Assembly: GCA_048938855.1 (NCBI GenBank)
Contig: JBHLLT010000003.1
Coordinates: forward strand, 32,001 to 96,000
DNA: 64,000 bases
DNA from: Promethearchaeota archaeon
GTDB taxonomy: Archaea > Asgardarchaeota > Lokiarchaeia > Sigyniarchaeales > SOKP01
Reading direction: 5' to 3'
The position numbers and the translations under genes are program-made. Position 1 is the first letter of the stretch, and each line of letters begins with the position of its first letter. Below are positions 1 to 64,000 of the stretch, piece by piece. The notes under the pieces were generated by a model. The model made no database searches. It saw only the letters and a program-made list of their open reading frames with translations, and was not told where the DNA came from.

Positions 1-146
1 ATATTCTTCTGAGGATATGTTTTCATGGCTTTTTCTAACTTATTCATTGCATTGGATACAAAATTAGCAATTTCACTTGCTATATCTATGCATTTTTTAA
101 ATTTGTTTAGTTAAATATCTTTTCTATCTATTTTGATTTTTTAAGT

Positions 147-908
147 TTAAAATATTAGACCTAATAATGAAAAAATTATTGATTTTAATCCAATTATGAC
201 TAAGAAACAAAACAGAATAATTTGAAATTTTTCAATAGGTATTTTTGGAGTAATCTTATGACCAACTCTAGTTCCTAAGAATATTATTGGGAAGGCTAAC
301 AAAAACACAAATATTAAATCGTATGGAAATACGTTTCCAATAAAATAAATTGGGATTCTTGAAAGGGATAATATGGTACCAATAGCGCCGAAATTTTCAA
401 TAAAACTTTCACGATAATGACCAGTCTTTTCTAGGATTGCTACATTTATAGGTCCAGCAGCGCTGATTAATCCAGTTAATAAACCATATGAAAAACCACC
501 AAAAAAAACGACTGGATGTGTAGTATTTAATTGATTTTTTACTTCTATAACTTCAGGATTTTTATAATAATTAATAAGTTTCAAAGAGGAATATACAAAT
601 ATAAAACTTCCTAAAATTAATTCTATCCATTCAACTTGAATATTTATAATAAGAAAAGTCCCTAGAATTGTAGTTGGAATACCCAATGACAAAAATCGGT
701 AAAAATATCCCTTATCTAAGAACTTTCGATATTTTATGAAATTTAGAAGTGCAGGAAATGTTCCCCATATATTCACTAATACTACCGCATTTCTTACTCC
801 TATTATTGGAGTTATAATAGGTAATAAAACCAAAGCATCGCCAAATCCGATTATTCCATATACCATACTGGAAAAAAATATTGCGATTAGCGAGAGATAT
901 ATTATCAT
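147..908 (-). CDS. TauE/SafE (sulfite exporter) family membrane protein
   Basis: 253 aa, about 8 TM helices, 'GIIGFG' N-terminal motif and repeated 'GLLTGLISAAGP' motif. Confidence 0.8.
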   Translation of the reverse strand: MIIYLSLIAIFFSSMVYGIIGFGDALVLLPIITPIIGVRNAVVLVNIWGTFPALLNFIKYRKFLDKGYFYRFLSLGIPTTILGTFLIINIQVEWIELILGSFIFVYSSLKLINYYKNPEVIEVKNQLNTTHPVVFFGGFSYGLLTGLISAAGPINVAILEKTGHYRESFIENFGAIGTILSLSRIPIYFIGNVFPYDLIFVFLLAFPIIFLGTRVGHKITPKIPIEKFQIILFCFLVIIGLKSIIFSLLGLIF

Positions 909-1006
909 ATATAAGAACTCAAAATCATCTTTAGGTAAAAGCTTTTAGATTACCTTATTTTTACAAAGAAGTTAAAAACAATAAAATAAAATATAAAGAA
1001 AAAAAA

Positions 1007-2569
1007 TTAGGGCTTATAACGAGCGTATCCATTCATAATTTTTCCATCCAAGATCATATCATTAACTTGCATACCAGCAAGTAAGCATCCAAATACACCA
1101 TGAACGAATTTCGGTTGGAATAACCCTTCTACTGGTGTCCTCATTTTTAATCTTGTTCTACCAAAATTATTCGTATATGGAGCCATATCATATACCGAAC
1201 CAGTAGGTGAACCTGAATACCGAGCATAAGTAGCTGGTGTAGAAATATCAAGAGTTTTGATATGTTTTTTCAGGTCTGGAATTAAATATTTTTCAATTTT
1301 ATCTATAAAAAAATCTGCCCATTTTACCTTTTCTTTTTTATATTCTTCTGAATCTTGTTCACGCAATTCTACCCAATTTCCTATGGGTATAGGCGTAATT
1401 CTAACTGTTAAATTTGGTTTTCCCCCCGTTGTTAATGATGGGCAAATTACTCCCAAGTGGAATCTATTATCACTGAATCCAATTTCTCCCTTTTCATAGG
1501 AATCAAATAATCTATCATATGTATCTTCACCAGATGTGATAACATTATATCCACAATCCAATCCTAAAGCCTCAAGATCAATTTCATCATCAACTCCTAT
1601 GCTTAAATTCATTGAAGAGCATGACATCTTCACTTCTTCGACTTTTTTAGCATATTTTGCATTTAATTCTCTAATTACATCCAATCCTACCATATCTATC
1701 ATGGCTAATTTAGGATCCACAGTGCTTACTATATAATCAGAATATATTTCTTCCCCACTTTCTAATTTCACACCTTTCACTTTACTATTTTCTACAAGGA
1801 TTTTATTTACTTTTGTATTTAATAGCACTTTCCCACCAAGTCTTCTTAAGCGAGTCTCAAATTTTCGTGAAAATTCAATAAATCCTTTTGTTGGTCGAAA
1901 AGCACCATCTAGTAGTGAATTCATAGCCGATATTGGCACAATAGCAGAAACTTGTTCTGAAGGTAGAGCGCTAAATTCAGCAAATACGTTAAAAATGTCT
2001 ATTACTTCAGGTTCTGTTATTCCAAATTTCTCAAAATATTTTTTGAATGTTTTAGAAGCATTTTTCACAATTTTAGGGCACTTTACCAAAGTTTTGAAGA
2101 TATCTGCTACAGCTGGTTCCACTTTTAAATTATATAGCTCTAAGTACATCTCTCTTGAATAATCTAAGAAATTACCAATTTCATTTGCATTAGAGGGATA
2201 TTTTTCCATCAATTGGCTTTTGAAAGTCTCAAGCCCTGAGGGTAATTCGAGTACTTTAACCTCGTCAGTTTTGGGATCGACAACAAATATTCGCATGTAA
2301 TACCCTTTAAACTTCTTTAGATCAATTTCTATTCCAAAATAATCTAATAATTCAGAAATATTGGGTATCATCTGACAAGTGTCAAATAAAAATCCATCAC
2401 GTTCGTATGAAGTGACATAACCTCCAGTCTTGGGCTCTTTTTCAATCAGAAGAACAGGTTCCTTTTTAACATCATGATTTATTGCCCATGTAAGAGCTGT
2501 ACTTAGGCCTGTCATTCCTCCACCGATAACAATCAATCCATAATTCTTTTTATCAGTCATAATGTTCAC
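1007..2569 (-). CDS. Phytoene desaturase / retinol saturase-like FAD-dependent oxidoreductase
   Basis: GGGMTGL dinucleotide-binding motif, 'EK...GGY...R.GF.FD', C-terminal 'TP.TY.RY.G...GS.Y'; start may be the ATG at 2560. Confidence 0.8.
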   Translation of the reverse strand: MNIMTDKKNYGLIVIGGGMTGLSTALTWAINHDVKKEPVLLIEKEPKTGGYVTSYERDGFLFDTCQMIPNISELLDYFGIEIDLKKFKGYYMRIFVVDPKTDEVKVLELPSGLETFKSQLMEKYPSNANEIGNFLDYSREMYLELYNLKVEPAVADIFKTLVKCPKIVKNASKTFKKYFEKFGITEPEVIDIFNVFAEFSALPSEQVSAIVPISAMNSLLDGAFRPTKGFIEFSRKFETRLRRLGGKVLLNTKVNKILVENSKVKGVKLESGEEIYSDYIVSTVDPKLAMIDMVGLDVIRELNAKYAKKVEEVKMSCSSMNLSIGVDDEIDLEALGLDCGYNVITSGEDTYDRLFDSYEKGEIGFSDNRFHLGVICPSLTTGGKPNLTVRITPIPIGNWVELREQDSEEYKKEKVKWADFFIDKIEKYLIPDLKKHIKTLDISTPATYARYSGSPTGSVYDMAPYTNNFGRTRLKMRTPVEGLFQPKFVHGVFGCLLAGMQVNDMILDGKIMNGYARYKP

Positions 2570-2659
2570 CTTTATTATATTAAAAAGTCGTTTTAATAGT
2601 ATTTAAAACTATAATTTGCAAATTTCCTCAGAAGAATTAGGGAGTAATTCTTTTAACAA

Positions 2660-4048
2660 TTAAATTTTTCGATAGAGATATCTATCATATACAACAAATT
2701 TCACTTTTTTTGTTGAATCATCCCTAATGAATCTGATAAATTGTTTAGGTATTGGTAAAGTGCTACAAATGGTAAAGGTTAAACGCTCTACTTCTTTAGG
2801 TATCAAGGGAAGGGTCATAGATCCATCATCGATTTCAATATCAGCAAAAAGTACAGTTCCTTTAAGGTATATTTTTATTTTGTATAAATCATGGGAAGAT
2901 TTATATTCACCAGAGATTTCTTCAATGATTTGCTCCATCTTTAATTCTTCAATATAACTAATCGGATCTAGGCCAAGTAATATAGATAGTGCAGCTTTAG
3001 AAATCGAAGAAACAGTACCCGTACATGTATTTTGTCCTACTGAGACACCTAATTTCATTCCAGGAATAAGACTTAAATCAGCACAACTTGTTCCAAGTCC
3101 ACCACTATGATGCATACAAGGGTACTTAAAATAAGAAGCATCCAAAATCCATCCTAAACAATATTTTGGATCTTTTCCATACCCATATGGGCTAGAAATT
3201 CTTGGTGTCCATAATTCGTCTATTAATTCAGCAGAAAGTAACTGTATTCCTTTATACATTCCTTTTTGAATTAGACATTGAATATAATTCATCATCTCTT
3301 CCATCGAAACGTATAATCCACCTGGAGCATTGAGATAATCATAAAGTGGAACTGAATACTTTTCAGGTACCATTATATTATCTTTATTTTTAGGCATGTA
3401 TCCAGTGATCTTATTACTATCTTTCTCAAAATCTTTTTTTGAAAAAACTGCACGATTCATATCAAGTGGATCGAGAAGTTCACGTTGCATAAATTCTGGA
3501 TAAGACAATCCAGATAATTCCTGTATAATAAATCCTAAACACGTGAACATATCATTATTATAAAAAAATTTTTCTCCTGGATTAAAGATAATATAATCTT
3601 CGGGTTCACCAAGATGCGCAATAAAATCTTCTTTTGTTGTAGCGGGATATACTTTTTTATAATCCCCGAAGGTGTAAAATAAAAAAGCTAATCCACCATC
3701 TGCTGCAGGAACACCACTTGAATGTGAAAGTATATGCTTAATTAGAATATCGGGATGTGTAGTAAAAGGTGCGAAATCTAAATATTTTGATACAGAGTCT
3801 TCAAGAGATAGTTTCCCTCTTTCAACAAGCTTCATAATACCGAATGCGGTCATAGATTTAGTGATACTACCGATCCCAATGAGTGTTTGTGGGGTCATTG
3901 GAGTAAATTCTTCAAGATCACGGGCTCCAAATCCCTTTGAATATACAATTTGGTTCTCCTGAAAAATAGAAATTGCTAATCCAGGAATTTTATATTTACG
4001 CATATAATTTCGAACAATCTTTTCTAATTGGGTGAACTGTTTTTCCAT
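2660..4048 (-). CDS. Class C beta-lactamase-like serine hydrolase / D-peptidase (Pab87-like, with C-terminal domain)
   Basis: SxxK (GSITK), YNN, HSGG and LSHSSG motifs; extra ~100-aa beta-rich C-terminal domain. Confidence 0.85.
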   Translation of the reverse strand: MEKQFTQLEKIVRNYMRKYKIPGLAISIFQENQIVYSKGFGARDLEEFTPMTPQTLIGIGSITKSMTAFGIMKLVERGKLSLEDSVSKYLDFAPFTTHPDILIKHILSHSSGVPAADGGLAFLFYTFGDYKKVYPATTKEDFIAHLGEPEDYIIFNPGEKFFYNNDMFTCLGFIIQELSGLSYPEFMQRELLDPLDMNRAVFSKKDFEKDSNKITGYMPKNKDNIMVPEKYSVPLYDYLNAPGGLYVSMEEMMNYIQCLIQKGMYKGIQLLSAELIDELWTPRISSPYGYGKDPKYCLGWILDASYFKYPCMHHSGGLGTSCADLSLIPGMKLGVSVGQNTCTGTVSSISKAALSILLGLDPISYIEELKMEQIIEEISGEYKSSHDLYKIKIYLKGTVLFADIEIDDGSMTLPLIPKEVERLTFTICSTLPIPKQFIRFIRDDSTKKVKFVVYDRYLYRKI

Positions 4049-4088
4049 ATTATTTCAATCTAAAGATTTTTTTAAACTAAATATATGG

Positions 4089-4829
4089 TTAATATTTATC
4101 ATTTATTTTTTTTTGAGGGCTTTTTTTCTTCTTACCAAAAAGCAGTCTTTGATTTTTTTCAACAAATTTCCAGCCAAATCCAGTAAGTTCTGCTAAAGGT
4201 CCTTTAATTCCTTTAGGGTTTCCTGTTTTAGTATATGTAATTTCTGTATGTTTTATCGCTTTGAAAACTTGATACGGATTTTTAAATCTATCAATTAAAG
4301 CATTAGCTTTTTTAGGACCAATATCCACCAATCCTTCAATTATAAAAGATCTTCTTTCTTTTTTGGTCAAATTTTTTGGTGCCTTTCTTGAAAATATGAG
4401 ACTACTATCTTTCACTTGTTCTCTATAGGCAATTCTTTCAATAACTATAGCCGTATCTTCTAAATTTCTTGTCGGTATTACCGATATTCCCAATTTATAT
4501 GAAATAAATGCCAGAGCGCCATAAATTGACGAAATTTTCATTCCCGTATTCTCGAAAACATCATCATTTAAGCCTTCTATAATTAAAATTGGATATTCAT
4601 ATGTATCTTTTAATCGGAGTAATTGTTCGAATAATCTGTTATCCATTATTGAGGAAACAAAATCGTTTCCTTCTTTTCTTTCGATAGCAACTTCACTAGA
4701 AATAACAATGTCAGCGATATCTAACTGTTTTGATTCATAAGTTATTATATCACTCTTTTTATCTAACAGAGCTTTTAGTTTTCCTTCTCTATTATCAATA
4801 ATTATATGGAGTAGATTGTTTTGAGTCAT
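4089..4829 (-). CDS. Short XPF/Mus81-type ERCC4 structure-specific endonuclease with HhH
   Basis: 'IIDNRE', 'ADI', ERKxxxD (ERKEGND), 'RLFEQ', HhH 'LVDIGPKKA'. Confidence 0.9.
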   Translation of the reverse strand: MTQNNLLHIIIDNREGKLKALLDKKSDIITYESKQLDIADIVISSEVAIERKEGNDFVSSIMDNRLFEQLLRLKDTYEYPILIIEGLNDDVFENTGMKISSIYGALAFISYKLGISVIPTRNLEDTAIVIERIAYREQVKDSSLIFSRKAPKNLTKKERRSFIIEGLVDIGPKKANALIDRFKNPYQVFKAIKHTEITYTKTGNPKGIKGPLAELTGFGWKFVEKNQRLLFGKKKKSPQKKINDKY

Positions 4830-5113
4830 CCTCTATTTAAAAATTAATAACTTCAGTATTAAATATTTCATATTTTAGTTATTAAACTAATAATTCCAAG
4901 TCATAAAATAAAAAAATTATTAAATCGATTATTAAGGTATTCAAACTAAAACCCCCTCCTTAAATACTTCGTCTTAAGTATAATTTTCATGTACTATTTT
5001 AATTAATGCACTAACAGATTTTGTAGGAATTAAGGAATTTTCTAGTTAGGAAAGGATTGTCAATGCATTAAATCTTTAATTAACAATTAAAATCTTATAT
5101 AATTAGAAAAATG

Positions 5114-6625
5114 CTAACACATGTCTTTTTCCCTAATTTCAGGTTTTTTTGAACCAGATGTCAGCTGTAAATTTATAGTGCTTAAAAAAAACAGCATATT
5201 TATCATGCTAATTGAAGTGTCAGTAAAATTTTCTGTCTTATAGTTTATAACATTATAAAAATGAGATAGCTTACTTTTTTTAAAAGCTTCCACGACTTCT
5301 GGAAAAGAGTTATATTTTAATTTTATTCCAAATTTTTCAGGAGATTCATGGGCTGGTGATCCAGGGAAAACATAATACGGTTCATTCATAATGGTGATTG
5401 GTTTTGAGTTTGATCTTCCATATTTCAAATCACATTTCAATCCAAAATTAAAATCCTGAAGAACATCAAAGTGAGTTTGGAATGGAAAACCTATTGTTAG
5501 CCATATTCGTAAAGTACGTTGGAATAATAAGGCATTTTTTATTAAACCACTAATTTGCTCTTTAGGAAATCTAAAAGTAGGATCACATATTTTAGCTATT
5601 TTCTGCTGGACATTCTGGGACATAGTTCGAGGTGAAATGCTTATCGATGAATATTTTCGATCAAATGTATTATAAAATGATTTCCACATAGTTTTAGGAA
5701 ATGGTAATCTCCAAATCTCCAAGTCAGCACAAATATCTAGTTTTTCTTTTCTTATTAGCTCAAAAAGAGTATTCCAATATTTATAATTTCCAGGATAAAC
5801 TCCGTGACCAAAAAAAACACTTGGAATTTTATAATCATCAAATATTTTACTAATATCTTCTATGACTTTTTCTGGATCTCGTAACACTACTTGATTTCTT
5901 CCCATATAATTATTTTGTGCTCTTTGACCTCCCGCACAAAATGGGCAATTAAATGGACAACCTCTTCCAATAGGAAGATTAAAAGAAATTCCCATTATTT
6001 TTCTACTGCATTCCAAATATTCTCTAGCATTTTTTAGCAAAACCATATTGGTAAAATTAAAGTCATCAAGAGTTTTTGCGCTATATGTTAGAGCATTGAC
6101 TTTTACTCGTTTAGAGGTATCTCGAAAAGTAAAATTCGGAATTGAATCATAAGATTGAACTCTTTTTCTATTTTGCACTAACCTTAAAAAGGGTATCTCC
6201 CCTTCTCCCCTAATTACCCCATCAATGTAATTGTAATATTTTAAAATCTGGTCATGGTAGTATGATGCACTAAATCCCCCTAAAACTACTTTAGAATTAG
6301 GTTTTATAGTTTTCACTAATTTAGCCACTTCAAGGGCGCCAGAAGCATTATGAATCCAATGTAAATCTATCCCACATATATCAAAATCAATAGTTTTTAG
6401 ATAATCTGTAAGCTCCCAATTAGAATTTAAATATTTTTCAAGCGGATAGTTTATAATTTGGACTCCAAAGCCTTCTCTTTCCAGTAGATCTGCTATGGAA
6501 AAAGTACCCATTGGAATAAAAATAAAAGACCCTCTAACAGTTCTGGACTTTTTTCTATTATTTAATTCTAGTATTCTTGGGGGATGAATGAGAAGAATGT
6601 CATAATTGGTCAATTTAATTACCAT
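5114..6625 (-). CDS. B12-binding radical SAM protein
   Basis: N-terminal cobalamin-binding domain (VLGG, RGEGE) and RGCPFNCPFC (CxxxCxxC). Confidence 0.88.
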   Translation of the reverse strand: MVIKLTNYDILLIHPPRILELNNRKKSRTVRGSFIFIPMGTFSIADLLEREGFGVQIINYPLEKYLNSNWELTDYLKTIDFDICGIDLHWIHNASGALEVAKLVKTIKPNSKVVLGGFSASYYHDQILKYYNYIDGVIRGEGEIPFLRLVQNRKRVQSYDSIPNFTFRDTSKRVKVNALTYSAKTLDDFNFTNMVLLKNAREYLECSRKIMGISFNLPIGRGCPFNCPFCAGGQRAQNNYMGRNQVVLRDPEKVIEDISKIFDDYKIPSVFFGHGVYPGNYKYWNTLFELIRKEKLDICADLEIWRLPFPKTMWKSFYNTFDRKYSSISISPRTMSQNVQQKIAKICDPTFRFPKEQISGLIKNALLFQRTLRIWLTIGFPFQTHFDVLQDFNFGLKCDLKYGRSNSKPITIMNEPYYVFPGSPAHESPEKFGIKLKYNSFPEVVEAFKKSKLSHFYNVINYKTENFTDTSISMINMLFFLSTINLQLTSGSKKPEIREKDMC

Positions 6626-6643
6626 AGTGTTTTGTTGGAAAGA

Positions 6644-7918
6644 TTATATTCTAAAAAAATAGAAAAAATAGAACAGAATTATGAATAAAATTAAAAATTC
6701 AATAGATATTTTAAGAGCTTTTTTGATTAAATAATTATAAGGCACTAACTTGTCATGAAACAAATCCAAATTCTTAAACAGATTCGAAACCTTGATAGTC
6801 CCTAAACCTTGAGTGTTTGCATTATCTTCCAAATCTATCCTTGATTTATTAAACAAATCCATTAGAATATCGTGAGTAATATTAGGGTCATATTCTTTAA
6901 TTAATGCAATTACTCCTACACCAGTGGCAGTAGCTACACTAGTACCTGAAACATTTAACCTTAAATCGTTTGTTATAGGGACAAGTATATTAGAACCAGG
7001 AAAACATAAGTCTGGTTTTTTTCTTTTGTCAAGAGTGGGGCCCCTTCCACTAAAATTTGAAATACTAAGCTCTTTATCGAAAGCCCCAATTGTAATTACT
7101 TTTTTTGCAGCACCCGGACTTCCAATACTATAGGAATTTGGGCCAAAATTTCCTGCGGGACAAACAACTATAATATTTTTATCTGATAACAAATCACAAG
7201 CTAAAGATAATAGATCTTTACCATCAGATGAGTTTTTTGTAGTTAAAGAAATGAAAATTATATCAAGATTAATTTGTTCTTCATAGATTTTATCAAATAC
7301 ACGTAAAATATCATTAAAGGAGTGTTCTCGATGAGAATTGGAAATATCAAAATCGTAAATTTTAACATTTGGAGCAATTCCAATATAATTACCATTAGAA
7401 TCCTCAAATCTATTACTGATTATGCTTGCCATTACTGTACCATGTGAAATTTCACCATTATCTCTTATAGTTTTTTCCACATCATACAATTTAAACTTTT
7501 TAAGAGACACTTCAGATAGTGCAGGTATTTTCTCATTAATTCCATCATCGATAATACCCACTTTCACGTTTTTTCCTGTATAGGAAATTTCAGAATTTTT
7601 ATATTCATCTAATTCCAAAATTTTATTAACATCTAACATTGCGGGATATACAATTTGATTTTCTTCAATTTGTTTTATTAATGCTTCACTTTCGTAATTA
7701 AAAATCTGTTTTTTCTTTAAATTAACCAAAATTGAGGGAATAAAATCAAATTTGCATATTATATCCAATCGGTTATATTTTTTTATGAACTTATCTCGGT
7801 TTGAGAGATCATCAAATGAAACTAAAACACTAAGAATTTGATCTTCTGAAAGAATTTCAAGTTTATCCTTAAAAGGGGGATAGACATTCATAATACTTGT
7901 AAGATTAGAACTTATCAA
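6644..7918 (-). CDS. S8 subtilisin-like serine protease with C-terminal membrane anchor
   Basis: IIDDG, HGT, AGN and SGTSVA catalytic motifs; I9-like prodomain; hydrophobic C-terminus. Confidence 0.88.
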   Translation of the reverse strand: MISSNLTSIMNVYPPFKDKLEILSEDQILSVLVSFDDLSNRDKFIKKYNRLDIICKFDFIPSILVNLKKKQIFNYESEALIKQIEENQIVYPAMLDVNKILELDEYKNSEISYTGKNVKVGIIDDGINEKIPALSEVSLKKFKLYDVEKTIRDNGEISHGTVMASIISNRFEDSNGNYIGIAPNVKIYDFDISNSHREHSFNDILRVFDKIYEEQINLDIIFISLTTKNSSDGKDLLSLACDLLSDKNIIVVCPAGNFGPNSYSIGSPGAAKKVITIGAFDKELSISNFSGRGPTLDKRKKPDLCFPGSNILVPITNDLRLNVSGTSVATATGVGVIALIKEYDPNITHDILMDLFNKSRIDLEDNANTQGLGTIKVSNLFKNLDLFHDKLVPYNYLIKKALKISIEFLILFIILFYFFYFFRI

Positions 7919-7969
7919 TATAAATGAGACTAACCATTTAAAATTATAGGAATGAAGAGCATTTTATCC

Positions 7970-9541
7970 TTACCATGGTCTTTTTATATATGAATTCCGC
8001 GCTAATTCTAATTTATATGGGTGATTTTCATTAAAGTGAGTTCCTCTGCTTTCCTTTCGAGAAAGTGCGCATCTAATTAAAAGCTCTGCGACCATGGATA
8101 AATTTCTTAATTCTACTAAATTTTTTTCAACTTTATAATTCCAATAGTAATAATCAATTTCTTCTGAAAATATCGCCATCCTTTTGAGTGCTCTTTTCAA
8201 TCGTTCATCAGATCTTACAATTCCTACAAAATTTTGCATTAACATTCGAATTTCATCCCAATTCTGTGTTATTATTACAGCTTCTTGAGAGGGAATAGCA
8301 TCGCCAGATTCCCATTCAGGGAATTCTTTGACTTTTAAATCAGATGTGTGATCCGAAAGATAACCTGCACACTCATAAGCAGTAACTAATCCTTCGAGAA
8401 GTGAATTAGAAGCGAGTCTGTTGCTTCCATGTAAACCTGTGCATGCAGCTTCTCCAATAACAAATAGATTTTTTATATCTGTCCTGCCATCAACTTTTGC
8501 TACCACTCCACCACAACAATAGTGAGCAGCAGGAACAACTGGAATTGGTTCTTTTGTAATATCGATATTAAATTCTAAGCATTTTTCATATATTGCAGGA
8601 TAATGAGTTTTAATAAATGTAGAATCTCTATAAGATGCAATATCCAAAAATACATGATCATTACCAGATTTTTTCAATTCCGCATCAATAGCACGTGAAA
8701 CAATATCACGAGGAGCTAAATCTTTTTGAGGGTGATATTTTTTCATAAATTCATTTCCTCTAATATCCTTCAAAATAGCTCCTTCTCCCCTCATTGCTTC
8801 AGTAATCAAGAAGGATTTTGCATATGGATGATATAAACACGTAGGATGAAACTGATAAAACTCAAGATTAGATATCATAGCTCCCGCCCTATAAGCCATT
8901 GCAATACCATCACCTGAAATTATGTCTGGATTTGTAGTATATAAGTATATCTTACCTGCACCCCCTGTAGCTAATATAGTCGCTTTTGCAGCAATATTAT
9001 ATATTTCTTCTGTTTCTTCGTCTAAAATATGTGCACCATGACACTTTAGGTCTTTAACATATAAATTTACAGCACACCAATTTTCTTTGATTTCAATATT
9101 ATCCAATTTTTTTACATTTTCAACAAGTATTTCTTCCACACTCTTTCCAGTTTGGTCATTTACACGAAAAATTCTTCTAACTGAGTGACCACCCTCTTTT
9201 CCTAAATCATATTCCCCATCATCATTGCGATTAAAATTTACTCCTAATTCTATCAGATCAGTAATTCTGTCAGGTGCTTGTTGGATTATATGCCTTACTA
9301 CATTTTCATTACACAGTCCATCTCCCGCAATTATAGTATCTTGAATATGTTTCTCAAAATTATCTCCATTATTCCATACACATGCTATACCACCCTGAGC
9401 ATGATAGGTACTACTTTCTTGCAAAGTTCGTTTAGTTATTAGGAAAATATTTGCTTTTGGCATTAATTTTGATAGGTATAAAGCAAATGAAAGCCCAGAA
9501 ATTCCACTTCCAATAACTAAAAAATCAGTTTTATACATCAA
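7970..9541 (-). CDS. nadB: L-aspartate oxidase
   Basis: GSGISG, AQGGIA, EGGHS, QFHPT, HG.NRLASNSLLE and ESRG.H motifs. Confidence 0.95.
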   Translation of the reverse strand: MMYKTDFLVIGSGISGLSFALYLSKLMPKANIFLITKRTLQESSTYHAQGGIACVWNNGDNFEKHIQDTIIAGDGLCNENVVRHIIQQAPDRITDLIELGVNFNRNDDGEYDLGKEGGHSVRRIFRVNDQTGKSVEEILVENVKKLDNIEIKENWCAVNLYVKDLKCHGAHILDEETEEIYNIAAKATILATGGAGKIYLYTTNPDIISGDGIAMAYRAGAMISNLEFYQFHPTCLYHPYAKSFLITEAMRGEGAILKDIRGNEFMKKYHPQKDLAPRDIVSRAIDAELKKSGNDHVFLDIASYRDSTFIKTHYPAIYEKCLEFNIDITKEPIPVVPAAHYCCGGVVAKVDGRTDIKNLFVIGEAACTGLHGSNRLASNSLLEGLVTAYECAGYLSDHTSDLKVKEFPEWESGDAIPSQEAVIITQNWDEIRMLMQNFVGIVRSDERLKRALKRMAIFSEEIDYYYWNYKVEKNLVELRNLSMVAELLIRCALSRKESRGTHFNENHPYKLELARNSYIKRPW

Positions 9542-9778
9542 TAGAATTTATTCAAATTCTCCCATTAATAATTGAAATCTATCTTAAAATAAAATCAATT
9601 AAATTAAAATTTTATTACATAAAATTATAGATTTCCTATTGAAAACAAAGATTCAATATCCTCTTTATAAGCTTTGAAAAATTATTTCATCAGTCATAGT
9701 TTATTACCTAACGTGCTAGAATCTTTTAGTTTTCTGTTATGTTTAATCAAAATTTATTTTTTGTAGAGAATATTTCAA

Positions 9779-10312
9779 TTGATTAAGGAACAAGGAGAAT
9801 ATAAAATGTCTAAAATAAAGAGAGTTCTTTTTTTATGTGCGGGAAATACTTGTAGAAGTCCTTTTGCAGAAGCTTATGCAAATTGGTTAAAAAACACAAG
9901 ATTCAAAGATGAATTAAAATCTGTAGAATTCGATTCAGCAGGTATTTATCATTACTATGAAACAGCTCAACCGGGAACTGTTTATTACTTAAAATCTAAG
10001 GGTATTGAGTTCTCAGATTTTAAGACAAAAAGGATAGATGAGAAGATTCTGGAAAAGCAGGATCTTATATTAGGATTTGAACAAAAACATCATATTGATA
10101 AAATAAAGAGAAAGTTCAAAAATCTTAAAGATTTAGATAAAAAAGTATTTTTACTACTAGATTATGCTGGAGAAAAACAAAATATAGAAATTAAAGATCC
10201 ATTTGATTTACCACAAGAAGAATATAATAAAGTTCTTGAAAGAATTGAAAGAGGAGTATTAAAAACTATTCAGAAGATTATTAAATATAACAAGTTAGGA
10301 AAAATTTATTAA
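9779..10312 (+). CDS. Low-molecular-weight protein tyrosine phosphatase family
   Basis: CAGNTCRS P-loop, DSAG, DPF acid loop; likely start ATG at 9806. Confidence 0.9.
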   Translation: MIKEQGEYKMSKIKRVLFLCAGNTCRSPFAEAYANWLKNTRFKDELKSVEFDSAGIYHYYETAQPGTVYYLKSKGIEFSDFKTKRIDEKILEKQDLILGFEQKHHIDKIKRKFKNLKDLDKKVFLLLDYAGEKQNIEIKDPFDLPQEEYNKVLERIERGVLKTIQKIIKYNKLGKIY

Positions 10313-10334
10313 ATAATTCTTTAATTGATTAAAC

Positions 10335-10820
10335 GTGGATAAAATTAAGCGAGTTCTCTTTGTATGCCTAGGAAATACTGCAAGATCTCCAGTTGCAGAA
10401 TACCTAGCTCGATATTATGCTAAAGAAATGGGTGTTGATCTACTTTTTGACTCATGTGGATTTATTAATGCTTTTGATTATATCCAAGCAGAATCTCGTG
10501 AATATTTAGACAAGAAGGGAATAAAACATAGAGACTTTGTTCCAAAAATTATTAGTCGCAGGTTATTAGAAAATCAGGACTTAATACTCACCATGGAGAG
10601 AAAACATTCTAATGAGATAAAAAACAATTTTAGGAATGTCAAAAATATTCAGAAAAAAACATTTACATTAAAAGAATTTAACGGAGAATCTCAGAACATT
10701 GATATTGTTGATCCTTATTACACTTCTGATGAAACTTATAGAGAAGTTCTTAAAATTATTGATGCTCAGGTTGAGAAAGCTATCAAGAAAATTATTAGTA
10801 TGAATAAGTCATTAGAATAA
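10335..10820 (+). CDS. Low-molecular-weight protein tyrosine phosphatase family, tandem paralog
   Basis: CLGNTARS P-loop, DPYY acid loop. Confidence 0.9.
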   Translation: MDKIKRVLFVCLGNTARSPVAEYLARYYAKEMGVDLLFDSCGFINAFDYIQAESREYLDKKGIKHRDFVPKIISRRLLENQDLILTMERKHSNEIKNNFRNVKNIQKKTFTLKEFNGESQNIDIVDPYYTSDETYREVLKIIDAQVEKAIKKIISMNKSLE

Positions 10821-10969
10821 AAATTGTAGAACTAATTTCAATGTTTTAGATAAAAATTTAATTTGGTGGAATCTAATTTGAAATTAAGTTTTAAATAGTT
10901 CTAAAGCAATAATTATTTAAAAGGATCTATATATTTTTAGATTGTTTTACGGTATTTAGGGGATAAAAA

Positions 10970-11497
10970 GTGGAAGAGTATATAAAGGAGATAAATGAAA
11001 GAATTCAAAATCCGATTGAGAATATAAATTCAATTAAAGGGTTTGAAATCATTTCTGAATCATTAGTTTATAAAGTATATGATCTCTTTGGTCGCAATAG
11101 TTTACTTTCCATTTTATATCAAATTGGTGTTTTTCCCGGGACTCAAATTGCGGAGAGACTAAAACGTGAATACAATAGAGAAGAATTTGAAATAATGGAA
11201 GCATTAGTTATTTTAATGGAGGAATTAAAAGATTATTATTCTATCCAAATAAAAGATATTCAACAATCTGAAGATAAAGTAAAAATAATAATTGAAAATC
11301 ATTGTTTCTTACGTACACCAATCAGTCATCGAGAGAAATTGAATTATGGAAAATCTTTTTGTAGGACTAATAAGGGATACTTCGAAACAGCATTTAAGAT
11401 ATTATTAGGAAATAAAATAAAAAAGATTGAAATAAATTTTCTTAATAATGATGCTGAGAAAGATGTGTGTGTGGAGGAACTAATTTTTTATAAATAA
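10970..11497 (+). CDS. V4R / methanogen output domain-like (Bet3/V4R fold) protein
   Basis: 'LYQIG...G', 'HCFLR', 'FC...KGYF' and terminal Cys pattern typical of V4R-type domains. Confidence 0.55.
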   Translation: MEEYIKEINERIQNPIENINSIKGFEIISESLVYKVYDLFGRNSLLSILYQIGVFPGTQIAERLKREYNREEFEIMEALVILMEELKDYYSIQIKDIQQSEDKVKIIIENHCFLRTPISHREKLNYGKSFCRTNKGYFETAFKILLGNKIKKIEINFLNNDAEKDVCVEELIFYK

Positions 11498-11597
11498 TTC
11501 ATTCTCAATTTTTTGAAAAAAAAATTATAATTGATGTTAAATTTAACATAGCAAATATATAATTTCAAAAAAAATTTTAAGAGGATGAAATATAAAA

Positions 11598-12785
11598 ATG
11601 GCAGATATTAAAAATATTGTAACATTAGGTGTAGGTCTTATGGGTCAGGGAATCGCCCAGGTTGCTCTTATGGCAGGATATAATGTTACACTAGTAGATA
11701 TCAACGATGAATTGGTTAATAAAGCTTTCTCAAGTATAGAAGGTGGTGTTAAAAAATCTGAGGAGAAAGGAAAATTGGGAGAAGGCGTTACTACCACAGA
11801 TGTAATGGGAAGATGTAAAAAATCAACAGATCTAGCATCAGCCGTAAAGGATACTGATATGGTTATCGAAGCTGTTATTGAAAAAATGGATGTTAAAAAA
11901 CAAGTATGCAAAATTGTAATGGATAATGGTCCTTCACATATTATTTTTGCTTCAAATACATCTACTATGAGTATCACTGAAATTGGAAAAGATAGTAGCG
12001 CTCCGGATAGAGTCTGTGGAATGCATTTTTTTAATCCCGTCCCACTAATGCGATTAATTGAAGTAATTAGAGGTAAAGATACTTCAGATGAAACCTTTAA
12101 TGCAACAATGGATTTTGCAGGCAAATTACCATGTTTAAGGGGTCAAAGATATATTGCTCCAGTATTAAAAGATGGACCAGGTTTTATTGTGAATCGTTTG
12201 AATGCTCCTGTGTTAATATATTTGCATTGGGTTTTTGATGAAGCAAAAAGACAAGGTATTCCATGGGAACGTTTAGATGCTGATGCAGGTGGTAAAATGC
12301 CAATGCCACCCTGCGTGCTAACAGATTTTACGGGCATTGACACAAATTACCATATTATGAATTATTATAAAGAAACACTTTCTCCTGATTTTGAGTGTGG
12401 TAAAGCTATAAAAGAATTATATGAAAAAGGAGATTTCGGTCCAAAAACAGGAAAAGGTTTTTATGATTGGAGTCAAGGAAGAGCCGCACTTATGGAAAAG
12501 ATTAATAAAGCTGAACCAGCAGGTCTATTCAATTTAAATACTGTATTTGCAATAATGTTGAATGAAGGGTGCCGTATCTTAGATGAAGGTATTGCAAGTG
12601 GATTCAAGATTATTGATGATGCAAACATGGCAGGTATGAATGCACCAGGCCCTTTTGGTGCTGGAAAGAAGAATTATGAAAGCTGGTCCAAGATTTTGGC
12701 TGATTTAGCTGATAAAACGGGTAAAGAATATTTCCGACCTATTGAATTGATGAAATCTGGTGGATTTGTTAGTATGAGAAAGTAA
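11598..12785 (+). CDS. 3-hydroxyacyl-CoA dehydrogenase
   Basis: GVGLMGQGIA, IEAVIE, ASNTS, GMHFFNP, PGFIVNR and G.KTGKGFY motifs; duplicated C-terminal domain. Confidence 0.93.
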   Translation: MADIKNIVTLGVGLMGQGIAQVALMAGYNVTLVDINDELVNKAFSSIEGGVKKSEEKGKLGEGVTTTDVMGRCKKSTDLASAVKDTDMVIEAVIEKMDVKKQVCKIVMDNGPSHIIFASNTSTMSITEIGKDSSAPDRVCGMHFFNPVPLMRLIEVIRGKDTSDETFNATMDFAGKLPCLRGQRYIAPVLKDGPGFIVNRLNAPVLIYLHWVFDEAKRQGIPWERLDADAGGKMPMPPCVLTDFTGIDTNYHIMNYYKETLSPDFECGKAIKELYEKGDFGPKTGKGFYDWSQGRAALMEKINKAEPAGLFNLNTVFAIMLNEGCRILDEGIASGFKIIDDANMAGMNAPGPFGAGKKNYESWSKILADLADKTGKEYFRPIELMKSGGFVSMRK

Positions 12786-12834
12786 ATACCAAATATTTAT
12801 TTTTTTTTTAAACAATTAAAAAGAGGTAAGAGTA

Positions 12835-13788
12835 ATGTCAGAACAAAAATTTGAATATTTAAAAATTGAATGGCCAACAGCTGTAGATGAGAGTGGAAAC
12901 GTCATCAGAGAAGGTACAATTGATGGAAATTATGCTGTGATTTCGATAAATCGTCCTGATAAATTAAATGCCTTAACTGATGATGTAGTTGCTGAAATTG
13001 CTCAAGCACTAAGATTAATGGAATGGGATGGGTCAATAAGAGCGGTTGTCCTCCGAGGAACAAAAGAGGTGACAAAGAAAGCTTCTTTTTCTGTTGGTGC
13101 TGATTTAGCAGCAATGTTTAATAAAAGGTTAAAACCTAACATCCCTATGCACATGAGTCAAGCGATGAGAATAAGACATCGAGATTATGACGAAATGGAA
13201 CAATTTACAAAACCATTAATAGCTGCAGTGGATGGTTTTGCTTTAGGCGGAGGTTGTGAATTAACACTATGCTGTGATATTGTTATCGCCAGTGATCGAT
13301 CAGTATTTGGGCTTCCAGAGATTAACAGAGGAATCTTTCCGGCTAATGGTGGAATCACAAGAATGGCAGCTAGAATTGGCCTTAATAGAGCATTACGAAT
13401 GGCTATGTTCGGAGAGCATATTGATGCGAAAACCATGCTAGATTGGGGATATGTATCTTGGATGGCCCCTGCTGGTGATGAGTTCGAGAAATTAGTTCAT
13501 GAAAAGGCAAAGTGGTTAGGAGATGCAGCAACAACATCATTATTCATTATTAAAAAATGTGTGAAATTTGGAACTCGATATCCTCAATTAGGGTTAATGA
13601 TGGAACAATTAGGTTTTGGAATTACCTTTGGAGGAAGTACTGATGCAAAAGAGGGAATAATAGCATTTAATCGGAAAATTAAATGCCCTGTATGTGGCGG
13701 TAAAGGCAAAATGGAAGATGGAAGTACTTGTCAAAATTGTGGTGGCAGAAGAAAAATAAAGGATACACCACATTTTAAAGGTATTTAA
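12835..13788 (+). CDS. Enoyl-CoA hydratase/isomerase (crotonase) with inserted C-terminal zinc finger
   Basis: RPDKLNAL, FSVGADL, GFALGGGCEL, FGLPE; CPVCGGKG...CQNCGG near the C-terminus. Confidence 0.92.
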   Translation: MSEQKFEYLKIEWPTAVDESGNVIREGTIDGNYAVISINRPDKLNALTDDVVAEIAQALRLMEWDGSIRAVVLRGTKEVTKKASFSVGADLAAMFNKRLKPNIPMHMSQAMRIRHRDYDEMEQFTKPLIAAVDGFALGGGCELTLCCDIVIASDRSVFGLPEINRGIFPANGGITRMAARIGLNRALRMAMFGEHIDAKTMLDWGYVSWMAPAGDEFEKLVHEKAKWLGDAATTSLFIIKKCVKFGTRYPQLGLMMEQLGFGITFGGSTDAKEGIIAFNRKIKCPVCGGKGKMEDGSTCQNCGGRRKIKDTPHFKGI

Positions 13789-13896
13789 CCAAATTTTAAA
13801 CATCTTTTTTATTTTTTTAATTATTATATTATTCGATTTTCTTTGTTATAATTATAAATAACATATGGAAAAAATCTTAACAGCTATTAATTACCC

Positions 13897-14445
13897 ATGA
13901 ACCAAAAATCTCAGATTATTGAAGAAATAAATGATGGAAATCTCTACTTAAGAAAAATATCTAAAGAAGATATAGAATTTGTTTTTGATAGTCTAAATAA
14001 TAAAGAATTAATCACGTATTTAGCATTAGGACCATTGGAGACCTATGAACATTCAAAACGACTAATTAAAGGGTATTTGAGATACTGGAATAGTAATTTA
14101 CAATATAACTATATCATTGAGCTTCATGAGGGTGTTAAAATTAAAATTGGTTCGATTAGTCTTTGGAATGTAAATTGGCAACATCAAAGAGCTCAAATTG
14201 GCATATGGTTAATCCCTTCTTTTTGGAATAAAGGACTAGGAGAGAAATCTCTTATTTTGTTAAAGAATATAGCATTTAATCATCTAAAAATTAACAGACT
14301 TGAAGCTTATATTGCTGTAGAAAATACGAAATCAATATTTCTATTTAAAAAATGCGGATTCATCCAAGAAGGAAGATTAAGGGAATATTTAAGATTTCAT
14401 GGAAGCTTTCATGATGCTCTGATAATGACCTGCTTAAAAAAATAG
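13897..14445 (+). CDS. RimJ/RimL-family GNAT N-acetyltransferase
   Basis: 'FWNKGLG', 'N..S..L.KK.GF..EG.LRE'. Confidence 0.88.
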   Translation: MNQKSQIIEEINDGNLYLRKISKEDIEFVFDSLNNKELITYLALGPLETYEHSKRLIKGYLRYWNSNLQYNYIIELHEGVKIKIGSISLWNVNWQHQRAQIGIWLIPSFWNKGLGEKSLILLKNIAFNHLKINRLEAYIAVENTKSIFLFKKCGFIQEGRLREYLRFHGSFHDALIMTCLKK

Positions 14446-14455
14446 AATAAATATT

Positions 14456-16240
14456 TTAAGAATTACCTGGTTTGGTTTCTTCTCCTATAGTATCTTTAAC
14501 TATCTCATCTAATTCTTCCTTTTTCTCCAAAGACTTAGTAATTAATTCTTCAGAATCAATTTGTTTTTCCATAACTTTATCCGAAGGTTGCTCAATAGCT
14601 CCTTTACCAGCTAAGATAGATTTATTAGTTTCACTTGGCTTAATTTTTAAAAATTTAGAAGATGCTCCTAGTCCATGTATATAAGCCATACCAAAAGCAA
14701 CATCTCTCGGCATAATAGCGATATCTGGCTCTTGGCTTTTTCTTAAAGTTCTTCTATACTTCATCACTTTTCGAACAGGTCTAGGGTACTTTAAAACTCT
14801 TTGATATGCAATAAAATAACCACCAAGACTTACGGCAGCCACGCTAGCAAATACTAATAGCGCAGCAAATACCCAAGGTTCAGTAAAAAAGTCATGAAAT
14901 ATTTCAATATATGAAATATATAAATACACATCATCTATCGAAATCGTAATGTTTTGAGGATTTCCAAACACATCAGCCATATAGACTTGGATTGAAAGTG
15001 TAATATTAATATCTTTTAAAATTAAAGCTGTAACATCAAATCCTCCTTCTTTTGCGATTTGGAAAGTCCCATTTGCTGTACTTAACTTAATTGTATGTCT
15101 CATTGAATTATTATTCAAAAGAACTCTAATTTCTGAATTTGGAGATGCATTCACTGGCCATGGCTGATCAATTTTATATTTGAAATTGACATTTGCATGT
15201 GTGACTTGAACATTTGTCCCTGATATTGCATTTCCTTCTTGTTCCCATGAAAATGCAGTATATTGATCGATTTTTTTTTCATAAGAAAAAGTTAGATTAA
15301 AAGATCTCATTATTAACATATTCCATGTATCGATGTCAACATTATACTCATTATCTTCGCAATAAATATCGATCCCCAGAGTAATTACAAAGTGAAAATT
15401 ATCCACTTGTAATATTGAGTTTAAATATGAAATAAGTAAGCTTTTTGGTACCGTATCGAGAAGAGTATCTGAGTAATTTGACACTTCTGGAGAGTCTTGA
15501 CCAAGATCAGTAGTTTGATTTTTTGCCAACAAAAATGAATTAGTATTATTAATATCAGACACTAATACATAAAAAGTAGCAAAATCTCCTATTCCAAATT
15601 GAGGTACACTTGGGGGATTACCTTCTGTATAATCACCAGGTCGTTCAATTCCTCCAATGTGAGGCTGTAAAGGATTAGATCCAACAGCGGTGACGGTAGC
15701 ATTAAATACTGACTTCAGCGAAGCATCAGTAATAATATAATCTGACATATTGACTGGCATCGTAAATGTTCTCTCCCAATGAATGCTTGGTGTATTTCGA
15801 GTTTGATCAATCCCTTCATTCCACTCATGACTGATATATAATCCCGCTGAAGAACTCCCATTTACATCAGGGGATATTGGAAAGTCTGGATTGTTATAAG
15901 GTTGCCAGTCGATATTATTTAAGGGATCATCAATTTGCATTATCTCAGCATCACCTATTACTTCATAATTTGCTTGACCTTGAGAAATGTTTCCAGATAC
16001 ATCTCTTGAATCGCCTTCAATTCTCGATTCCCAGGGTTGTCCTGCCCCGTCAAATGTAGGATTATCAATCCATGAATTATTCAAATGATACTCTACTCTT
16101 GAATTTCTCAGTTTCTCGTTTTGTATATTAAATTTATTGTTATTATTGATATTATTTGTGATAATCATGCTAGAAAACAATGGAACTAAAAGGAATATCA
16201 CTATTATAAGCAATCGCTCAATCTTATTTTTCCTCTTCAA
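14456..16240 (-). CDS. Uncharacterised single-pass cell-surface protein (array member 1)
   Basis: Signal/TM N-terminus, ~430-aa domain shared with neighbours, C-terminal TM and basic tail. Confidence 0.85.
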   Translation of the reverse strand: MKRKNKIERLLIIVIFLLVPLFSSMIITNNINNNNKFNIQNEKLRNSRVEYHLNNSWIDNPTFDGAGQPWESRIEGDSRDVSGNISQGQANYEVIGDAEIMQIDDPLNNIDWQPYNNPDFPISPDVNGSSSAGLYISHEWNEGIDQTRNTPSIHWERTFTMPVNMSDYIITDASLKSVFNATVTAVGSNPLQPHIGGIERPGDYTEGNPPSVPQFGIGDFATFYVLVSDINNTNSFLLAKNQTTDLGQDSPEVSNYSDTLLDTVPKSLLISYLNSILQVDNFHFVITLGIDIYCEDNEYNVDIDTWNMLIMRSFNLTFSYEKKIDQYTAFSWEQEGNAISGTNVQVTHANVNFKYKIDQPWPVNASPNSEIRVLLNNNSMRHTIKLSTANGTFQIAKEGGFDVTALILKDINITLSIQVYMADVFGNPQNITISIDDVYLYISYIEIFHDFFTEPWVFAALLVFASVAAVSLGGYFIAYQRVLKYPRPVRKVMKYRRTLRKSQEPDIAIMPRDVAFGMAYIHGLGASSKFLKIKPSETNKSILAGKGAIEQPSDKVMEKQIDSEELITKSLEKKEELDEIVKDTIGEETKPGNS

Positions 16241-16307
16241 AATCTTATCATTCCTCTATTATTTTCTATATATTTCTACTACTCTCAGCTGTTGTTTCAT
16301 ATACATT

Positions 16308-17870
16308 TTATTTTGTTGGAAACGGTTTTTCTTTTATTTCTGTACTTTCTTGTGTTGGTTTTCCTTTTAAAAATGATGAGGTTTTATGCAATTCACTCCT
16401 ATATTCCTTTTTGAATGCTTTTTCTCTCTCTATAATAAGAACTGTGGGTTCCTTTTTTCTTGCTAAAGTTCTTCTATACTTTCTTACTTTTCTTACGGGT
16501 CTAGGATATTTTAAAACCCTCTGATAAGCAAATAGATATCCACCAATACCCACACCTACAACACTGGCAACTATTAATAATATCCTAAATAACACCGGTT
16601 CTGGGAATAGGTCATCTGTTGTTACAATATAAGTAATCCTAAAATCTGCATTATCAATAGTAATTGTGATATCCTTAGTTAATCCAAACTTATCTGCTAA
16701 AAATAATTGAATTTTAAGTGAAATGCTAATATTTTTTGAGATGTAAGGTGTTACATCAAGCATCCCATCAAATGCGGGTTGTAGAGTCAATATTGCTGTA
16801 CTTAATTTTAGGGTTTCTGGCAGTTGTTTATCATTGATAAACACTCGAATTTCTGAATTAGGAGATGCACTAGAGGGCCAAGTTACATTTGTTTTAAAAT
16901 CAAAGTTCAAGATAGCGTTTGATATACGAGTATTTTCTCCTGTAATCTTGTCTCCTGTCTGTTGCCATGAGACTGTTGTAAATTGATCAATTTTCTTTTC
17001 ATATGAAAAGCTAAGGTTAAAATTTCTAATTATCAAGGCATTCCATCTATCAATATCTACTCCTATTTCATTGTCTTCACAATATATATCAATTCCGAGG
17101 GTTACCACAAAATTATGCCCATCATTTATAAAAGCTGAAGTTAATACATCTTTTAAAACATTTTCAGGTACTACCCTCATAGGGGTGTCGGGATAACTTC
17201 CTAAAGCAGGAGAATCTCTTCCCAACTCACCTGTGTGATTATAAGCAACTCTAACAGGTGTAAAGGATTCCTCAGTATCTGAAATTAGAATATAGAACTC
17301 TGAATAATCACCTGTAGAGTAAGCATCCAAACCAGTATCTCCATTTCTATCAATACCACCATTATTCCAAGGCGCAACTGTTACTGTTGCATTGAAATCA
17401 GATTCTAGTGAAGCAGAGGTTATTATATAGTCTCTCATATCAATTGGCATGTGGATAGTTCTTTGCCATCTCACACTTGGGCGATTGGTAGTTTGGTTGA
17501 TGTTTTCATCCCATAAGTGAGAAACATAGCATCCAGATGAATTGATCTCATAATCATCTGGTAAAATAGGTAAGTCAGGATTTTTAACAGCGGTCCAATC
17601 TGCATCACTAAGCGGATCATCTATAGTATAATTACCAGAATCACCATAAATATAAAAATTTCCCGCCTGATTGCTTATTGAGGCATTAACATCATTAGGA
17701 TCTCCTCCCTCCTTAATTGATGTCCATGCTGTAAAATCATTGAAACGCCGATTAGTAAGCCATTGTCTTGAAATCGTTCTTTCTGCTGAAATATGCAAAT
17801 TTTGGGGATCTTTTTCTTGAGTTAAATAATAGTTAGAATTAAAATTTGAAATGAACACAAAAAGAAACAA
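16308..17870 (-). CDS. Uncharacterised single-pass cell-surface protein (array member 2); true start possibly upstream (~17933)
   Basis: Same domain motifs (GIDIYCEDN, SYEKKIDQ, SPNSEIR, KYPRPVRKV); frame open up to 17939. Confidence 0.85.
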   Translation of the reverse strand: MFLFVFISNFNSNYYLTQEKDPQNLHISAERTISRQWLTNRRFNDFTAWTSIKEGGDPNDVNASISNQAGNFYIYGDSGNYTIDDPLSDADWTAVKNPDLPILPDDYEINSSGCYVSHLWDENINQTTNRPSVRWQRTIHMPIDMRDYIITSASLESDFNATVTVAPWNNGGIDRNGDTGLDAYSTGDYSEFYILISDTEESFTPVRVAYNHTGELGRDSPALGSYPDTPMRVVPENVLKDVLTSAFINDGHNFVVTLGIDIYCEDNEIGVDIDRWNALIIRNFNLSFSYEKKIDQFTTVSWQQTGDKITGENTRISNAILNFDFKTNVTWPSSASPNSEIRVFINDKQLPETLKLSTAILTLQPAFDGMLDVTPYISKNISISLKIQLFLADKFGLTKDITITIDNADFRITYIVTTDDLFPEPVLFRILLIVASVVGVGIGGYLFAYQRVLKYPRPVRKVRKYRRTLARKKEPTVLIIEREKAFKKEYRSELHKTSSFLKGKPTQESTEIKEKPFPTK

Positions 17871-18216
17871 AATTAATAATGTTGATATGAAGAAATAATA
17901 TTTTTTATTTCTTTGATGATTGTAATTTTTAATTGAAACTTATCACCAACACTTAAGATATTCTAATATCAATATTTCATTGAATTTAATATTTAATATT
18001 AATAATTGCAATAAATATTCTTAAGAATTAATTAAAAAACGTTTATTAAAAAAGTTATTTATCATAGTTTTGGATAATTCTGTAGTTTGGATTCTTTAAG
18101 AAAAAAAATCTATTTGTACAAAATTATCATTTGGATCTTTGAAAAATAAAAACCCTTTTATGAATAAAAGGTCAGAAATTGAATATCAAAAAATAATAAA
18201 TAAAAATAAAATTAGA

Positions 18217-21200
18217 TTAGGATGTATCGTTATTCAATTCATTTCCAATAGAATCTTTAATTATTTTATCTAATTCTTCCTTTTTTTTCAACGATTTCGT
18301 GATGAGTTCCTCAGAATTTATCTTTTCATCTTGTCCACTTTGAGGAAGTATTTCAGATTTCATAACTATATCTTTACTTTTCGCCTTTTCACCTTTATGT
18401 AATAGTAAATTAGTGTTCAATTCTTGGGAGATTTTAGCTACTTCTTTATTATATAAATGCTTGAATGCAAACTCTTGACTCACAATAGGAATTTCAGGTG
18501 TTTTTTCTTTATTTAAAGATTTTCTAAATTTTCTGACTTTCCTTACAGTTTTAGGATATTTAAATATTCTTTGGTATAATATTACATAAGAAGCTAAACC
18601 TCCAATTCCAATACATGCCAAAACGAATAAAATCTCATACAGTATAAATTCTTTAATTGGTATGAAAATGTCATAAGAAATCCATAAACTTACATTATCT
18701 ATTGAAATTTTAATATTTTCACCTAAAGCAAATTCGTCAGCAAGAAATACTTGAATGGTTACATTTATCTCATCATCATTAGGTATTATACTTCCAACAT
18801 TAAATCCAGTTTCTGAAACATTTTGAAATATCATTCCTATATCATTTAGTCGAACAGTTTCATTATGTTCTACTCCATTAATAGAAATCTTAAATTTAGA
18901 ATTAGGAGATAAATCTGAAGGCCATAATTTATTCAATTTTGTTTCAAATTTAAGTTGTGCATCTCTTACTTCAACTCTATATCCATTTGCCTCAATTTGT
19001 TTACCATGATATGTCCAGGATCCAGTATTAAATTGGTTTATTCTCTTTTCATATGATATCGATAGGGAAAAGTTTTTGATAATCATCATCTGCCAATCAT
19101 CTGAATCTCCTGGATGGCCACTATCTTCACACCAGAAATACATACCTAATGTAATAGCAAAATTCTGATGATCGTATTGCAAAGCCTGTTCAAGATAAAA
19201 AATTAAAGTCTCTTCATTAACGGGAGTTATTAAAGTATCATTTAGCTGGGTAATACCAGGCGGTCCATCTTTACCTAAATCATCAGTTTGATATTGCGTA
19301 GCAATGAATTCTCTATTCTTATCAACATCTGAAATCATGATAAAAAACCGAGCAAAATCACCAGTAGCTATTTGGACTGTTGTACCTCCAGCTAATGTAT
19401 CTCCTGGTCGATCTATACCTCCACCATTTACAGGACTATCATCTACAGTTCCATTAATCCAAGCCTCTAATGAAGCAGAGGTAATATAATAATCCGACAT
19501 ATTTACGTTCATGGTAAAATTTTTCCTCCATTGTACTTTTACTGATTGAGGTTGATTATCCGGCCAAAAGAAGTATGAATACCACCCTCGATCATCCATG
19601 CCTGATCCACCACTTGAGATTGGATCAAAATAATCAGGTAATACAATATTGTCTTCATTTTGAAGTTTAGTCCAGTTGGCACTAGTACCATCTTCATAAA
19701 AGTTCTGTGTTCCATAATCTCCTATAATTTCATAATTAGCACTGCTATTGTCAATATTCAAAGATAAATCGGTTGCATCACCCTCCATAAACGTAGTCCA
19801 ATTATCATTTACATCAAAATTGGAATTTTCAATCCACTGTTCATGATGAGAGATTCTATTAAATAAAAGAGGATTTTGAACTTGTAGCATGTTTAAACTC
19901 ATTAATTTGTTTTTACCTACATAATTAGGAAAGAAATAACCTATCATAGGAATGAAAATTAAACCTATTATAATCATAAAAATAATGACAAGTTTTTTCG
20001 CAAGTTCTATATTTTCTTTGGAACTATTTGATTTAGGTATTTTAGATACTGTTTTAGTAGGGGGTTTTAAAGTTACCACATTTGAAGTTTTCTTCAATTC
20101 TCTGTTATAATTTGAATTAAAAGCCTTTTGTCGGCTTTTTATTGGCACATTTGGAGGCTCCTTCTTATTGAGTGTCCTACGGAATTTTCTGATTTTTCTT
20201 ACTTGTCGGGGAAATCTTAAAACCAACCTATAATATACAAAATAACCTCCCAACAAAACAGAACCTGTTAAAGCCACAATTAATAATATAATAAAAAGAT
20301 CATTATCCCTTGTGGGAAGGAAAACATCATATGAAATATTCAATATTACATTATCTATACTAATTGTTATATCGTCTTTTAGATTGAATTTATCAGCTAG
20401 AAATACTTGTATGGAGAGGTTAATTTCCTCATTATTAGGAATTAAATAACCTATCTCAAAACCTCCGATTTTTGCTGGTTTAAAATTTTCTTCAGCGAAT
20501 TTTAAACTTATTGATTCAGTATGTTCATTATCGTTTATTAAAATTCTGATTTCAGAGTTTGGTGATAAATCCTCTGACCATTCTTTGCTGATTTTATAAT
20601 CAAATTGTAAATTTGCATAGTTAATTTCTACAGCACCCCCCCTATTGTCAATTGGGTTTCCAAGATATTTCCATGATGCACTAGTCAACCTATTAATTTT
20701 CTTTATATATGAAATTGTAAAATTACAAGATTTAAAATAAGCTCCAGTAAATTCATCTAAATCAGTAGAACAATTATCCTCACAATTAAATTCCATTCCT
20801 AGAATAATTAGGAAATTCTGATAATCACCATTTTCTAAAACTTGATTTAAAAAGAATATTAGATCCTCTATATTATCAGCATAAAATATCATATCATTCA
20901 AATAATCATATGATCCGTTTACTTCTGCTCCATCCTCTCCGAGAGTAGTAGTTTGAAATTGGGCTACTTTATAATTAACATCTTTATTTAGAGTTGAAAG
21001 TCTAACAAAAAACCTAATGAAATCGCCTTCAATGAATCGAACTACCCCTGTTGTATCGCCAACTGCTTCAACACCTTCCCAATGCCATACATCTCCACTT
21101 CCACATCCGACGAAAGATTTAGCAGTTGCATTTATCTTAACATCTAATGTAGCATTAGTTATTGTATAATCAGACATATTTTGGGGAGTTGTAATAACTT

Positions 21201-21651
21201 TCTCCCATTGAACACTAGTTTTTTGATAGGCATTTGTAGTAGTTCCAAGATGTTCAGCCCACAAGTGGGAAGCAAAACAACCATATTTATTAATTTCATA
21301 CCCTTGAGTAGGATAAACGGGTATCTCTGGGTTTGTATTATTATACCAGCCTTCTGATGTTGAAGAATTTGGGGTTCCTGATATTAAAGTGATTGTATAA
21401 GTTTCTCCTTGAACATTAAAATTTGCTTGTCCAGCACTGATATCATTATTAACATCAGTTACGTCTCCATTAATTTCGGAAATCCAATTAGCATTATCAT
21501 TAAAATCTGGATTTTGGATCCACTGTTCAAGATAAGTCGTTTTTGTCAATTGCTGAGCCCTTACGGGCATGATAAACATGTTGGTAAAAAATAGAAAAGA
21601 TGCTAAAATAATTAATATTTTTAAGATTTTCTTTTTAGATTTTAAATTCAT
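18217..21651 (-). CDS. Uncharacterised cell-surface protein with two tandem copies of the domain (array member 3)
   Basis: Signal peptide - domain - TM - basic linker - TM - domain - TM - tail. Confidence 0.85.
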   Translation of the reverse strand: MNLKSKKKILKILIILASFLFFTNMFIMPVRAQQLTKTTYLEQWIQNPDFNDNANWISEINGDVTDVNNDISAGQANFNVQGETYTITLISGTPNSSTSEGWYNNTNPEIPVYPTQGYEINKYGCFASHLWAEHLGTTTNAYQKTSVQWEKVITTPQNMSDYTITNATLDVKINATAKSFVGCGSGDVWHWEGVEAVGDTTGVVRFIEGDFIRFFVRLSTLNKDVNYKVAQFQTTTLGEDGAEVNGSYDYLNDMIFYADNIEDLIFFLNQVLENGDYQNFLIILGMEFNCEDNCSTDLDEFTGAYFKSCNFTISYIKKINRLTSASWKYLGNPIDNRGGAVEINYANLQFDYKISKEWSEDLSPNSEIRILINDNEHTESISLKFAEENFKPAKIGGFEIGYLIPNNEEINLSIQVFLADKFNLKDDITISIDNVILNISYDVFLPTRDNDLFIILLIVALTGSVLLGGYFVYYRLVLRFPRQVRKIRKFRRTLNKKEPPNVPIKSRQKAFNSNYNRELKKTSNVVTLKPPTKTVSKIPKSNSSKENIELAKKLVIIFMIIIGLIFIPMIGYFFPNYVGKNKLMSLNMLQVQNPLLFNRISHHEQWIENSNFDVNDNWTTFMEGDATDLSLNIDNSSANYEIIGDYGTQNFYEDGTSANWTKLQNEDNIVLPDYFDPISSGGSGMDDRGWYSYFFWPDNQPQSVKVQWRKNFTMNVNMSDYYITSASLEAWINGTVDDSPVNGGGIDRPGDTLAGGTTVQIATGDFARFFIMISDVDKNREFIATQYQTDDLGKDGPPGITQLNDTLITPVNEETLIFYLEQALQYDHQNFAITLGMYFWCEDSGHPGDSDDWQMMIIKNFSLSISYEKRINQFNTGSWTYHGKQIEANGYRVEVRDAQLKFETKLNKLWPSDLSPNSKFKISINGVEHNETVRLNDIGMIFQNVSETGFNVGSIIPNDDEINVTIQVFLADEFALGENIKISIDNVSLWISYDIFIPIKEFILYEILFVLACIGIGGLASYVILYQRIFKYPKTVRKVRKFRKSLNKEKTPEIPIVSQEFAFKHLYNKEVAKISQELNTNLLLHKGEKAKSKDIVMKSEILPQSGQDEKINSEELITKSLKKKEELDKIIKDSIGNELNNDTS

Positions 21652-21844
21652 AATTCAGATTAACCTCATTAATAATAAAAATCAACAAGTCATATTCATT
21701 TTTATTGTTTAATATAGTTATTAGTATTATACTTGAAATTTCACACGTAAATTAAATAAAATTAATAATAATAAGTTACTTAAGAAATTATTATATATAT
21801 TTCATTAACTGAGTTATAATAAAACATTTAAGAGGAATCTAAAA

Positions 21845-23098
21845 TTGATCCAAGGAATTTTAACATTTCAGTTCAAAATCAATCAAAAAGATACGGGCGA
21901 AATAGAACCGGAATTTGAACCTGTTCAATTAGTATTCAGGGAAGATAAATACGATGAAGAGGATTTTTCAGAATTATTAGCTGAAAATGATATTTTCGCG
22001 ATTTTTTATCAACATACTACGGGACTTTTCGGAGTCAAATATAGTTATAGTAATTTTTATGAGGGAAGACTAAAAGAGACTCCATATCAAGTAGTATCAT
22101 ATTTCAAACAAGTAGCAGATGGAACACAGTACTTAGCAATATCTATATTTGAGTTGGATGATGAAATTGGAATTTTTGAAGATTTAATAAAAGAAATGGG
22201 GAATCGATTAGATGTCATATTTGATAAATTAACAAGAGCACGGAATTCGAAACAGCTCTCTTTAATTGAAAATATTAATATTAGGCTAAAAAATGAAATT
22301 AAATTCACGATATTTCAAGTTGATAGACTATCCAGTTTAGATAAGCTTCAAAAAGCGGCGCTAATCTATAATAGTGAAGAACGTTTAAAGATATTGGAAA
22401 TTTTACGTAGAGCTCCGATATCGAAAAAGGATATGAAAAGTATTTTAGAAAAAATAACTGCAAATATCAATATTGATATTTTACTTCAACCATTTTTAGA
22501 GTTAAATATTATTAGAAGAGATTGGATAAAGGGGGAAAAAGATAAAAAAACAGGAGAGATAACACATCAAGGAGAATATTTATTCCTTGTTAAGGATATA
22601 ATGCTTGTTCGCGTTCCAAATGAAAATCTCTTAAACCACTTTAAGGACACAAAAAATGAATTATTACCTCTTTATAAACAAAAAGTTATTGACTTCTTTG
22701 CAAACTACGATCCTTATGCTGAAACTATTGAGGAAACGAGAAAATTAGCCGCGATTATTTTAAATCCAGATGTTTATGATTTCTTCGTATTGATGAGACA
22801 TAATCATTACCCATTGGACAAAATACCAAAAATATTTTCCGAATTTGCAGTTACAGAGATTTTACTGGATGATTTGAAAAAACTTAATATTATAACCGAG
22901 GTTATTGACGATAATAATAGGAAATGGATATGTTTATTAACGGATATTAAACCTTTGATAATTTTTCCAGAATATCTACTTCCTAAAATAAGAGAAGCCT
23001 ATAAAAATCAAGAAACTGATGGAGCAATAACTTTTGAAATTGCTAAGAAAGCACTTAGCTTATTAGAAGTAACTTATCCTGAGAAAGTAACTTTTTAA
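21845..23098 (+). CDS. Hypothetical protein: possible N-terminal longin-like region plus winged-helix domain(s)
   Basis: 417-aa ORF with GAGG RBS; 'ERLKILEIL...ISKKDM...LQPFLELNIIRR' is wHTH-like. Confidence 0.6.
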   Translation: MIQGILTFQFKINQKDTGEIEPEFEPVQLVFREDKYDEEDFSELLAENDIFAIFYQHTTGLFGVKYSYSNFYEGRLKETPYQVVSYFKQVADGTQYLAISIFELDDEIGIFEDLIKEMGNRLDVIFDKLTRARNSKQLSLIENINIRLKNEIKFTIFQVDRLSSLDKLQKAALIYNSEERLKILEILRRAPISKKDMKSILEKITANINIDILLQPFLELNIIRRDWIKGEKDKKTGEITHQGEYLFLVKDIMLVRVPNENLLNHFKDTKNELLPLYKQKVIDFFANYDPYAETIEETRKLAAIILNPDVYDFFVLMRHNHYPLDKIPKIFSEFAVTEILLDDLKKLNIITEVIDDNNRKWICLLTDIKPLIIFPEYLLPKIREAYKNQETDGAITFEIAKKALSLLEVTYPEKVTF

Positions 23099-23128
23099 AG
23101 TTTAAAAAAAAGAGGATGATTAGAAAAA

Positions 23129-25330
23129 ATGTATATGTTTAAAGATAAAGATATTGTAGAAGTTCCAATTACATGTAAAATATGTCTAAAAGAGATTAAA
23201 TTTCTAATTTCAGCGGACGAATATAAAGAAATCAAAAAATTCCCAATTACAAAGGAAAATATTCATGGAGATCCACCTCACAAAATAATTGTTTTTTTAA
23301 ATCAATATTTAGAAATTGAAAATTTTGAAATAAAGAATGTAATTGAAAAAACTGAAGAGGTTTCTTATTCAAAAGAGCTAACCAAACAAGTACTAAGTGA
23401 AATTGATTTATCCGATGATGAAATTGAACTCTATTTTCGTACAACAGGTCGAGAAGCAGTCTCTATTGGCGAAATGTCTATTTTAATCAATAAATCGAAA
23501 GAAGATTGTAAAAAAATTGCAGAAAAATTTGTGGACAAAGGGTTATTTAAAGAAATCGTTGGTGCAACACCTCATTTTCAAGCTTTACCTCCTTATGCTG
23601 CCTTAATTGCTCAATTACAAAATTTTTATAAATACATTTCAGATATTAAATCAAAAATTCCTAAACAATTAGATGTTTCTTTCGCTAAATTAGAAAGTCA
23701 AACAGAAGGAATGGAGAGATTAAAAGATTCGAGCGAAGTGATGGATGGATTAAAAGAAAAAATGCTATCTCAAATTCAAGCTCAAAAGAAGGAATTCGAT
23801 AGCACAATTTCTGCAATTGATCAGATTAGAACAATTTCAGAAGATATATCTCAACTTGGAGATATCACAAAATCACTCACAGATGATCAATTGGGTTCTT
23901 TATCAAAACAATTTGAAAATCTTAATGTCAGGACATCTCAAATAATTAAAAATCAAGTAGATGATCTTAGGGATCAGTTTGGCGATATTAAAAACACAAT
24001 TACAGATAATTTACAGAAATTAAGATTAGGTGTAATTCAACAGGCAGTAGGAGATGTAATTGATAAGGTCATAGCCTCTCGCTTAAAAGATATAACTGAT
24101 AACTTAAATGTGCAATTAAGTGTTAGTCAAACTGTTTTTGCTGATGAATTAAAAAAAGCTACTCAGGGGATAAATACAGAAGTAGTTTCAAAATTACAGG
24201 ATTCACTTCAAGAAGCTGTTAAGAATATTGATTCAATTACGGCAAAATCTGGTGAAGATAAGAATAAAATATTTTCTGATCTTTCAGACAATTTCAATAA
24301 GGCTGTAAAATTAGCGGAAGAAAGAATTGATGGCCTTTCAGGAGGTATTTTTGAATCATTTGGGAATATAAAAGATATATTTGGAAAAGGGATTGTTGAT
24401 ACTTTGGATAATACATTATCAGATATTATGAGCCGACTGGAAGTTAGTGAAATTACTACTAGAGAATTCTGGGAACAAGCTAAAGGAAGACGAGGTATTA
24501 CGATGAAAGATATCTGGTTTATTCGCTCTCCAGAAGCAGCTAAAGCTCATATTAATGATGAGATTTCGAAAGCAAAGATGAGAGTTTTAATTGTTGCTCC
24601 AAATCTTTCCGATATTGACATTGAGGCTATTAAATCTCGACCCTCGCGTATTAATTTCAGAATTGCAGCATATATTGATCCAACTATACCTGAACATGAA
24701 GCAATAATGAGAGAGATGGATAAAATGGATAATGTAGACTATAGAAACCGAGGACTTCAAAATCTTTGGGGTATTAATAAAGACTATGAAGAAGTAATAT
24801 TATGCGTTCTTTCAAAAACTGAGTTTAGAGGAGAAACAATTACAGAAATCGCAGGTATTGGAAGTATTATAGAAGAACACATCAAAATATTTGTTCCAAT
24901 AATAGAAGAGGCTTGGGTAGGAGCAAGAAAAGAAATCATGCGTACAATTAAAAAACCAGTATTAGAAGAACCATTGAAAGAAGAACCTTTACGTGAAGAA
25001 CCTTTTGTATCCACTCCTGCAATAACCATCCCTCCTGAAGAAGAAGCCCCAGAAACAGAAAAAGTCGTTGAAGCGCCTAAACCAACCATATTATCAAACC
25101 AATTTGATGAGATTATTAATAATCTTGACAATATGACTGGAACTGAAATATCTTTAGCATTAGAACGATTTCAAAATGAATATGTAAAACTTGAAGGCTA
25201 TAATAGCGTTTTGAAAAATGTACACAACACAAGTATAGAATTAAAGAGCAATCCTGAAAAATTGAGTAGTCCAGAAAAAGACGAATTAAAATTATCAATG
25301 AAAATCTGGAAACAGAAGCTAAATCTTTAA
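23129..25330 (+). CDS. TrmB-like HTH protein with long coiled coil and PLD-like/TrmB effector domain
   Basis: N-terminal CxxC...HG.P.H, TrmB-like HTH ending 'QALPP', ~300-aa helical region, 'DIWFIRS...I.KAK.RVLIVAP'. Confidence 0.6.
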   Translation: MYMFKDKDIVEVPITCKICLKEIKFLISADEYKEIKKFPITKENIHGDPPHKIIVFLNQYLEIENFEIKNVIEKTEEVSYSKELTKQVLSEIDLSDDEIELYFRTTGREAVSIGEMSILINKSKEDCKKIAEKFVDKGLFKEIVGATPHFQALPPYAALIAQLQNFYKYISDIKSKIPKQLDVSFAKLESQTEGMERLKDSSEVMDGLKEKMLSQIQAQKKEFDSTISAIDQIRTISEDISQLGDITKSLTDDQLGSLSKQFENLNVRTSQIIKNQVDDLRDQFGDIKNTITDNLQKLRLGVIQQAVGDVIDKVIASRLKDITDNLNVQLSVSQTVFADELKKATQGINTEVVSKLQDSLQEAVKNIDSITAKSGEDKNKIFSDLSDNFNKAVKLAEERIDGLSGGIFESFGNIKDIFGKGIVDTLDNTLSDIMSRLEVSEITTREFWEQAKGRRGITMKDIWFIRSPEAAKAHINDEISKAKMRVLIVAPNLSDIDIEAIKSRPSRINFRIAAYIDPTIPEHEAIMREMDKMDNVDYRNRGLQNLWGINKDYEEVILCVLSKTEFRGETITEIAGIGSIIEEHIKIFVPIIEEAWVGARKEIMRTIKKPVLEEPLKEEPLREEPFVSTPAITIPPEEEAPETEKVVEAPKPTILSNQFDEIINNLDNMTGTEISLALERFQNEYVKLEGYNSVLKNVHNTSIELKSNPEKLSSPEKDELKLSMKIWKQKLNL

Positions 25331-25456
25331 ATGATTATTTTTTTTTAATATTAAAATTATGTAAAGTTGACTATTTTTCATAATCAAATATCTTTCTCTT
25401 TAAAGATGTATATAAGATAAGAATTCTAAAATTATCCTTGATAAAATTATAATTAA

Positions 25457-26683
25457 TTGATATCATTAGATTTTATAATGGATGGAATTGTAGATCAATT
25501 CGATGTTTGCATCATTGGGGGAAGCATTGCTGGCAATTATTTATGTTATTTATTATCAAAAACGCATTTAAAAATAGTGGTTATTGAAGAACATAAAGAA
25601 ATTGGATATCCTCTACAATGTGCAGGCATTCTTTCTCAAAAATTAAGTAATTTAATTGATTTACCAGAAGAAATCATTATAAATAGAGTAAATACAGCAA
25701 AAATCATCGCTCCCTCTGGAGATTATATTAAATTATCCGGAGCTGAAAGACCATATGTAATTAATAGAATAGCGTTGGATAAGCTATATTATGAGAAAAT
25801 AAAAGATCTTAATAATATCATTTATTATTTTGAAGAAAAATTCAAATCTTTCAAATATGTGATCGAGGATAGAAAAAAGTTACTATTAATTGAGACTACT
25901 AAAAGAATAATCAAATCAAAATTATTAATTGGATGCGATGGCCCTTTAAGTACAGTTGGCAAGATATTAAGAGTTAGAAATAAGATTTTGTATGCTTCTC
26001 AAATAAGAATTAAGAATAAGTTCAATCAAGATGAAGCTGCAATGTATTTTAACCCAAAATGGAAAGAACTGTTTGGATGGATTGTCCCTGAAGGGAATAG
26101 TATATTCAGAATTGGCTTAGCTTCTTTAATGAATGTAAATACTAATTTCAAAAATTTCATTAAATCACTTGGGATTGAAAAAAGCCAAGCAATTGATAGA
26201 CAAGGAGGGTTAATACCATACGGTATTATGAATAAGGTTGCTTTTGATAATATTCTATTATTAGGAGACTCTGCATGCCAAGTAAAAGCAACCACAGGAG
26301 GCGGTATTATTTTATTATTAATAAGTGCTAAATTTGCTGCTAATTGTATAATAAACTGTTTTAAAAGTGATATATTTTCAAAAAGGTATATTAGAAAACA
26401 TTACGGAAAGCCTTGTGCATCTACTGTTGGAAAAGAATTAAAAATACATTATTTAATCAGAATCTTTTTAGAGAATTTAACTGAAAAGGATTTTAAAATT
26501 CTCTTTAAAATCATTAGAACAACAAAGATCGGACATTTAATCTCTTTTTATGGTGATATGGATTTCCCAAGAGTTTTAGTATTAAATTTGTTAAAGAATC
26601 CACTTGTTATTTCCTTCTTATTAAAGTATTTGCTAAAAAATCCAACAATTATCATCAGGTTTCTAAAAATCCTAAAAATATGA
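25457..26683 (+). CDS. Geranylgeranyl reductase family (digeranylgeranylglycerophospholipid reductase-like)
   Basis: 'IG.PLQCAG', GCDG, FGWIVP, LLGDSA.QVK.TTGGGI; likely start ATG at 25478. Confidence 0.85.
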   Translation: MISLDFIMDGIVDQFDVCIIGGSIAGNYLCYLLSKTHLKIVVIEEHKEIGYPLQCAGILSQKLSNLIDLPEEIIINRVNTAKIIAPSGDYIKLSGAERPYVINRIALDKLYYEKIKDLNNIIYYFEEKFKSFKYVIEDRKKLLLIETTKRIIKSKLLIGCDGPLSTVGKILRVRNKILYASQIRIKNKFNQDEAAMYFNPKWKELFGWIVPEGNSIFRIGLASLMNVNTNFKNFIKSLGIEKSQAIDRQGGLIPYGIMNKVAFDNILLLGDSACQVKATTGGGIILLLISAKFAANCIINCFKSDIFSKRYIRKHYGKPCASTVGKELKIHYLIRIFLENLTEKDFKILFKIIRTTKIGHLISFYGDMDFPRVLVLNLLKNPLVISFLLKYLLKNPTIIIRFLKILKI

Positions 26684-26684
26684 A

Positions 26685-27044
26685 TTATGGAGGTACCATA
26701 GAGAAGAAGGCTATTTGGTAAAATAAAAAATACCAAATTATCATAAACGATGCCACTGCGACTGTGGAAATCAAACCAAAACCTTTTACACCTCTAGGAA
26801 TGCCAAGACCTTCGGTATTATTTCTTTGAATAAAAGCTCTTATCATTGCCACAACATATATTAAGAAGATTATTAGAGCAACAATCCATAGAAATAGCAT
26901 TAATAGTGATAAAGTATATACAGGAAAACTGTTTAACCATACCCAAAACCTTATTATTAAATAAGTTGGAATTACTGAATATATAACTGCTGTAAATAAA
27001 AACACTATTCCCCATGCTATCCCTTTGATAGCCATTTTTACCAA
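26685..27044 (-). CDS. Small hypothetical membrane protein (3 TM)
   Basis: Three hydrophobic segments; AGGT RBS-like sequence upstream. Confidence 0.7.
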   Translation of the reverse strand: MVKMAIKGIAWGIVFLFTAVIYSVIPTYLIIRFWVWLNSFPVYTLSLLMLFLWIVALIIFLIYVVAMIRAFIQRNNTEGLGIPRGVKGFGLISTVAVASFMIIWYFLFYQIAFFSMVPP

Positions 27045-27168
27045 CCTATAATTATTTTTTGGGTTAATTGTTTGATTATTTTTATTTATTATAATTTAAA
27101 AGATTTGCTGGAAACGTTTTTTCATTACAAAATCTTTGATATCAAGCCTAACCTATTAAAAATTAATT

Positions 27169-28215
27169 TCAAATTATGTTTTTTATTAACCAACGCATTG
27201 CGTTCATTAATTTTTCATCTTCTTTTAGAATATTTATTGGATAATATTTCACTTTAATTCCAATTTCTCTTAATTCTTTTATTTCAAAGGTTTCGTAAAC
27301 GAATTTAGAATTCAAACCTTTTTTATCAAAAAATTTATTGCCAATAATTAAAATTGGTGCTAAATCTGTTTCCATTTCTAAACGGGTATTATCAACAATT
27401 TTAAAAATTTCTTTTGTCTGAATAGCTGAATCCTTTTCTGATAGATTAAAAAGTAGAATAAAGCCTTGGGAGAGATTAATACAATTTTGTAAATTTTTAA
27501 ATTCTCTGCATTCAAAAGCACTGAACTCGTTGTCATATTTTAAAATTTCAAGATTTTCAATAACAACCTCAAAAATCCTGCTTGGTAAATCATTTCTTTT
27601 AATATTTAGGAATTGAATTAATTCAATATTCTTTAAAAGAGTTGTTTTTCCTGCCATTGGAGCCCCAATAATGAATATTTTTTTTATCAAGCGTTTATCC
27701 TTTATAGGAGTTTCTAACAAATATTTGGGGGATAATTTCACAAAATATTTATTAAAAATTATTAAGAATTTCTTTCTTAATTCTTCATTTGCTAGATCTA
27801 ATGCATATTCCACTGTTCTTTTACTTTTTTTTGCGTGTAAAATTGATATAATATCTTTTAGTTTTTGTATTTCTCCAGCAAATTCACTTAATACAGGTGC
27901 TTTAGAATCTAAATATTTGAAAACATCGACTATTTCATCCTTAAAAATCGCTGTTTTAATCATATACGTAATCATCAATAGTTCTTTGCCGCCACGAGCT
28001 AAATCGGAATCCATATAAAAAATATGATTGACCGTTTGGAATTTTCTATAAGCAAAAATAAACGTACCTTCCTCATCATTGAATTCGAGGATTTTATTTA
28101 CATCTGGGGCGTCAGAAGATTTAGAAAGACTTTCACTTGAATATAATGTATTTGGTCCGATAACTTGGTCAAAATAAGTTATAGTTAGAATTTGGTTTGA
28201 ACTTTGTGTCATCAT
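27169..28215 (-). CDS. Folliculin/uDENN-like longin domain fused to a degenerate small GTPase
   Basis: 'YFDQVIGP' and 'HIFYMDSDLARGG' longin motifs; GAPMAGKTT P-loop; no DxxG; 'IIGNKFF' at G4. Confidence 0.7.
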   Translation of the reverse strand: MMTQSSNQILTITYFDQVIGPNTLYSSESLSKSSDAPDVNKILEFNDEEGTFIFAYRKFQTVNHIFYMDSDLARGGKELLMITYMIKTAIFKDEIVDVFKYLDSKAPVLSEFAGEIQKLKDIISILHAKKSKRTVEYALDLANEELRKKFLIIFNKYFVKLSPKYLLETPIKDKRLIKKIFIIGAPMAGKTTLLKNIELIQFLNIKRNDLPSRIFEVVIENLEILKYDNEFSAFECREFKNLQNCINLSQGFILLFNLSEKDSAIQTKEIFKIVDNTRLEMETDLAPILIIGNKFFDKKGLNSKFVYETFEIKELREIGIKVKYYPINILKEDEKLMNAMRWLIKNII

Positions 28216-28293
28216 TGAAAAAATAAGACTTGTTCAAATTTAAAACTTATAAATTTAATTTAAAAGATTTCTCTAAACTAAAAAAAAAGAAAT

Positions 28294-30006
28294 TTATAAA
28301 AATCGTGTTAATATGAAAGCCAAACCACTTTGCGGAGGGGACATTGTAATTACCAAGAAAGTACTCAAGACAGCATTTATTACTGCTGCAGAAATAATAT
28401 TGCCTGTTTTTTTATAAGTTATTACGGATACTGCTGACGTTAAAACAAACATGATGATAGCAATAGGAAGAAATACTCCGAAATAGAAGAAACTCCTCGT
28501 AATTCCGGCGACGATCAATAAATAAACAAAGAAATACAAGAATGGAAATATAAAACCTAAATATATAACTTTCAAGTTATTTTTCAGAGAATCAGAGAAT
28601 TTACTTTGAATTATCATTTGCATTAATATATTCTGAATTAAGATGACAAAGAAATATATAACAAAAAAGATAGGAATGGTCCAAATTTTATCTATTGAAG
28701 GTAATAATGCTAAATAATTTAACCCTATTGAGAAATATGAAATAACATATAATATTGCAGCTAAAATCACACCTAATACTAATTCTCTTAAGAGTTTATT
28801 TCTTCCACCACTAAATGGTTTTTTCAAGATATCTTTAAATGATAATTTTACTTTCTTACCAATTCTCCATATTAGGATTAACAGCCCGAAAACCTGACCA
28901 AATAATAAGGTTACCACAAATCCAGCTATTGCTAATGGCAAAATTAGCATTATAGGTATAAAAATGAACATCCCGGGAATACCAAGGGATAAAGAATAGA
29001 TTAAAGTTCTAATTGATATATTAGCAATCGAAGTTTCAGGGGTATCAATTTTATAAAAAATATCTTCCAAATCTCTATCGTTTTCTTCTTTTTTAGATAA
29101 TATTAATTGAGAAAATGGCTCAATAATTAAAAAGAAAAATCCAATACCTCCAATAACTTGAATTAATAATATAATTGCTCTTATATTTACATAAAAATTT
29201 TCATCCAAAACATTAAGATCAAATGAGTTTATAGCCCAATCTTTTGCCTCTCGAATGAAATCTTGATCCCAAGCTACCTTCAAATGATTACTATCATCAT
29301 CTAAATAAATCATTGTTGCATTTCCATGTTCAAAAGATCCATATATTTTATTTGAATATATATTTGATATTGGAATCCCTGTACGGTTTCCTACGCTATT
29401 CTTTAATTCGCTAAGTTTAATAGCTTCATCAAAAAGTGCTTGAATCATAAGAACATTTAGAGGATTAGTTGAATTCCCTTTTCTAAGTGTAGGATATAAC
29501 CACGTACCAATTCCAATAAAACATTTAAAAGACGTATCGTTATGAATCACACTTTGTCCCAAACCCCCCATACTATAACCAATATAACCTAATGAATTCA
29601 TATCAATATCGCTCATCCCATTTAAATAATCTTTTATAGCCAGAATATCTCTAAACATAGCATTATTATCTCCTGAAGTGCTTTGTCCATGTCCTCTAAA
29701 ATCAAATGGAACCGCAACAAAACCTGCAGCTGCCAGTTCTAATGCATATCCCTTTAACATTTCCTTGTTTGCCATAAATCCATGACCAATTATAATCGCA
29801 GGTTTACTCAATCCTCCACTTACAGGTTCAAAAACATTGAATGAAATTGTAACACCATCGGTCGTTCTAATAGATTTATTATATGTTGCTTTAACACTAA
29901 TTGGTACAGTAAAAATAAAAACTGTCCCTGTAATAAAGATCGCTAAAAAAATAGATAGTAGAATAATTCTCTTTTTAGTTATTTCAATCCTGTTCATATT
30001 AGTCAA
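28294..30006 (-). CDS. Alpha/beta hydrolase with multi-pass membrane C-terminal domain
   Basis: HGF, DFRGHG and GYSMG nucleophile elbow; about 8 C-terminal TM helices. Confidence 0.85.
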   Translation of the reverse strand: MTNMNRIEITKKRIILLSIFLAIFITGTVFIFTVPISVKATYNKSIRTTDGVTISFNVFEPVSGGLSKPAIIIGHGFMANKEMLKGYALELAAAGFVAVPFDFRGHGQSTSGDNNAMFRDILAIKDYLNGMSDIDMNSLGYIGYSMGGLGQSVIHNDTSFKCFIGIGTWLYPTLRKGNSTNPLNVLMIQALFDEAIKLSELKNSVGNRTGIPISNIYSNKIYGSFEHGNATMIYLDDDSNHLKVAWDQDFIREAKDWAINSFDLNVLDENFYVNIRAIILLIQVIGGIGFFFLIIEPFSQLILSKKEENDRDLEDIFYKIDTPETSIANISIRTLIYSLSLGIPGMFIFIPIMLILPLAIAGFVVTLLFGQVFGLLILIWRIGKKVKLSFKDILKKPFSGGRNKLLRELVLGVILAAILYVISYFSIGLNYLALLPSIDKIWTIPIFFVIYFFVILIQNILMQMIIQSKFSDSLKNNLKVIYLGFIFPFLYFFVYLLIVAGITRSFFYFGVFLPIAIIMFVLTSAVSVITYKKTGNIISAAVINAVLSTFLVITMSPPQSGLAFILTRFL

Positions 30007-30142
30007 TTTTAAAATATTTTGTGAAATAATATTAGTTAATTTATTAGATTTTAATGTTTATTAAGTTTAATTTTTCCTACAATAATTTTAAATTATGGAA
30101 TCAATTTATTAGGAATATAAAGATTTAAATATTTCTTTAAAT

Positions 30143-30811
30143 ATGGAGAATTTTGTAAAACGGATTAAATTAACTTATGTTAACTGTTATTTGGTCAAAG
30201 CTCGTGAAGGTTTTGTTTTAATTGACTCTGGATATCCTTCTAAACTCTCAAGTTTAGAGGAAGAACTTATATCAGAAGGAGTTAAGCCAGGAAATCTTAC
30301 TCTTATTATTATAACTCATGGTGATTTTGATCATATAGGAAATTGTGTATATCTCCGTGATAAGTATAAATCTAAAATTTTAATGCACTCGATGGAAGCT
30401 AAAACGGTTGAATCAGGAGATATGACATATAATAGAAAAGCTAAGACAGATAAACACTCTCTATTTTTTAGGTTGATTTCATCTTTTGGAGGATCTGAGA
30501 AATATCAGGGATTCTCGCCTGATCTCATAGTTTCTGATAATGAAGATCTTACTATTTATGGATTTGATGCGAAAATTATTCTGATACCGGGACATACAAA
30601 AGGTTCAATTGGAGTTTATACACAGGAGGGTAATTTTTTCTGTGGTGACTTACTAAAAAATTATAGAAAACCTAGCTTACATTTCTTTATAGATGATATG
30701 TCTAGTGCTCGGGAAAGTATAAATACTCTAATCAATTTGGGTGTAAAAAAAATCTTCCCTGGACATGGAAAACCATTTTTAATGGAAGAATTTCTTAAAC
30801 GATATAAGTAA
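30143..30811 (+). CDS. MBL-fold metallo-hydrolase
   Basis: THGDFDH, PGHT.GS, GD and PGHG motifs. Confidence 0.9.
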   Translation: MENFVKRIKLTYVNCYLVKAREGFVLIDSGYPSKLSSLEEELISEGVKPGNLTLIIITHGDFDHIGNCVYLRDKYKSKILMHSMEAKTVESGDMTYNRKAKTDKHSLFFRLISSFGGSEKYQGFSPDLIVSDNEDLTIYGFDAKIILIPGHTKGSIGVYTQEGNFFCGDLLKNYRKPSLHFFIDDMSSARESINTLINLGVKKIFPGHGKPFLMEEFLKRYK

Positions 30812-30843
30812 TAAAAAACCTAAAATAAGATTTGTTAATAGAG

Positions 30844-31923
30844 CTATATTTTAGCGGGATTATGTATAAAAGCTTCAATTAATCGGATCGTCTGTAAAAT
30901 ATCATCAAGCTTTAATAAAGAAGTTGGTGAATGAATATATCTGCAAGGAACAGACACAATTGAACTTGGTACACCACTACGCGTAATTAGAATTTTTGCC
31001 GCGTCAGTACCTCCATATCGAGGTTTTTTAAATTGATATGGAATATTTTCTCGCTCTGCATTTTTAATTAATCGCTGATTGACTTTAGGATTTGATATGA
31101 CCGTTCTATCCGCAACAGTTATCGCGGGGCCTTTTCCAATACTTACTGGAATTTTATCTTTACTAATCCCAGGAACATCTGCAGCAGTCGTATTCTCAAC
31201 AGCAAGTGCCATTGTAGGTTCCAATTTATAAGCCCCCACCATTGCTCCTTGGCCACCAACCTCTTCTTGTACAGCAAAATTAAAGACTACTGTGTCAGAA
31301 TGTTCTTTTTCCTTTAAAAGCATTAAAATGTGAAGAAGAACGTTACAAGCAGTACGATCATCAAAAGCTTTGCCACGAACCATTCTGTTAGGAAATTCTA
31401 TAAAAGGGCTAACTAATGTACCTACAGTTCCAATATTAATCTTATTATCAATTACCTCTTTATAAGAAGTCAAACCAATATCAATATACATCTCATCAAT
31501 ATCGACTATTTTTTTTCGTTCTTCAATAGAGCTAAGATGAGGAGGTTTTGAGCCAATAATTCCATTGACTGTCTTTCCATCTCCTGTTTTCAATATAACT
31601 GGTTGTCCTAATAAAATTCGATTATCCCAACCTCCGATTGATACAAATCGTAAAAAACCCTTTTCATTAATATGAGAAATCATAAATCCAATTTCATCGA
31701 TATGAGCATCTAGTAATATTCTATTTTCGCTATTAGATCCCTCCTTAATTGCTAAAACACTTCCTAAGGGGTCAATCCATGCTTTATCAGCTAAATCTTT
31801 TTTTTCAATCTCGGCAAGAATGAAACTACTAACCTCTTCTTCATGTCCAGATACGCCAAGTAATGATGATAACTTCTGTTGTAATTCTTTAATACTTTCT
31901 ATATTTAGACTCATTTTCCTCAT
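30844..31923 (-). CDS. M42 family aminopeptidase (TET/FrvX-like)
   Basis: AHIDEIG, KAFDDR, QEEVG, GGTDA and RYIHSP motifs. Confidence 0.93.
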   Translation of the reverse strand: MRKMSLNIESIKELQQKLSSLLGVSGHEEEVSSFILAEIEKKDLADKAWIDPLGSVLAIKEGSNSENRILLDAHIDEIGFMISHINEKGFLRFVSIGGWDNRILLGQPVILKTGDGKTVNGIIGSKPPHLSSIEERKKIVDIDEMYIDIGLTSYKEVIDNKINIGTVGTLVSPFIEFPNRMVRGKAFDDRTACNVLLHILMLLKEKEHSDTVVFNFAVQEEVGGQGAMVGAYKLEPTMALAVENTTAADVPGISKDKIPVSIGKGPAITVADRTVISNPKVNQRLIKNAERENIPYQFKKPRYGGTDAAKILITRSGVPSSIVSVPCRYIHSPTSLLKLDDILQTIRLIEAFIHNPAKI

Positions 31924-32067
31924 GAGTAAGATTCTATTAAATTAATAAGTAAACAATTAATAATTCACATAAATAGTTTAAGGAAATTCGAGAAAATTGA
32001 GTATATCATTCAAATGCTTTAAAAAAAAGATTCTAATAGATATAACTTAAAATTTATTAAAAAAAAA

Positions 32068-33726
32068 TTATTTTTTTCGCTTTTTTAGTTCAGCTATTGA
32101 TTTTTCTGCTAAGATTAATGCATCATCGTATTTTGATTTATATTTCTTAACCTGTGCATCTAATTCTATGATTCTGTTATTTAAATCTAACACCATTTCG
32201 CTGTTATCAGTTAAAGGTGCCATTTCTTCTGAACCTTTCTCTGCCATTTCTTTTAAAAAGTTATATTTTTCTTTCCACACATTTATTTCAGTTTGTAAAT
32301 CTTCGATTGTTTCATCACCAGAAATAAGAGGGATATCCTTTCCTTCTTTTACATCAGCAACTTTTTGTTTTAACCGCGATACTTCATCTTCTAATTCTTG
32401 GATCCTTACTTTTAATGCTGCGATCTCATCAAGATAATCAGTTGCTTTTTTAGGTTCCAACATTTCTTCAAACATAGATTTTCCAGTTTCCAATTCATCA
32501 GCAGACTTTCCGCCTAATAATCTCTCTTTTCTCTTTTGTAGTTCTTCAACCGTTTGTTTTGAAAGAAAATCTAGCGGATTAAAACTAACACCACCATGTT
32601 TGGTTCTTCTTTTTCTTATTTTAACGAAAAGCGGGATCCCCTTAACTGCCTCTCCACAGATTATTGCTTCTCCTTTTTCTAACCCAGAAATATCTGATTT
32701 ATTTTCGTTACTTAAATCTTCAGCACTGGAAATTGTTATTCCAATATCTCTGATGTCCGAAAGGTTATGGACAATCCAAGTCCCTGCTTGAGCTCGAATG
32801 GTTGTGTCGAGTAACTGTGGTCTTTGTGTTCCAATTACTATATTTGCACCGAATTTTCTTCCTTCCTGAGCAAATAATTTAACCACATCACAAGTTTCAG
32901 TTTGTTTTTTTCCAGCAAATAGATGTGCTTCATCTAAGAATAAGTAAAATGGAGGAATACTCCTCGTTGTGCTTGCATCATAAAGTTTCTTGAGTAGCTT
33001 ACCAGCTATAGCCTCTTGTACTTCTAATGCCATTCCATTTAAGTTAACTACTGTACAAAGATTAGGGGCAACAATATCTGAAGGCTTTAACGAGAATAGA
33101 TACTCAATATCAACGTCTCCCCCTCTATTTTTTTTTAAATCAGAAAATTCAATTATGCTGTCCACAAATTCACTTTCTCCTTCAGGTAAATCCTCTCCCG
33201 CGACTTTGAGAGCCCCATATTCACCATGTCTATCTAAAATAACAACTGGAATTCCCTTTTTGAGAAATTCTTCACACAAAACTCCCATTGTGTATGACTT
33301 TCCAGATCCTGACTTTCCTGTTATGAAAATTCTGCCAAAATTTTTAATTAATAAATATACCTCATAAGGGTACCCAATAAGTTTTCCCACAGAGAGTGAT
33401 TCTTCTGGCGGATTAAAGATACCCAAAATTTTTGCAATCTGTTCTTCTTTTGCCATAAAAACATCTGAACCAATATCAAATGGTTTTGTCGGCCGATCTC
33501 CGAGCACCCCTAGTTTTGCCATACGTCCCTTTTCGTCAGTCCACATTTCGGTTATATACATTACATAATATGGTTTCTTCCCTTCTTTATCTTTTTCACC
33601 ATAAACAACCAAATAGTTATTTCTTTCAACTGAAGGACCCTCAAATATAACAGTTACGGTATGTGTTGTCGTTTTTCCAGTAAGTCTACCTACAGGTTTT
33701 TCTTCTTGCGTACCTTCTTCTGTCAT
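32068..33726 (-). CDS. HerA/DUF87-family ATPase with C-terminal coiled coil
   Basis: GKSGSGKS, D.HGEY, LDEAH, EGRKFG and TQRP motifs; heptad-rich C-terminal ~150 aa. Confidence 0.85.
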   Translation of the reverse strand: MTEEGTQEEKPVGRLTGKTTTHTVTVIFEGPSVERNNYLVVYGEKDKEGKKPYYVMYITEMWTDEKGRMAKLGVLGDRPTKPFDIGSDVFMAKEEQIAKILGIFNPPEESLSVGKLIGYPYEVYLLIKNFGRIFITGKSGSGKSYTMGVLCEEFLKKGIPVVILDRHGEYGALKVAGEDLPEGESEFVDSIIEFSDLKKNRGGDVDIEYLFSLKPSDIVAPNLCTVVNLNGMALEVQEAIAGKLLKKLYDASTTRSIPPFYLFLDEAHLFAGKKQTETCDVVKLFAQEGRKFGANIVIGTQRPQLLDTTIRAQAGTWIVHNLSDIRDIGITISSAEDLSNENKSDISGLEKGEAIICGEAVKGIPLFVKIRKRRTKHGGVSFNPLDFLSKQTVEELQKRKERLLGGKSADELETGKSMFEEMLEPKKATDYLDEIAALKVRIQELEDEVSRLKQKVADVKEGKDIPLISGDETIEDLQTEINVWKEKYNFLKEMAEKGSEEMAPLTDNSEMVLDLNNRIIELDAQVKKYKSKYDDALILAEKSIAELKKRKK

Positions 33727-33924
33727 TCATACCACATAAATTAATATAAGTTATAATGATCTTAGAGATTCTAAAAATATAAATCTAAGCGATATCAATT
33801 TTTATTTCTATTTTAAGTTAGAGTTCTTGCTTTTAATTTTTTCATAATTAGACATCTGAAGTAGATTATCTAAATTAAGAAAATTAATTAAAAACTTAGA
33901 AAAAAAAAATATTTAGTTTAAAGA

Positions 33925-34572
33925 CTATTTTCCCTTTTTCCAGAAATAAATTCCCTGCCCTATTAACCAAAGTATGAATAGTGCATAATATGTCCATTCA
34001 ATAAGATAAACTACCGCATTACGTGGCACCGGTGTATATTCCTGAATTATAAAGCCCCCAAAAAATAGACCTGAAAAAATTCCTGATAAAATTGCAATGA
34101 TAGCTATTAATTTAGAATATTCAGTGTTAGTATATTGTAAATATCCAAGCCAAATGAAATTAAAAGCCATAAGACCAGTGAAAATAATAACTGCTATTCT
34201 GTGAATTTCATATGCGAGAGTAATTGCTGGATTTAGAGGAAAAATTCCGACTATTATTAACCCGATTAGACCTAAAACTCCTGTAATTATATATATCAAG
34301 GTCAATTTATTATCAATACCATTTTTCTTTAAATCTCTTGTTATATACAGCATAAGAAAAATCGTGAAGATTGCTAATAAAACCATGCCTGTGGAATATG
34401 AAATTTGAGCTCCAATTGGTCCAGCCTGCAAATCGCATGAATAATTCGTAAAAATGCTAAATGAAGGATTAAACGGTAAATAAAGTATCACTGCTATTAA
34501 CAAACCTATTCCTGCACTTATTAATGCTAAAAAAGCAAAATATGCACTATTAAACTTCTCAAAAAATCCCAT
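33925..34572 (-). CDS. DUF998-like membrane protein
   Basis: 5 TM helices; 'N..S.L' region, 'VGIFP', conserved His and 'EW' pattern. Confidence 0.6.
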   Translation of the reverse strand: MGFFEKFNSAYFAFLALISAGIGLLIAVILYLPFNPSFSIFTNYSCDLQAGPIGAQISYSTGMVLLAIFTIFLMLYITRDLKKNGIDNKLTLIYIITGVLGLIGLIIVGIFPLNPAITLAYEIHRIAVIIFTGLMAFNFIWLGYLQYTNTEYSKLIAIIAILSGIFSGLFFGGFIIQEYTPVPRNAVVYLIEWTYYALFILWLIGQGIYFWKKGK

Positions 34573-34640
34573 AATTCTTTTTACCTCTTTTTATTTTAAT
34601 TTACCATTGGATTTCTTTATTTGATTTTTGTTATATCTCC

Positions 34641-34652
34641 CGAATCGATTCG
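34641..34652. promoter_or_regulatory. Perfect palindrome CGAATCGATTCG, candidate operator
   Basis: Near-copy CGAATCGATACG at 34835-34846, in the divergent region before a wHTH regulator. Confidence 0.5.
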
Positions 34653-35029
34653 TTAGATTTAAGTACATTTTATTAAAATCAATATGTGCCCAAAAATTAC
34701 GAACTCTCCATTATTCGGTATTATTAATAAATTAGATTAAATTCATATTTAAATATTTCGATATTATTCGAATAATGAAAGGCAAGATCTTTAAAAAACT
34801 CTTAATAAACATATAATAAATACATGGATCTATACGAATCGATACGATATAACCCAATAAGATAATCTAAAAGTAATAAATTCATTAATATGATCGATTC
34901 CTTACTATTCGTATTATAAATAATACTTATAAACTTGAATTGATTCTATTTAAACAAATAAAGAGAAAAAACAAAGTGGAGTAATTAAAATAAATATATT
35001 TATTATCCTTCATTAAATTGTCTTAAAAG

Positions 35030-35731
35030 GTGGATATTATCGAAGAAAATCAAGTAAAAACAACAATTGATATTTCAACTTTTACAGGAATACCATATAG
35101 AATATGGGGTTTATTAAAAGTATATCCTGAATTAAGTTTTAGTGAATTAGCGAATAAACTAGGAAAGTCAAAATCTACAATACATCCTCATTTGCAAAAA
35201 TTAATCGAGCTTGGGATTGTTGAAATTTCTAAAAAAGAGCATATTAGAGCCAATATTGAGGCCCATTATTATTCCCTAACTCCTGATTCTGATGAAATAA
35301 CCTCAGTACTCGGTTGTGATCTTTCACATGGACTTGATAAGGAACTTGTTAAAATGATGGCTAAATCACTTAAATCTCTAGTATTGAATAATAAAAAGAT
35401 TTTGGATAAATATATCAAATTCTTTGAATATATAGAAGAAACTGGTTCTGATGAAATAATAAAAATTTGGAAAGAAACTTATAAAACTAAAGATTTTACA
35501 GAAGGCGATATTCCTCAATTTTTTATGGGTGAGTTCTTTCTAACTGAGGACCAATGGATGAGATGGCAAAAACAATTTGTTAAATTTTCTATAGATTTTC
35601 AGGAACAGGTTACCAATGAACAAAAGGAAAACCCTAATCAAGAAAAATATATTTATTGGTTTCACATGGGCATACCAGTTAAAATTCTCTTTGAAGAATT
35701 GGATTTAGAAAAGTTTACAGATAAAAAATAA
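35030..35731 (+). CDS. ArsR-like winged-helix transcriptional regulator
   Basis: 'LSFSELANKLGKSKSTIHPHLQKLIELGIV' HTH. Confidence 0.85.
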   Translation: MDIIEENQVKTTIDISTFTGIPYRIWGLLKVYPELSFSELANKLGKSKSTIHPHLQKLIELGIVEISKKEHIRANIEAHYYSLTPDSDEITSVLGCDLSHGLDKELVKMMAKSLKSLVLNNKKILDKYIKFFEYIEETGSDEIIKIWKETYKTKDFTEGDIPQFFMGEFFLTEDQWMRWQKQFVKFSIDFQEQVTNEQKENPNQEKYIYWFHMGIPVKILFEELDLEKFTDKK

Positions 35732-35777
35732 AAACATATTTTTTTTATTTCAACCAAAAAATTTAATTTTTTATACT

Positions 35778-36707
35778 TTACACTTTTTTGTAGATTATAC
35801 TCTTCTTATTCATTTTGATTGGCTTATACGATTCTTTCGCTCTTCTTAAACCTTCTATCCCTAAATCTTGTTCTCTATTGACATAAACAGCATTTAGACA
35901 ACAATCCCTTAAGAAAAAATTATTGATTGCTTGATAAGCACCTTCATACTCTAGGTGGGCTTTCTCAATATGAATCACTAAAGTTTTGTCATTCAACATT
36001 TCTCCAAAAGTGTAAGCAGCACATTTATCATCCACGCATAATATACCACCATTAAAACCAAGATTGTCAAAATTATTCAATGCTTCATATATAGCTTCTT
36101 GCTCTGCTTCCAAACTCTCATCCTCAGTACAAGCTCTTATAATGCACCACTCTAATTGGAGCTCTTTACATTTTTCAATGAGGCTACCTGTTAATAACTC
36201 GAATTTATAATTATAATTATCTAAAAATTTATGTAGCCATCTTCTATTTTGTCTGTATTTATTTCCTGCTAAAGTAAGAATTTCTTCTCTGCTATGCATA
36301 TAGTCCCAATTATTCCGATCTTCAAGGCATTCCAAATTTAATTCTGTAAATTGCGTATTTTTTTTTAAATTTTCACAGATATCTTCTGGAACCCTATGAA
36401 CTTCAATATTTCCAAGATTTTCAAATAATTCAATAATAATTTTGTCAGGAGTAGGTCCAATTGGAGGAAAAAAGTAAATATAATCTCGAGAGTCGGTATT
36501 AATTGGTTTTTTTCTATTTTTCAGATAATCATAAGAAAACAAGACTAAATGCTTGTTAAATTCCATAAATAAGAAATTATAATAATTCCTCCACATGAAG
36601 AGGTTTGTAAAAGTAAATTCAGAAATTTCTGGAGGATATTTTTGAAAATATTCATCAAAAAGACTCTTATGAATTATTTCAATTGGTTTTCCCGTGCTTA
36701 GATCCAT
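35778..36707 (-). CDS. DUF2156 family (aminoacyl-tRNA-dependent transferase-like tandem GNAT)
   Basis: SEFTFTNLFMW, DY, HIEKA and NREQDLG..GLR.AK.SY.P motifs. Confidence 0.85.
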   Translation of the reverse strand: MDLSTGKPIEIIHKSLFDEYFQKYPPEISEFTFTNLFMWRNYYNFLFMEFNKHLVLFSYDYLKNRKKPINTDSRDYIYFFPPIGPTPDKIIIELFENLGNIEVHRVPEDICENLKKNTQFTELNLECLEDRNNWDYMHSREEILTLAGNKYRQNRRWLHKFLDNYNYKFELLTGSLIEKCKELQLEWCIIRACTEDESLEAEQEAIYEALNNFDNLGFNGGILCVDDKCAAYTFGEMLNDKTLVIHIEKAHLEYEGAYQAINNFFLRDCCLNAVYVNREQDLGIEGLRRAKESYKPIKMNKKSIIYKKV

Positions 36708-36820
36708 GGATTATTTTTATTTAAAGAGCTTTAAAAGGATTATTCTTTTAATCCATTTATCTATTTTCCAAGTAGGATTAAAAACCACATTTTAAAAATA
36801 ATAAATTAAGTATACATTAT

Positions 36821-37201
36821 ATGGATGATATAAAAAATATCGTTGATGATATAGGAATCGCAGCTCTAGAAGCTAGTATCAATCTAGCTGCTGTAGCAAT
36901 TATAGCTGATTCTGGTAAATTAATTATTCAGACGGAGAATTGGGATCTTACTAATCAAACAAACATTATATTAAATGCTAAGAAGGGTGATACCTCATTT
37001 ACTTTAAACAAGGTAGAATATTCTGCTGTTGATAGATCATCTCAAGGTATTATTGGAACAAACCCAAATGGACTGGGACATATTTTAATTGTTCCTTTTG
37101 AAGGAGGAATGCTTGTATCATATGCCATGCCTCAAGCAGATACTTCTAAAGCATTAAATTTTCTTAAAACTTATACCCCAATGTTAAATGGAAAGATATA
37201 A
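36821..37201 (+). CDS. Asgard (Loki-type) profilin
   Basis: 126 aa; 'AII...G..I.QTENW', 'IGTN..G.GH.LI.P' match recalled Loki profilin motifs. Confidence 0.75.
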   Translation: MDDIKNIVDDIGIAALEASINLAAVAIIADSGKLIIQTENWDLTNQTNIILNAKKGDTSFTLNKVEYSAVDRSSQGIIGTNPNGLGHILIVPFEGGMLVSYAMPQADTSKALNFLKTYTPMLNGKI

Positions 37202-37216
37202 TTGTGAGACTATAAA

Positions 37217-37771
37217 ATGAAAATTAATGGATTAAAATTACATAGGAAACTCTCTTGGCTAGTTGCAATTTTTTCTTTATTTATGATTATATTTATTTCA
37301 TTACACGGTTTTCTTGAAGTTTTCAGTTTTTATCCCTTTCTTCATTTAGGTACTGAATGGATTCTAATAGGTCTATTAATATTGCATTGCATTCTTGCAC
37401 AAAAATATATGAAACTTTGGTTCCGTCGTATCTTTAAAGGATTAAAAAATGAGAGAGCTCGTCCTATATATATTTTTAGATTGATACAGCTAATTACAAA
37501 TAGAATAATTATTATTTTAGCTGCACTCGTCTTAATATCTGGTTTAGGCTACTACGATTGGTATGCAAATACTATAGGAACAGTTATACCATTCAGTGTG
37601 CATATATATTACGATTTTTTCTTGATAATGTGCATTATAATCCATATTGGGGTTGGATTTAAATTTATATTCATGAGAAGAAAGATTAGCCAAAAAACTA
37701 CTTATATATTTATAATTTTATTTATTTCTATTCTATTAGCTATGGAAATTCTTTTAAATTTGTTATCTTAA
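37217..37771 (+). CDS. Membrane protein with intramembrane His pairs (cytochrome b-like, DUF4405-like)
   Basis: Internally repeated TM units carrying H-x13-H helices (HLGTEW...LH; HIYYD...IH). Confidence 0.55.
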   Translation: MKINGLKLHRKLSWLVAIFSLFMIIFISLHGFLEVFSFYPFLHLGTEWILIGLLILHCILAQKYMKLWFRRIFKGLKNERARPIYIFRLIQLITNRIIIILAALVLISGLGYYDWYANTIGTVIPFSVHIYYDFFLIMCIIIHIGVGFKFIFMRRKISQKTTYIFIILFISILLAMEILLNLLS

Positions 37772-37800
37772 AAAAATAAAAAAAGTATTAAATAAATTAT

Positions 37801-38817
37801 TTATAATCTCTTAATAATCAATTCAGCCATTCGATTAGAAAAACCCCATTCATTATCATACCAGCTCAATACAAAAACCTCATCCTCAACAACCTTGGTC
37901 CAAAGACTGTTGAACACTGAGCTATGGGAATTGCCAATAATATCACTACTTACAATGGGGTCCTCAACATATTCCAAAATGCCCTTTAAACTATTATTTG
38001 AGGCTTCTTGCATTTTCGAATTAATATCTTCAGCAGTACATCTATTTTCTACAATAGCTTTTAAATCTACCACACTACCATCAATTGTTGGTACTCTTAC
38101 AGCAATACCATCTAGTTTTCCTTTTAGCTCAGGAAAAACTAAACCAATTGCTCTAGCTGCACCTGTTGATGTAGGGATCATATTTTGCGCGGCAGATCTT
38201 CCGCGAATCATTTTATCTGGAGAACCTGCTCTTGCGATATCTGCTGTGGTTTGATCGTTTGTATAAGAGTGGATCGTTGTCATAAGGCCATATTTGATTT
38301 TAAAATTTTCATTCAAGACTTTAACTATTGGAGCTAAACAATTGGTAGTACAAGATGCATTTGAGATGATTTTATGTTCATTAGTAATTTTATCATCATT
38401 ACATCCGAGAACTACAGTAATATCTGGATCTGTAGCTGGCGCACTTATTAAAACTCTTTTGGCTCCCCCGGTTAAATGCTTACTAGATCCTTCTCTATTT
38501 ACAAATCGACCAGTAGATTCAACAGCAACATCAATGTTGTTACTTGCATGTGGTAAATTCGCAGGATCTCTCTCCGCAGTGATAGGAATATTTTTGCCAT
38601 CAATTATTAGTGAATTGTCAGTAGATTCTACCTTTCCCTTGAATTTGCCGAAGACTGTATCATATTTTAAAGCATAAGCCAAATATTTTGGCTCAAAAAG
38701 ATCGTTAATTGAAACAACATCTATATCATTCCAGTAATTATCGTATACCGCTCTAAAAAACAATCGACCAATTCGTCCAAAACCATTAATTGCGACTCTT
38801 TTTGCCATCTTTATCAC
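37801..38817 (-). CDS. gap: Glyceraldehyde-3-phosphate dehydrogenase, class I (bacterial/eukaryotic type)
   Basis: INGFGRIGR, ASCTTNCL, IPTSTGAA and WYDNE motifs; likely start ATG at 38808. Confidence 0.95.
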   Translation of the reverse strand: MIKMAKRVAINGFGRIGRLFFRAVYDNYWNDIDVVSINDLFEPKYLAYALKYDTVFGKFKGKVESTDNSLIIDGKNIPITAERDPANLPHASNNIDVAVESTGRFVNREGSSKHLTGGAKRVLISAPATDPDITVVLGCNDDKITNEHKIISNASCTTNCLAPIVKVLNENFKIKYGLMTTIHSYTNDQTTADIARAGSPDKMIRGRSAAQNMIPTSTGAARAIGLVFPELKGKLDGIAVRVPTIDGSVVDLKAIVENRCTAEDINSKMQEASNNSLKGILEYVEDPIVSSDIIGNSHSSVFNSLWTKVVEDEVFVLSWYDNEWGFSNRMAELIIKRL

Positions 38818-38936
38818 ACTTTTTATTTTTAGTTAGAAATGACAATCTAAATATGTGTTAGATAGTTTTTTAATTTTATAGTTTTATATTTTTTAACATT
38901 CAAGATTATAATATAAGTAATTTTAAGGGGATAAAA

Positions 38937-40157
38937 TTGGGAAGTTTGGAAGAGAAAATTCTAAAAAAAATTGATGAAATGAGAGATGAAATTATTAAAT
39001 ATCATCAACTGAGTGTTCAAATTCCTTCTGAAAATCCGCCTTCTAAGTATAAGGAAATCATGAGATTTACAGAAAGAAAATTGAAGGAAATTGGCTTAAA
39101 AACGCAAATAAAAAGAAAAAATGTAATTGGTGAATGGGGGAATGATAACGGCAAGACTTTAATTTTTAATGCTCATTATGACACCGTTCAAGCATTTAAA
39201 GGTTGGACAAAAGATCCTTTTGGTGGTGAGAGAATAGATGATAAAATTTATGGGCGTGGTTCCTGTGATGATAAATCTTGTGTAACAGCGGAGATATTTG
39301 CTGTTAAAGCATTAATAGAAGCAGAAATTGAACCTAATGGAAAATTAATAATAACAGCAGTAGGTGATGAAGAATTGGGGGGTTTAAGGGGAATAGAAGC
39401 TTTATTGAGCAGTGGATTAGTAAAGGGTGATGCTTGCTTATTAGGTGATGCACCAGCAGATTATCCTTTTGGATATACAGGGGGCACAACATATATGACC
39501 ATAACTATATCTGGAAAACAAGGTCATGGTCTGGGGGCCCCTGATTTACCAGAACCATACCGAAATGAATTTTCTGGAATCAACACTATTACAAGAATGG
39601 TAAAAATTATGAATTTCTTAATCAATCTAAATAAAGAATTTATGGAGAAAGAAACTAAATTCGCATTGCCAGAGGGGGCTACTACCAGGGTTAGTCATAT
39701 TAATCTTGCAGAAATTCATGGTGGCAATAAAATTACTACCGTACCTGACAAATGTTATCTCCACTGTAGTATAAATACTATTCCAGAACAGGATGTAGCA
39801 AGTATTAAGCAGCATATTTTAGATTATGTAGAAGAATTAAAACGGGAAGATGCTTATTTAGATATAACTGTTCAAACTCCAATTTTAATGGAACCTTTTG
39901 TAATTGACGGAAAATCTGATTTTGCTAAAGCTGTCCAAGAATCTTTCCAAGCAATTTATAATGAAAAGAAAGAATTTAAATTGGTTATGCCTTCTACGGA
40001 TGCTCATTGGTTTCAGGAACGAGGAATAGAAACTATTTTAATTGGTACAGGCCGTAATGATACTAATACCCACGATGCTGATGAATTTGTTTACATCGAA
40101 GACTTAATTAATACAACCAAAATCTATGCTTTGACGGCTTTGCATTATTTAAAATAA
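38937..40157 (+). CDS. M20 / ArgE-DapE family metallopeptidase
   Basis: AHYDTV, GRGSCDDK, DEE.GG, TDA and H..DE motifs. Confidence 0.9.
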   Translation: MGSLEEKILKKIDEMRDEIIKYHQLSVQIPSENPPSKYKEIMRFTERKLKEIGLKTQIKRKNVIGEWGNDNGKTLIFNAHYDTVQAFKGWTKDPFGGERIDDKIYGRGSCDDKSCVTAEIFAVKALIEAEIEPNGKLIITAVGDEELGGLRGIEALLSSGLVKGDACLLGDAPADYPFGYTGGTTYMTITISGKQGHGLGAPDLPEPYRNEFSGINTITRMVKIMNFLINLNKEFMEKETKFALPEGATTRVSHINLAEIHGGNKITTVPDKCYLHCSINTIPEQDVASIKQHILDYVEELKREDAYLDITVQTPILMEPFVIDGKSDFAKAVQESFQAIYNEKKEFKLVMPSTDAHWFQERGIETILIGTGRNDTNTHDADEFVYIEDLINTTKIYALTALHYLK

Positions 40158-40380
40158 TAAAAATTGTTAAATAGAATCCAAATATTTCATTAAAAATCAA
40201 TATGATATTAACTTATTTTTTAAATGTTTTATGAAGTTGTATTTCTAATGGAGAAAAAATTTTACCTTTGTCTTCAGTCTTTCATGATAATACCATTGAA
40301 GAATTTAAATAATAAGATTTTCTTGTCAATAGTTGTAAGAGTAAAAATACCAAATCCAAATCTTTTTTTATAGTGAAAAG

Positions 40381-40920
40381 ATGTCAAGTTATAAATTAAA
40401 AGTATTACTCACAGATGCTGAAACAGTATGCAACCCAAGTTTAACTCAGGAATTGATTGAATTAATTGGTGTTAAAAATAGGTTTCAAGCAAACTATAAA
40501 TTAACTGTTGGAGTTGATATTTTAACTAAAGATGTTGAATTTCAACAGGGAGAAATTGCAACTTTAAGTATCTGGGATATAGGAGGGCAACAGAGATTTG
40601 AAATTATACGTAATACGTTTTACAAAGGTGCGGCTGGAGCATTATTCGTTTTTGATTTATGTCAAAAAGCGACATTTATTAAAATAAAAGAATGGTTTGC
40701 TGAAATTAAAAAGTTTGCGGGTTCTATTCCTTTTGTATTAATCGGAAAAAATATTCATTTAAATAAATTGGCAGAAAAAACAATCAACCGAAAAATGGCT
40801 CGAGAATTTGCTAGAAATGAAGGAGGGCTTTATATTGAACCTTCTCCAACCGATATTGATATAATAGAAGAGACAGTTCGTAATTTTATTTGTAGAATTA
40901 TAAATTCAAGAAGTTTATAA
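40381..40920 (+). CDS. Rab-like small GTPase with degenerate P-loop
   Basis: 'Y.LTVGVD', WDIGGQ.RF, 'FYKGA.GA..VFD'; G1 reads TDAETVCNPS and G4 reads GKNIH. Confidence 0.8.
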   Translation: MSSYKLKVLLTDAETVCNPSLTQELIELIGVKNRFQANYKLTVGVDILTKDVEFQQGEIATLSIWDIGGQQRFEIIRNTFYKGAAGALFVFDLCQKATFIKIKEWFAEIKKFAGSIPFVLIGKNIHLNKLAEKTINRKMAREFARNEGGLYIEPSPTDIDIIEETVRNFICRIINSRSL

Positions 40921-40948
40921 ATAGCGTTCGGAATTTTTATAATTTCGT

Positions 40949-42010
40949 TTAATAATAACCTAGTTTCTCTACTAAAGCCTTAGCTATTCCTAGATTTCTA
41001 CTAACCATTTCTATTGGTAACCAGGGCCATTCGCATCCCGATGAAAATTGATAATAACCTCCAGGTTTCCCATCCTCGATTGTTTTGGTTATTTCCTTAA
41101 TTACTCTTGAGATAGAATAATTTTCACTTCCAAGTATTTGGGTATTAGTATTTCCTCTAATACAATTCCTGTTTCCAATCTTTTTTTTTGCTTTTTTCAA
41201 GTCAACTTGATAATCTAAATCAATAATAGCTGCATTTGTACTTGATATTAATTGAAGCATGTCTCGTCCTTTGGAATCGACAATTGAATTATCTCCACAT
41301 ACATGATATAATATAGGTACTTTTCTCTGAATATCATCAAATAAACTTCGAGTAGCGTCAAAACAACATTTTTCATATCTCATTGGCCCTATTTGGGATA
41401 TTGCCGAATCTCCTGCACCAATAATGTGAGCTCCTGCCTCTATTTGTAATTTAGCAAATTCCTTCTGTACTGGAATTATTCTATTAATTAATTTCTTAAT
41501 TTTTTCTATCCAATCAGGATATTTACACAATATTAACACATTGATTAATCCAAATAAACAACAAATTTCCGCAAAAGGGGCTTCAATCCATCCAATTATA
41601 CATGTTTTATCCACCATTTCTTTAGATAATAATCTGACGGCATTAATTCGATTAACGATTCTAGCGTGCTCTAAAAGTTCTGGTGTTTCTATCGAATCAA
41701 AATCTTCAATTTTTAAATATTGTTTAGCTACTGGTGTATGACTTTCCCAGTTGATTTCAACACCCCATGCATTTGCCTCTCGATATGCATCTGTTGAGAC
41801 ATTTACATGATCTATTCCAAAAAATTCAGCACATTTTATTTGACCTTTAGCTAATACTTCTGGTTTTTTACAATAATCATGATTATAATTAACATTTATC
41901 AATGAAGCTGCTAAATGCATAATAAAAGGATTGAAAGGGATTTTTTCAGGAATTCCTTTAATTGCAGATAGGGTTAATTCTAATGAATTCATGTTTATAT
42001 TAATAATCAT
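40949..42010 (-). CDS. MtaA/CmuA-like (UroD superfamily) methyltransferase
   Basis: Zn-binding HxC (HVCG) plus distal Cys (SGCE). Confidence 0.8.
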   Translation of the reverse strand: MIININMNSLELTLSAIKGIPEKIPFNPFIMHLAASLINVNYNHDYCKKPEVLAKGQIKCAEFFGIDHVNVSTDAYREANAWGVEINWESHTPVAKQYLKIEDFDSIETPELLEHARIVNRINAVRLLSKEMVDKTCIIGWIEAPFAEICCLFGLINVLILCKYPDWIEKIKKLINRIIPVQKEFAKLQIEAGAHIIGAGDSAISQIGPMRYEKCCFDATRSLFDDIQRKVPILYHVCGDNSIVDSKGRDMLQLISSTNAAIIDLDYQVDLKKAKKKIGNRNCIRGNTNTQILGSENYSISRVIKEITKTIEDGKPGGYYQFSSGCEWPWLPIEMVSRNLGIAKALVEKLGYY

Positions 42011-42019
42011 TTGATTTGC

Positions 42020-43183
42020 TTACTTATAAGCTCTATTTTCTATGAGGGCATCAAACATTGCAACAATATTTTGAGGTGGTACTTCGGCTGTAATATTATG
42101 AATGTTTGCTGCAATATAACCTCCCTTTGGTTTAAAACACCCTAAATTATGCTTTACTTCTTCTTTGATTTGTTTTGGAGTCCCAAATGGAAGAGTTTGC
42201 TGAGTATTACATAATCCCCCCCAAAAAGTAATAATATCTCCAAACCTTTCTTTAAGACTGCAAGGCTCCATATCATAAGCAGATATTTGTACTGGGTTTA
42301 CCGCATCATATCCTATATCAGCAAAATGAGGTAAAAATTGAGGGACAGACCCGCAACAGTGATAATTTATCTTTGCATCAACTAATTCATGAACTTTTTT
42401 AGAGAGGTGATACTCAAATGGTTTAATATGTTTTTCATATATTTCCAAGTTCATTATAGGTCCTGATTGTTCGGCTAAATCTCCATTTATGCAAACAACA
42501 TCCAAATATTCTCCAACTTCATTCAAAAAAGTTATATTATAATCTTTCCAATATTTTAAAAGGCATTCCATAGCCGCTATAATCAATTCTATATTTGTTC
42601 GGAGGTACTTTAAAACCTTAGTAAAGCCAAATAGGAATGTAGTGTACTCATATATACAACCCGTAGGTGGGGAAACAAGAGCAAAATCTGTAGTTTCAAA
42701 TAACTTTTTAGCATATTCTTTTATTCCAAGAAAGGGAGTCATATCCGTGCCATCAGGCCAGTCATAATTATTGATCTCTTGCACAGTTTTGAAATTAGCA
42801 AGGGGATGAATAACTGGGTCATAATACAGGATGTTTTCTAAGTTTTTCTCTGCTGAGTTACCCCAGAAAACTCCAAACTGATCATAAACTCCTACGTATT
42901 TTCCTTCATATTGGGGTTCAAAATTATCTATTTTAACCATTCCTCCTGAAGGACGGATATATCTTGTGTCTATTTCAAATTTCTGCAGTAAAGCCTCACA
43001 GGGAACGGCTATTTGTTGCACAAAATCGCAATATTGAATATTGTTATCATCAATCTCGAGATACTCTAATAATTTTGAATAGGCTTTTAAATGAATTCCA
43101 GATTGATTTCCTCCTAAATCAATTGGAATTTTATCTGGTTCTTCATGTTTTAAAGCAAGATTAACTCGCTCTCTTGAGTCCAT
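42020..43183 (-). CDS. UroD-superfamily methyltransferase-like protein
   Basis: 'S.ERV..AL.H.EPD.IP', HCCG, NPVQ, FWGG and H.I..EVPP.N motifs. Confidence 0.85.
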   Translation of the reverse strand: MDSRERVNLALKHEEPDKIPIDLGGNQSGIHLKAYSKLLEYLEIDDNNIQYCDFVQQIAVPCEALLQKFEIDTRYIRPSGGMVKIDNFEPQYEGKYVGVYDQFGVFWGNSAEKNLENILYYDPVIHPLANFKTVQEINNYDWPDGTDMTPFLGIKEYAKKLFETTDFALVSPPTGCIYEYTTFLFGFTKVLKYLRTNIELIIAAMECLLKYWKDYNITFLNEVGEYLDVVCINGDLAEQSGPIMNLEIYEKHIKPFEYHLSKKVHELVDAKINYHCCGSVPQFLPHFADIGYDAVNPVQISAYDMEPCSLKERFGDIITFWGGLCNTQQTLPFGTPKQIKEEVKHNLGCFKPKGGYIAANIHNITAEVPPQNIVAMFDALIENRAYK

Positions 43184-43207
43184 TTTAAGAACCTTTATTT
43201 TTTATTT

Positions 43208-44380
43208 TCAATTTGGTATATTAATAGGATAATTACCATACTTTTTCTTGATATTTTGCATCGCTAAAAATCGGTCAAGCGTAACTGCGGGATTAATACT
43301 ATGCCCAGAACTAAAGATATAACCTCCTCCAGGGGCTAATTCTCGAATAAGGCGTTTAGCATAAGTTTTTATCTCTGATATTTTCCCTGTAGCTAACATT
43401 TGAGGAGACAAATTTCCACAAAAGGTTATTAGATTTCCATATTTTTTATTTAACTTGAAAATATCATATTCCGCATTAGCAGTTGTAGATTCGATTGGAT
43501 TTAATACATCAACACCACTTTTAACAATATCCTCAAAAATTTCTAACAAATCCCCGTCTGAATGCAATAATATATGACTATCGAGTTTATGGGCAGCATT
43601 ACATATCTGTTTTAACCATGGAAATACATACTTTCGATAATTCTCAGCTCGCATGAATAATCCATTTTTATAACCATAATCATCCCATATTATTATTAAT
43701 TTTGCTCCATTTTCAGCTAAAATTTTTACTAATTCAAGTGTAAATTTACCATAATCGTTAAATATCTTATTAGCTTGTTTTGGTTTAGCTAATATTCTTG
43801 AAAATGTTTCTAACCCAAATCCTTCCCAAGCATCCTCCATTATTCCTCCAATTGCAGGAGCAGCAAAAATCTCATTATTCATTTCTTCTTGAATCTCCTT
43901 CCCTGCTAAATACCCTACTAACCGGGCTTCGAAATTTGGATCCATTTTTTCCCAACTTTCATAGGCCTCAAAACTCTTAAGATACCCTCCATGGTATCCC
44001 ATAATCACAGTTCCATCCTTCTCATAATACTCAAATTTCATAATTCTTCCATATTCATCAATAAATCCATTTGAATCATCAAGAATCATACGTGGGAAAT
44101 TAGTAGAGATACATGTTCCTATATCTAAACCGATGTTATGGAATAATTGAAAATATTTCTTAAAACTTGGTTTCATCAATCTTTTACTTTTGATTACTTG
44201 ATTTACGATTTTCATCTTATCAGGTACATTCTTTAGCAGTGAAATACCAAAGTCTCCTCTTCCTTCCTCTATGCCAAAATGTTGTGCTATGGTATTATTT
44301 GTAAAAGCACTTTCCCATCCTGGAACTCTATCAGGTTCTTCATGGTTTATAGCTTTTAATACTCTTTCAACTGCGTCCAT
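43208..44380 (-). CDS. UroD-superfamily methyltransferase-like protein
   Basis: 'ERV..AI.H.EPDRVP', DD.G, HSDG and GGGYI.SSGHS motifs. Confidence 0.85.
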   Translation of the reverse strand: MDAVERVLKAINHEEPDRVPGWESAFTNNTIAQHFGIEEGRGDFGISLLKNVPDKMKIVNQVIKSKRLMKPSFKKYFQLFHNIGLDIGTCISTNFPRMILDDSNGFIDEYGRIMKFEYYEKDGTVIMGYHGGYLKSFEAYESWEKMDPNFEARLVGYLAGKEIQEEMNNEIFAAPAIGGIMEDAWEGFGLETFSRILAKPKQANKIFNDYGKFTLELVKILAENGAKLIIIWDDYGYKNGLFMRAENYRKYVFPWLKQICNAAHKLDSHILLHSDGDLLEIFEDIVKSGVDVLNPIESTTANAEYDIFKLNKKYGNLITFCGNLSPQMLATGKISEIKTYAKRLIRELAPGGGYIFSSGHSINPAVTLDRFLAMQNIKKKYGNYPINIPN

Positions 44381-44400
44381 TATACTTATCTATTTAAAAT

Positions 44401-47076
44401 TTAAGATATATTTTTTTTTAATTCCCATGTAAAAGGTTTGTTTGGAGCCGAATTACCAGTTATAATTATACAATTATCTTTTATCTTAAATTCATCTTCT
44501 TTATTATTTATTTTCAAAAATTTGAAATCAGTAAATTTTTCTTTTTTAAAGTTTAATGAAATTGTCCATTTTCCAGAGACACTTGGAGCATACCATCCAG
44601 AATAACCCTGTTTTGATTTTAAAAACCCAAATAATGGAGAATCAAAAAAATATTCCTCCTTTGGCAAAGAAGGGGTTATCTCAATGCCATCTTTTGTAAA
44701 ATGCGCGCCAATTAAGTGAATTAAGTTGAAAATAGGCCAAGCATGTGGATGTAAATTCATAACAGGGAAATCTGTCCAGCTTACTCCAAACGGGTCTTCT
44801 TTCATATCCTTTTCATCTTTTGGATCCCCAGTAATAAAAAATTCAAAAAAATGAGTTTGTCCTGGGTATTTTGAGAGATCAGAATTATAAGTGTCAGGAC
44901 CACTCCAGATTCCATACCATATGTCCGGAAAAGCTTCTGCATGATATGCAAGTGTATTTTTTTTCCATTCATCCCAGGCCATTTCACTATTTACATAAGA
45001 TAAAGCCCATATTAATGTACCATTAATGGAAGGCCAAATTCCTGCATTCACACGCATACCTACTTCCCTTTTCATTGTATCAATATCTTTACTTAGCAGT
45101 CTTGCTCCAATCTTTGAAGGTTTTCGTAATAATCTGTTAACATTATTGATTAAAATGGGTACCCAATCATCATTAGTAGCATTGCCTATAATAGCCCATG
45201 GTTGAGGCTCTAACCATAATATTTCATCTCCGATCCAGCCCAAATCTTCTGTAAACCAAGCCCTCTTAAACCAATTTCCATTCCATTGAGCTTTAACTGC
45301 TTTCTTTTGTGATTCAGCATATTCAATTATTTTCTTACTTATATCATTGCTATTTATAAATTGCAATAATTCTCCAAATTTATTAAGAACATAAATAGCC
45401 ATTGCTGCATTAAGAACAGATTCTCCTTGATTCCTAATATCATTATGCCTTTCTTCTGGTGCATGACCAATTACCGCGGCATCATTCCAATCTCCATTTG
45501 AGAGTCTTTGAAGACCATGTTTTCCAGTTCCAGATACTTCTGTGAAGTGTCGATAACATAATAATAACATCTGTAATACAGTTGATGTTTTTACTTGTTT
45601 ACCATACACCGGATAAGTTGTAATTACTTCATTGAGAAATCCAATATCCTTTGTAGCCATAACGTATTCGCTTGTAACCCATAATAACCATAATTCAAGA
45701 TCACTTGGAACATATGGAACAGGTACAATCATTCCATAACCAGTAATCCCATATGGAATTTCTCCATCTTCTTTAATCGTTTTCAAAATATATCTGATAA
45801 TTTCTTTAACAATTTTAGGTGTACTATAAATGAATGGTAATACGTGTTGTAGAGGATCACGCAAGGCTATTTGAGCTCCTATTATATATTGATAAATATG
45901 ACCTTGAGAGAGAATATGCTCATTGAAATAATCATCAAACGTCATAGCGCTACGCAAATAATAATTATGCCATGTTATTTCTCGTTCTACCCAGGATTCT
46001 TCCGGAATTGACATTTTAATTAAATTATTTTTCCAATCTTTAGCAGTATTCCCCCATTGATCGAACAAATCTTCACTATATTTTTGGAAAATTTGTTTGA
46101 GATTAACATTTTCGGGTAAATAGCCATATGCAAAATATAAAGTGCAACTTTGATTTGGTTTTACGTGAATTTGTCGTTCTATAATCAAAGCACTATTGTC
46201 ATCATAAGTATCCAACTTAGAAGGAAGGGCTTTAGTTATTCCATCAGGATGACTTACGCCTCCTTGACCAAAAAAATCCAAGGCATTCGTACTAAAACCT
46301 TCAATAGGCCCATTTAACGAAATAAGAAATGTCTTTGGGGAGAATTTATTTTCAAATAATGGCGTAGGAAATTTTTTCTTTTTTAATTCTTTTCGACCTT
46401 GAAAGTATTTAACATCCAATAAACCAGAATTATCTATTAATGATATCTCATGAGAAAATTTTGAACTATATTCTCTTCTCTTTTTATTCATTATGGAAAG
46501 ATCCCTCTGTCCATATCCAGCATAATACGCGGGTGCCGAAAATTGAATTGCTTTACATCCCCAGTACTCAACCCACCGTAAACTTTTTGCATGATCGGTA
46601 TCATTTGAAATCGTAACTTGAGAAATAAGTAAAGGATCATCTCCATAAGGAGCAAAAATTATTTGATCTACTGATAAATTATATTTCTTAACGATTTTAC
46701 GGAAATAACCAATCCCAAAAATTCTCTCAAAATGATCTCCATTTCCTGAATAAAATGTACTAATTATATTATTTTCATCAACTAAATATCCAATTCCTCC
46801 CGCAAATTGATTATTTTTCGGATCATAATCATTAAGGAATTTGGGGCACCCTTCATCTTGACGAACTTGAATATAGCCAAAATTTGAAGCAACTCCAACT
46901 AGACGATCATTACCAACTTGATGTAAATGTTCTCTGTTTGAACGTAATTTTTCATTTAAAGGAGTAATTGCCTTAGGATCATTCATTTGATCACAAGTAT
47001 AATAATACGCTGGTAATCCATGTTCATCAGTAATCCATTCTCCAAAATGTCCCGATCCAAAAGCTTTCTTTTTCAT
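44401..47076 (-). CDS. GH94-like glycoside phosphorylase/hydrolase, (alpha/alpha)6 fold
   Basis: 'RD..QH', 'SD.ELW.LW...EY', GDWND, ESV.NA and 'N.G.W' motifs. Confidence 0.7.
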   Translation of the reverse strand: MKKKAFGSGHFGEWITDEHGLPAYYYTCDQMNDPKAITPLNEKLRSNREHLHQVGNDRLVGVASNFGYIQVRQDEGCPKFLNDYDPKNNQFAGGIGYLVDENNIISTFYSGNGDHFERIFGIGYFRKIVKKYNLSVDQIIFAPYGDDPLLISQVTISNDTDHAKSLRWVEYWGCKAIQFSAPAYYAGYGQRDLSIMNKKRREYSSKFSHEISLIDNSGLLDVKYFQGRKELKKKKFPTPLFENKFSPKTFLISLNGPIEGFSTNALDFFGQGGVSHPDGITKALPSKLDTYDDNSALIIERQIHVKPNQSCTLYFAYGYLPENVNLKQIFQKYSEDLFDQWGNTAKDWKNNLIKMSIPEESWVEREITWHNYYLRSAMTFDDYFNEHILSQGHIYQYIIGAQIALRDPLQHVLPFIYSTPKIVKEIIRYILKTIKEDGEIPYGITGYGMIVPVPYVPSDLELWLLWVTSEYVMATKDIGFLNEVITTYPVYGKQVKTSTVLQMLLLCYRHFTEVSGTGKHGLQRLSNGDWNDAAVIGHAPEERHNDIRNQGESVLNAAMAIYVLNKFGELLQFINSNDISKKIIEYAESQKKAVKAQWNGNWFKRAWFTEDLGWIGDEILWLEPQPWAIIGNATNDDWVPILINNVNRLLRKPSKIGARLLSKDIDTMKREVGMRVNAGIWPSINGTLIWALSYVNSEMAWDEWKKNTLAYHAEAFPDIWYGIWSGPDTYNSDLSKYPGQTHFFEFFITGDPKDEKDMKEDPFGVSWTDFPVMNLHPHAWPIFNLIHLIGAHFTKDGIEITPSLPKEEYFFDSPLFGFLKSKQGYSGWYAPSVSGKWTISLNFKKEKFTDFKFLKINNKEDEFKIKDNCIIITGNSAPNKPFTWELKKNIS

Positions 47077-47182
47077 TCCTAAAAAGCTTTAATTATTAGG
47101 TAAAAATAAGTATTCTCTTTTTCAATGTCATTTTTGTAAAACTTATAATAACATTGAATGAATAAGAGTTTGATAAGATTTT

Positions 47183-47956
47183 TTAAGCTTCTTCCTCTTC
47201 CTCAAATTCTTTGCCCATTAATCGCATAACGGCATCAGCAAGCTTGTTTTGACTTCGACTCATAATACCTTTTACTTTTCCTTCCTTTCCAAGTACTCTT
47301 AGCATAATGCCGTTCCACACAGAAGAAGGTTCACCTTTTATATTTTTAAACCTGTCTCGATGGACCTCAACACTAATATTATCATAATTCTTAGCAGCTT
47401 CAGTGCATTTAAAGCATAAAATACATTTATCTCGATCTACTTCAATCTCCTTATTCTTTCTCTCCATTGCACTAACAGCACATTCATCACAGAACGCATC
47501 TAAAATTTTAGTATCTTTCTCAGTACTTGTAATAGTTATTGAACCTTCAACAACCTTACGGACTTTTTGACCATTTTCAAGTGTACGCACTTCTTCTTCA
47601 AACTCAGGAAGAGAACCATTTTCAACTACATTCAGCTTTTTCTCGCCATTAATGAAAAGCTCTAGAGTATAACCTGGGCAAATCCAAGTACAACAACCGC
47701 ACCAAACGCATTTTTCAGTATCAACAACAACTTTTTTATCAGATTCTATATTCATTTCTTCAGGAGTTCCGATAGCTGTTTTTTTTAGGGGCTCATCGTA
47801 GATAGATACAGTCACGGGACAAACTCTATGGCAGAATCCACATTCAATACATTTCTCTTCATGATAGACTAACGACATGGCATGGTTTAGCATTTTATAC
47901 TCATAGCTTACAGTATTTTCATCGACTTGGATAGCTTTTTTTGATGGTAGAGACAT
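47183..47956 (-). CDS. Ferredoxin / FwdF-like polyferredoxin
   Basis: CIECGFCHRVCP, CVWCGCCTWICP and a partial third/fourth motif (CILCFKC). Confidence 0.75.
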   Translation of the reverse strand: MSLPSKKAIQVDENTVSYEYKMLNHAMSLVYHEEKCIECGFCHRVCPVTVSIYDEPLKKTAIGTPEEMNIESDKKVVVDTEKCVWCGCCTWICPGYTLELFINGEKKLNVVENGSLPEFEEEVRTLENGQKVRKVVEGSITITSTEKDTKILDAFCDECAVSAMERKNKEIEVDRDKCILCFKCTEAAKNYDNISVEVHRDRFKNIKGEPSSVWNGIMLRVLGKEGKVKGIMSRSQNKLADAVMRLMGKEFEEEEEA

Positions 47957-48084
47957 ATTAACTCAAAATCCTATTTTTCAATATTTATTAATAATATATG
48001 AAAAGTATTAAAGCTTTTAGAAGTAAGGGTAATGATCAAATTATCATCAAACAATTAAAAAATAAAAAAAAAAAGATTAAATGA

Positions 48085-48240
48085 TTATTTTTTTTTCATA
48101 GAATCTCCACAGCAAGTAAAACCCATATCTGAACAAGAACTTTCATCAGCACAGTCGCATCCTTTAGTAACAGTTAATTCGAGGCCACAATCCTCACAAA
48201 CGTACACATCTCCTTCCTTCATTTCATGACAATGAACCAT
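48085..48240 (-). CDS. Small Cys-rich metal-binding protein (desulforedoxin/metallothionein-like), 51 aa; absent from the ORF track
   Basis: MVHCHEMKEGDVYVCEDCGLELTVTKGCDCADESSCSDMGFTCCGDSMKKK; GGTGA RBS 7 nt upstream. Confidence 0.85.
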   Translation of the reverse strand: MVHCHEMKEGDVYVCEDCGLELTVTKGCDCADESSCSDMGFTCCGDSMKKK

Positions 48241-48480
48241 TTTCATTCACCTTAAACATATAATATTCATTTGAGAATGAAACAAAACTCATTTAAAAAT
48301 ATTGTACTTATAGGATATTATCAAATTTAAAATATCAATGCTATTACTACGTGAAGGATTGATAGAAGGGCGATGATAAAAATCGTTGTCCAGTAGAATA
48401 TCTTAAAGTATTCCCAAATTGTCCATTTGTTTTATTTAATTGAACCCATTAACCATGAATATAATTAGTTTCTATGCAAT

Positions 48481-49401
48481 TCATTTTAATTTACTTTTAA
48501 TTTCCTTCACGCGACTTCTTAATGTAACTTCAGTTATTTTAGCCGCCTTAGCTACTTGTGTCTGAGTTAATTTTTGATCTGCAAACTTTACTGCTAGATA
48601 TATTGACGATGCGGCATATCCTCTAGGATCTTTTCCATTAACTGATAATCCCTTTTTTGAGGTTTTGGAGATAATATCTAGAGCTTTATTTTGGATCTCC
48701 ATTGAAAGCCCTAGTTCATTTCCATATTTAAAAATTAGCTGTTTTATACTAATAGGCTTGTAGTTTAAATTTAATTTGGGTAAAATTTCTCTAATGACTA
48801 GACTTAAGCAGCGTATTATAGTTTTACGACTAATCATAAAAGTATCACTAATTTCATCTAATGTTTTTGGAAATTCGTGAACTCTAATTGCAACATATAG
48901 AGATGCTGCAATAAATCCTTCAATAGTACGTCCCATGGTTAACTTTTTTTTTGCGATAAGAGAATAAATTTTCCAAGCAGTTTCGTGAATATGTTCTGGA
49001 ATATTCAGTTTAGATGCAATTAATTTCATTTTTGGTTTAGCTTCCCAGAAATTCCTTTCGATACTTGAGATTAAAGAATTTTGAATTTTAGCCAAACGCA
49101 AAAAGAGTGTTTTATTTTCAGGAGTTAGATAATTTCCTTTATAATCTGTTTTATTTATCGGAAGCACTGTTCTTGATCCAAAATCTCTCCATCTCGGTTC
49201 AGTCTGCTTTCTTTTTTCTATTTCTTCTTTTCCATAAGCTCTTCTTTCATCTTCAACTAGATGAATATCTGAAGTCAATCCACAATTTAAACATACTTTA
49301 TATCCCCTCTTGATATCAATAATAGGCTCAATACAGCATGATTCTTCTGCTCTTTTTTCCTCATTTAAATATTCTCTTTCACTTCTCGTTTGTTTGGTCA
49401 C
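48481..49401 (-). CDS. tfb: Transcription initiation factor IIB (TFB) paralog
   Basis: Zn ribbon (C...CLNCG), 'ERN', two cyclin repeats (GR..., GKDP.G.AA, TQ..VA....TEVTLR.R). Confidence 0.92.
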   Translation of the reverse strand: MTKQTRSEREYLNEEKRAEESCCIEPIIDIKRGYKVCLNCGLTSDIHLVEDERRAYGKEEIEKRKQTEPRWRDFGSRTVLPINKTDYKGNYLTPENKTLFLRLAKIQNSLISSIERNFWEAKPKMKLIASKLNIPEHIHETAWKIYSLIAKKKLTMGRTIEGFIAASLYVAIRVHEFPKTLDEISDTFMISRKTIIRCLSLVIREILPKLNLNYKPISIKQLIFKYGNELGLSMEIQNKALDIISKTSKKGLSVNGKDPRGYAASSIYLAVKFADQKLTQTQVAKAAKITEVTLRSRVKEIKSKLK

Positions 49402-49634
49402 CCTTTAAGAATAACATATACAAAAAATATCCTTTCCACTGAGTCTTCTTAATAGAAATTAAGTTTAATAAACTTATTTATTTATTACTTTTTTTAGATC
49501 TATAAAAATCTTATATTGGATAATGTAGAGAATTTATACAATAATAAACTTATATATTCTTAACTCATGTTTCTTTTTTGATTCTTTTTAAAAAGAATTA
49601 GTCTAGTTCTACAAGAGAATTCCAAATTTTCAGG

Positions 49635-50297
49635 CTAATCATAAAATAAATGATATAATTTATTATATAATTCCGCGAGTTTTGAAATTCGGTATTGATC
49701 ATTTTGCTGTATTGCATTAGATATATAAGCTCCTAATCCTTGAGGGTTTTTAATCCATTGTAGAAATCCTTCGATTTCTGCCTTGAGATATGGATCAATT
49801 GTTGGCTGAGGAGGAGCAACTTGATAGGTTCCAGCTTGTTCTGATACGCTCTCTGATACATCTTCTTTAAGTTCTACTTTAGTTTCAATGAATTCAGATT
49901 CAGAACCTTTTTTTAACATTGCAGCAGCTCTAGCTACTGCAGGATATGCCATATGAAACCAACCTTTAGCTTTTGGTCTGATATGAGCCAACATATAAAG
50001 TTTTCCATCTGGTGTTGATGCACCTATTAGGTGTCCTAATTTTTTACGATTAGTTCCAATAAAACGTTCGGGTTCCATTTGCAAAATTGAGTATCGTATT
50101 CCACTAAGAGTTACAAATTGAGCATTTCCACTACCCCATTTAGCAAGCATTTCTTTAATGTCTTTCTTAACATCCCATTTGCCTATTGTAACCAATATTT
50201 TACCTTGTCTATCGACTACCACAACATTAACTGCATCAGGATAATGTTTTTGGAGTTTATTTACTACAGATTTAATATTTACCATGATCAGAAACAT
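49635..50297 (-). CDS. Asgard profilin-like domain with C-terminal helical extension
   Basis: 'G.RYSIL...ERFIGTN....GHLI' profilin motifs, acidic linker, ~55-aa helical tail; likely start ATG at 50285. Confidence 0.65.
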   Translation of the reverse strand: MFLIMVNIKSVVNKLQKHYPDAVNVVVVDRQGKILVTIGKWDVKKDIKEMLAKWGSGNAQFVTLSGIRYSILQMEPERFIGTNRKKLGHLIGASTPDGKLYMLAHIRPKAKGWFHMAYPAVARAAAMLKKGSESEFIETKVELKEDVSESVSEQAGTYQVAPPQPTIDPYLKAEIEGFLQWIKNPQGLGAYISNAIQQNDQYRISKLAELYNKLYHLFYD

Positions 50298-50516
50298 TCC
50301 TCAGATTTTTTTACGCTACCAAATTTTTGTGTGGTCATTTTAATCCAATTATCAATATTTCTTAAAAATTCCGTTCTTTCTTTCGGACTCAATCCTAAAT
50401 TAGGTTCAAATTTCTTATAAATATTAGTATATTTACTAAGTTCCCATAAATAATTAACATGTCAACTTTTGTAAAATTAATATAAAAAAAAGTTAAAAAA
50501 ACTATTTATTAATATT

Positions 50517-51638
50517 TTAGGTTTTTACTTTTATTAGAGATTTTTTTAGTTTTTCTGCTAAATTATCAAGACTATTTGCTGTCGCAGAGATTTCTTCCAT
50601 GGATGCGGTTTGTTGTTCTGCTGAGGTACTTATTCCCATCATTGAATGGGATACATCTTGGATCATATTAATTATCTCATTGATTTCTTCATAGGAACCA
50701 AAAATGGCATTTCTAGAGTTCTCAGCTAATTTCCTTACCTCATTTGCTACAACTGCGAATCCACGACCTTGTTCACCGGCTCTACCTGCTTCGATACTAG
50801 CATTTAATGCTAGAAGATTTGTTTGTTCTGAAATATCTGTAATAATTTGCATTATGTTTCTAATTTTGTTAGAGGCTTCCATAATTTTTTGAGTAACCAT
50901 AACAGTTTCTTGAGTTGAATTTGAAATTTCTTCAGAAGCAGCATTTACTTCACTTGCGCTTGCGGCTAATTCTGTTGCAACATTAGCTACATCAAGACTA
51001 ACATTAGAGCTTGCTTTTAAAATATCCTTTAGCATATTCTTTGAACTCTCAATTTGTAACTCTATTAAAGCAATAATCCCGGTGAACAATAATGTTGATG
51101 CAAAAAAGATTGTCATCCCTACACCAAATTCATTAGTTTCAAGAACATCTAAATCTCGGAGTGTTGCAGAAAGGATCGTTAGAAAACCTCCAATTAAAGT
51201 TAAGCAGATAGAAGCATATGTTGGGGATTTATTCTTAAGGAATATCTTGAGAGTAAAGAAAAGACTTATAATTATAAGTATGACAATAAAGAACTCAATT
51301 CCCAAAAATATCAATAGTATTGACGATGCTGAGTATGTTGCCTTATAACTTTGGGTAGATTTCAATCCATCTTTCATAAACATTGAATAATACTCACGCA
51401 AAGAAGATACAAAGAGCAATATAACTGCTATTGCAAAAGAAAGATTAGACATAAGACCTGCTTCTGGAATTAGCTCATTAAATGAGCTAATTAACTGTCC
51501 TATTGTTACAAAAAGATAAGAAGAAATCCATTTCTTTAATTCTCGTCGTTTAGTACATACAAATATAAAAAGAATTGTTCCTATGATTACCATTACAGTT
51601 GCGGTATTATCGATTATATCAAAAGAAACATCAACCAC
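50517..51638 (-). CDS. Methyl-accepting chemotaxis-like protein, multi-TM sensor
   Basis: About 6 TM helices, then [37 protein letters not shown]. Confidence 0.9.
50929..50991. repeat. 63-bp perfect direct repeat, copy 1 (copy 2 at 52067-52129)
   Basis: Identical string tcttcagaagcagc...cattagctaca in both MCP-like genes. Confidence 0.9.
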
Positions 51639-51660
51639 TTTAGTACCCTCTTATCATTTC

Positions 51661-52782
51661 TTATACTTCTACTAATGATTCTTTCAATTTGTCTGCTAGT
51701 TTATCTAATTTATTTGCTGTCGCAGAAATTTCTTCCATAGAAGCAGTCTGTTGTTCTGCAGAAGCGCTAATTCCTTCCATAGAGCTCGATACACTCTGTA
51801 TCATATTAATTATTTCATTAATTTCATAATATGAACCTGAAATTGCATTTTTTGAGTTCTCAGCCAACTTTCTGACTTCACTTGCAACTACAGCAAACCC
51901 TCGACCATGTTCACCAGCTCTTCCGGCCTCAATACTCGCGTTTAAAGCTAAAAGATTTGTCTGTTCTGAAATATTGGTAATAATTTGCATTATATTTCTA
52001 ATTTTATTAGAAGCTTCCATAATTCCCTGAGTTATTCTTACTGTATCTTGAGTAGAGCTTGAAATCTCTTCAGAAGCAGCATTTACTTCACTTGCGCTTG
52101 CGGCTAATTCTGTTGCAACATTAGCTACACTTATACTTGTATCAGAAGCAGTATTAAGTACAGTTTTTAATGTAGCATTTGCTTGATGTATTTTGAATTC
52201 AATTATAGCAACCATTCCCATTATTAAATATATTGTGTCCATATAGGTCATAGCGAAATTATTGAATTCAATGGCAGGACCAGTCCCAGAACCACTCATC
52301 ATAGCACCAATTAAACTCATTATCCCTCCTATGAAATTGAGGCAATAAAATGCATGTAATAAAGACTTTTTCTTTAAGTATAGTCGAATTACTAAGACCA
52401 AACATGTTATTAAGAGCGCTAACATCATTATATAGAATCCAAAAGTTATTGCTCCCGTAAGACCTGCTGCTTGTAAGTATTTAGCATTAATTTTTCCCAT
52501 TTTTTTTACTTTAATGAATGTTTGATAATACTCTTTGAAAACAGCATATAGTAATACAAAAGTTCCCGTTGAGAATAGGATCATAGCAACAGGATTTACT
52601 TGATCTCCTGACTCTTGTGGAAAGGCATTTATTATATACCCAATTGTAGTTATTGTACATGATAGAAACCAAAGTTTTAATTCTCTCCTTTTTCTATATG
52701 CCACAAAGAATATTACTGAAGCAACACTCATGATTATAGCGTGTAAAATGTTTATTAAACTGTTGACAGCCATATTTACCAC
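51661..52782 (-). CDS. Methyl-accepting chemotaxis-like protein, tandem paralog
   Basis: Same architecture and length (373 aa); likely start ATG at 52773. Confidence 0.9.
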
Positions 52783-52996
52783 ATATTTGAATTTTAAAAG
52801 TTATATGTAAAAAGAAATTTTTTACATAAAAGATGCATAAAATTGTATTTAAATTTATTTTTTTACATATTTTTAAATACTATAATTTAAACAAAAGTTA
52901 TAATAAACATAAACCCATTAGTTATTCTGTTTAGATCATCTTATTTTCATTTTATAATGCAAATTTGTTAAAAAAATCTTTAAGAAGAGATGTAAA

Positions 52997-55249
52997 ATGA
53001 TAGATACAATATCGGATATAAAAGAAATTTATCCTATTTTATTCAATAACTCTCCATTTCATATATCTTTATTTGATCTTGATGGAAATCTGATTGAAAG
53101 TAATAGCAATATCATTACAAAATTAACAGAATATACTAACATAGATTTTAAAGGAAAGCATTTTATCGAAATAGCTAATCATTTTGAGAATGCTAAACAA
53201 ATTAAAAAGTTATTATTAAATAGATTTCGAGACATAAGGGAAGGAAAAATCCTAAATCCTATAGATTTCTTTTTACTAACTAAAGAAGGGAATAGGATTT
53301 GGTTGCGTTGGAATAGTACCGTAATAGATTTAAGAAACCAAAAGCTTGTCCAAGTAATAATTCAAGACATTACCGAACAGAAGTATGCAGAAGAAAAATT
53401 AAAAGAATCTGAAGGCAATTATAGACTAATAACTGAGAATGCAAATGATTTAATAAGAGTGTTGAATGATAAGTTTGAAATTGAATTTGCAAATGAAAAG
53501 GCTCATTATAGAGTATTAGGATATTCAAAAGAAGATTTGCTTGGAAAGAGCGCTATAGTACTTAACCACCCCGAAGACTATACTTCTATTCGACGATATA
53601 TGAGGGAAGTTTTCAAACATGGAGAAGGAACTCATGAATCAAGATTAAGGCATAAAGATGGGAGTTGGATATGGTTTGAAATAAAGTTTAAAATGTTTAC
53701 AGATGAGAAAGGAAATACTAAATATCTAAATTTATCAAGAAATATAACTGAGCGGAAAAAAACAGAACAAAAATTAAAGGAATCAGAAGATAAATTCCGA
53801 AGAATCTTTGAAAGTATTCCAGATTTGTTTTTTCTGGTTTCTGGTGATGGTATCATTTTGGACTATAAAGGTAATGTAGAAGAATTAGATTTTCCTCCAG
53901 AAAATTTTCTTGGAAAGAAGATTATCGAGAGTTTTCCTAAACACATTATTGATCTTAGTTTAACCAGTATTAGGAAAACTTTAGAGACTCATGAACCGCA
54001 AGTTGTCGAATTTGACCTAAAATTAAGCGGAAAAATTCAATACTTTGAAGCCCGTCATCTATATTTTTCTGAAGATGAAGTTTTAGTATTTATTCGAGAT
54101 ATTACTACGCGTAAACAAGCAATACAGGATATTAAAGAATCAGAGGAAAAGTTCAGAAATATTGCTGAACAATCATTTATGGGGATATTAATAGTTCAAG
54201 ATGGAAAAATCAAATATGCTAATAAAACTATATTTCAGATCTCTGGTTATGCTTCTGAAGAAATTTTAAATTGGAATCAAGAAGACCTTCTAAAGAAGAT
54301 ACATTCTGAGGATTCAAAAGCACTCTTTGGGCGCTTACAAAGAAATATTGAAGGTACTATGGGTCCTTTTTCACGTAATACATTTCGAATAATAAATAAA
54401 GATGGGAAAGTAAAATGGCTTGAGGATTACACAAGCAAAATAGAGTATCAGGGAAAACCAGCTAACTTGATTTCTCTTGTCGATATCACAGATAAAATAG
54501 AAGCAGAACAACTTATAATTGAAGAAAATATGAGATTATTAGAACTTCAAGATTTGAGAAAAGATTTAATTACTAGAGTTTCCCACGAGTTGAAAACACC
54601 TATGACTTCTATTAATGGGGCAATTCAGATACTCACTCAACTTTATATGGATGAAATTGGAGAAGAAGCCAGAAAATACGTAGAGATTGGACATAGAGGA
54701 TGTATTAGATTGAAACAGTTAATTGACAACCTATTAGATGTCTCAAGATTAGATGCTAAGAAACTTTCATTAAATCTTCAAAAAGATAACCTCATTGAAC
54801 TAATAATTGACTGTGTGAAAGATATGAATTATTTAGCAACAAATCGTCAGCTTAAAATAAAATTAGATTTACCAAATGAGGCATTTTTAAATATTGACCG
54901 GCTTAGATTCCGACAAGTTCTAACAAATATGATTTCGAATGCCATTAAGAATACACAAAAAAATGGTAAAATCTACATTAGTCTTCTGGATAGTAATGAA
55001 TATATAGAGATTCTAATAAGAGATACTGGAGTTGGATTGACTGAAAAAGAGAAACAGAAGTTATTTGAGAAGTTTGGAAAAATTGAACGATACGGTATGG
55101 ATTTAGGTGTAGACATTGAAGGATCCGGACTTGGATTATTTATTTCAAAAGAAATTGTAGAATTGCATGGGGGACAAATTTTTGTTGAATCCGAAGGAAG
55201 AAACAAAGGTGCTACTTTTACAATTAGACTATTTAAACAGAATAAGTAA
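52997..55249 (+). CDS. Cytoplasmic multi-PAS sensor histidine kinase
   Basis: Four PAS/PAC repeats ending D/NIT.RK; SHELKTP H-box, NAIK, DTGVG and GSGLGL. Confidence 0.93.
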   Translation: MIDTISDIKEIYPILFNNSPFHISLFDLDGNLIESNSNIITKLTEYTNIDFKGKHFIEIANHFENAKQIKKLLLNRFRDIREGKILNPIDFFLLTKEGNRIWLRWNSTVIDLRNQKLVQVIIQDITEQKYAEEKLKESEGNYRLITENANDLIRVLNDKFEIEFANEKAHYRVLGYSKEDLLGKSAIVLNHPEDYTSIRRYMREVFKHGEGTHESRLRHKDGSWIWFEIKFKMFTDEKGNTKYLNLSRNITERKKTEQKLKESEDKFRRIFESIPDLFFLVSGDGIILDYKGNVEELDFPPENFLGKKIIESFPKHIIDLSLTSIRKTLETHEPQVVEFDLKLSGKIQYFEARHLYFSEDEVLVFIRDITTRKQAIQDIKESEEKFRNIAEQSFMGILIVQDGKIKYANKTIFQISGYASEEILNWNQEDLLKKIHSEDSKALFGRLQRNIEGTMGPFSRNTFRIINKDGKVKWLEDYTSKIEYQGKPANLISLVDITDKIEAEQLIIEENMRLLELQDLRKDLITRVSHELKTPMTSINGAIQILTQLYMDEIGEEARKYVEIGHRGCIRLKQLIDNLLDVSRLDAKKLSLNLQKDNLIELIIDCVKDMNYLATNRQLKIKLDLPNEAFLNIDRLRFRQVLTNMISNAIKNTQKNGKIYISLLDSNEYIEILIRDTGVGLTEKEKQKLFEKFGKIERYGMDLGVDIEGSGLGLFISKEIVELHGGQIFVESEGRNKGATFTIRLFKQNK

Positions 55250-55269
55250 CATATCAATTTTATAATGAA

Positions 55270-55680
55270 TTATAAATTACTCATTTTTGAAAAAAGGTTC
55301 AACTTTTTTTTTAAAATCTCAAAAAGAGAGATATCTTTATTCCAATTTATAAAATCTACTATTTTATATAAATTTTCAACCATATCGCATAAAATTTTAG
55401 AAATCTTTATTATAGCTTTGTTTTTAATAAATTCATCAGTTTTCAAAATAATGTTAATTTTTTTTCGGAAACAAGAGGTTACCAAATATTTATAATTCTG
55501 TAGTTTAATTGGATTTAAATTTTTTGAAGGAGAACTTCCAGAAATTAATTTTAGTAGCCCAGCTAATTTATTTATATCAACCCGTTGGTAAATAAAAGAA
55601 TTAGGATTGGAAGGATCTTTTAAAAAATGCACAATTGGCTCCCCATTATCATAAAAAATCCAAAATTCTTCAACAATCAT
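55270..55680 (-). CDS. Small longin/sigma-adaptin-like protein
   Basis: N-terminal 'I.EFWIF..NGEPI' beta-hairpin, 136 aa, C-terminal helices ('D...FE...KK'). Confidence 0.45.
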   Translation of the reverse strand: MIVEEFWIFYDNGEPIVHFLKDPSNPNSFIYQRVDINKLAGLLKLISGSSPSKNLNPIKLQNYKYLVTSCFRKKINIILKTDEFIKNKAIIKISKILCDMVENLYKIVDFINWNKDISLFEILKKKLNLFSKMSNL

Positions 55681-55715
55681 ATAAAAAATTTTAATTCTTA
55701 ATTTTGTAAAATAAA

Positions 55716-56048
55716 CTACTCTTTTGATGAATATTCCATAAGAATAGTCTTATATGTATTATAAACTAATTTAATTATTATCAAAACGAATATGCCACCA
55801 AAAAAATAAACAAACGCAGTCATAAACGATATAACTTCAGTCCACTCTAAAATCAAAAACATTATATTTAAAAGATAACCCACTAAGAAAATGATTATTA
55901 GTAATTCTCTTAACATCCATTTCTTTGTGACTTTACTCCCTGGAAATAATTTTTTTATTTTCCTAATAATAATCAGACTATAGATAAAAAATATTATTCC
56001 CCCAATAGAACATGTAATATTTATAAAAAAATTCAAACCATATGCCAT
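55716..56048 (-). CDS. Small 3-TM membrane protein
   Basis: Three hydrophobic segments; GTGA upstream. Confidence 0.7.
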   Translation of the reverse strand: MAYGLNFFINITCSIGGIIFFIYSLIIIRKIKKLFPGSKVTKKWMLRELLIIIFLVGYLLNIMFLILEWTEVISFMTAFVYFFGGIFVLIIIKLVYNTYKTILMEYSSKE

Positions 56049-56135
56049 ATATTCTCACTTATCCTTCATTTAATACATTTATGTAAATTTATAAATGTTA
56101 AATTAGAGGACTCTTTTAAAGGTTTGTTTAATATT

Positions 56136-56360
56136 CTAAAAATCATTTTTATGTTGAATATGTTCACGTGGTATCCATAAGCGCATTTGACTTTTTCCGC
56201 GATTTGCCCAACTATAATATGGAATAAAATGGATATTTCCAGAAATGAGATTTATTCCACTTAAAATATCTTTACAATATTCTGAAGTTAGAGTATCATC
56301 ATCATTTAATGTTAATTTAAATATTGACTCAAAATCATCTGTTAATTCAAAATATTTTGA
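56136..56360 (-). pseudogene. 3' remnant of a GH127 (beta-L-arabinofuranosidase-like) gene
   Basis: Stop-to-stop frame with no start codon upstream of the conserved motifs; encodes ...SEYCKDILSGINLISG...FIPYYSWANRGKSQMRLWIP... Confidence 0.7.
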
Positions 56361-56475
56361 TTATTCTAATTAATAAAGCTATATAGATATTTAACTATGA
56401 TAGCTTAAAAGATATATAATTTGTATCTATATGTATGATTTTATAGTTTGTATACAGAAAAAAAGGTAAATCAGT

Positions 56476-57462
56476 ATGATAGAAAAGAATTTCTTACAGT
56501 TTCTCTTTGAAAAAAAAATTGATAAAGACCAAGCAACTGTCTTTATCTCAAGATTGAATGAATTCGATAAATACCTAAAAAAAAATAAGCATGATATAGA
56601 TTCAATCCCTACCGGAGAAATTGGTAAATATTCAAGTAATCTAGTAGAAAAAAATAGCGACCATGTATTGGATTTCCTAAGGGCTTTAATCAATTATGCT
56701 AACTTCGTAAAAAAATATGATTACATAATAGAAATCATCGATATCTCAGAATCTTACAATGCAATGGATAATTTATATGAAAGAATCGCTGAAAAGCATG
56801 GGAAAAGACTAAGGGATGAAATTTTTGAAAATGTCAAAATTCCCCCATTAGGCGTTAATCCCGAGATAAAACCTGAATTCACTAAAGTAATTTTGAAAAG
56901 GTTAGAAGAAAAGATTGGAGAAGACGAAACAATAAACTTATTAAAACCATGTTTGCATGGTCGCCCAGGTTCACTTGAAAAAGATAGGGAGGATTTCTTA
57001 AGATTAAATGATATTGATGAATTTTTGAAACTTAAAAAGCAAGAATTGATTGATAGGCTTCAAGAACACCAAAGAGAGGGTACACTTGAATTTGCGCAAT
57101 ACATTGATACTGATGTAATCGATTTTATAAAAAATACTCCTTCAATTTCTCCTGGCATTAGAGATGGGAAAATAATCATAAGTGCTAAGATGCCTTATCA
57201 AACGAAGAAATATATTGAAGCAAAAGATAATAGAATGAAAGGATTTTATAGTTGCTATTGTCCTTGGGTAAGAGGGGCAATCAAAAATGGTACTGAAAAG
57301 GAAATTTTTCCTCAATTTTGCTATTGTAGTGCTGGATACACTAAAAAATATTGGGATGTTATATTTGATCAACCAACTAACGTAGAACCTATTGAAACAC
57401 CTCTTACGGGTGGTATGTTATGCAAATTTGCTGTGTATATACCAGAAGAATTTCAAAAATAA
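56476..57462 (+). CDS. DUF6144-like Cys-containing protein
   Basis: C-terminal 'CYCP...FCYCSAG..K..W...F......L.G...CKF'. Confidence 0.6.
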   Translation: MIEKNFLQFLFEKKIDKDQATVFISRLNEFDKYLKKNKHDIDSIPTGEIGKYSSNLVEKNSDHVLDFLRALINYANFVKKYDYIIEIIDISESYNAMDNLYERIAEKHGKRLRDEIFENVKIPPLGVNPEIKPEFTKVILKRLEEKIGEDETINLLKPCLHGRPGSLEKDREDFLRLNDIDEFLKLKKQELIDRLQEHQREGTLEFAQYIDTDVIDFIKNTPSISPGIRDGKIIISAKMPYQTKKYIEAKDNRMKGFYSCYCPWVRGAIKNGTEKEIFPQFCYCSAGYTKKYWDVIFDQPTNVEPIETPLTGGMLCKFAVYIPEEFQK

Positions 57463-57494
57463 GTTAAATTTAAAATGATATGGTGTGACCAAAA

Positions 57495-58424
57495 TTGGAA
57501 TTAACATTAGATCAAATTACCTCTATTATGGAAAAAAATTTTCAAGTCCCTTCAGAATTTTCTCTGATGGAGTTAACACCTTTATTGATTGAAAAATTAG
57601 GTAGTATCGAATCTGATATACGCGAAGGATGCTTAGATATTTTATATATGTGGATAATGAATGGAGAATATGATAATTCCACTCTTATTTCACTTGGAGA
57701 TCAACTTATATCACTGATACAGACTGGATTAGCAAAAGAAATATCCGATTCCGTGTTCTTAAGAGCATTTGTGGCATTAGAAGTTGCAAGTATCATATTT
57801 TTTGATGAAAGATGCGAAAATGGAGAAGTTGAAGGAAGAAATGCATTTTTAACATCAGAAATTGTAAAGAGATGGTTCAACACAGCATTAGAATATTATC
57901 AGCAGGAAAAAGATTATAGATCTTATGTAAATGGGAAAGGTTGGGCTCATTCAATTGCTCATGGTGCCGATTTATTCCGGAATTTTGCGAGGCATCGCTT
58001 TATTCAAAAGGAGGAAATTCTCCAAATACTCAAAACTTTTAAACAGAAATTAATTTCACCATCCCCAATAATTTTCAACGGAAAGGAGGAATTAAGAATA
58101 GCATCAGCAGTTTATACGACCCTCCTACGAAATAAACTTGATATTGATGAAATTAATCAATGGCTATCCTCCATAATTAAGCCCTTTAAAGGAAAAAAAT
58201 TCTGGGATTTTGTTAAGGAACCTGAGAAATTGAATGGTTTTTTTCATGCAGAACGTTTCTTAAAAGACTTTTATTTGATGATAAAATTGGGAATCTCACG
58301 AAAAGGCTCACATGCGCACCCTTACTATAATAACCCTCTCCAAAATCGAAATCAATTACTTCAATCACTAGAACAATGCATATTAGAATTAGATAATAAT
58401 TCCTTTTATTATAAACCAGATTAG
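57495..58424 (+). CDS. DUF2785 family protein
   Basis: 'DSVF.R.F.AL', 'E.D.R.YV..KGWAH..AH.AD', 'E..R'. Confidence 0.8.
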   Translation: MELTLDQITSIMEKNFQVPSEFSLMELTPLLIEKLGSIESDIREGCLDILYMWIMNGEYDNSTLISLGDQLISLIQTGLAKEISDSVFLRAFVALEVASIIFFDERCENGEVEGRNAFLTSEIVKRWFNTALEYYQQEKDYRSYVNGKGWAHSIAHGADLFRNFARHRFIQKEEILQILKTFKQKLISPSPIIFNGKEELRIASAVYTTLLRNKLDIDEINQWLSSIIKPFKGKKFWDFVKEPEKLNGFFHAERFLKDFYLMIKLGISRKGSHAHPYYNNPLQNRNQLLQSLEQCILELDNNSFYYKPD

Positions 58425-58566
58425 TGAAAAATGCAATACATACTCAAAAATCAATTTGTTTAAAAAGTGATTAAGTAATCTAACTTAGCAGATTATTTTC
58501 CTATTTCAACATAAATCATCCTTATATTTTCAAAAAATTGAAATTGAGCTATATATTTTTAAAGGT

Positions 58567-59841
58567 ATGGAATTTCGAAAAGGCTATAGCGCAAAAGTTG
58601 ATGATCGTTTCAGCATTCACATTGCTAATGATAGTGAAGAAGAATTAAAAGCTATAGTTAATTTAAGTATGAAGGTTCATCAAGAGGAATTATTAATAAC
58701 ATACATTCCACGCATATTTTTAGAACATCCGAGAAAAAGTGAGACTTTTTGGTTGTATATTAAGGATGATAAAGAAAACAAAATAATTTCTTTAATATGT
58801 CTATCTCCTTTAGAATGGCAAATTGAAGACAATTCATTACCAGTATGTGAAATGGAGTTTGTTGGAACTCTTCAAGAATATAGGGAAAAAGGCTTTATTA
58901 AAATTTTAAACGATCTTTATGAAAAATTAATGAACCAAAATGGCTATATTCTTTCAGTTATTAGAGGGATTCCATATTTTTATCGTAATTTAGGATATGA
59001 ATATGTTTCTTCTCTCGATGAGAGAATAAAAATTCCAGCATCTAAAATCCCTAATAAAAAATATGAAAATTTAGTTATAAGACTAGCCAATTCTAATGAT
59101 GTCCTTTCTTTTATTAAATCTAAATATGATCAATTCCAGGAAAACTTTTATATCTTTAATAGATTTGATCCAGAATGTTTTAAATTTAAATATATAAATG
59201 AAAAATTTGACTCAGAAGTTCGTTCCACATATATTTTTGATGAAGCTGGTGTCGCTAAGAATTACTTTTCTGTTGGAATGAGCTATGATAATCAAAATTA
59301 TGAGATAATTTGTTCTTTCTTAACAGAAAAAGAAATGACAAGCTTGCTTCAATTCATTAAATCTATAGGAAATTATAACGGAAATGATATCATTACTCTT
59401 AGTATTAGCGAACATTCACCACTTTTTAAATATCTCAAATCTTTAGGAGGAGAGATGGTTTCAAGTTATGGATGGCAAGTAAAAATTCCAAATTTAATAA
59501 ATTTTTTTACTCTAATAAGAAACATACTTGAAAAGAGAATAAAAGATTCTGAATTTAAGGGATTAACTAAAACTATTAGGATTAGTAATTATAATGACAC
59601 TATAGTATTGGAATTTATTAAAGGAAAAATCGAGAATATTGAGATTGAAAAAGAGTATCCAGACCCTAAAATTACTGATCTTATGATTCCAGGAACTCTT
59701 TTATTTAAACTAATATTGGGAGATAGAGCCATTGATGAAATAAATTATATCTTTAAAGATACAATAGTAAATACTTCATCAAAATTAATCATTGAAACGA
59801 TGTTTCCAAAAAAAATAAGTCTTTTCAGTTCATATATCTAA
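58567..59841 (+). CDS. Eis-like tandem GNAT acetyltransferase with SCP2-like C-terminus
   Basis: 'VGT..EYR.KG', 'GIP.FYR.LGYE'. Confidence 0.75.
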   Translation: MEFRKGYSAKVDDRFSIHIANDSEEELKAIVNLSMKVHQEELLITYIPRIFLEHPRKSETFWLYIKDDKENKIISLICLSPLEWQIEDNSLPVCEMEFVGTLQEYREKGFIKILNDLYEKLMNQNGYILSVIRGIPYFYRNLGYEYVSSLDERIKIPASKIPNKKYENLVIRLANSNDVLSFIKSKYDQFQENFYIFNRFDPECFKFKYINEKFDSEVRSTYIFDEAGVAKNYFSVGMSYDNQNYEIICSFLTEKEMTSLLQFIKSIGNYNGNDIITLSISEHSPLFKYLKSLGGEMVSSYGWQVKIPNLINFFTLIRNILEKRIKDSEFKGLTKTIRISNYNDTIVLEFIKGKIENIEIEKEYPDPKITDLMIPGTLLFKLILGDRAIDEINYIFKDTIVNTSSKLIIETMFPKKISLFSSYI

Positions 59842-59950
59842 AAACTGTATAGTTTAATTTTTTACAAAAGAAAAATAATTGATTATTTTGAAATTATTTA
59901 TTAATTGTTTTATATAAATAAAAAAATTAGATTAAAAAAAATACAAATAT

Positions 59951-61090
59951 CTAGGTTTTTTCTAATTCCATTTTCGCTATCGCTTTCCCAGATCGGAATG
60001 GTATATCTTCTACTGACATTCCTGCCTCATAATTAAACTTCTTTTTGAATGCTTCGTTTAATGATTGAAAATATAACGAAAGTGGTAAATTCTGAGGACA
60101 ATTATTATCACAGTTTCCACATTCTACACATCTATCAGCATCGTGAGCTACTCTTGTTAATTGATATGTAGCTGTATCAATAGTTTTATCTTTTCTCTTT
60201 TTCATAAGAATACAATCTACACAATAGCAGACTGGGCAACCTCTTATACAGGTATTACACATAGTACATTTAAGAAGCTCTGCCATTTTTTCTTCTTGTG
60301 AGAGTTTATCCCATTCTTCCAGATCTTTTGCTCGTTTTTCTTTTGCTTTCTCAATGATTTCGTTATACTTATCTAAATGAGCTTTTTTCTCCTTATCTGG
60401 AAGTGCTTTTGTTTTAATTCCTGATTTTTTTAGAATTTCACTTCCTTTATCAGAATACACCTTTAAAATGATCTCATCTGAATCAATTGGAATAGCTAAG
60501 TCGCTTACAGTTAAATCAGCGACAACCGGAATTTTTCGATAGCATCTTAAACAATTCTCAGCAACACTAAAATTAAGTTCTTTTGTTTTTCCATCTTCCA
60601 TCTTCACAATTAGACCGTTATCCCCCACTTTTTCTTTGACAATCTTTGTAGCGTCAATATCCTTGATGGATCTCATTTCTCTTGCAGCTTTAGGAAGCAT
60701 ACCTCTATCCTCAATACCAATTACAAAAAGATTATCGAGATTTACTTGTTTTATTTTAGCAAGTTCAATTAATGCTCTTGTATCACACGGTCGTGCAATA
60801 AGACCTACTTTCTCGTGCATTGCTCCTGCTACAGATTTATGTAAATATTTTGAAGCAGAATCTGTTCTTGCATACCCAAATGCAATTAATGGGGTTAATG
60901 GAAAATCCTTTAGATCTTCCTCTTTTTCCACTAGTTGGGGTTGAACAGTAAATCTGTCTATACTTCCTGATTTCTTATCAACCCTTAATTGAGCACCTAT
61001 TATTTTATCCACTGCTTTTTCTTTTAATAAAGTCGCTAAGATTTTAGTAAAATCTTCAATCTTTATTAAATATTCTGCCATTGCTTCCAT
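59951..61090 (-). CDS. FdhB/FrhB-like subunit with 2x[4Fe-4S] ferredoxin domain
   Basis: 'RPCD.RA..EL.K..Q', 'C..C', KCTMCNTCIRGCPVCYC..C and RCVECGNCDNNCP. Confidence 0.85.
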   Translation of the reverse strand: MEAMAEYLIKIEDFTKILATLLKEKAVDKIIGAQLRVDKKSGSIDRFTVQPQLVEKEEDLKDFPLTPLIAFGYARTDSASKYLHKSVAGAMHEKVGLIARPCDTRALIELAKIKQVNLDNLFVIGIEDRGMLPKAAREMRSIKDIDATKIVKEKVGDNGLIVKMEDGKTKELNFSVAENCLRCYRKIPVVADLTVSDLAIPIDSDEIILKVYSDKGSEILKKSGIKTKALPDKEKKAHLDKYNEIIEKAKEKRAKDLEEWDKLSQEEKMAELLKCTMCNTCIRGCPVCYCVDCILMKKRKDKTIDTATYQLTRVAHDADRCVECGNCDNNCPQNLPLSLYFQSLNEAFKKKFNYEAGMSVEDIPFRSGKAIAKMELEKT

Positions 61091-61216
61091 GTAATCCCAA
61101 CTCTAACTTTAGATTAACCAAATAATTTTTTTTTTATTTTTACAAATTTTATGAAAAAAATTTTCAAATTTTTATTATATTCTAACAAACTTTTTTAATG
61201 TGTTATATGGTGCACC

Positions 61217-61268
61217 CATTTCTTCAACTGAGTTCTCATTTTTTTTAACTCAGTCTCATTAGGAAACA
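61217..61268 (-). promoter_or_regulatory. Eukaryote-like SECIS element (3' UTR of mvhD)
   Basis: mRNA sense: UGUUUC-CUA-AUGA-GACUGAGUU-AAAAAAAAUGAG-AACUCAGUU-GA-A-GAAAUG, i.e. AUGA/GA core, 9-bp upper helix and A-rich apical loop, 11 nt after the stop codon of a gene with two in-frame UGA. Confidence 0.88.
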
Positions 61269-61279
61269 CATTGATTTAT

Positions 61280-61738
61280 TTAAGCCTCAGCTTTCGCTTG
61301 AGCTTTTCCTTTCTTAGGTGTGCCTTTTGTACGTAAGGGACTTGGTCCTAATTTACGTATTGTCTTATCGATTTCAATTGCTTCATTTTGAAATTTCTGA
61401 CCTTCGGCTGCAGTACAGTAGATCATTTTTAATCTATCCGGGCTTATCCCAATAACTTTTAGTATTTCTTTAAGATATTCAACTTGCCTATAAGCATGGT
61501 AATTACCAGTCTCATAATCGCATTCGCCAGGGTATCAAGCGTTAATTACAACTCCGTCAGCACCTCTTCCAAATGCTCGCAATACAAGGTCAGGACCTAC
61601 ACGACCAGAGCAAGGTACTAAAACATTTCTAATACTGTCTGGATATTGAGCCCGAATAGTACCTGCCATATCTGCAGAGCCGTACCCTCATTTCCAGCAA
61701 GCAAATACAATAATTTTAATATCATTATCTTCTGCCAT
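61280..61738 (-). CDS. mvhD: MvhD/VhuD [2Fe-2S] protein, selenoprotein with 2 Sec (U17, U68); absent from the ORF track
   Basis: MAEDNDIKIIVFACWKUGYGSADMAG...VPCSGRV...GADGVVINAUYPGECDYETGN...; UGA at 61688-61690 and 61535-61537; ends TAA; 152 aa. Confidence 0.93.
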
Positions 61739-61750
61739 TTTCTTCCCTCT

Positions 61751-63727
61751 CTATTCCTCTATTGGTAATAATTCATCTACTAAAGCCATATATTGTTGAT
61801 CTCTAAAGTAAGTTAATTCTATTGCTTTTGATGGACATAATGATGCACAAGTGCCACATCCCCGACAATTTATTAAATCGACGACAATGTTTCCAGTTTC
61901 ATTTATCGAAATAGCTGTATAAGGACACGCTTCAATACATTTATAACATTTCGCACAACGTTCATCTGATGGTGTAGCTCGAATTAATTCCATAGTATAT
62001 TCTCCTTTTCCCATCGGAATGCCTGCAACTGATGCTGCTCCTCTTGCTTGACTCACAGCTTTGTCTATCTCTTTTTGCCCTTGAGCAGAACCACAAATGT
62101 AGATTCCTGGAACTTTAGTGCTAATAGGATCAAGTCTGGCATGGTATTCTTTTAAGAAACCATCAGGACTTTTTTCCATATTTAGTACTTTAGCAATTTC
62201 TATAGTACCTTGAGATGGTAGAGACGCTGGGGATAATACTACCATATGAAATTCCATAGTAACTACACTGTCAGTTCCAACCGGTTCAAATTGTACTATA
62301 AGATTTTTTGTAAGTGGATCTTCTTCAATTTTTCCTACTAAACCCTTAACAAATATAATTCCGGCATTTCGAGATCTTCTATAATATTCTTCATAATCTT
62401 TCCCTGCGCATCTCATATCTATATAACAACAAACTATCTGCGAATCTGGGTACTCTGATTTTATTAATTTTGAGTTTTTGAGAGACAGATTGCAACAAAT
62501 TACACTACAATGTGCATTTTTGTTGACATCTCTAGATCCTACGCAATTGATGAATAGAACTTTTGTAGGACGTTTTCCATCTGATGGACGCTTTAAATGT
62601 CCATATGTGGGGCCATTTGGAGCAAGTATCCTCTCTAGCTGTATTTGATTAATAACGTTATCGTAAATACCGTAACCATAATCATCTCCTTGGTAAAGAT
62701 CCCAACCAGTCGCAACTATTATTGTACCAACCTTGAGCTCCACAATTTCATCCTGCTGACTAAAATCTATAGCTTGTTGTTCACAAGCATCAACGCAAGC
62801 GAAACATTCAATGCAAGCTTCTCTATTAAGCTGTGATATTGCTGGAACTGCCTGTGCAAAAGCAATATCGATAACCTTTCTTGCGGAGAGATTTTCATCA
62901 AAGTAATTGCTAATATAGACGGGGCATACATCTGTACATGTCCCACAACCTGTACATTTGTCTTCAAGAACAAATCGAGCTTTCCTTCTAACTTTGACAT
63001 CAAAATTGCCAATGTAACCATCGATTTCAGAAACTTCACTGAAAGATAAGATTTCTATATTTGGATGACGATTAGCTTCAAGCATTTTTGGTCCCAAGAT
63101 TCATATGCTGCAATCATCTGTAGGGAACGTTCTATCGAGTTGTGACATTCGTCCTCCAATAGTGGTATTCTTTTCAACTAAATAGACTTTATATCCAGCA
63201 TCTCCTAAATCAATAGCTGCTGATAATCCGGCAATCCCTCCACCTACTACGAGAGCAGATGGTTCTACTGGCACAGTTTTAGTTGGTACATCTTCCAATA
63301 ATTTAGCTCGAGCAATGCCTGCTTTAATTAATTCAATTGCTTTTAAGGTAGCTTTTTCCCGCACTTCCGGAGCCTGATGAACGAATGAACAATGCTCTCG
63401 AATGTTTACAAATTCTAAATATCTTGGAGGCAAACCCATCTCAGTTAATATGGCATGAAAAACTGGTTGATGAGTTTTTGGAGTACATGCCGCAACTAAA
63501 ACCCTATTAAAGTTGACTTCTTCATGTTTTTCCTTGATTTCAGTAGATCCACCTTCAGTACATAGAGACAAATATGGGTAAGCCCAAACATTATCTAATT
63601 TATTTATTTCCTCGACAATCTTTGGAATATCTAAGATTCCTGCAATGTTGATACCTCAGTGACACACAAACACACCTATTCTAGGTTTTTCTTCGTTTTC
63701 ATTTTCGTTGGTCTGCTTTTCAGACAC
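61751..63727 (-). CDS. hdrA: Heterodisulfide reductase subunit A, selenoprotein with 2 Sec (U24, U209); split in the ORF track
   Basis: GTG start after GGTGG; 'RIGVFVCHUGINIAG' (UGA 63656-63658) and 'TFPTDDCSIUILGPKM' (UGA 63101-63103), all in one frame; 658 aa. Confidence 0.93.
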
Positions 63728-63895
63728 TTTAACCACCTTAAGTTAAACCTAACCTCCTAATTTTTATATGGTATCTTCTCTCTTAGTTTCTTAGAGTAAA
63801 TACAAGAATTTAATTTATGATATTGTAAATAGTTTATATTATTAAAATTCAATTGTTATAACAAGTAACTTCTCTTTTGGTATTTCTTAGTGAGT

Positions 63896-64000
63896 TTATA
63901 ATTTTAATATCATTTCTTTATCACCATCGTTTTCTCTAAAACCATATTTCTCGTATAAAGGTCTGCCAGAGGGAGTTGCATGTAGCATCACTGAATGAAT
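63896..64000 (-). CDS. C-terminal part of a GNAT acetyltransferase (truncated by the window edge)
   Basis: IHSVMLHATPSGRPLYEKYGFRE...; 'LHA...G..LY.K.GF' GNAT motif. Confidence 0.75.
   Translation of the reverse strand: MHSVMLHATPSGRPLYEKYGFRENDGDKEMILKL

Follow-up and report, generated by a model that had tools for sequence, protein, structure and literature searches.

The window analysed here is a 64-kb stretch of a Lokiarchaeial (Promethearchaeota) genome, from a Loki-type Asgard archaeon, and within it hdrA, mvhD, a SECIS element and an frhB-like gene all lie on the minus strand. The gene hdrA (61751..63727) starts with GTG at 63727, preceded by the motif AAGGUGG, and ends with TAG at 61753-61751. 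It encodes a heterodisulfide-reductase subunit A-like flavoprotein with Pfam FAD and 4Fe-4S domains, which matches the solved HdrA chains 9sfi_A (8e-206) and 5odc_A over its full length. The adjacent gene, mvhD/vhuD of the FlpD family (61280..61738; ATG at 61738, stop TAA at 61282-61280), encodes a protein of 152 aa with the Pfam domain PF02662 (2e-42) that matches the solved MvhD chains 9sw2_D and 5odc_D. The spacer between the two genes (61739..61750) has the 12 nt given for it in a preliminary description of this DNA, and carries a Shine-Dalgarno-like AGAGG. Beyond the SECIS lies a gene for an frhB/fdhB-like iron-sulfur protein (59951..61090, 379 aa, stop TAG; Pfam PF04432 and 4Fe-4S domains) that contains no in-frame UGA. 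This gene is syntenic 3' of the SECIS in 18 of 18 orthologs and is possibly the third gene of the operon.

When translated with table 11, hdrA and mvhD each look split, and each reading frame holds two in-frame UGA codons. The first UGA of hdrA (63656..63658) is residue 24 from the GTG start and aligns with a cysteine of 9sfi_A. The second (63101..63103), residue 209 in the same numbering and in the motif DDCSIU, occupies the canonical selenocysteine position of HdrA and stands opposite an X, denoting a non-standard residue, that 9sfi_A has around position 197, within DDCAMXIL. In mvhD, the two UGA codons (61688..61690, residue 17; 61535..61537, residue 68) both align with cysteines of 9sw2_D. 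All four codons are TGA in 19 of 19 orthologs, some of which have extra TGAs in place of TGT or TGC. Judging from the sequence, the four in-frame UGAs are almost certainly read as selenocysteine, aided by one eukaryote-like RNA signal after mvhD.

This signal is predicted to fold as a three-way junction of 76 nt (61197..61272, minus strand). Its predicted closing helix (61272-61265 with 61204-61197) encloses an AUGA (61259-61256) directly 5' of helix II, in which GACUGAGUU (61255-61247) and AACUCAGUU (61234-61226) form nine standard pairs, a GA (61225-61224) directly 3' of this stem, and a predicted third hairpin (61219-61216 with 61210-61207). Both the AUGA, compared in 19 orthologs, and the GA are invariant. 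The apical loop AAAAAAAAUGAG (61246-61235) has 12 nt, with eight A at its start and AG at its end, while the published feature is 11 nt; in the orthologs, the loop has 11 nt in most and 12 or 13 nt in the others, and the A run varies. The AUGA/GA hairpin noticed after mvhD in the preliminary description is thus real, with a 9-bp stem and a 12-nt loop. It does lie just after the mvhD stop, but the distance of 11 nt given for it needs correction, as the closing helix begins 7 nt and the AUGA 20 nt past the stop; a boundary placed at 61217 cuts through the element, which spans 61272-61197.

The fold has a minimum free energy of -18.1 kcal/mol (z -2.96), and across the 19 orthologs 98.7% of cells are paired, compared with 24-52% when the partners are slid. 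In a set of 18 other elements, every one of the nine helix II pairs varies at both of its positions, and 93.8% of cells are paired against 52% in shuffles, none of 500 shuffles reaching as high a value. The MAFFT alignments A2 and A3, which combine elements of mixed length, were left out of these pair counts because they put loops and outer helices out of register. When the region was shuffled 500 times, a strict descriptor requiring a perfect 9-bp stem and an A-rich loop matched 3 of the shuffled sequences; this, like the R2 score given below, sets the hairpin above chance. Constrained minimum-free-energy folds were made for 19 lokiSECIS elements of this and related genomes, and 14 of them showed a three-armed layout, with differing helix sequences. 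On the basis of these models, a possible reading, against which we lean slightly, is that the working unit would be the 76-nt three-way, k-junction-like fold (closing helix, SECIS arm and small third hairpin) and not the published plain hairpin, and that in the operon it would act from an intercistronic position between hdrA-mvhD and the frhB-like gene, recoding UGAs as far as 2.4 kb upstream, beyond a cistron boundary. In its layout only, the modelled fold resembles the k-junction that Wang et al. reportedly described in NAR in 2014, with a tandem G.A kink-turn-type core at a three-way junction and the third helix on the 3'-GA strand.

The preliminary description had proposed a covariance-model scan for further SECIS elements. 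We built our own model, R2, from 18 other lokiSECIS cores, leaving this element out, and it found none besides the known ones in the window or at 18 orthologous loci. On the 64-kb window, R2 gave one significant match, to the core at 61263-61221 (42.7 bits, E 1.1e-7). The next best match (window 2685-2725, 17.9 bits, E 0.13) was put down to chance; it falls within the 3' end of an ORF that has no in-frame TGA. Each of the 18 orthologous loci had exactly one match, always 3' of mvhD, and within hdrA of these orthologs nothing scored above 15 bits. Over the 3.95-Mb genome, 11 matches were obtained at E<0.01, this element among them, and five of the 11 follow the five UGA-containing hdrA loci. 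The Cys-only hdrA-mvhD loci of this genome that were examined had no R2 match.

If the hdrA UGAs used a separate, unrecognised recoding element in the hdrA coding region or 5' UTR, the hairpin after mvhD would serve mvhD only. We consider this unlikely, though it survives better than the other alternatives. An earlier model, R1, which drew on nine elements from other SECIS subclasses, missed even the window's own SECIS with filters off and E values of 10 or less admitted; R2 took the place of this overly narrow model, whose failure means that model scans can miss divergent elements. Methanocaldococcus jannaschii, moreover, has one 5'-UTR SECIS (cited in PMC4989117). A core-less scan drew attention to a hairpin at 63802-63772 in the hdrA 5' UTR, whose A-rich loop has 11 nt, the last two being AG. 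Its pairing is not conserved in the orthologs, where the loops range from 3 to 13 nt and the closest relative reaches only -2.5 kcal/mol, and it was therefore rejected as a core-less SECIS; the conserved feature in this region is the palindrome TTTCTTAG..CTAAGAAA. RNAalifold found no consensus structure in the 5' UTR alignment, and the hdrA 5' UTR of the window itself is less stably folded than its shuffled versions (z +1.7). The identity at synonymous sites stays level (0.47-0.65) through hdrA and in the surroundings of each UGA, which, together with the R2 result within hdrA, speaks against a separate hdrA element.

Descriptor scans pointed the same way. Beyond the element after mvhD, eSECIS-like candidates did not exceed shuffle expectation, and no candidate of the euryarchaeal type (GAA / A bulge, upper stem of three G-C pairs) was found on the sense strand of 61000-64000. 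Several other signals were discarded. Compared with Rfam, with matches admitted up to E 10, the segment 59500-64000 showed no SECIS family, RF00031 included, and its matches to RAGATH-33, Corona_FSE and other families were at chance level. Two weak AUGA-started hairpins inside mvhD (61691-61646, whose AUGA contains the first mvhD UGA, and 61515-61479) each have a 7-8 bp stem with a mismatch; the 7 candidate rows of the scan, which come from four separate sites, are compatible with the shuffles (3.5 +/- 2.8 rows), and the hairpins show no synonymous constraint. The raised synonymous identity over hdrA codons 1-20 and over the final codons of mvhD is an artefact, because only close relatives share residues in these variable stretches and few pairs are counted.

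Separate transcripts for hdrA and mvhD, or a SECIS acting in trans, would likewise do away with cross-cistron recoding on one mRNA, but both seem very improbable. Across 19 orthologous loci, the hdrA-mvhD spacer has 10-19 nt and contains only a ribosome-binding motif, AGAGGT, so that a terminator and a promoter cannot both fit in. At the locus, strong upstream conservation is confined to one block ahead of hdrA, an A/T-rich segment (63817..63860, minus strand) with the TATA-like sequence TTTTAATAATATA, about 90-130 nt ahead of the start codon. This block is near-invariant in 19 orthologous loci while its flanks diverge, and it is a putative promoter. As to action in trans, the UGA-containing hdrA of locus C77 lacks mvhD and has its own SECIS directly after the gene, which argues for a requirement in cis. 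On the other side of the SECIS, the spacer of about 100 nt before the frhB-like gene carries an A/T block, weakly conserved and possibly a promoter. A T7 run 3' of the SECIS occurs only in this window and has no counterpart in the orthologs compared.

The preliminary description had named selD, tRNA-Sec and EFSec as genes whose absence would speak against the reading; all three are encoded. The genome contains tRNA-Sec (61.1 bits against a cut-off of 47, anticodon TCA), adjoined by SepSecS (463.9 bits), an EFSec whose best match is the archaeal SelB 4AC9 (3e-86), and two selD genes above the cut-off with one TGA in each, and for PSTK a candidate only (132.8 bits, under the family cut-off of 290.5). 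That the genes are broken, or that UGA encodes another residue, is hardly credible despite their split appearance under table 11, given that 19 genomes preserve the four TGAs, in otherwise intact frames, where solved structures have Cys or Sec, that this set of Sec machinery candidates is complete, and that TGA is the stop of four other long ORFs in the window, exactly at the places named in the preliminary description. That description was also right that all three genes end in TAG or TAA (TAG in hdrA and the frhB-like gene, TAA in mvhD), and in each of the 19 orthologs hdrA is terminated by TAA or TAG.

Taken together, the single R2 match, the four conserved UGAs and the Sec machinery support what the preliminary description had put forward, namely one SECIS for four UGAs in two cistrons. 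From the sequence evidence, we think it highly probable that hdrA and mvhD are selenoprotein genes carried on one mRNA, on which a single lokiSECIS recodes all four UGAs. In the mechanism we propose, hdrA and mvhD would be co-transcribed from the promoter-like block 5' of hdrA, possibly with the frhB-like gene included. The transcript would bear one lokiSECIS about 7-85 nt past the mvhD stop, with an AUGA/GA kink-turn-type core at the foot of a 9-bp helix and an A-rich apical loop, set within a three-way junction. This single lokiSECIS would mark the mRNA, and EFSec with Sec-tRNA(Sec) would decode four UGAs located 278 to 2399 nt upstream. The distances to the AUGA are 2399 and 1844 nt for the first and second UGA of hdrA and 431 and 278 nt for those of mvhD, so the figure of about 2.4 kb previously given for the first UGA holds. 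A UGA at the end of hdrA would be recoded too, which would restrict its stop to UAA or UAG. We infer the co-transcription of hdrA and mvhD, the action in cis over such a distance, and a factor linking the SECIS to EFSec. SBP2 has not been found in Asgard archaea (PMC4989117, PMC11227280). A lokiarchaeal SECIS failed to work in Methanococcus maripaludis (PMC11881835), which indicates that the two systems are incompatible and leaves lokiSECIS function unproven.

The arrangement bears on the evolution of selenocysteine decoding between archaea and eukaryotes. If the mechanism is true, a eukaryote-type SECIS would act in a prokaryote, at kilobase range, on several UGAs spread over two reading frames of one polycistronic mRNA, without a known SBP2. 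Compared with eukaryotic SECIS elements (RF00031, SECIS_1; multi-UGA mRNAs such as that of SelP), the present one has no Rfam match at E up to 10, as Mariotti et al. also found for Loki elements and RF00031 (PMC4989117). It also differs in its shorter upper helix, in its mRNA, which is predicted to be polycistronic, and in that the element may stand between cistrons. The VhuD SECIS of Methanococcales and Methanopyrus (GAA_A type with an AUGA motif) is similar in that one 3' element serves two vhuD UGAs, and hdrA-vhuD synteny is shared as well. Those euryarchaeal elements have a GAA_A bulge and GC-rich stems, of which there are no candidates here, and in Methanococcales and Methanopyrus HdrA is reported to carry only one Sec, in the canonical place near residue 200 (Mariotti et al. 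2016, PMC4989117).

The closest counterparts are those of the lineage itself, for which the shared-SECIS arrangement is already known. The preliminary description had presented cross-cistron sharing as the new point, whereas the interpretation is not new, since Mariotti et al. (2016, Mol Biol Evol, PMC4989117) already described HdrA-VhuD pairs with one shared lokiSECIS on a presumed polycistronic mRNA and up to six UGAs over about 2 kb, and Huang, Xiao and Zhang (2024, ISME J, PMC11227280) extended the same arrangement across Asgard archaea. As in the pairs of 2016, vhuD/mvhD follows immediately on hdrA on the same strand after a very short spacer, HdrA carries several predicted Sec, one of them in the canonical place near residue 200, VhuD carries two with about 50 codons between them (here residues 17 and 68), the hdrA stop is never UGA, and a single element with AUGA, 9-bp stem, A-rich loop and GA occurs only after the second gene. 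The published lokiSECIS has a loop of 11 nt, with the first five mostly A and the last G, usually with an A before it, and GA or AA directly 3' of the stem (PMC4989117). The present locus differs in its 12-nt loop with a run of A8 (11-13 nt in the orthologs), in its first UGA, which is 2.4 kb off, and in the predicted closing helix and third hairpin, which are absent from the main-text description of that paper. With the Asgard type I eSECIS-like elements of hdrA-frhD clusters (PMC11227280), it shares the AUGA_GA core and an apical loop opening with adenines, and differs from them in nothing substantive; the locus may already be in the set of >400 genomes of that study. It therefore adds only another instance of the published pattern, in the form of a clean and well-conserved test case, with four UGA distances, 19 orthologs, a promoter-like block and a predicted three-armed fold, for reporter or proteomic work on cultured relatives.

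On the minus strand at 61197-63860, a conserved upstream block is followed by hdrA, a 12-nt spacer, mvhD and a structured RNA element, and a frhB/fdhB-like gene lies about 100 bases beyond this element. When TGA is read as U, hdrA extends from GTG 63727 to TAG 61751 (-), with in-frame UGAs at 63658-63656 and 63103-63101 (-), and mvhD from ATG 61738 to TAA 61280 (-), with in-frame UGAs at 61690-61688 and 61537-61535 (-). The hdrA product has FAD and 4Fe-4S domains (Pfam), the mvhD product is FlpD (Pfam PF02662, 2e-42), and the product of the third gene carries FrhB_FdhB_C and ferredoxin domains (Pfam).

Comparative sequence evidence indicates that the four UGAs in hdrA and mvhD are sense codons. 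HdrA aligned over its full length with solved HdrA chains (9sfi_A, 8e-206), and the residue of 9sfi_A opposite its second UGA is the non-standard X of DDCAMXIL, the canonical Sec site. The first HdrA UGA aligned with a Cys of a solved HdrA chain, as did both MvhD UGAs with Cys residues of 9sw2_D. In the window and in 18 orthologous loci of congeneric genomes, each of the four codons is TGA (19/19 loci); a third hdrA TGA is present in some orthologs, at a position where the others use TGT or TGC. The genome as a whole has not reassigned TGA, which elsewhere in the window ends four long ORFs exactly where the preliminary description had placed these stops. In the ortholog L014/L063 (G024:C13), neither TAA nor TAG occurs in frame in mvhD ahead of the SECIS and TGA is the first stop past residue 152, so that this mvhD probably ends in UGA close to the SECIS.

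The SECIS core consists of AUGA (61259-61256), a 9-bp helix, a 12-nt loop AAAAAAAAUGAG and GA (61225-61224), all on the minus strand. The published lokiSECIS has AUGA, a 9-bp stem, a loop with five initial adenines and a terminal AG, then GA (PMC4989117); the window element agrees with it except for one additional A in its loop, the length of which is 11-13 nt among orthologs. Rfam did not recognize the window SECIS, and Loki elements are unrecognised by Rfam according to Mariotti et al. 2016 (PMC4989117). A covariance model (R1) was built on nine elements belonging to other subclasses, taken from the same genome and its relatives; R1 was too narrow and missed the window SECIS. For a second model (R2), 18 elements were aligned without gaps, with the window element left out. 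All nine pairs of the R2 helix change on both sides, and 93.8% of helix cells are paired vs 52% in shuffles (as high in 0/500 shuffles). Over the entire 64 kb of the window, R2 with filters off returned a single significant match, 61263-61221 (42.7 bits, E 1.1e-7). The runner-up, 2685-2725 (-) (17.9 bits, E 0.13), is probably a chance match; it falls inside a 462-aa ORF without in-frame TGA, at the 3' end.

The SECIS hairpin belongs to a 76-nt three-way junction (61272-61197), in which a closing helix (8 bp) and a third hairpin (4 bp) flank this arm. The junction helices are nearly invariant among orthologs, with 98.7% of cells paired vs 24-52% with partners slid. The lokiSECIS subclasses diverge enough that the model of one (R1) misses another (the window vs loci L045-L054): in the window subclass, the closing helix is AAUGUGUU/AACACAUU and the third hairpin has a GUGCA loop; most other subclasses have CCGA/UCGG-type closing helices and a CUAACC motif 3' of the core. 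The three-way layout recurs across subclasses with quite different helix sequences (14/19 constrained MFE folds), and is not described in the main text of Mariotti et al. 2016 (PMC4989117) or Huang et al. 2024 (PMC11227280).

The preliminary description had one SECIS apparently serve four UGA-Sec codons in two cistrons, a reading that a second SECIS within or upstream of hdrA would contradict; model, descriptor, synonymous-site and 5' UTR searches found none there. Each of the 18 complete orthologous hdrA-mvhD loci gave exactly one R2 match, always 3' of mvhD, and no other above ~15 bits. On the sense strand, a relaxed AUGA..GA descriptor gave candidates at chance level only (7 rows, representing four distinct sites, vs 3.5 +/- 2.8 rows in shuffles), and the euryarchaeal GAA_A descriptor gave no candidates. 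Synonymous codon identity, a test independent of any motif, was flat at 0.47-0.65 (12-codon windows, 19 orthologs) in both genes and around every UGA, and RNAalifold found no consensus structure in the hdrA 5' UTR. A core-less scan did return a hairpin with an 11-nt A-rich loop upstream of hdrA (63802-63772), but its pairing is not conserved in orthologs; the conserved feature there is a palindrome close to the predicted start of transcription.

Among about a dozen hdrA loci in the genome, an R2 match follows each of the five containing UGAs, and there was none at the Cys-only hdrA loci examined. The hdrA on contig C77 (G000:C77:4713-2628, -) has two UGAs and no mvhD behind it, and carries its own lokiSECIS at 2669-2628, ~10 nt past the stop, an arrangement that speaks for each transcript requiring a SECIS in cis. 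The pair on C20 (G000:C20:88498-90947, +; L045) comprises hdrA with four in-frame UGAs and mvhD with two; this mvhD most likely stops at the UGA contained in the SECIS-core AUGA, in line with the published proposal of a minimum recoding distance (PMC4989117). The whole genome gave 11 R2 matches at E<0.01. Six of these lokiSECIS matches are additional to the five that follow hdrA, three in tandem on C70:123336-124988 (-) and one each at C34:438242-438283, C49:285284-285325 and C66:27694-27736.

Co-transcription of hdrA and mvhD is very likely, as judged from their short spacer (10-19 nt, with AGAGGT in all orthologs) and from the sole strongly conserved non-coding block, a nearly invariant, A/T-rich, TATA-like stretch of 44 nt upstream of hdrA (63860-63817, -). 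The palindrome TTTCTTAG..CTAAGAAA (63772-63810, -) may act as an operator or as a stabilising hairpin at the 5' terminus; its hairpin has loops of 3 to 13 nt in the orthologs. UUAGGAGGUUAGG is also conserved at 63760-63748, besides the Shine-Dalgarno motif at -8. The frhB-like gene, possibly on the same mRNA as hdrA and mvhD, is syntenic in 18/18 orthologs, and a semi-conserved A/T block in the spacer before it is a possible promoter; a T7 run 3' of the SECIS occurs in the window only.

The genome (3.95 Mb, 93 contigs), to which the related records are Promethearchaeota (Loki-type Asgard) MAGs, was found to contain the Sec machinery, the absence of which would likewise have spoken against the shared element. 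A tRNA-Sec with anticodon TCA (61.1 bits vs a cut-off of 47) adjoins SepSecS (463.9 bits), and EFSec lies 5 kb from them, the three being clustered <=7 kb apart at G000:C49:35767-42808. The best solved relative of EFSec is archaeal SelB 4AC9 (3e-86), followed by human eEFSec. Two tandem selD genes have one in-frame TGA each (G000:C34:253707-255755), and a full-length PSTK candidate scored below the curated cut-off.

Thus, one SECIS after mvhD (the single R2 match) and four UGAs in hdrA and mvhD (TGA in 19/19 loci) were confirmed, and the predicted sharing of this SECIS by both genes is supported at the sequence level. In Methanococcus maripaludis, a lokiarchaeal SECIS showed no activity (PMC11881835). 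The finding rediscovers an arrangement already in the literature: Mariotti et al. 2016 (PMC4989117) reported that all HdrA-VhuD tandems have a single lokiSECIS, 3' of VhuD, and concluded that a single polycistronic mRNA is most likely the template for both proteins, that up to six UGAs over ~2 kb are served and that UGA is never the stop of HdrA. The shared-SECIS reading of HdrA-VhuD was repeated over >400 Asgard genomes by Huang et al. 2024 (PMC11227280).
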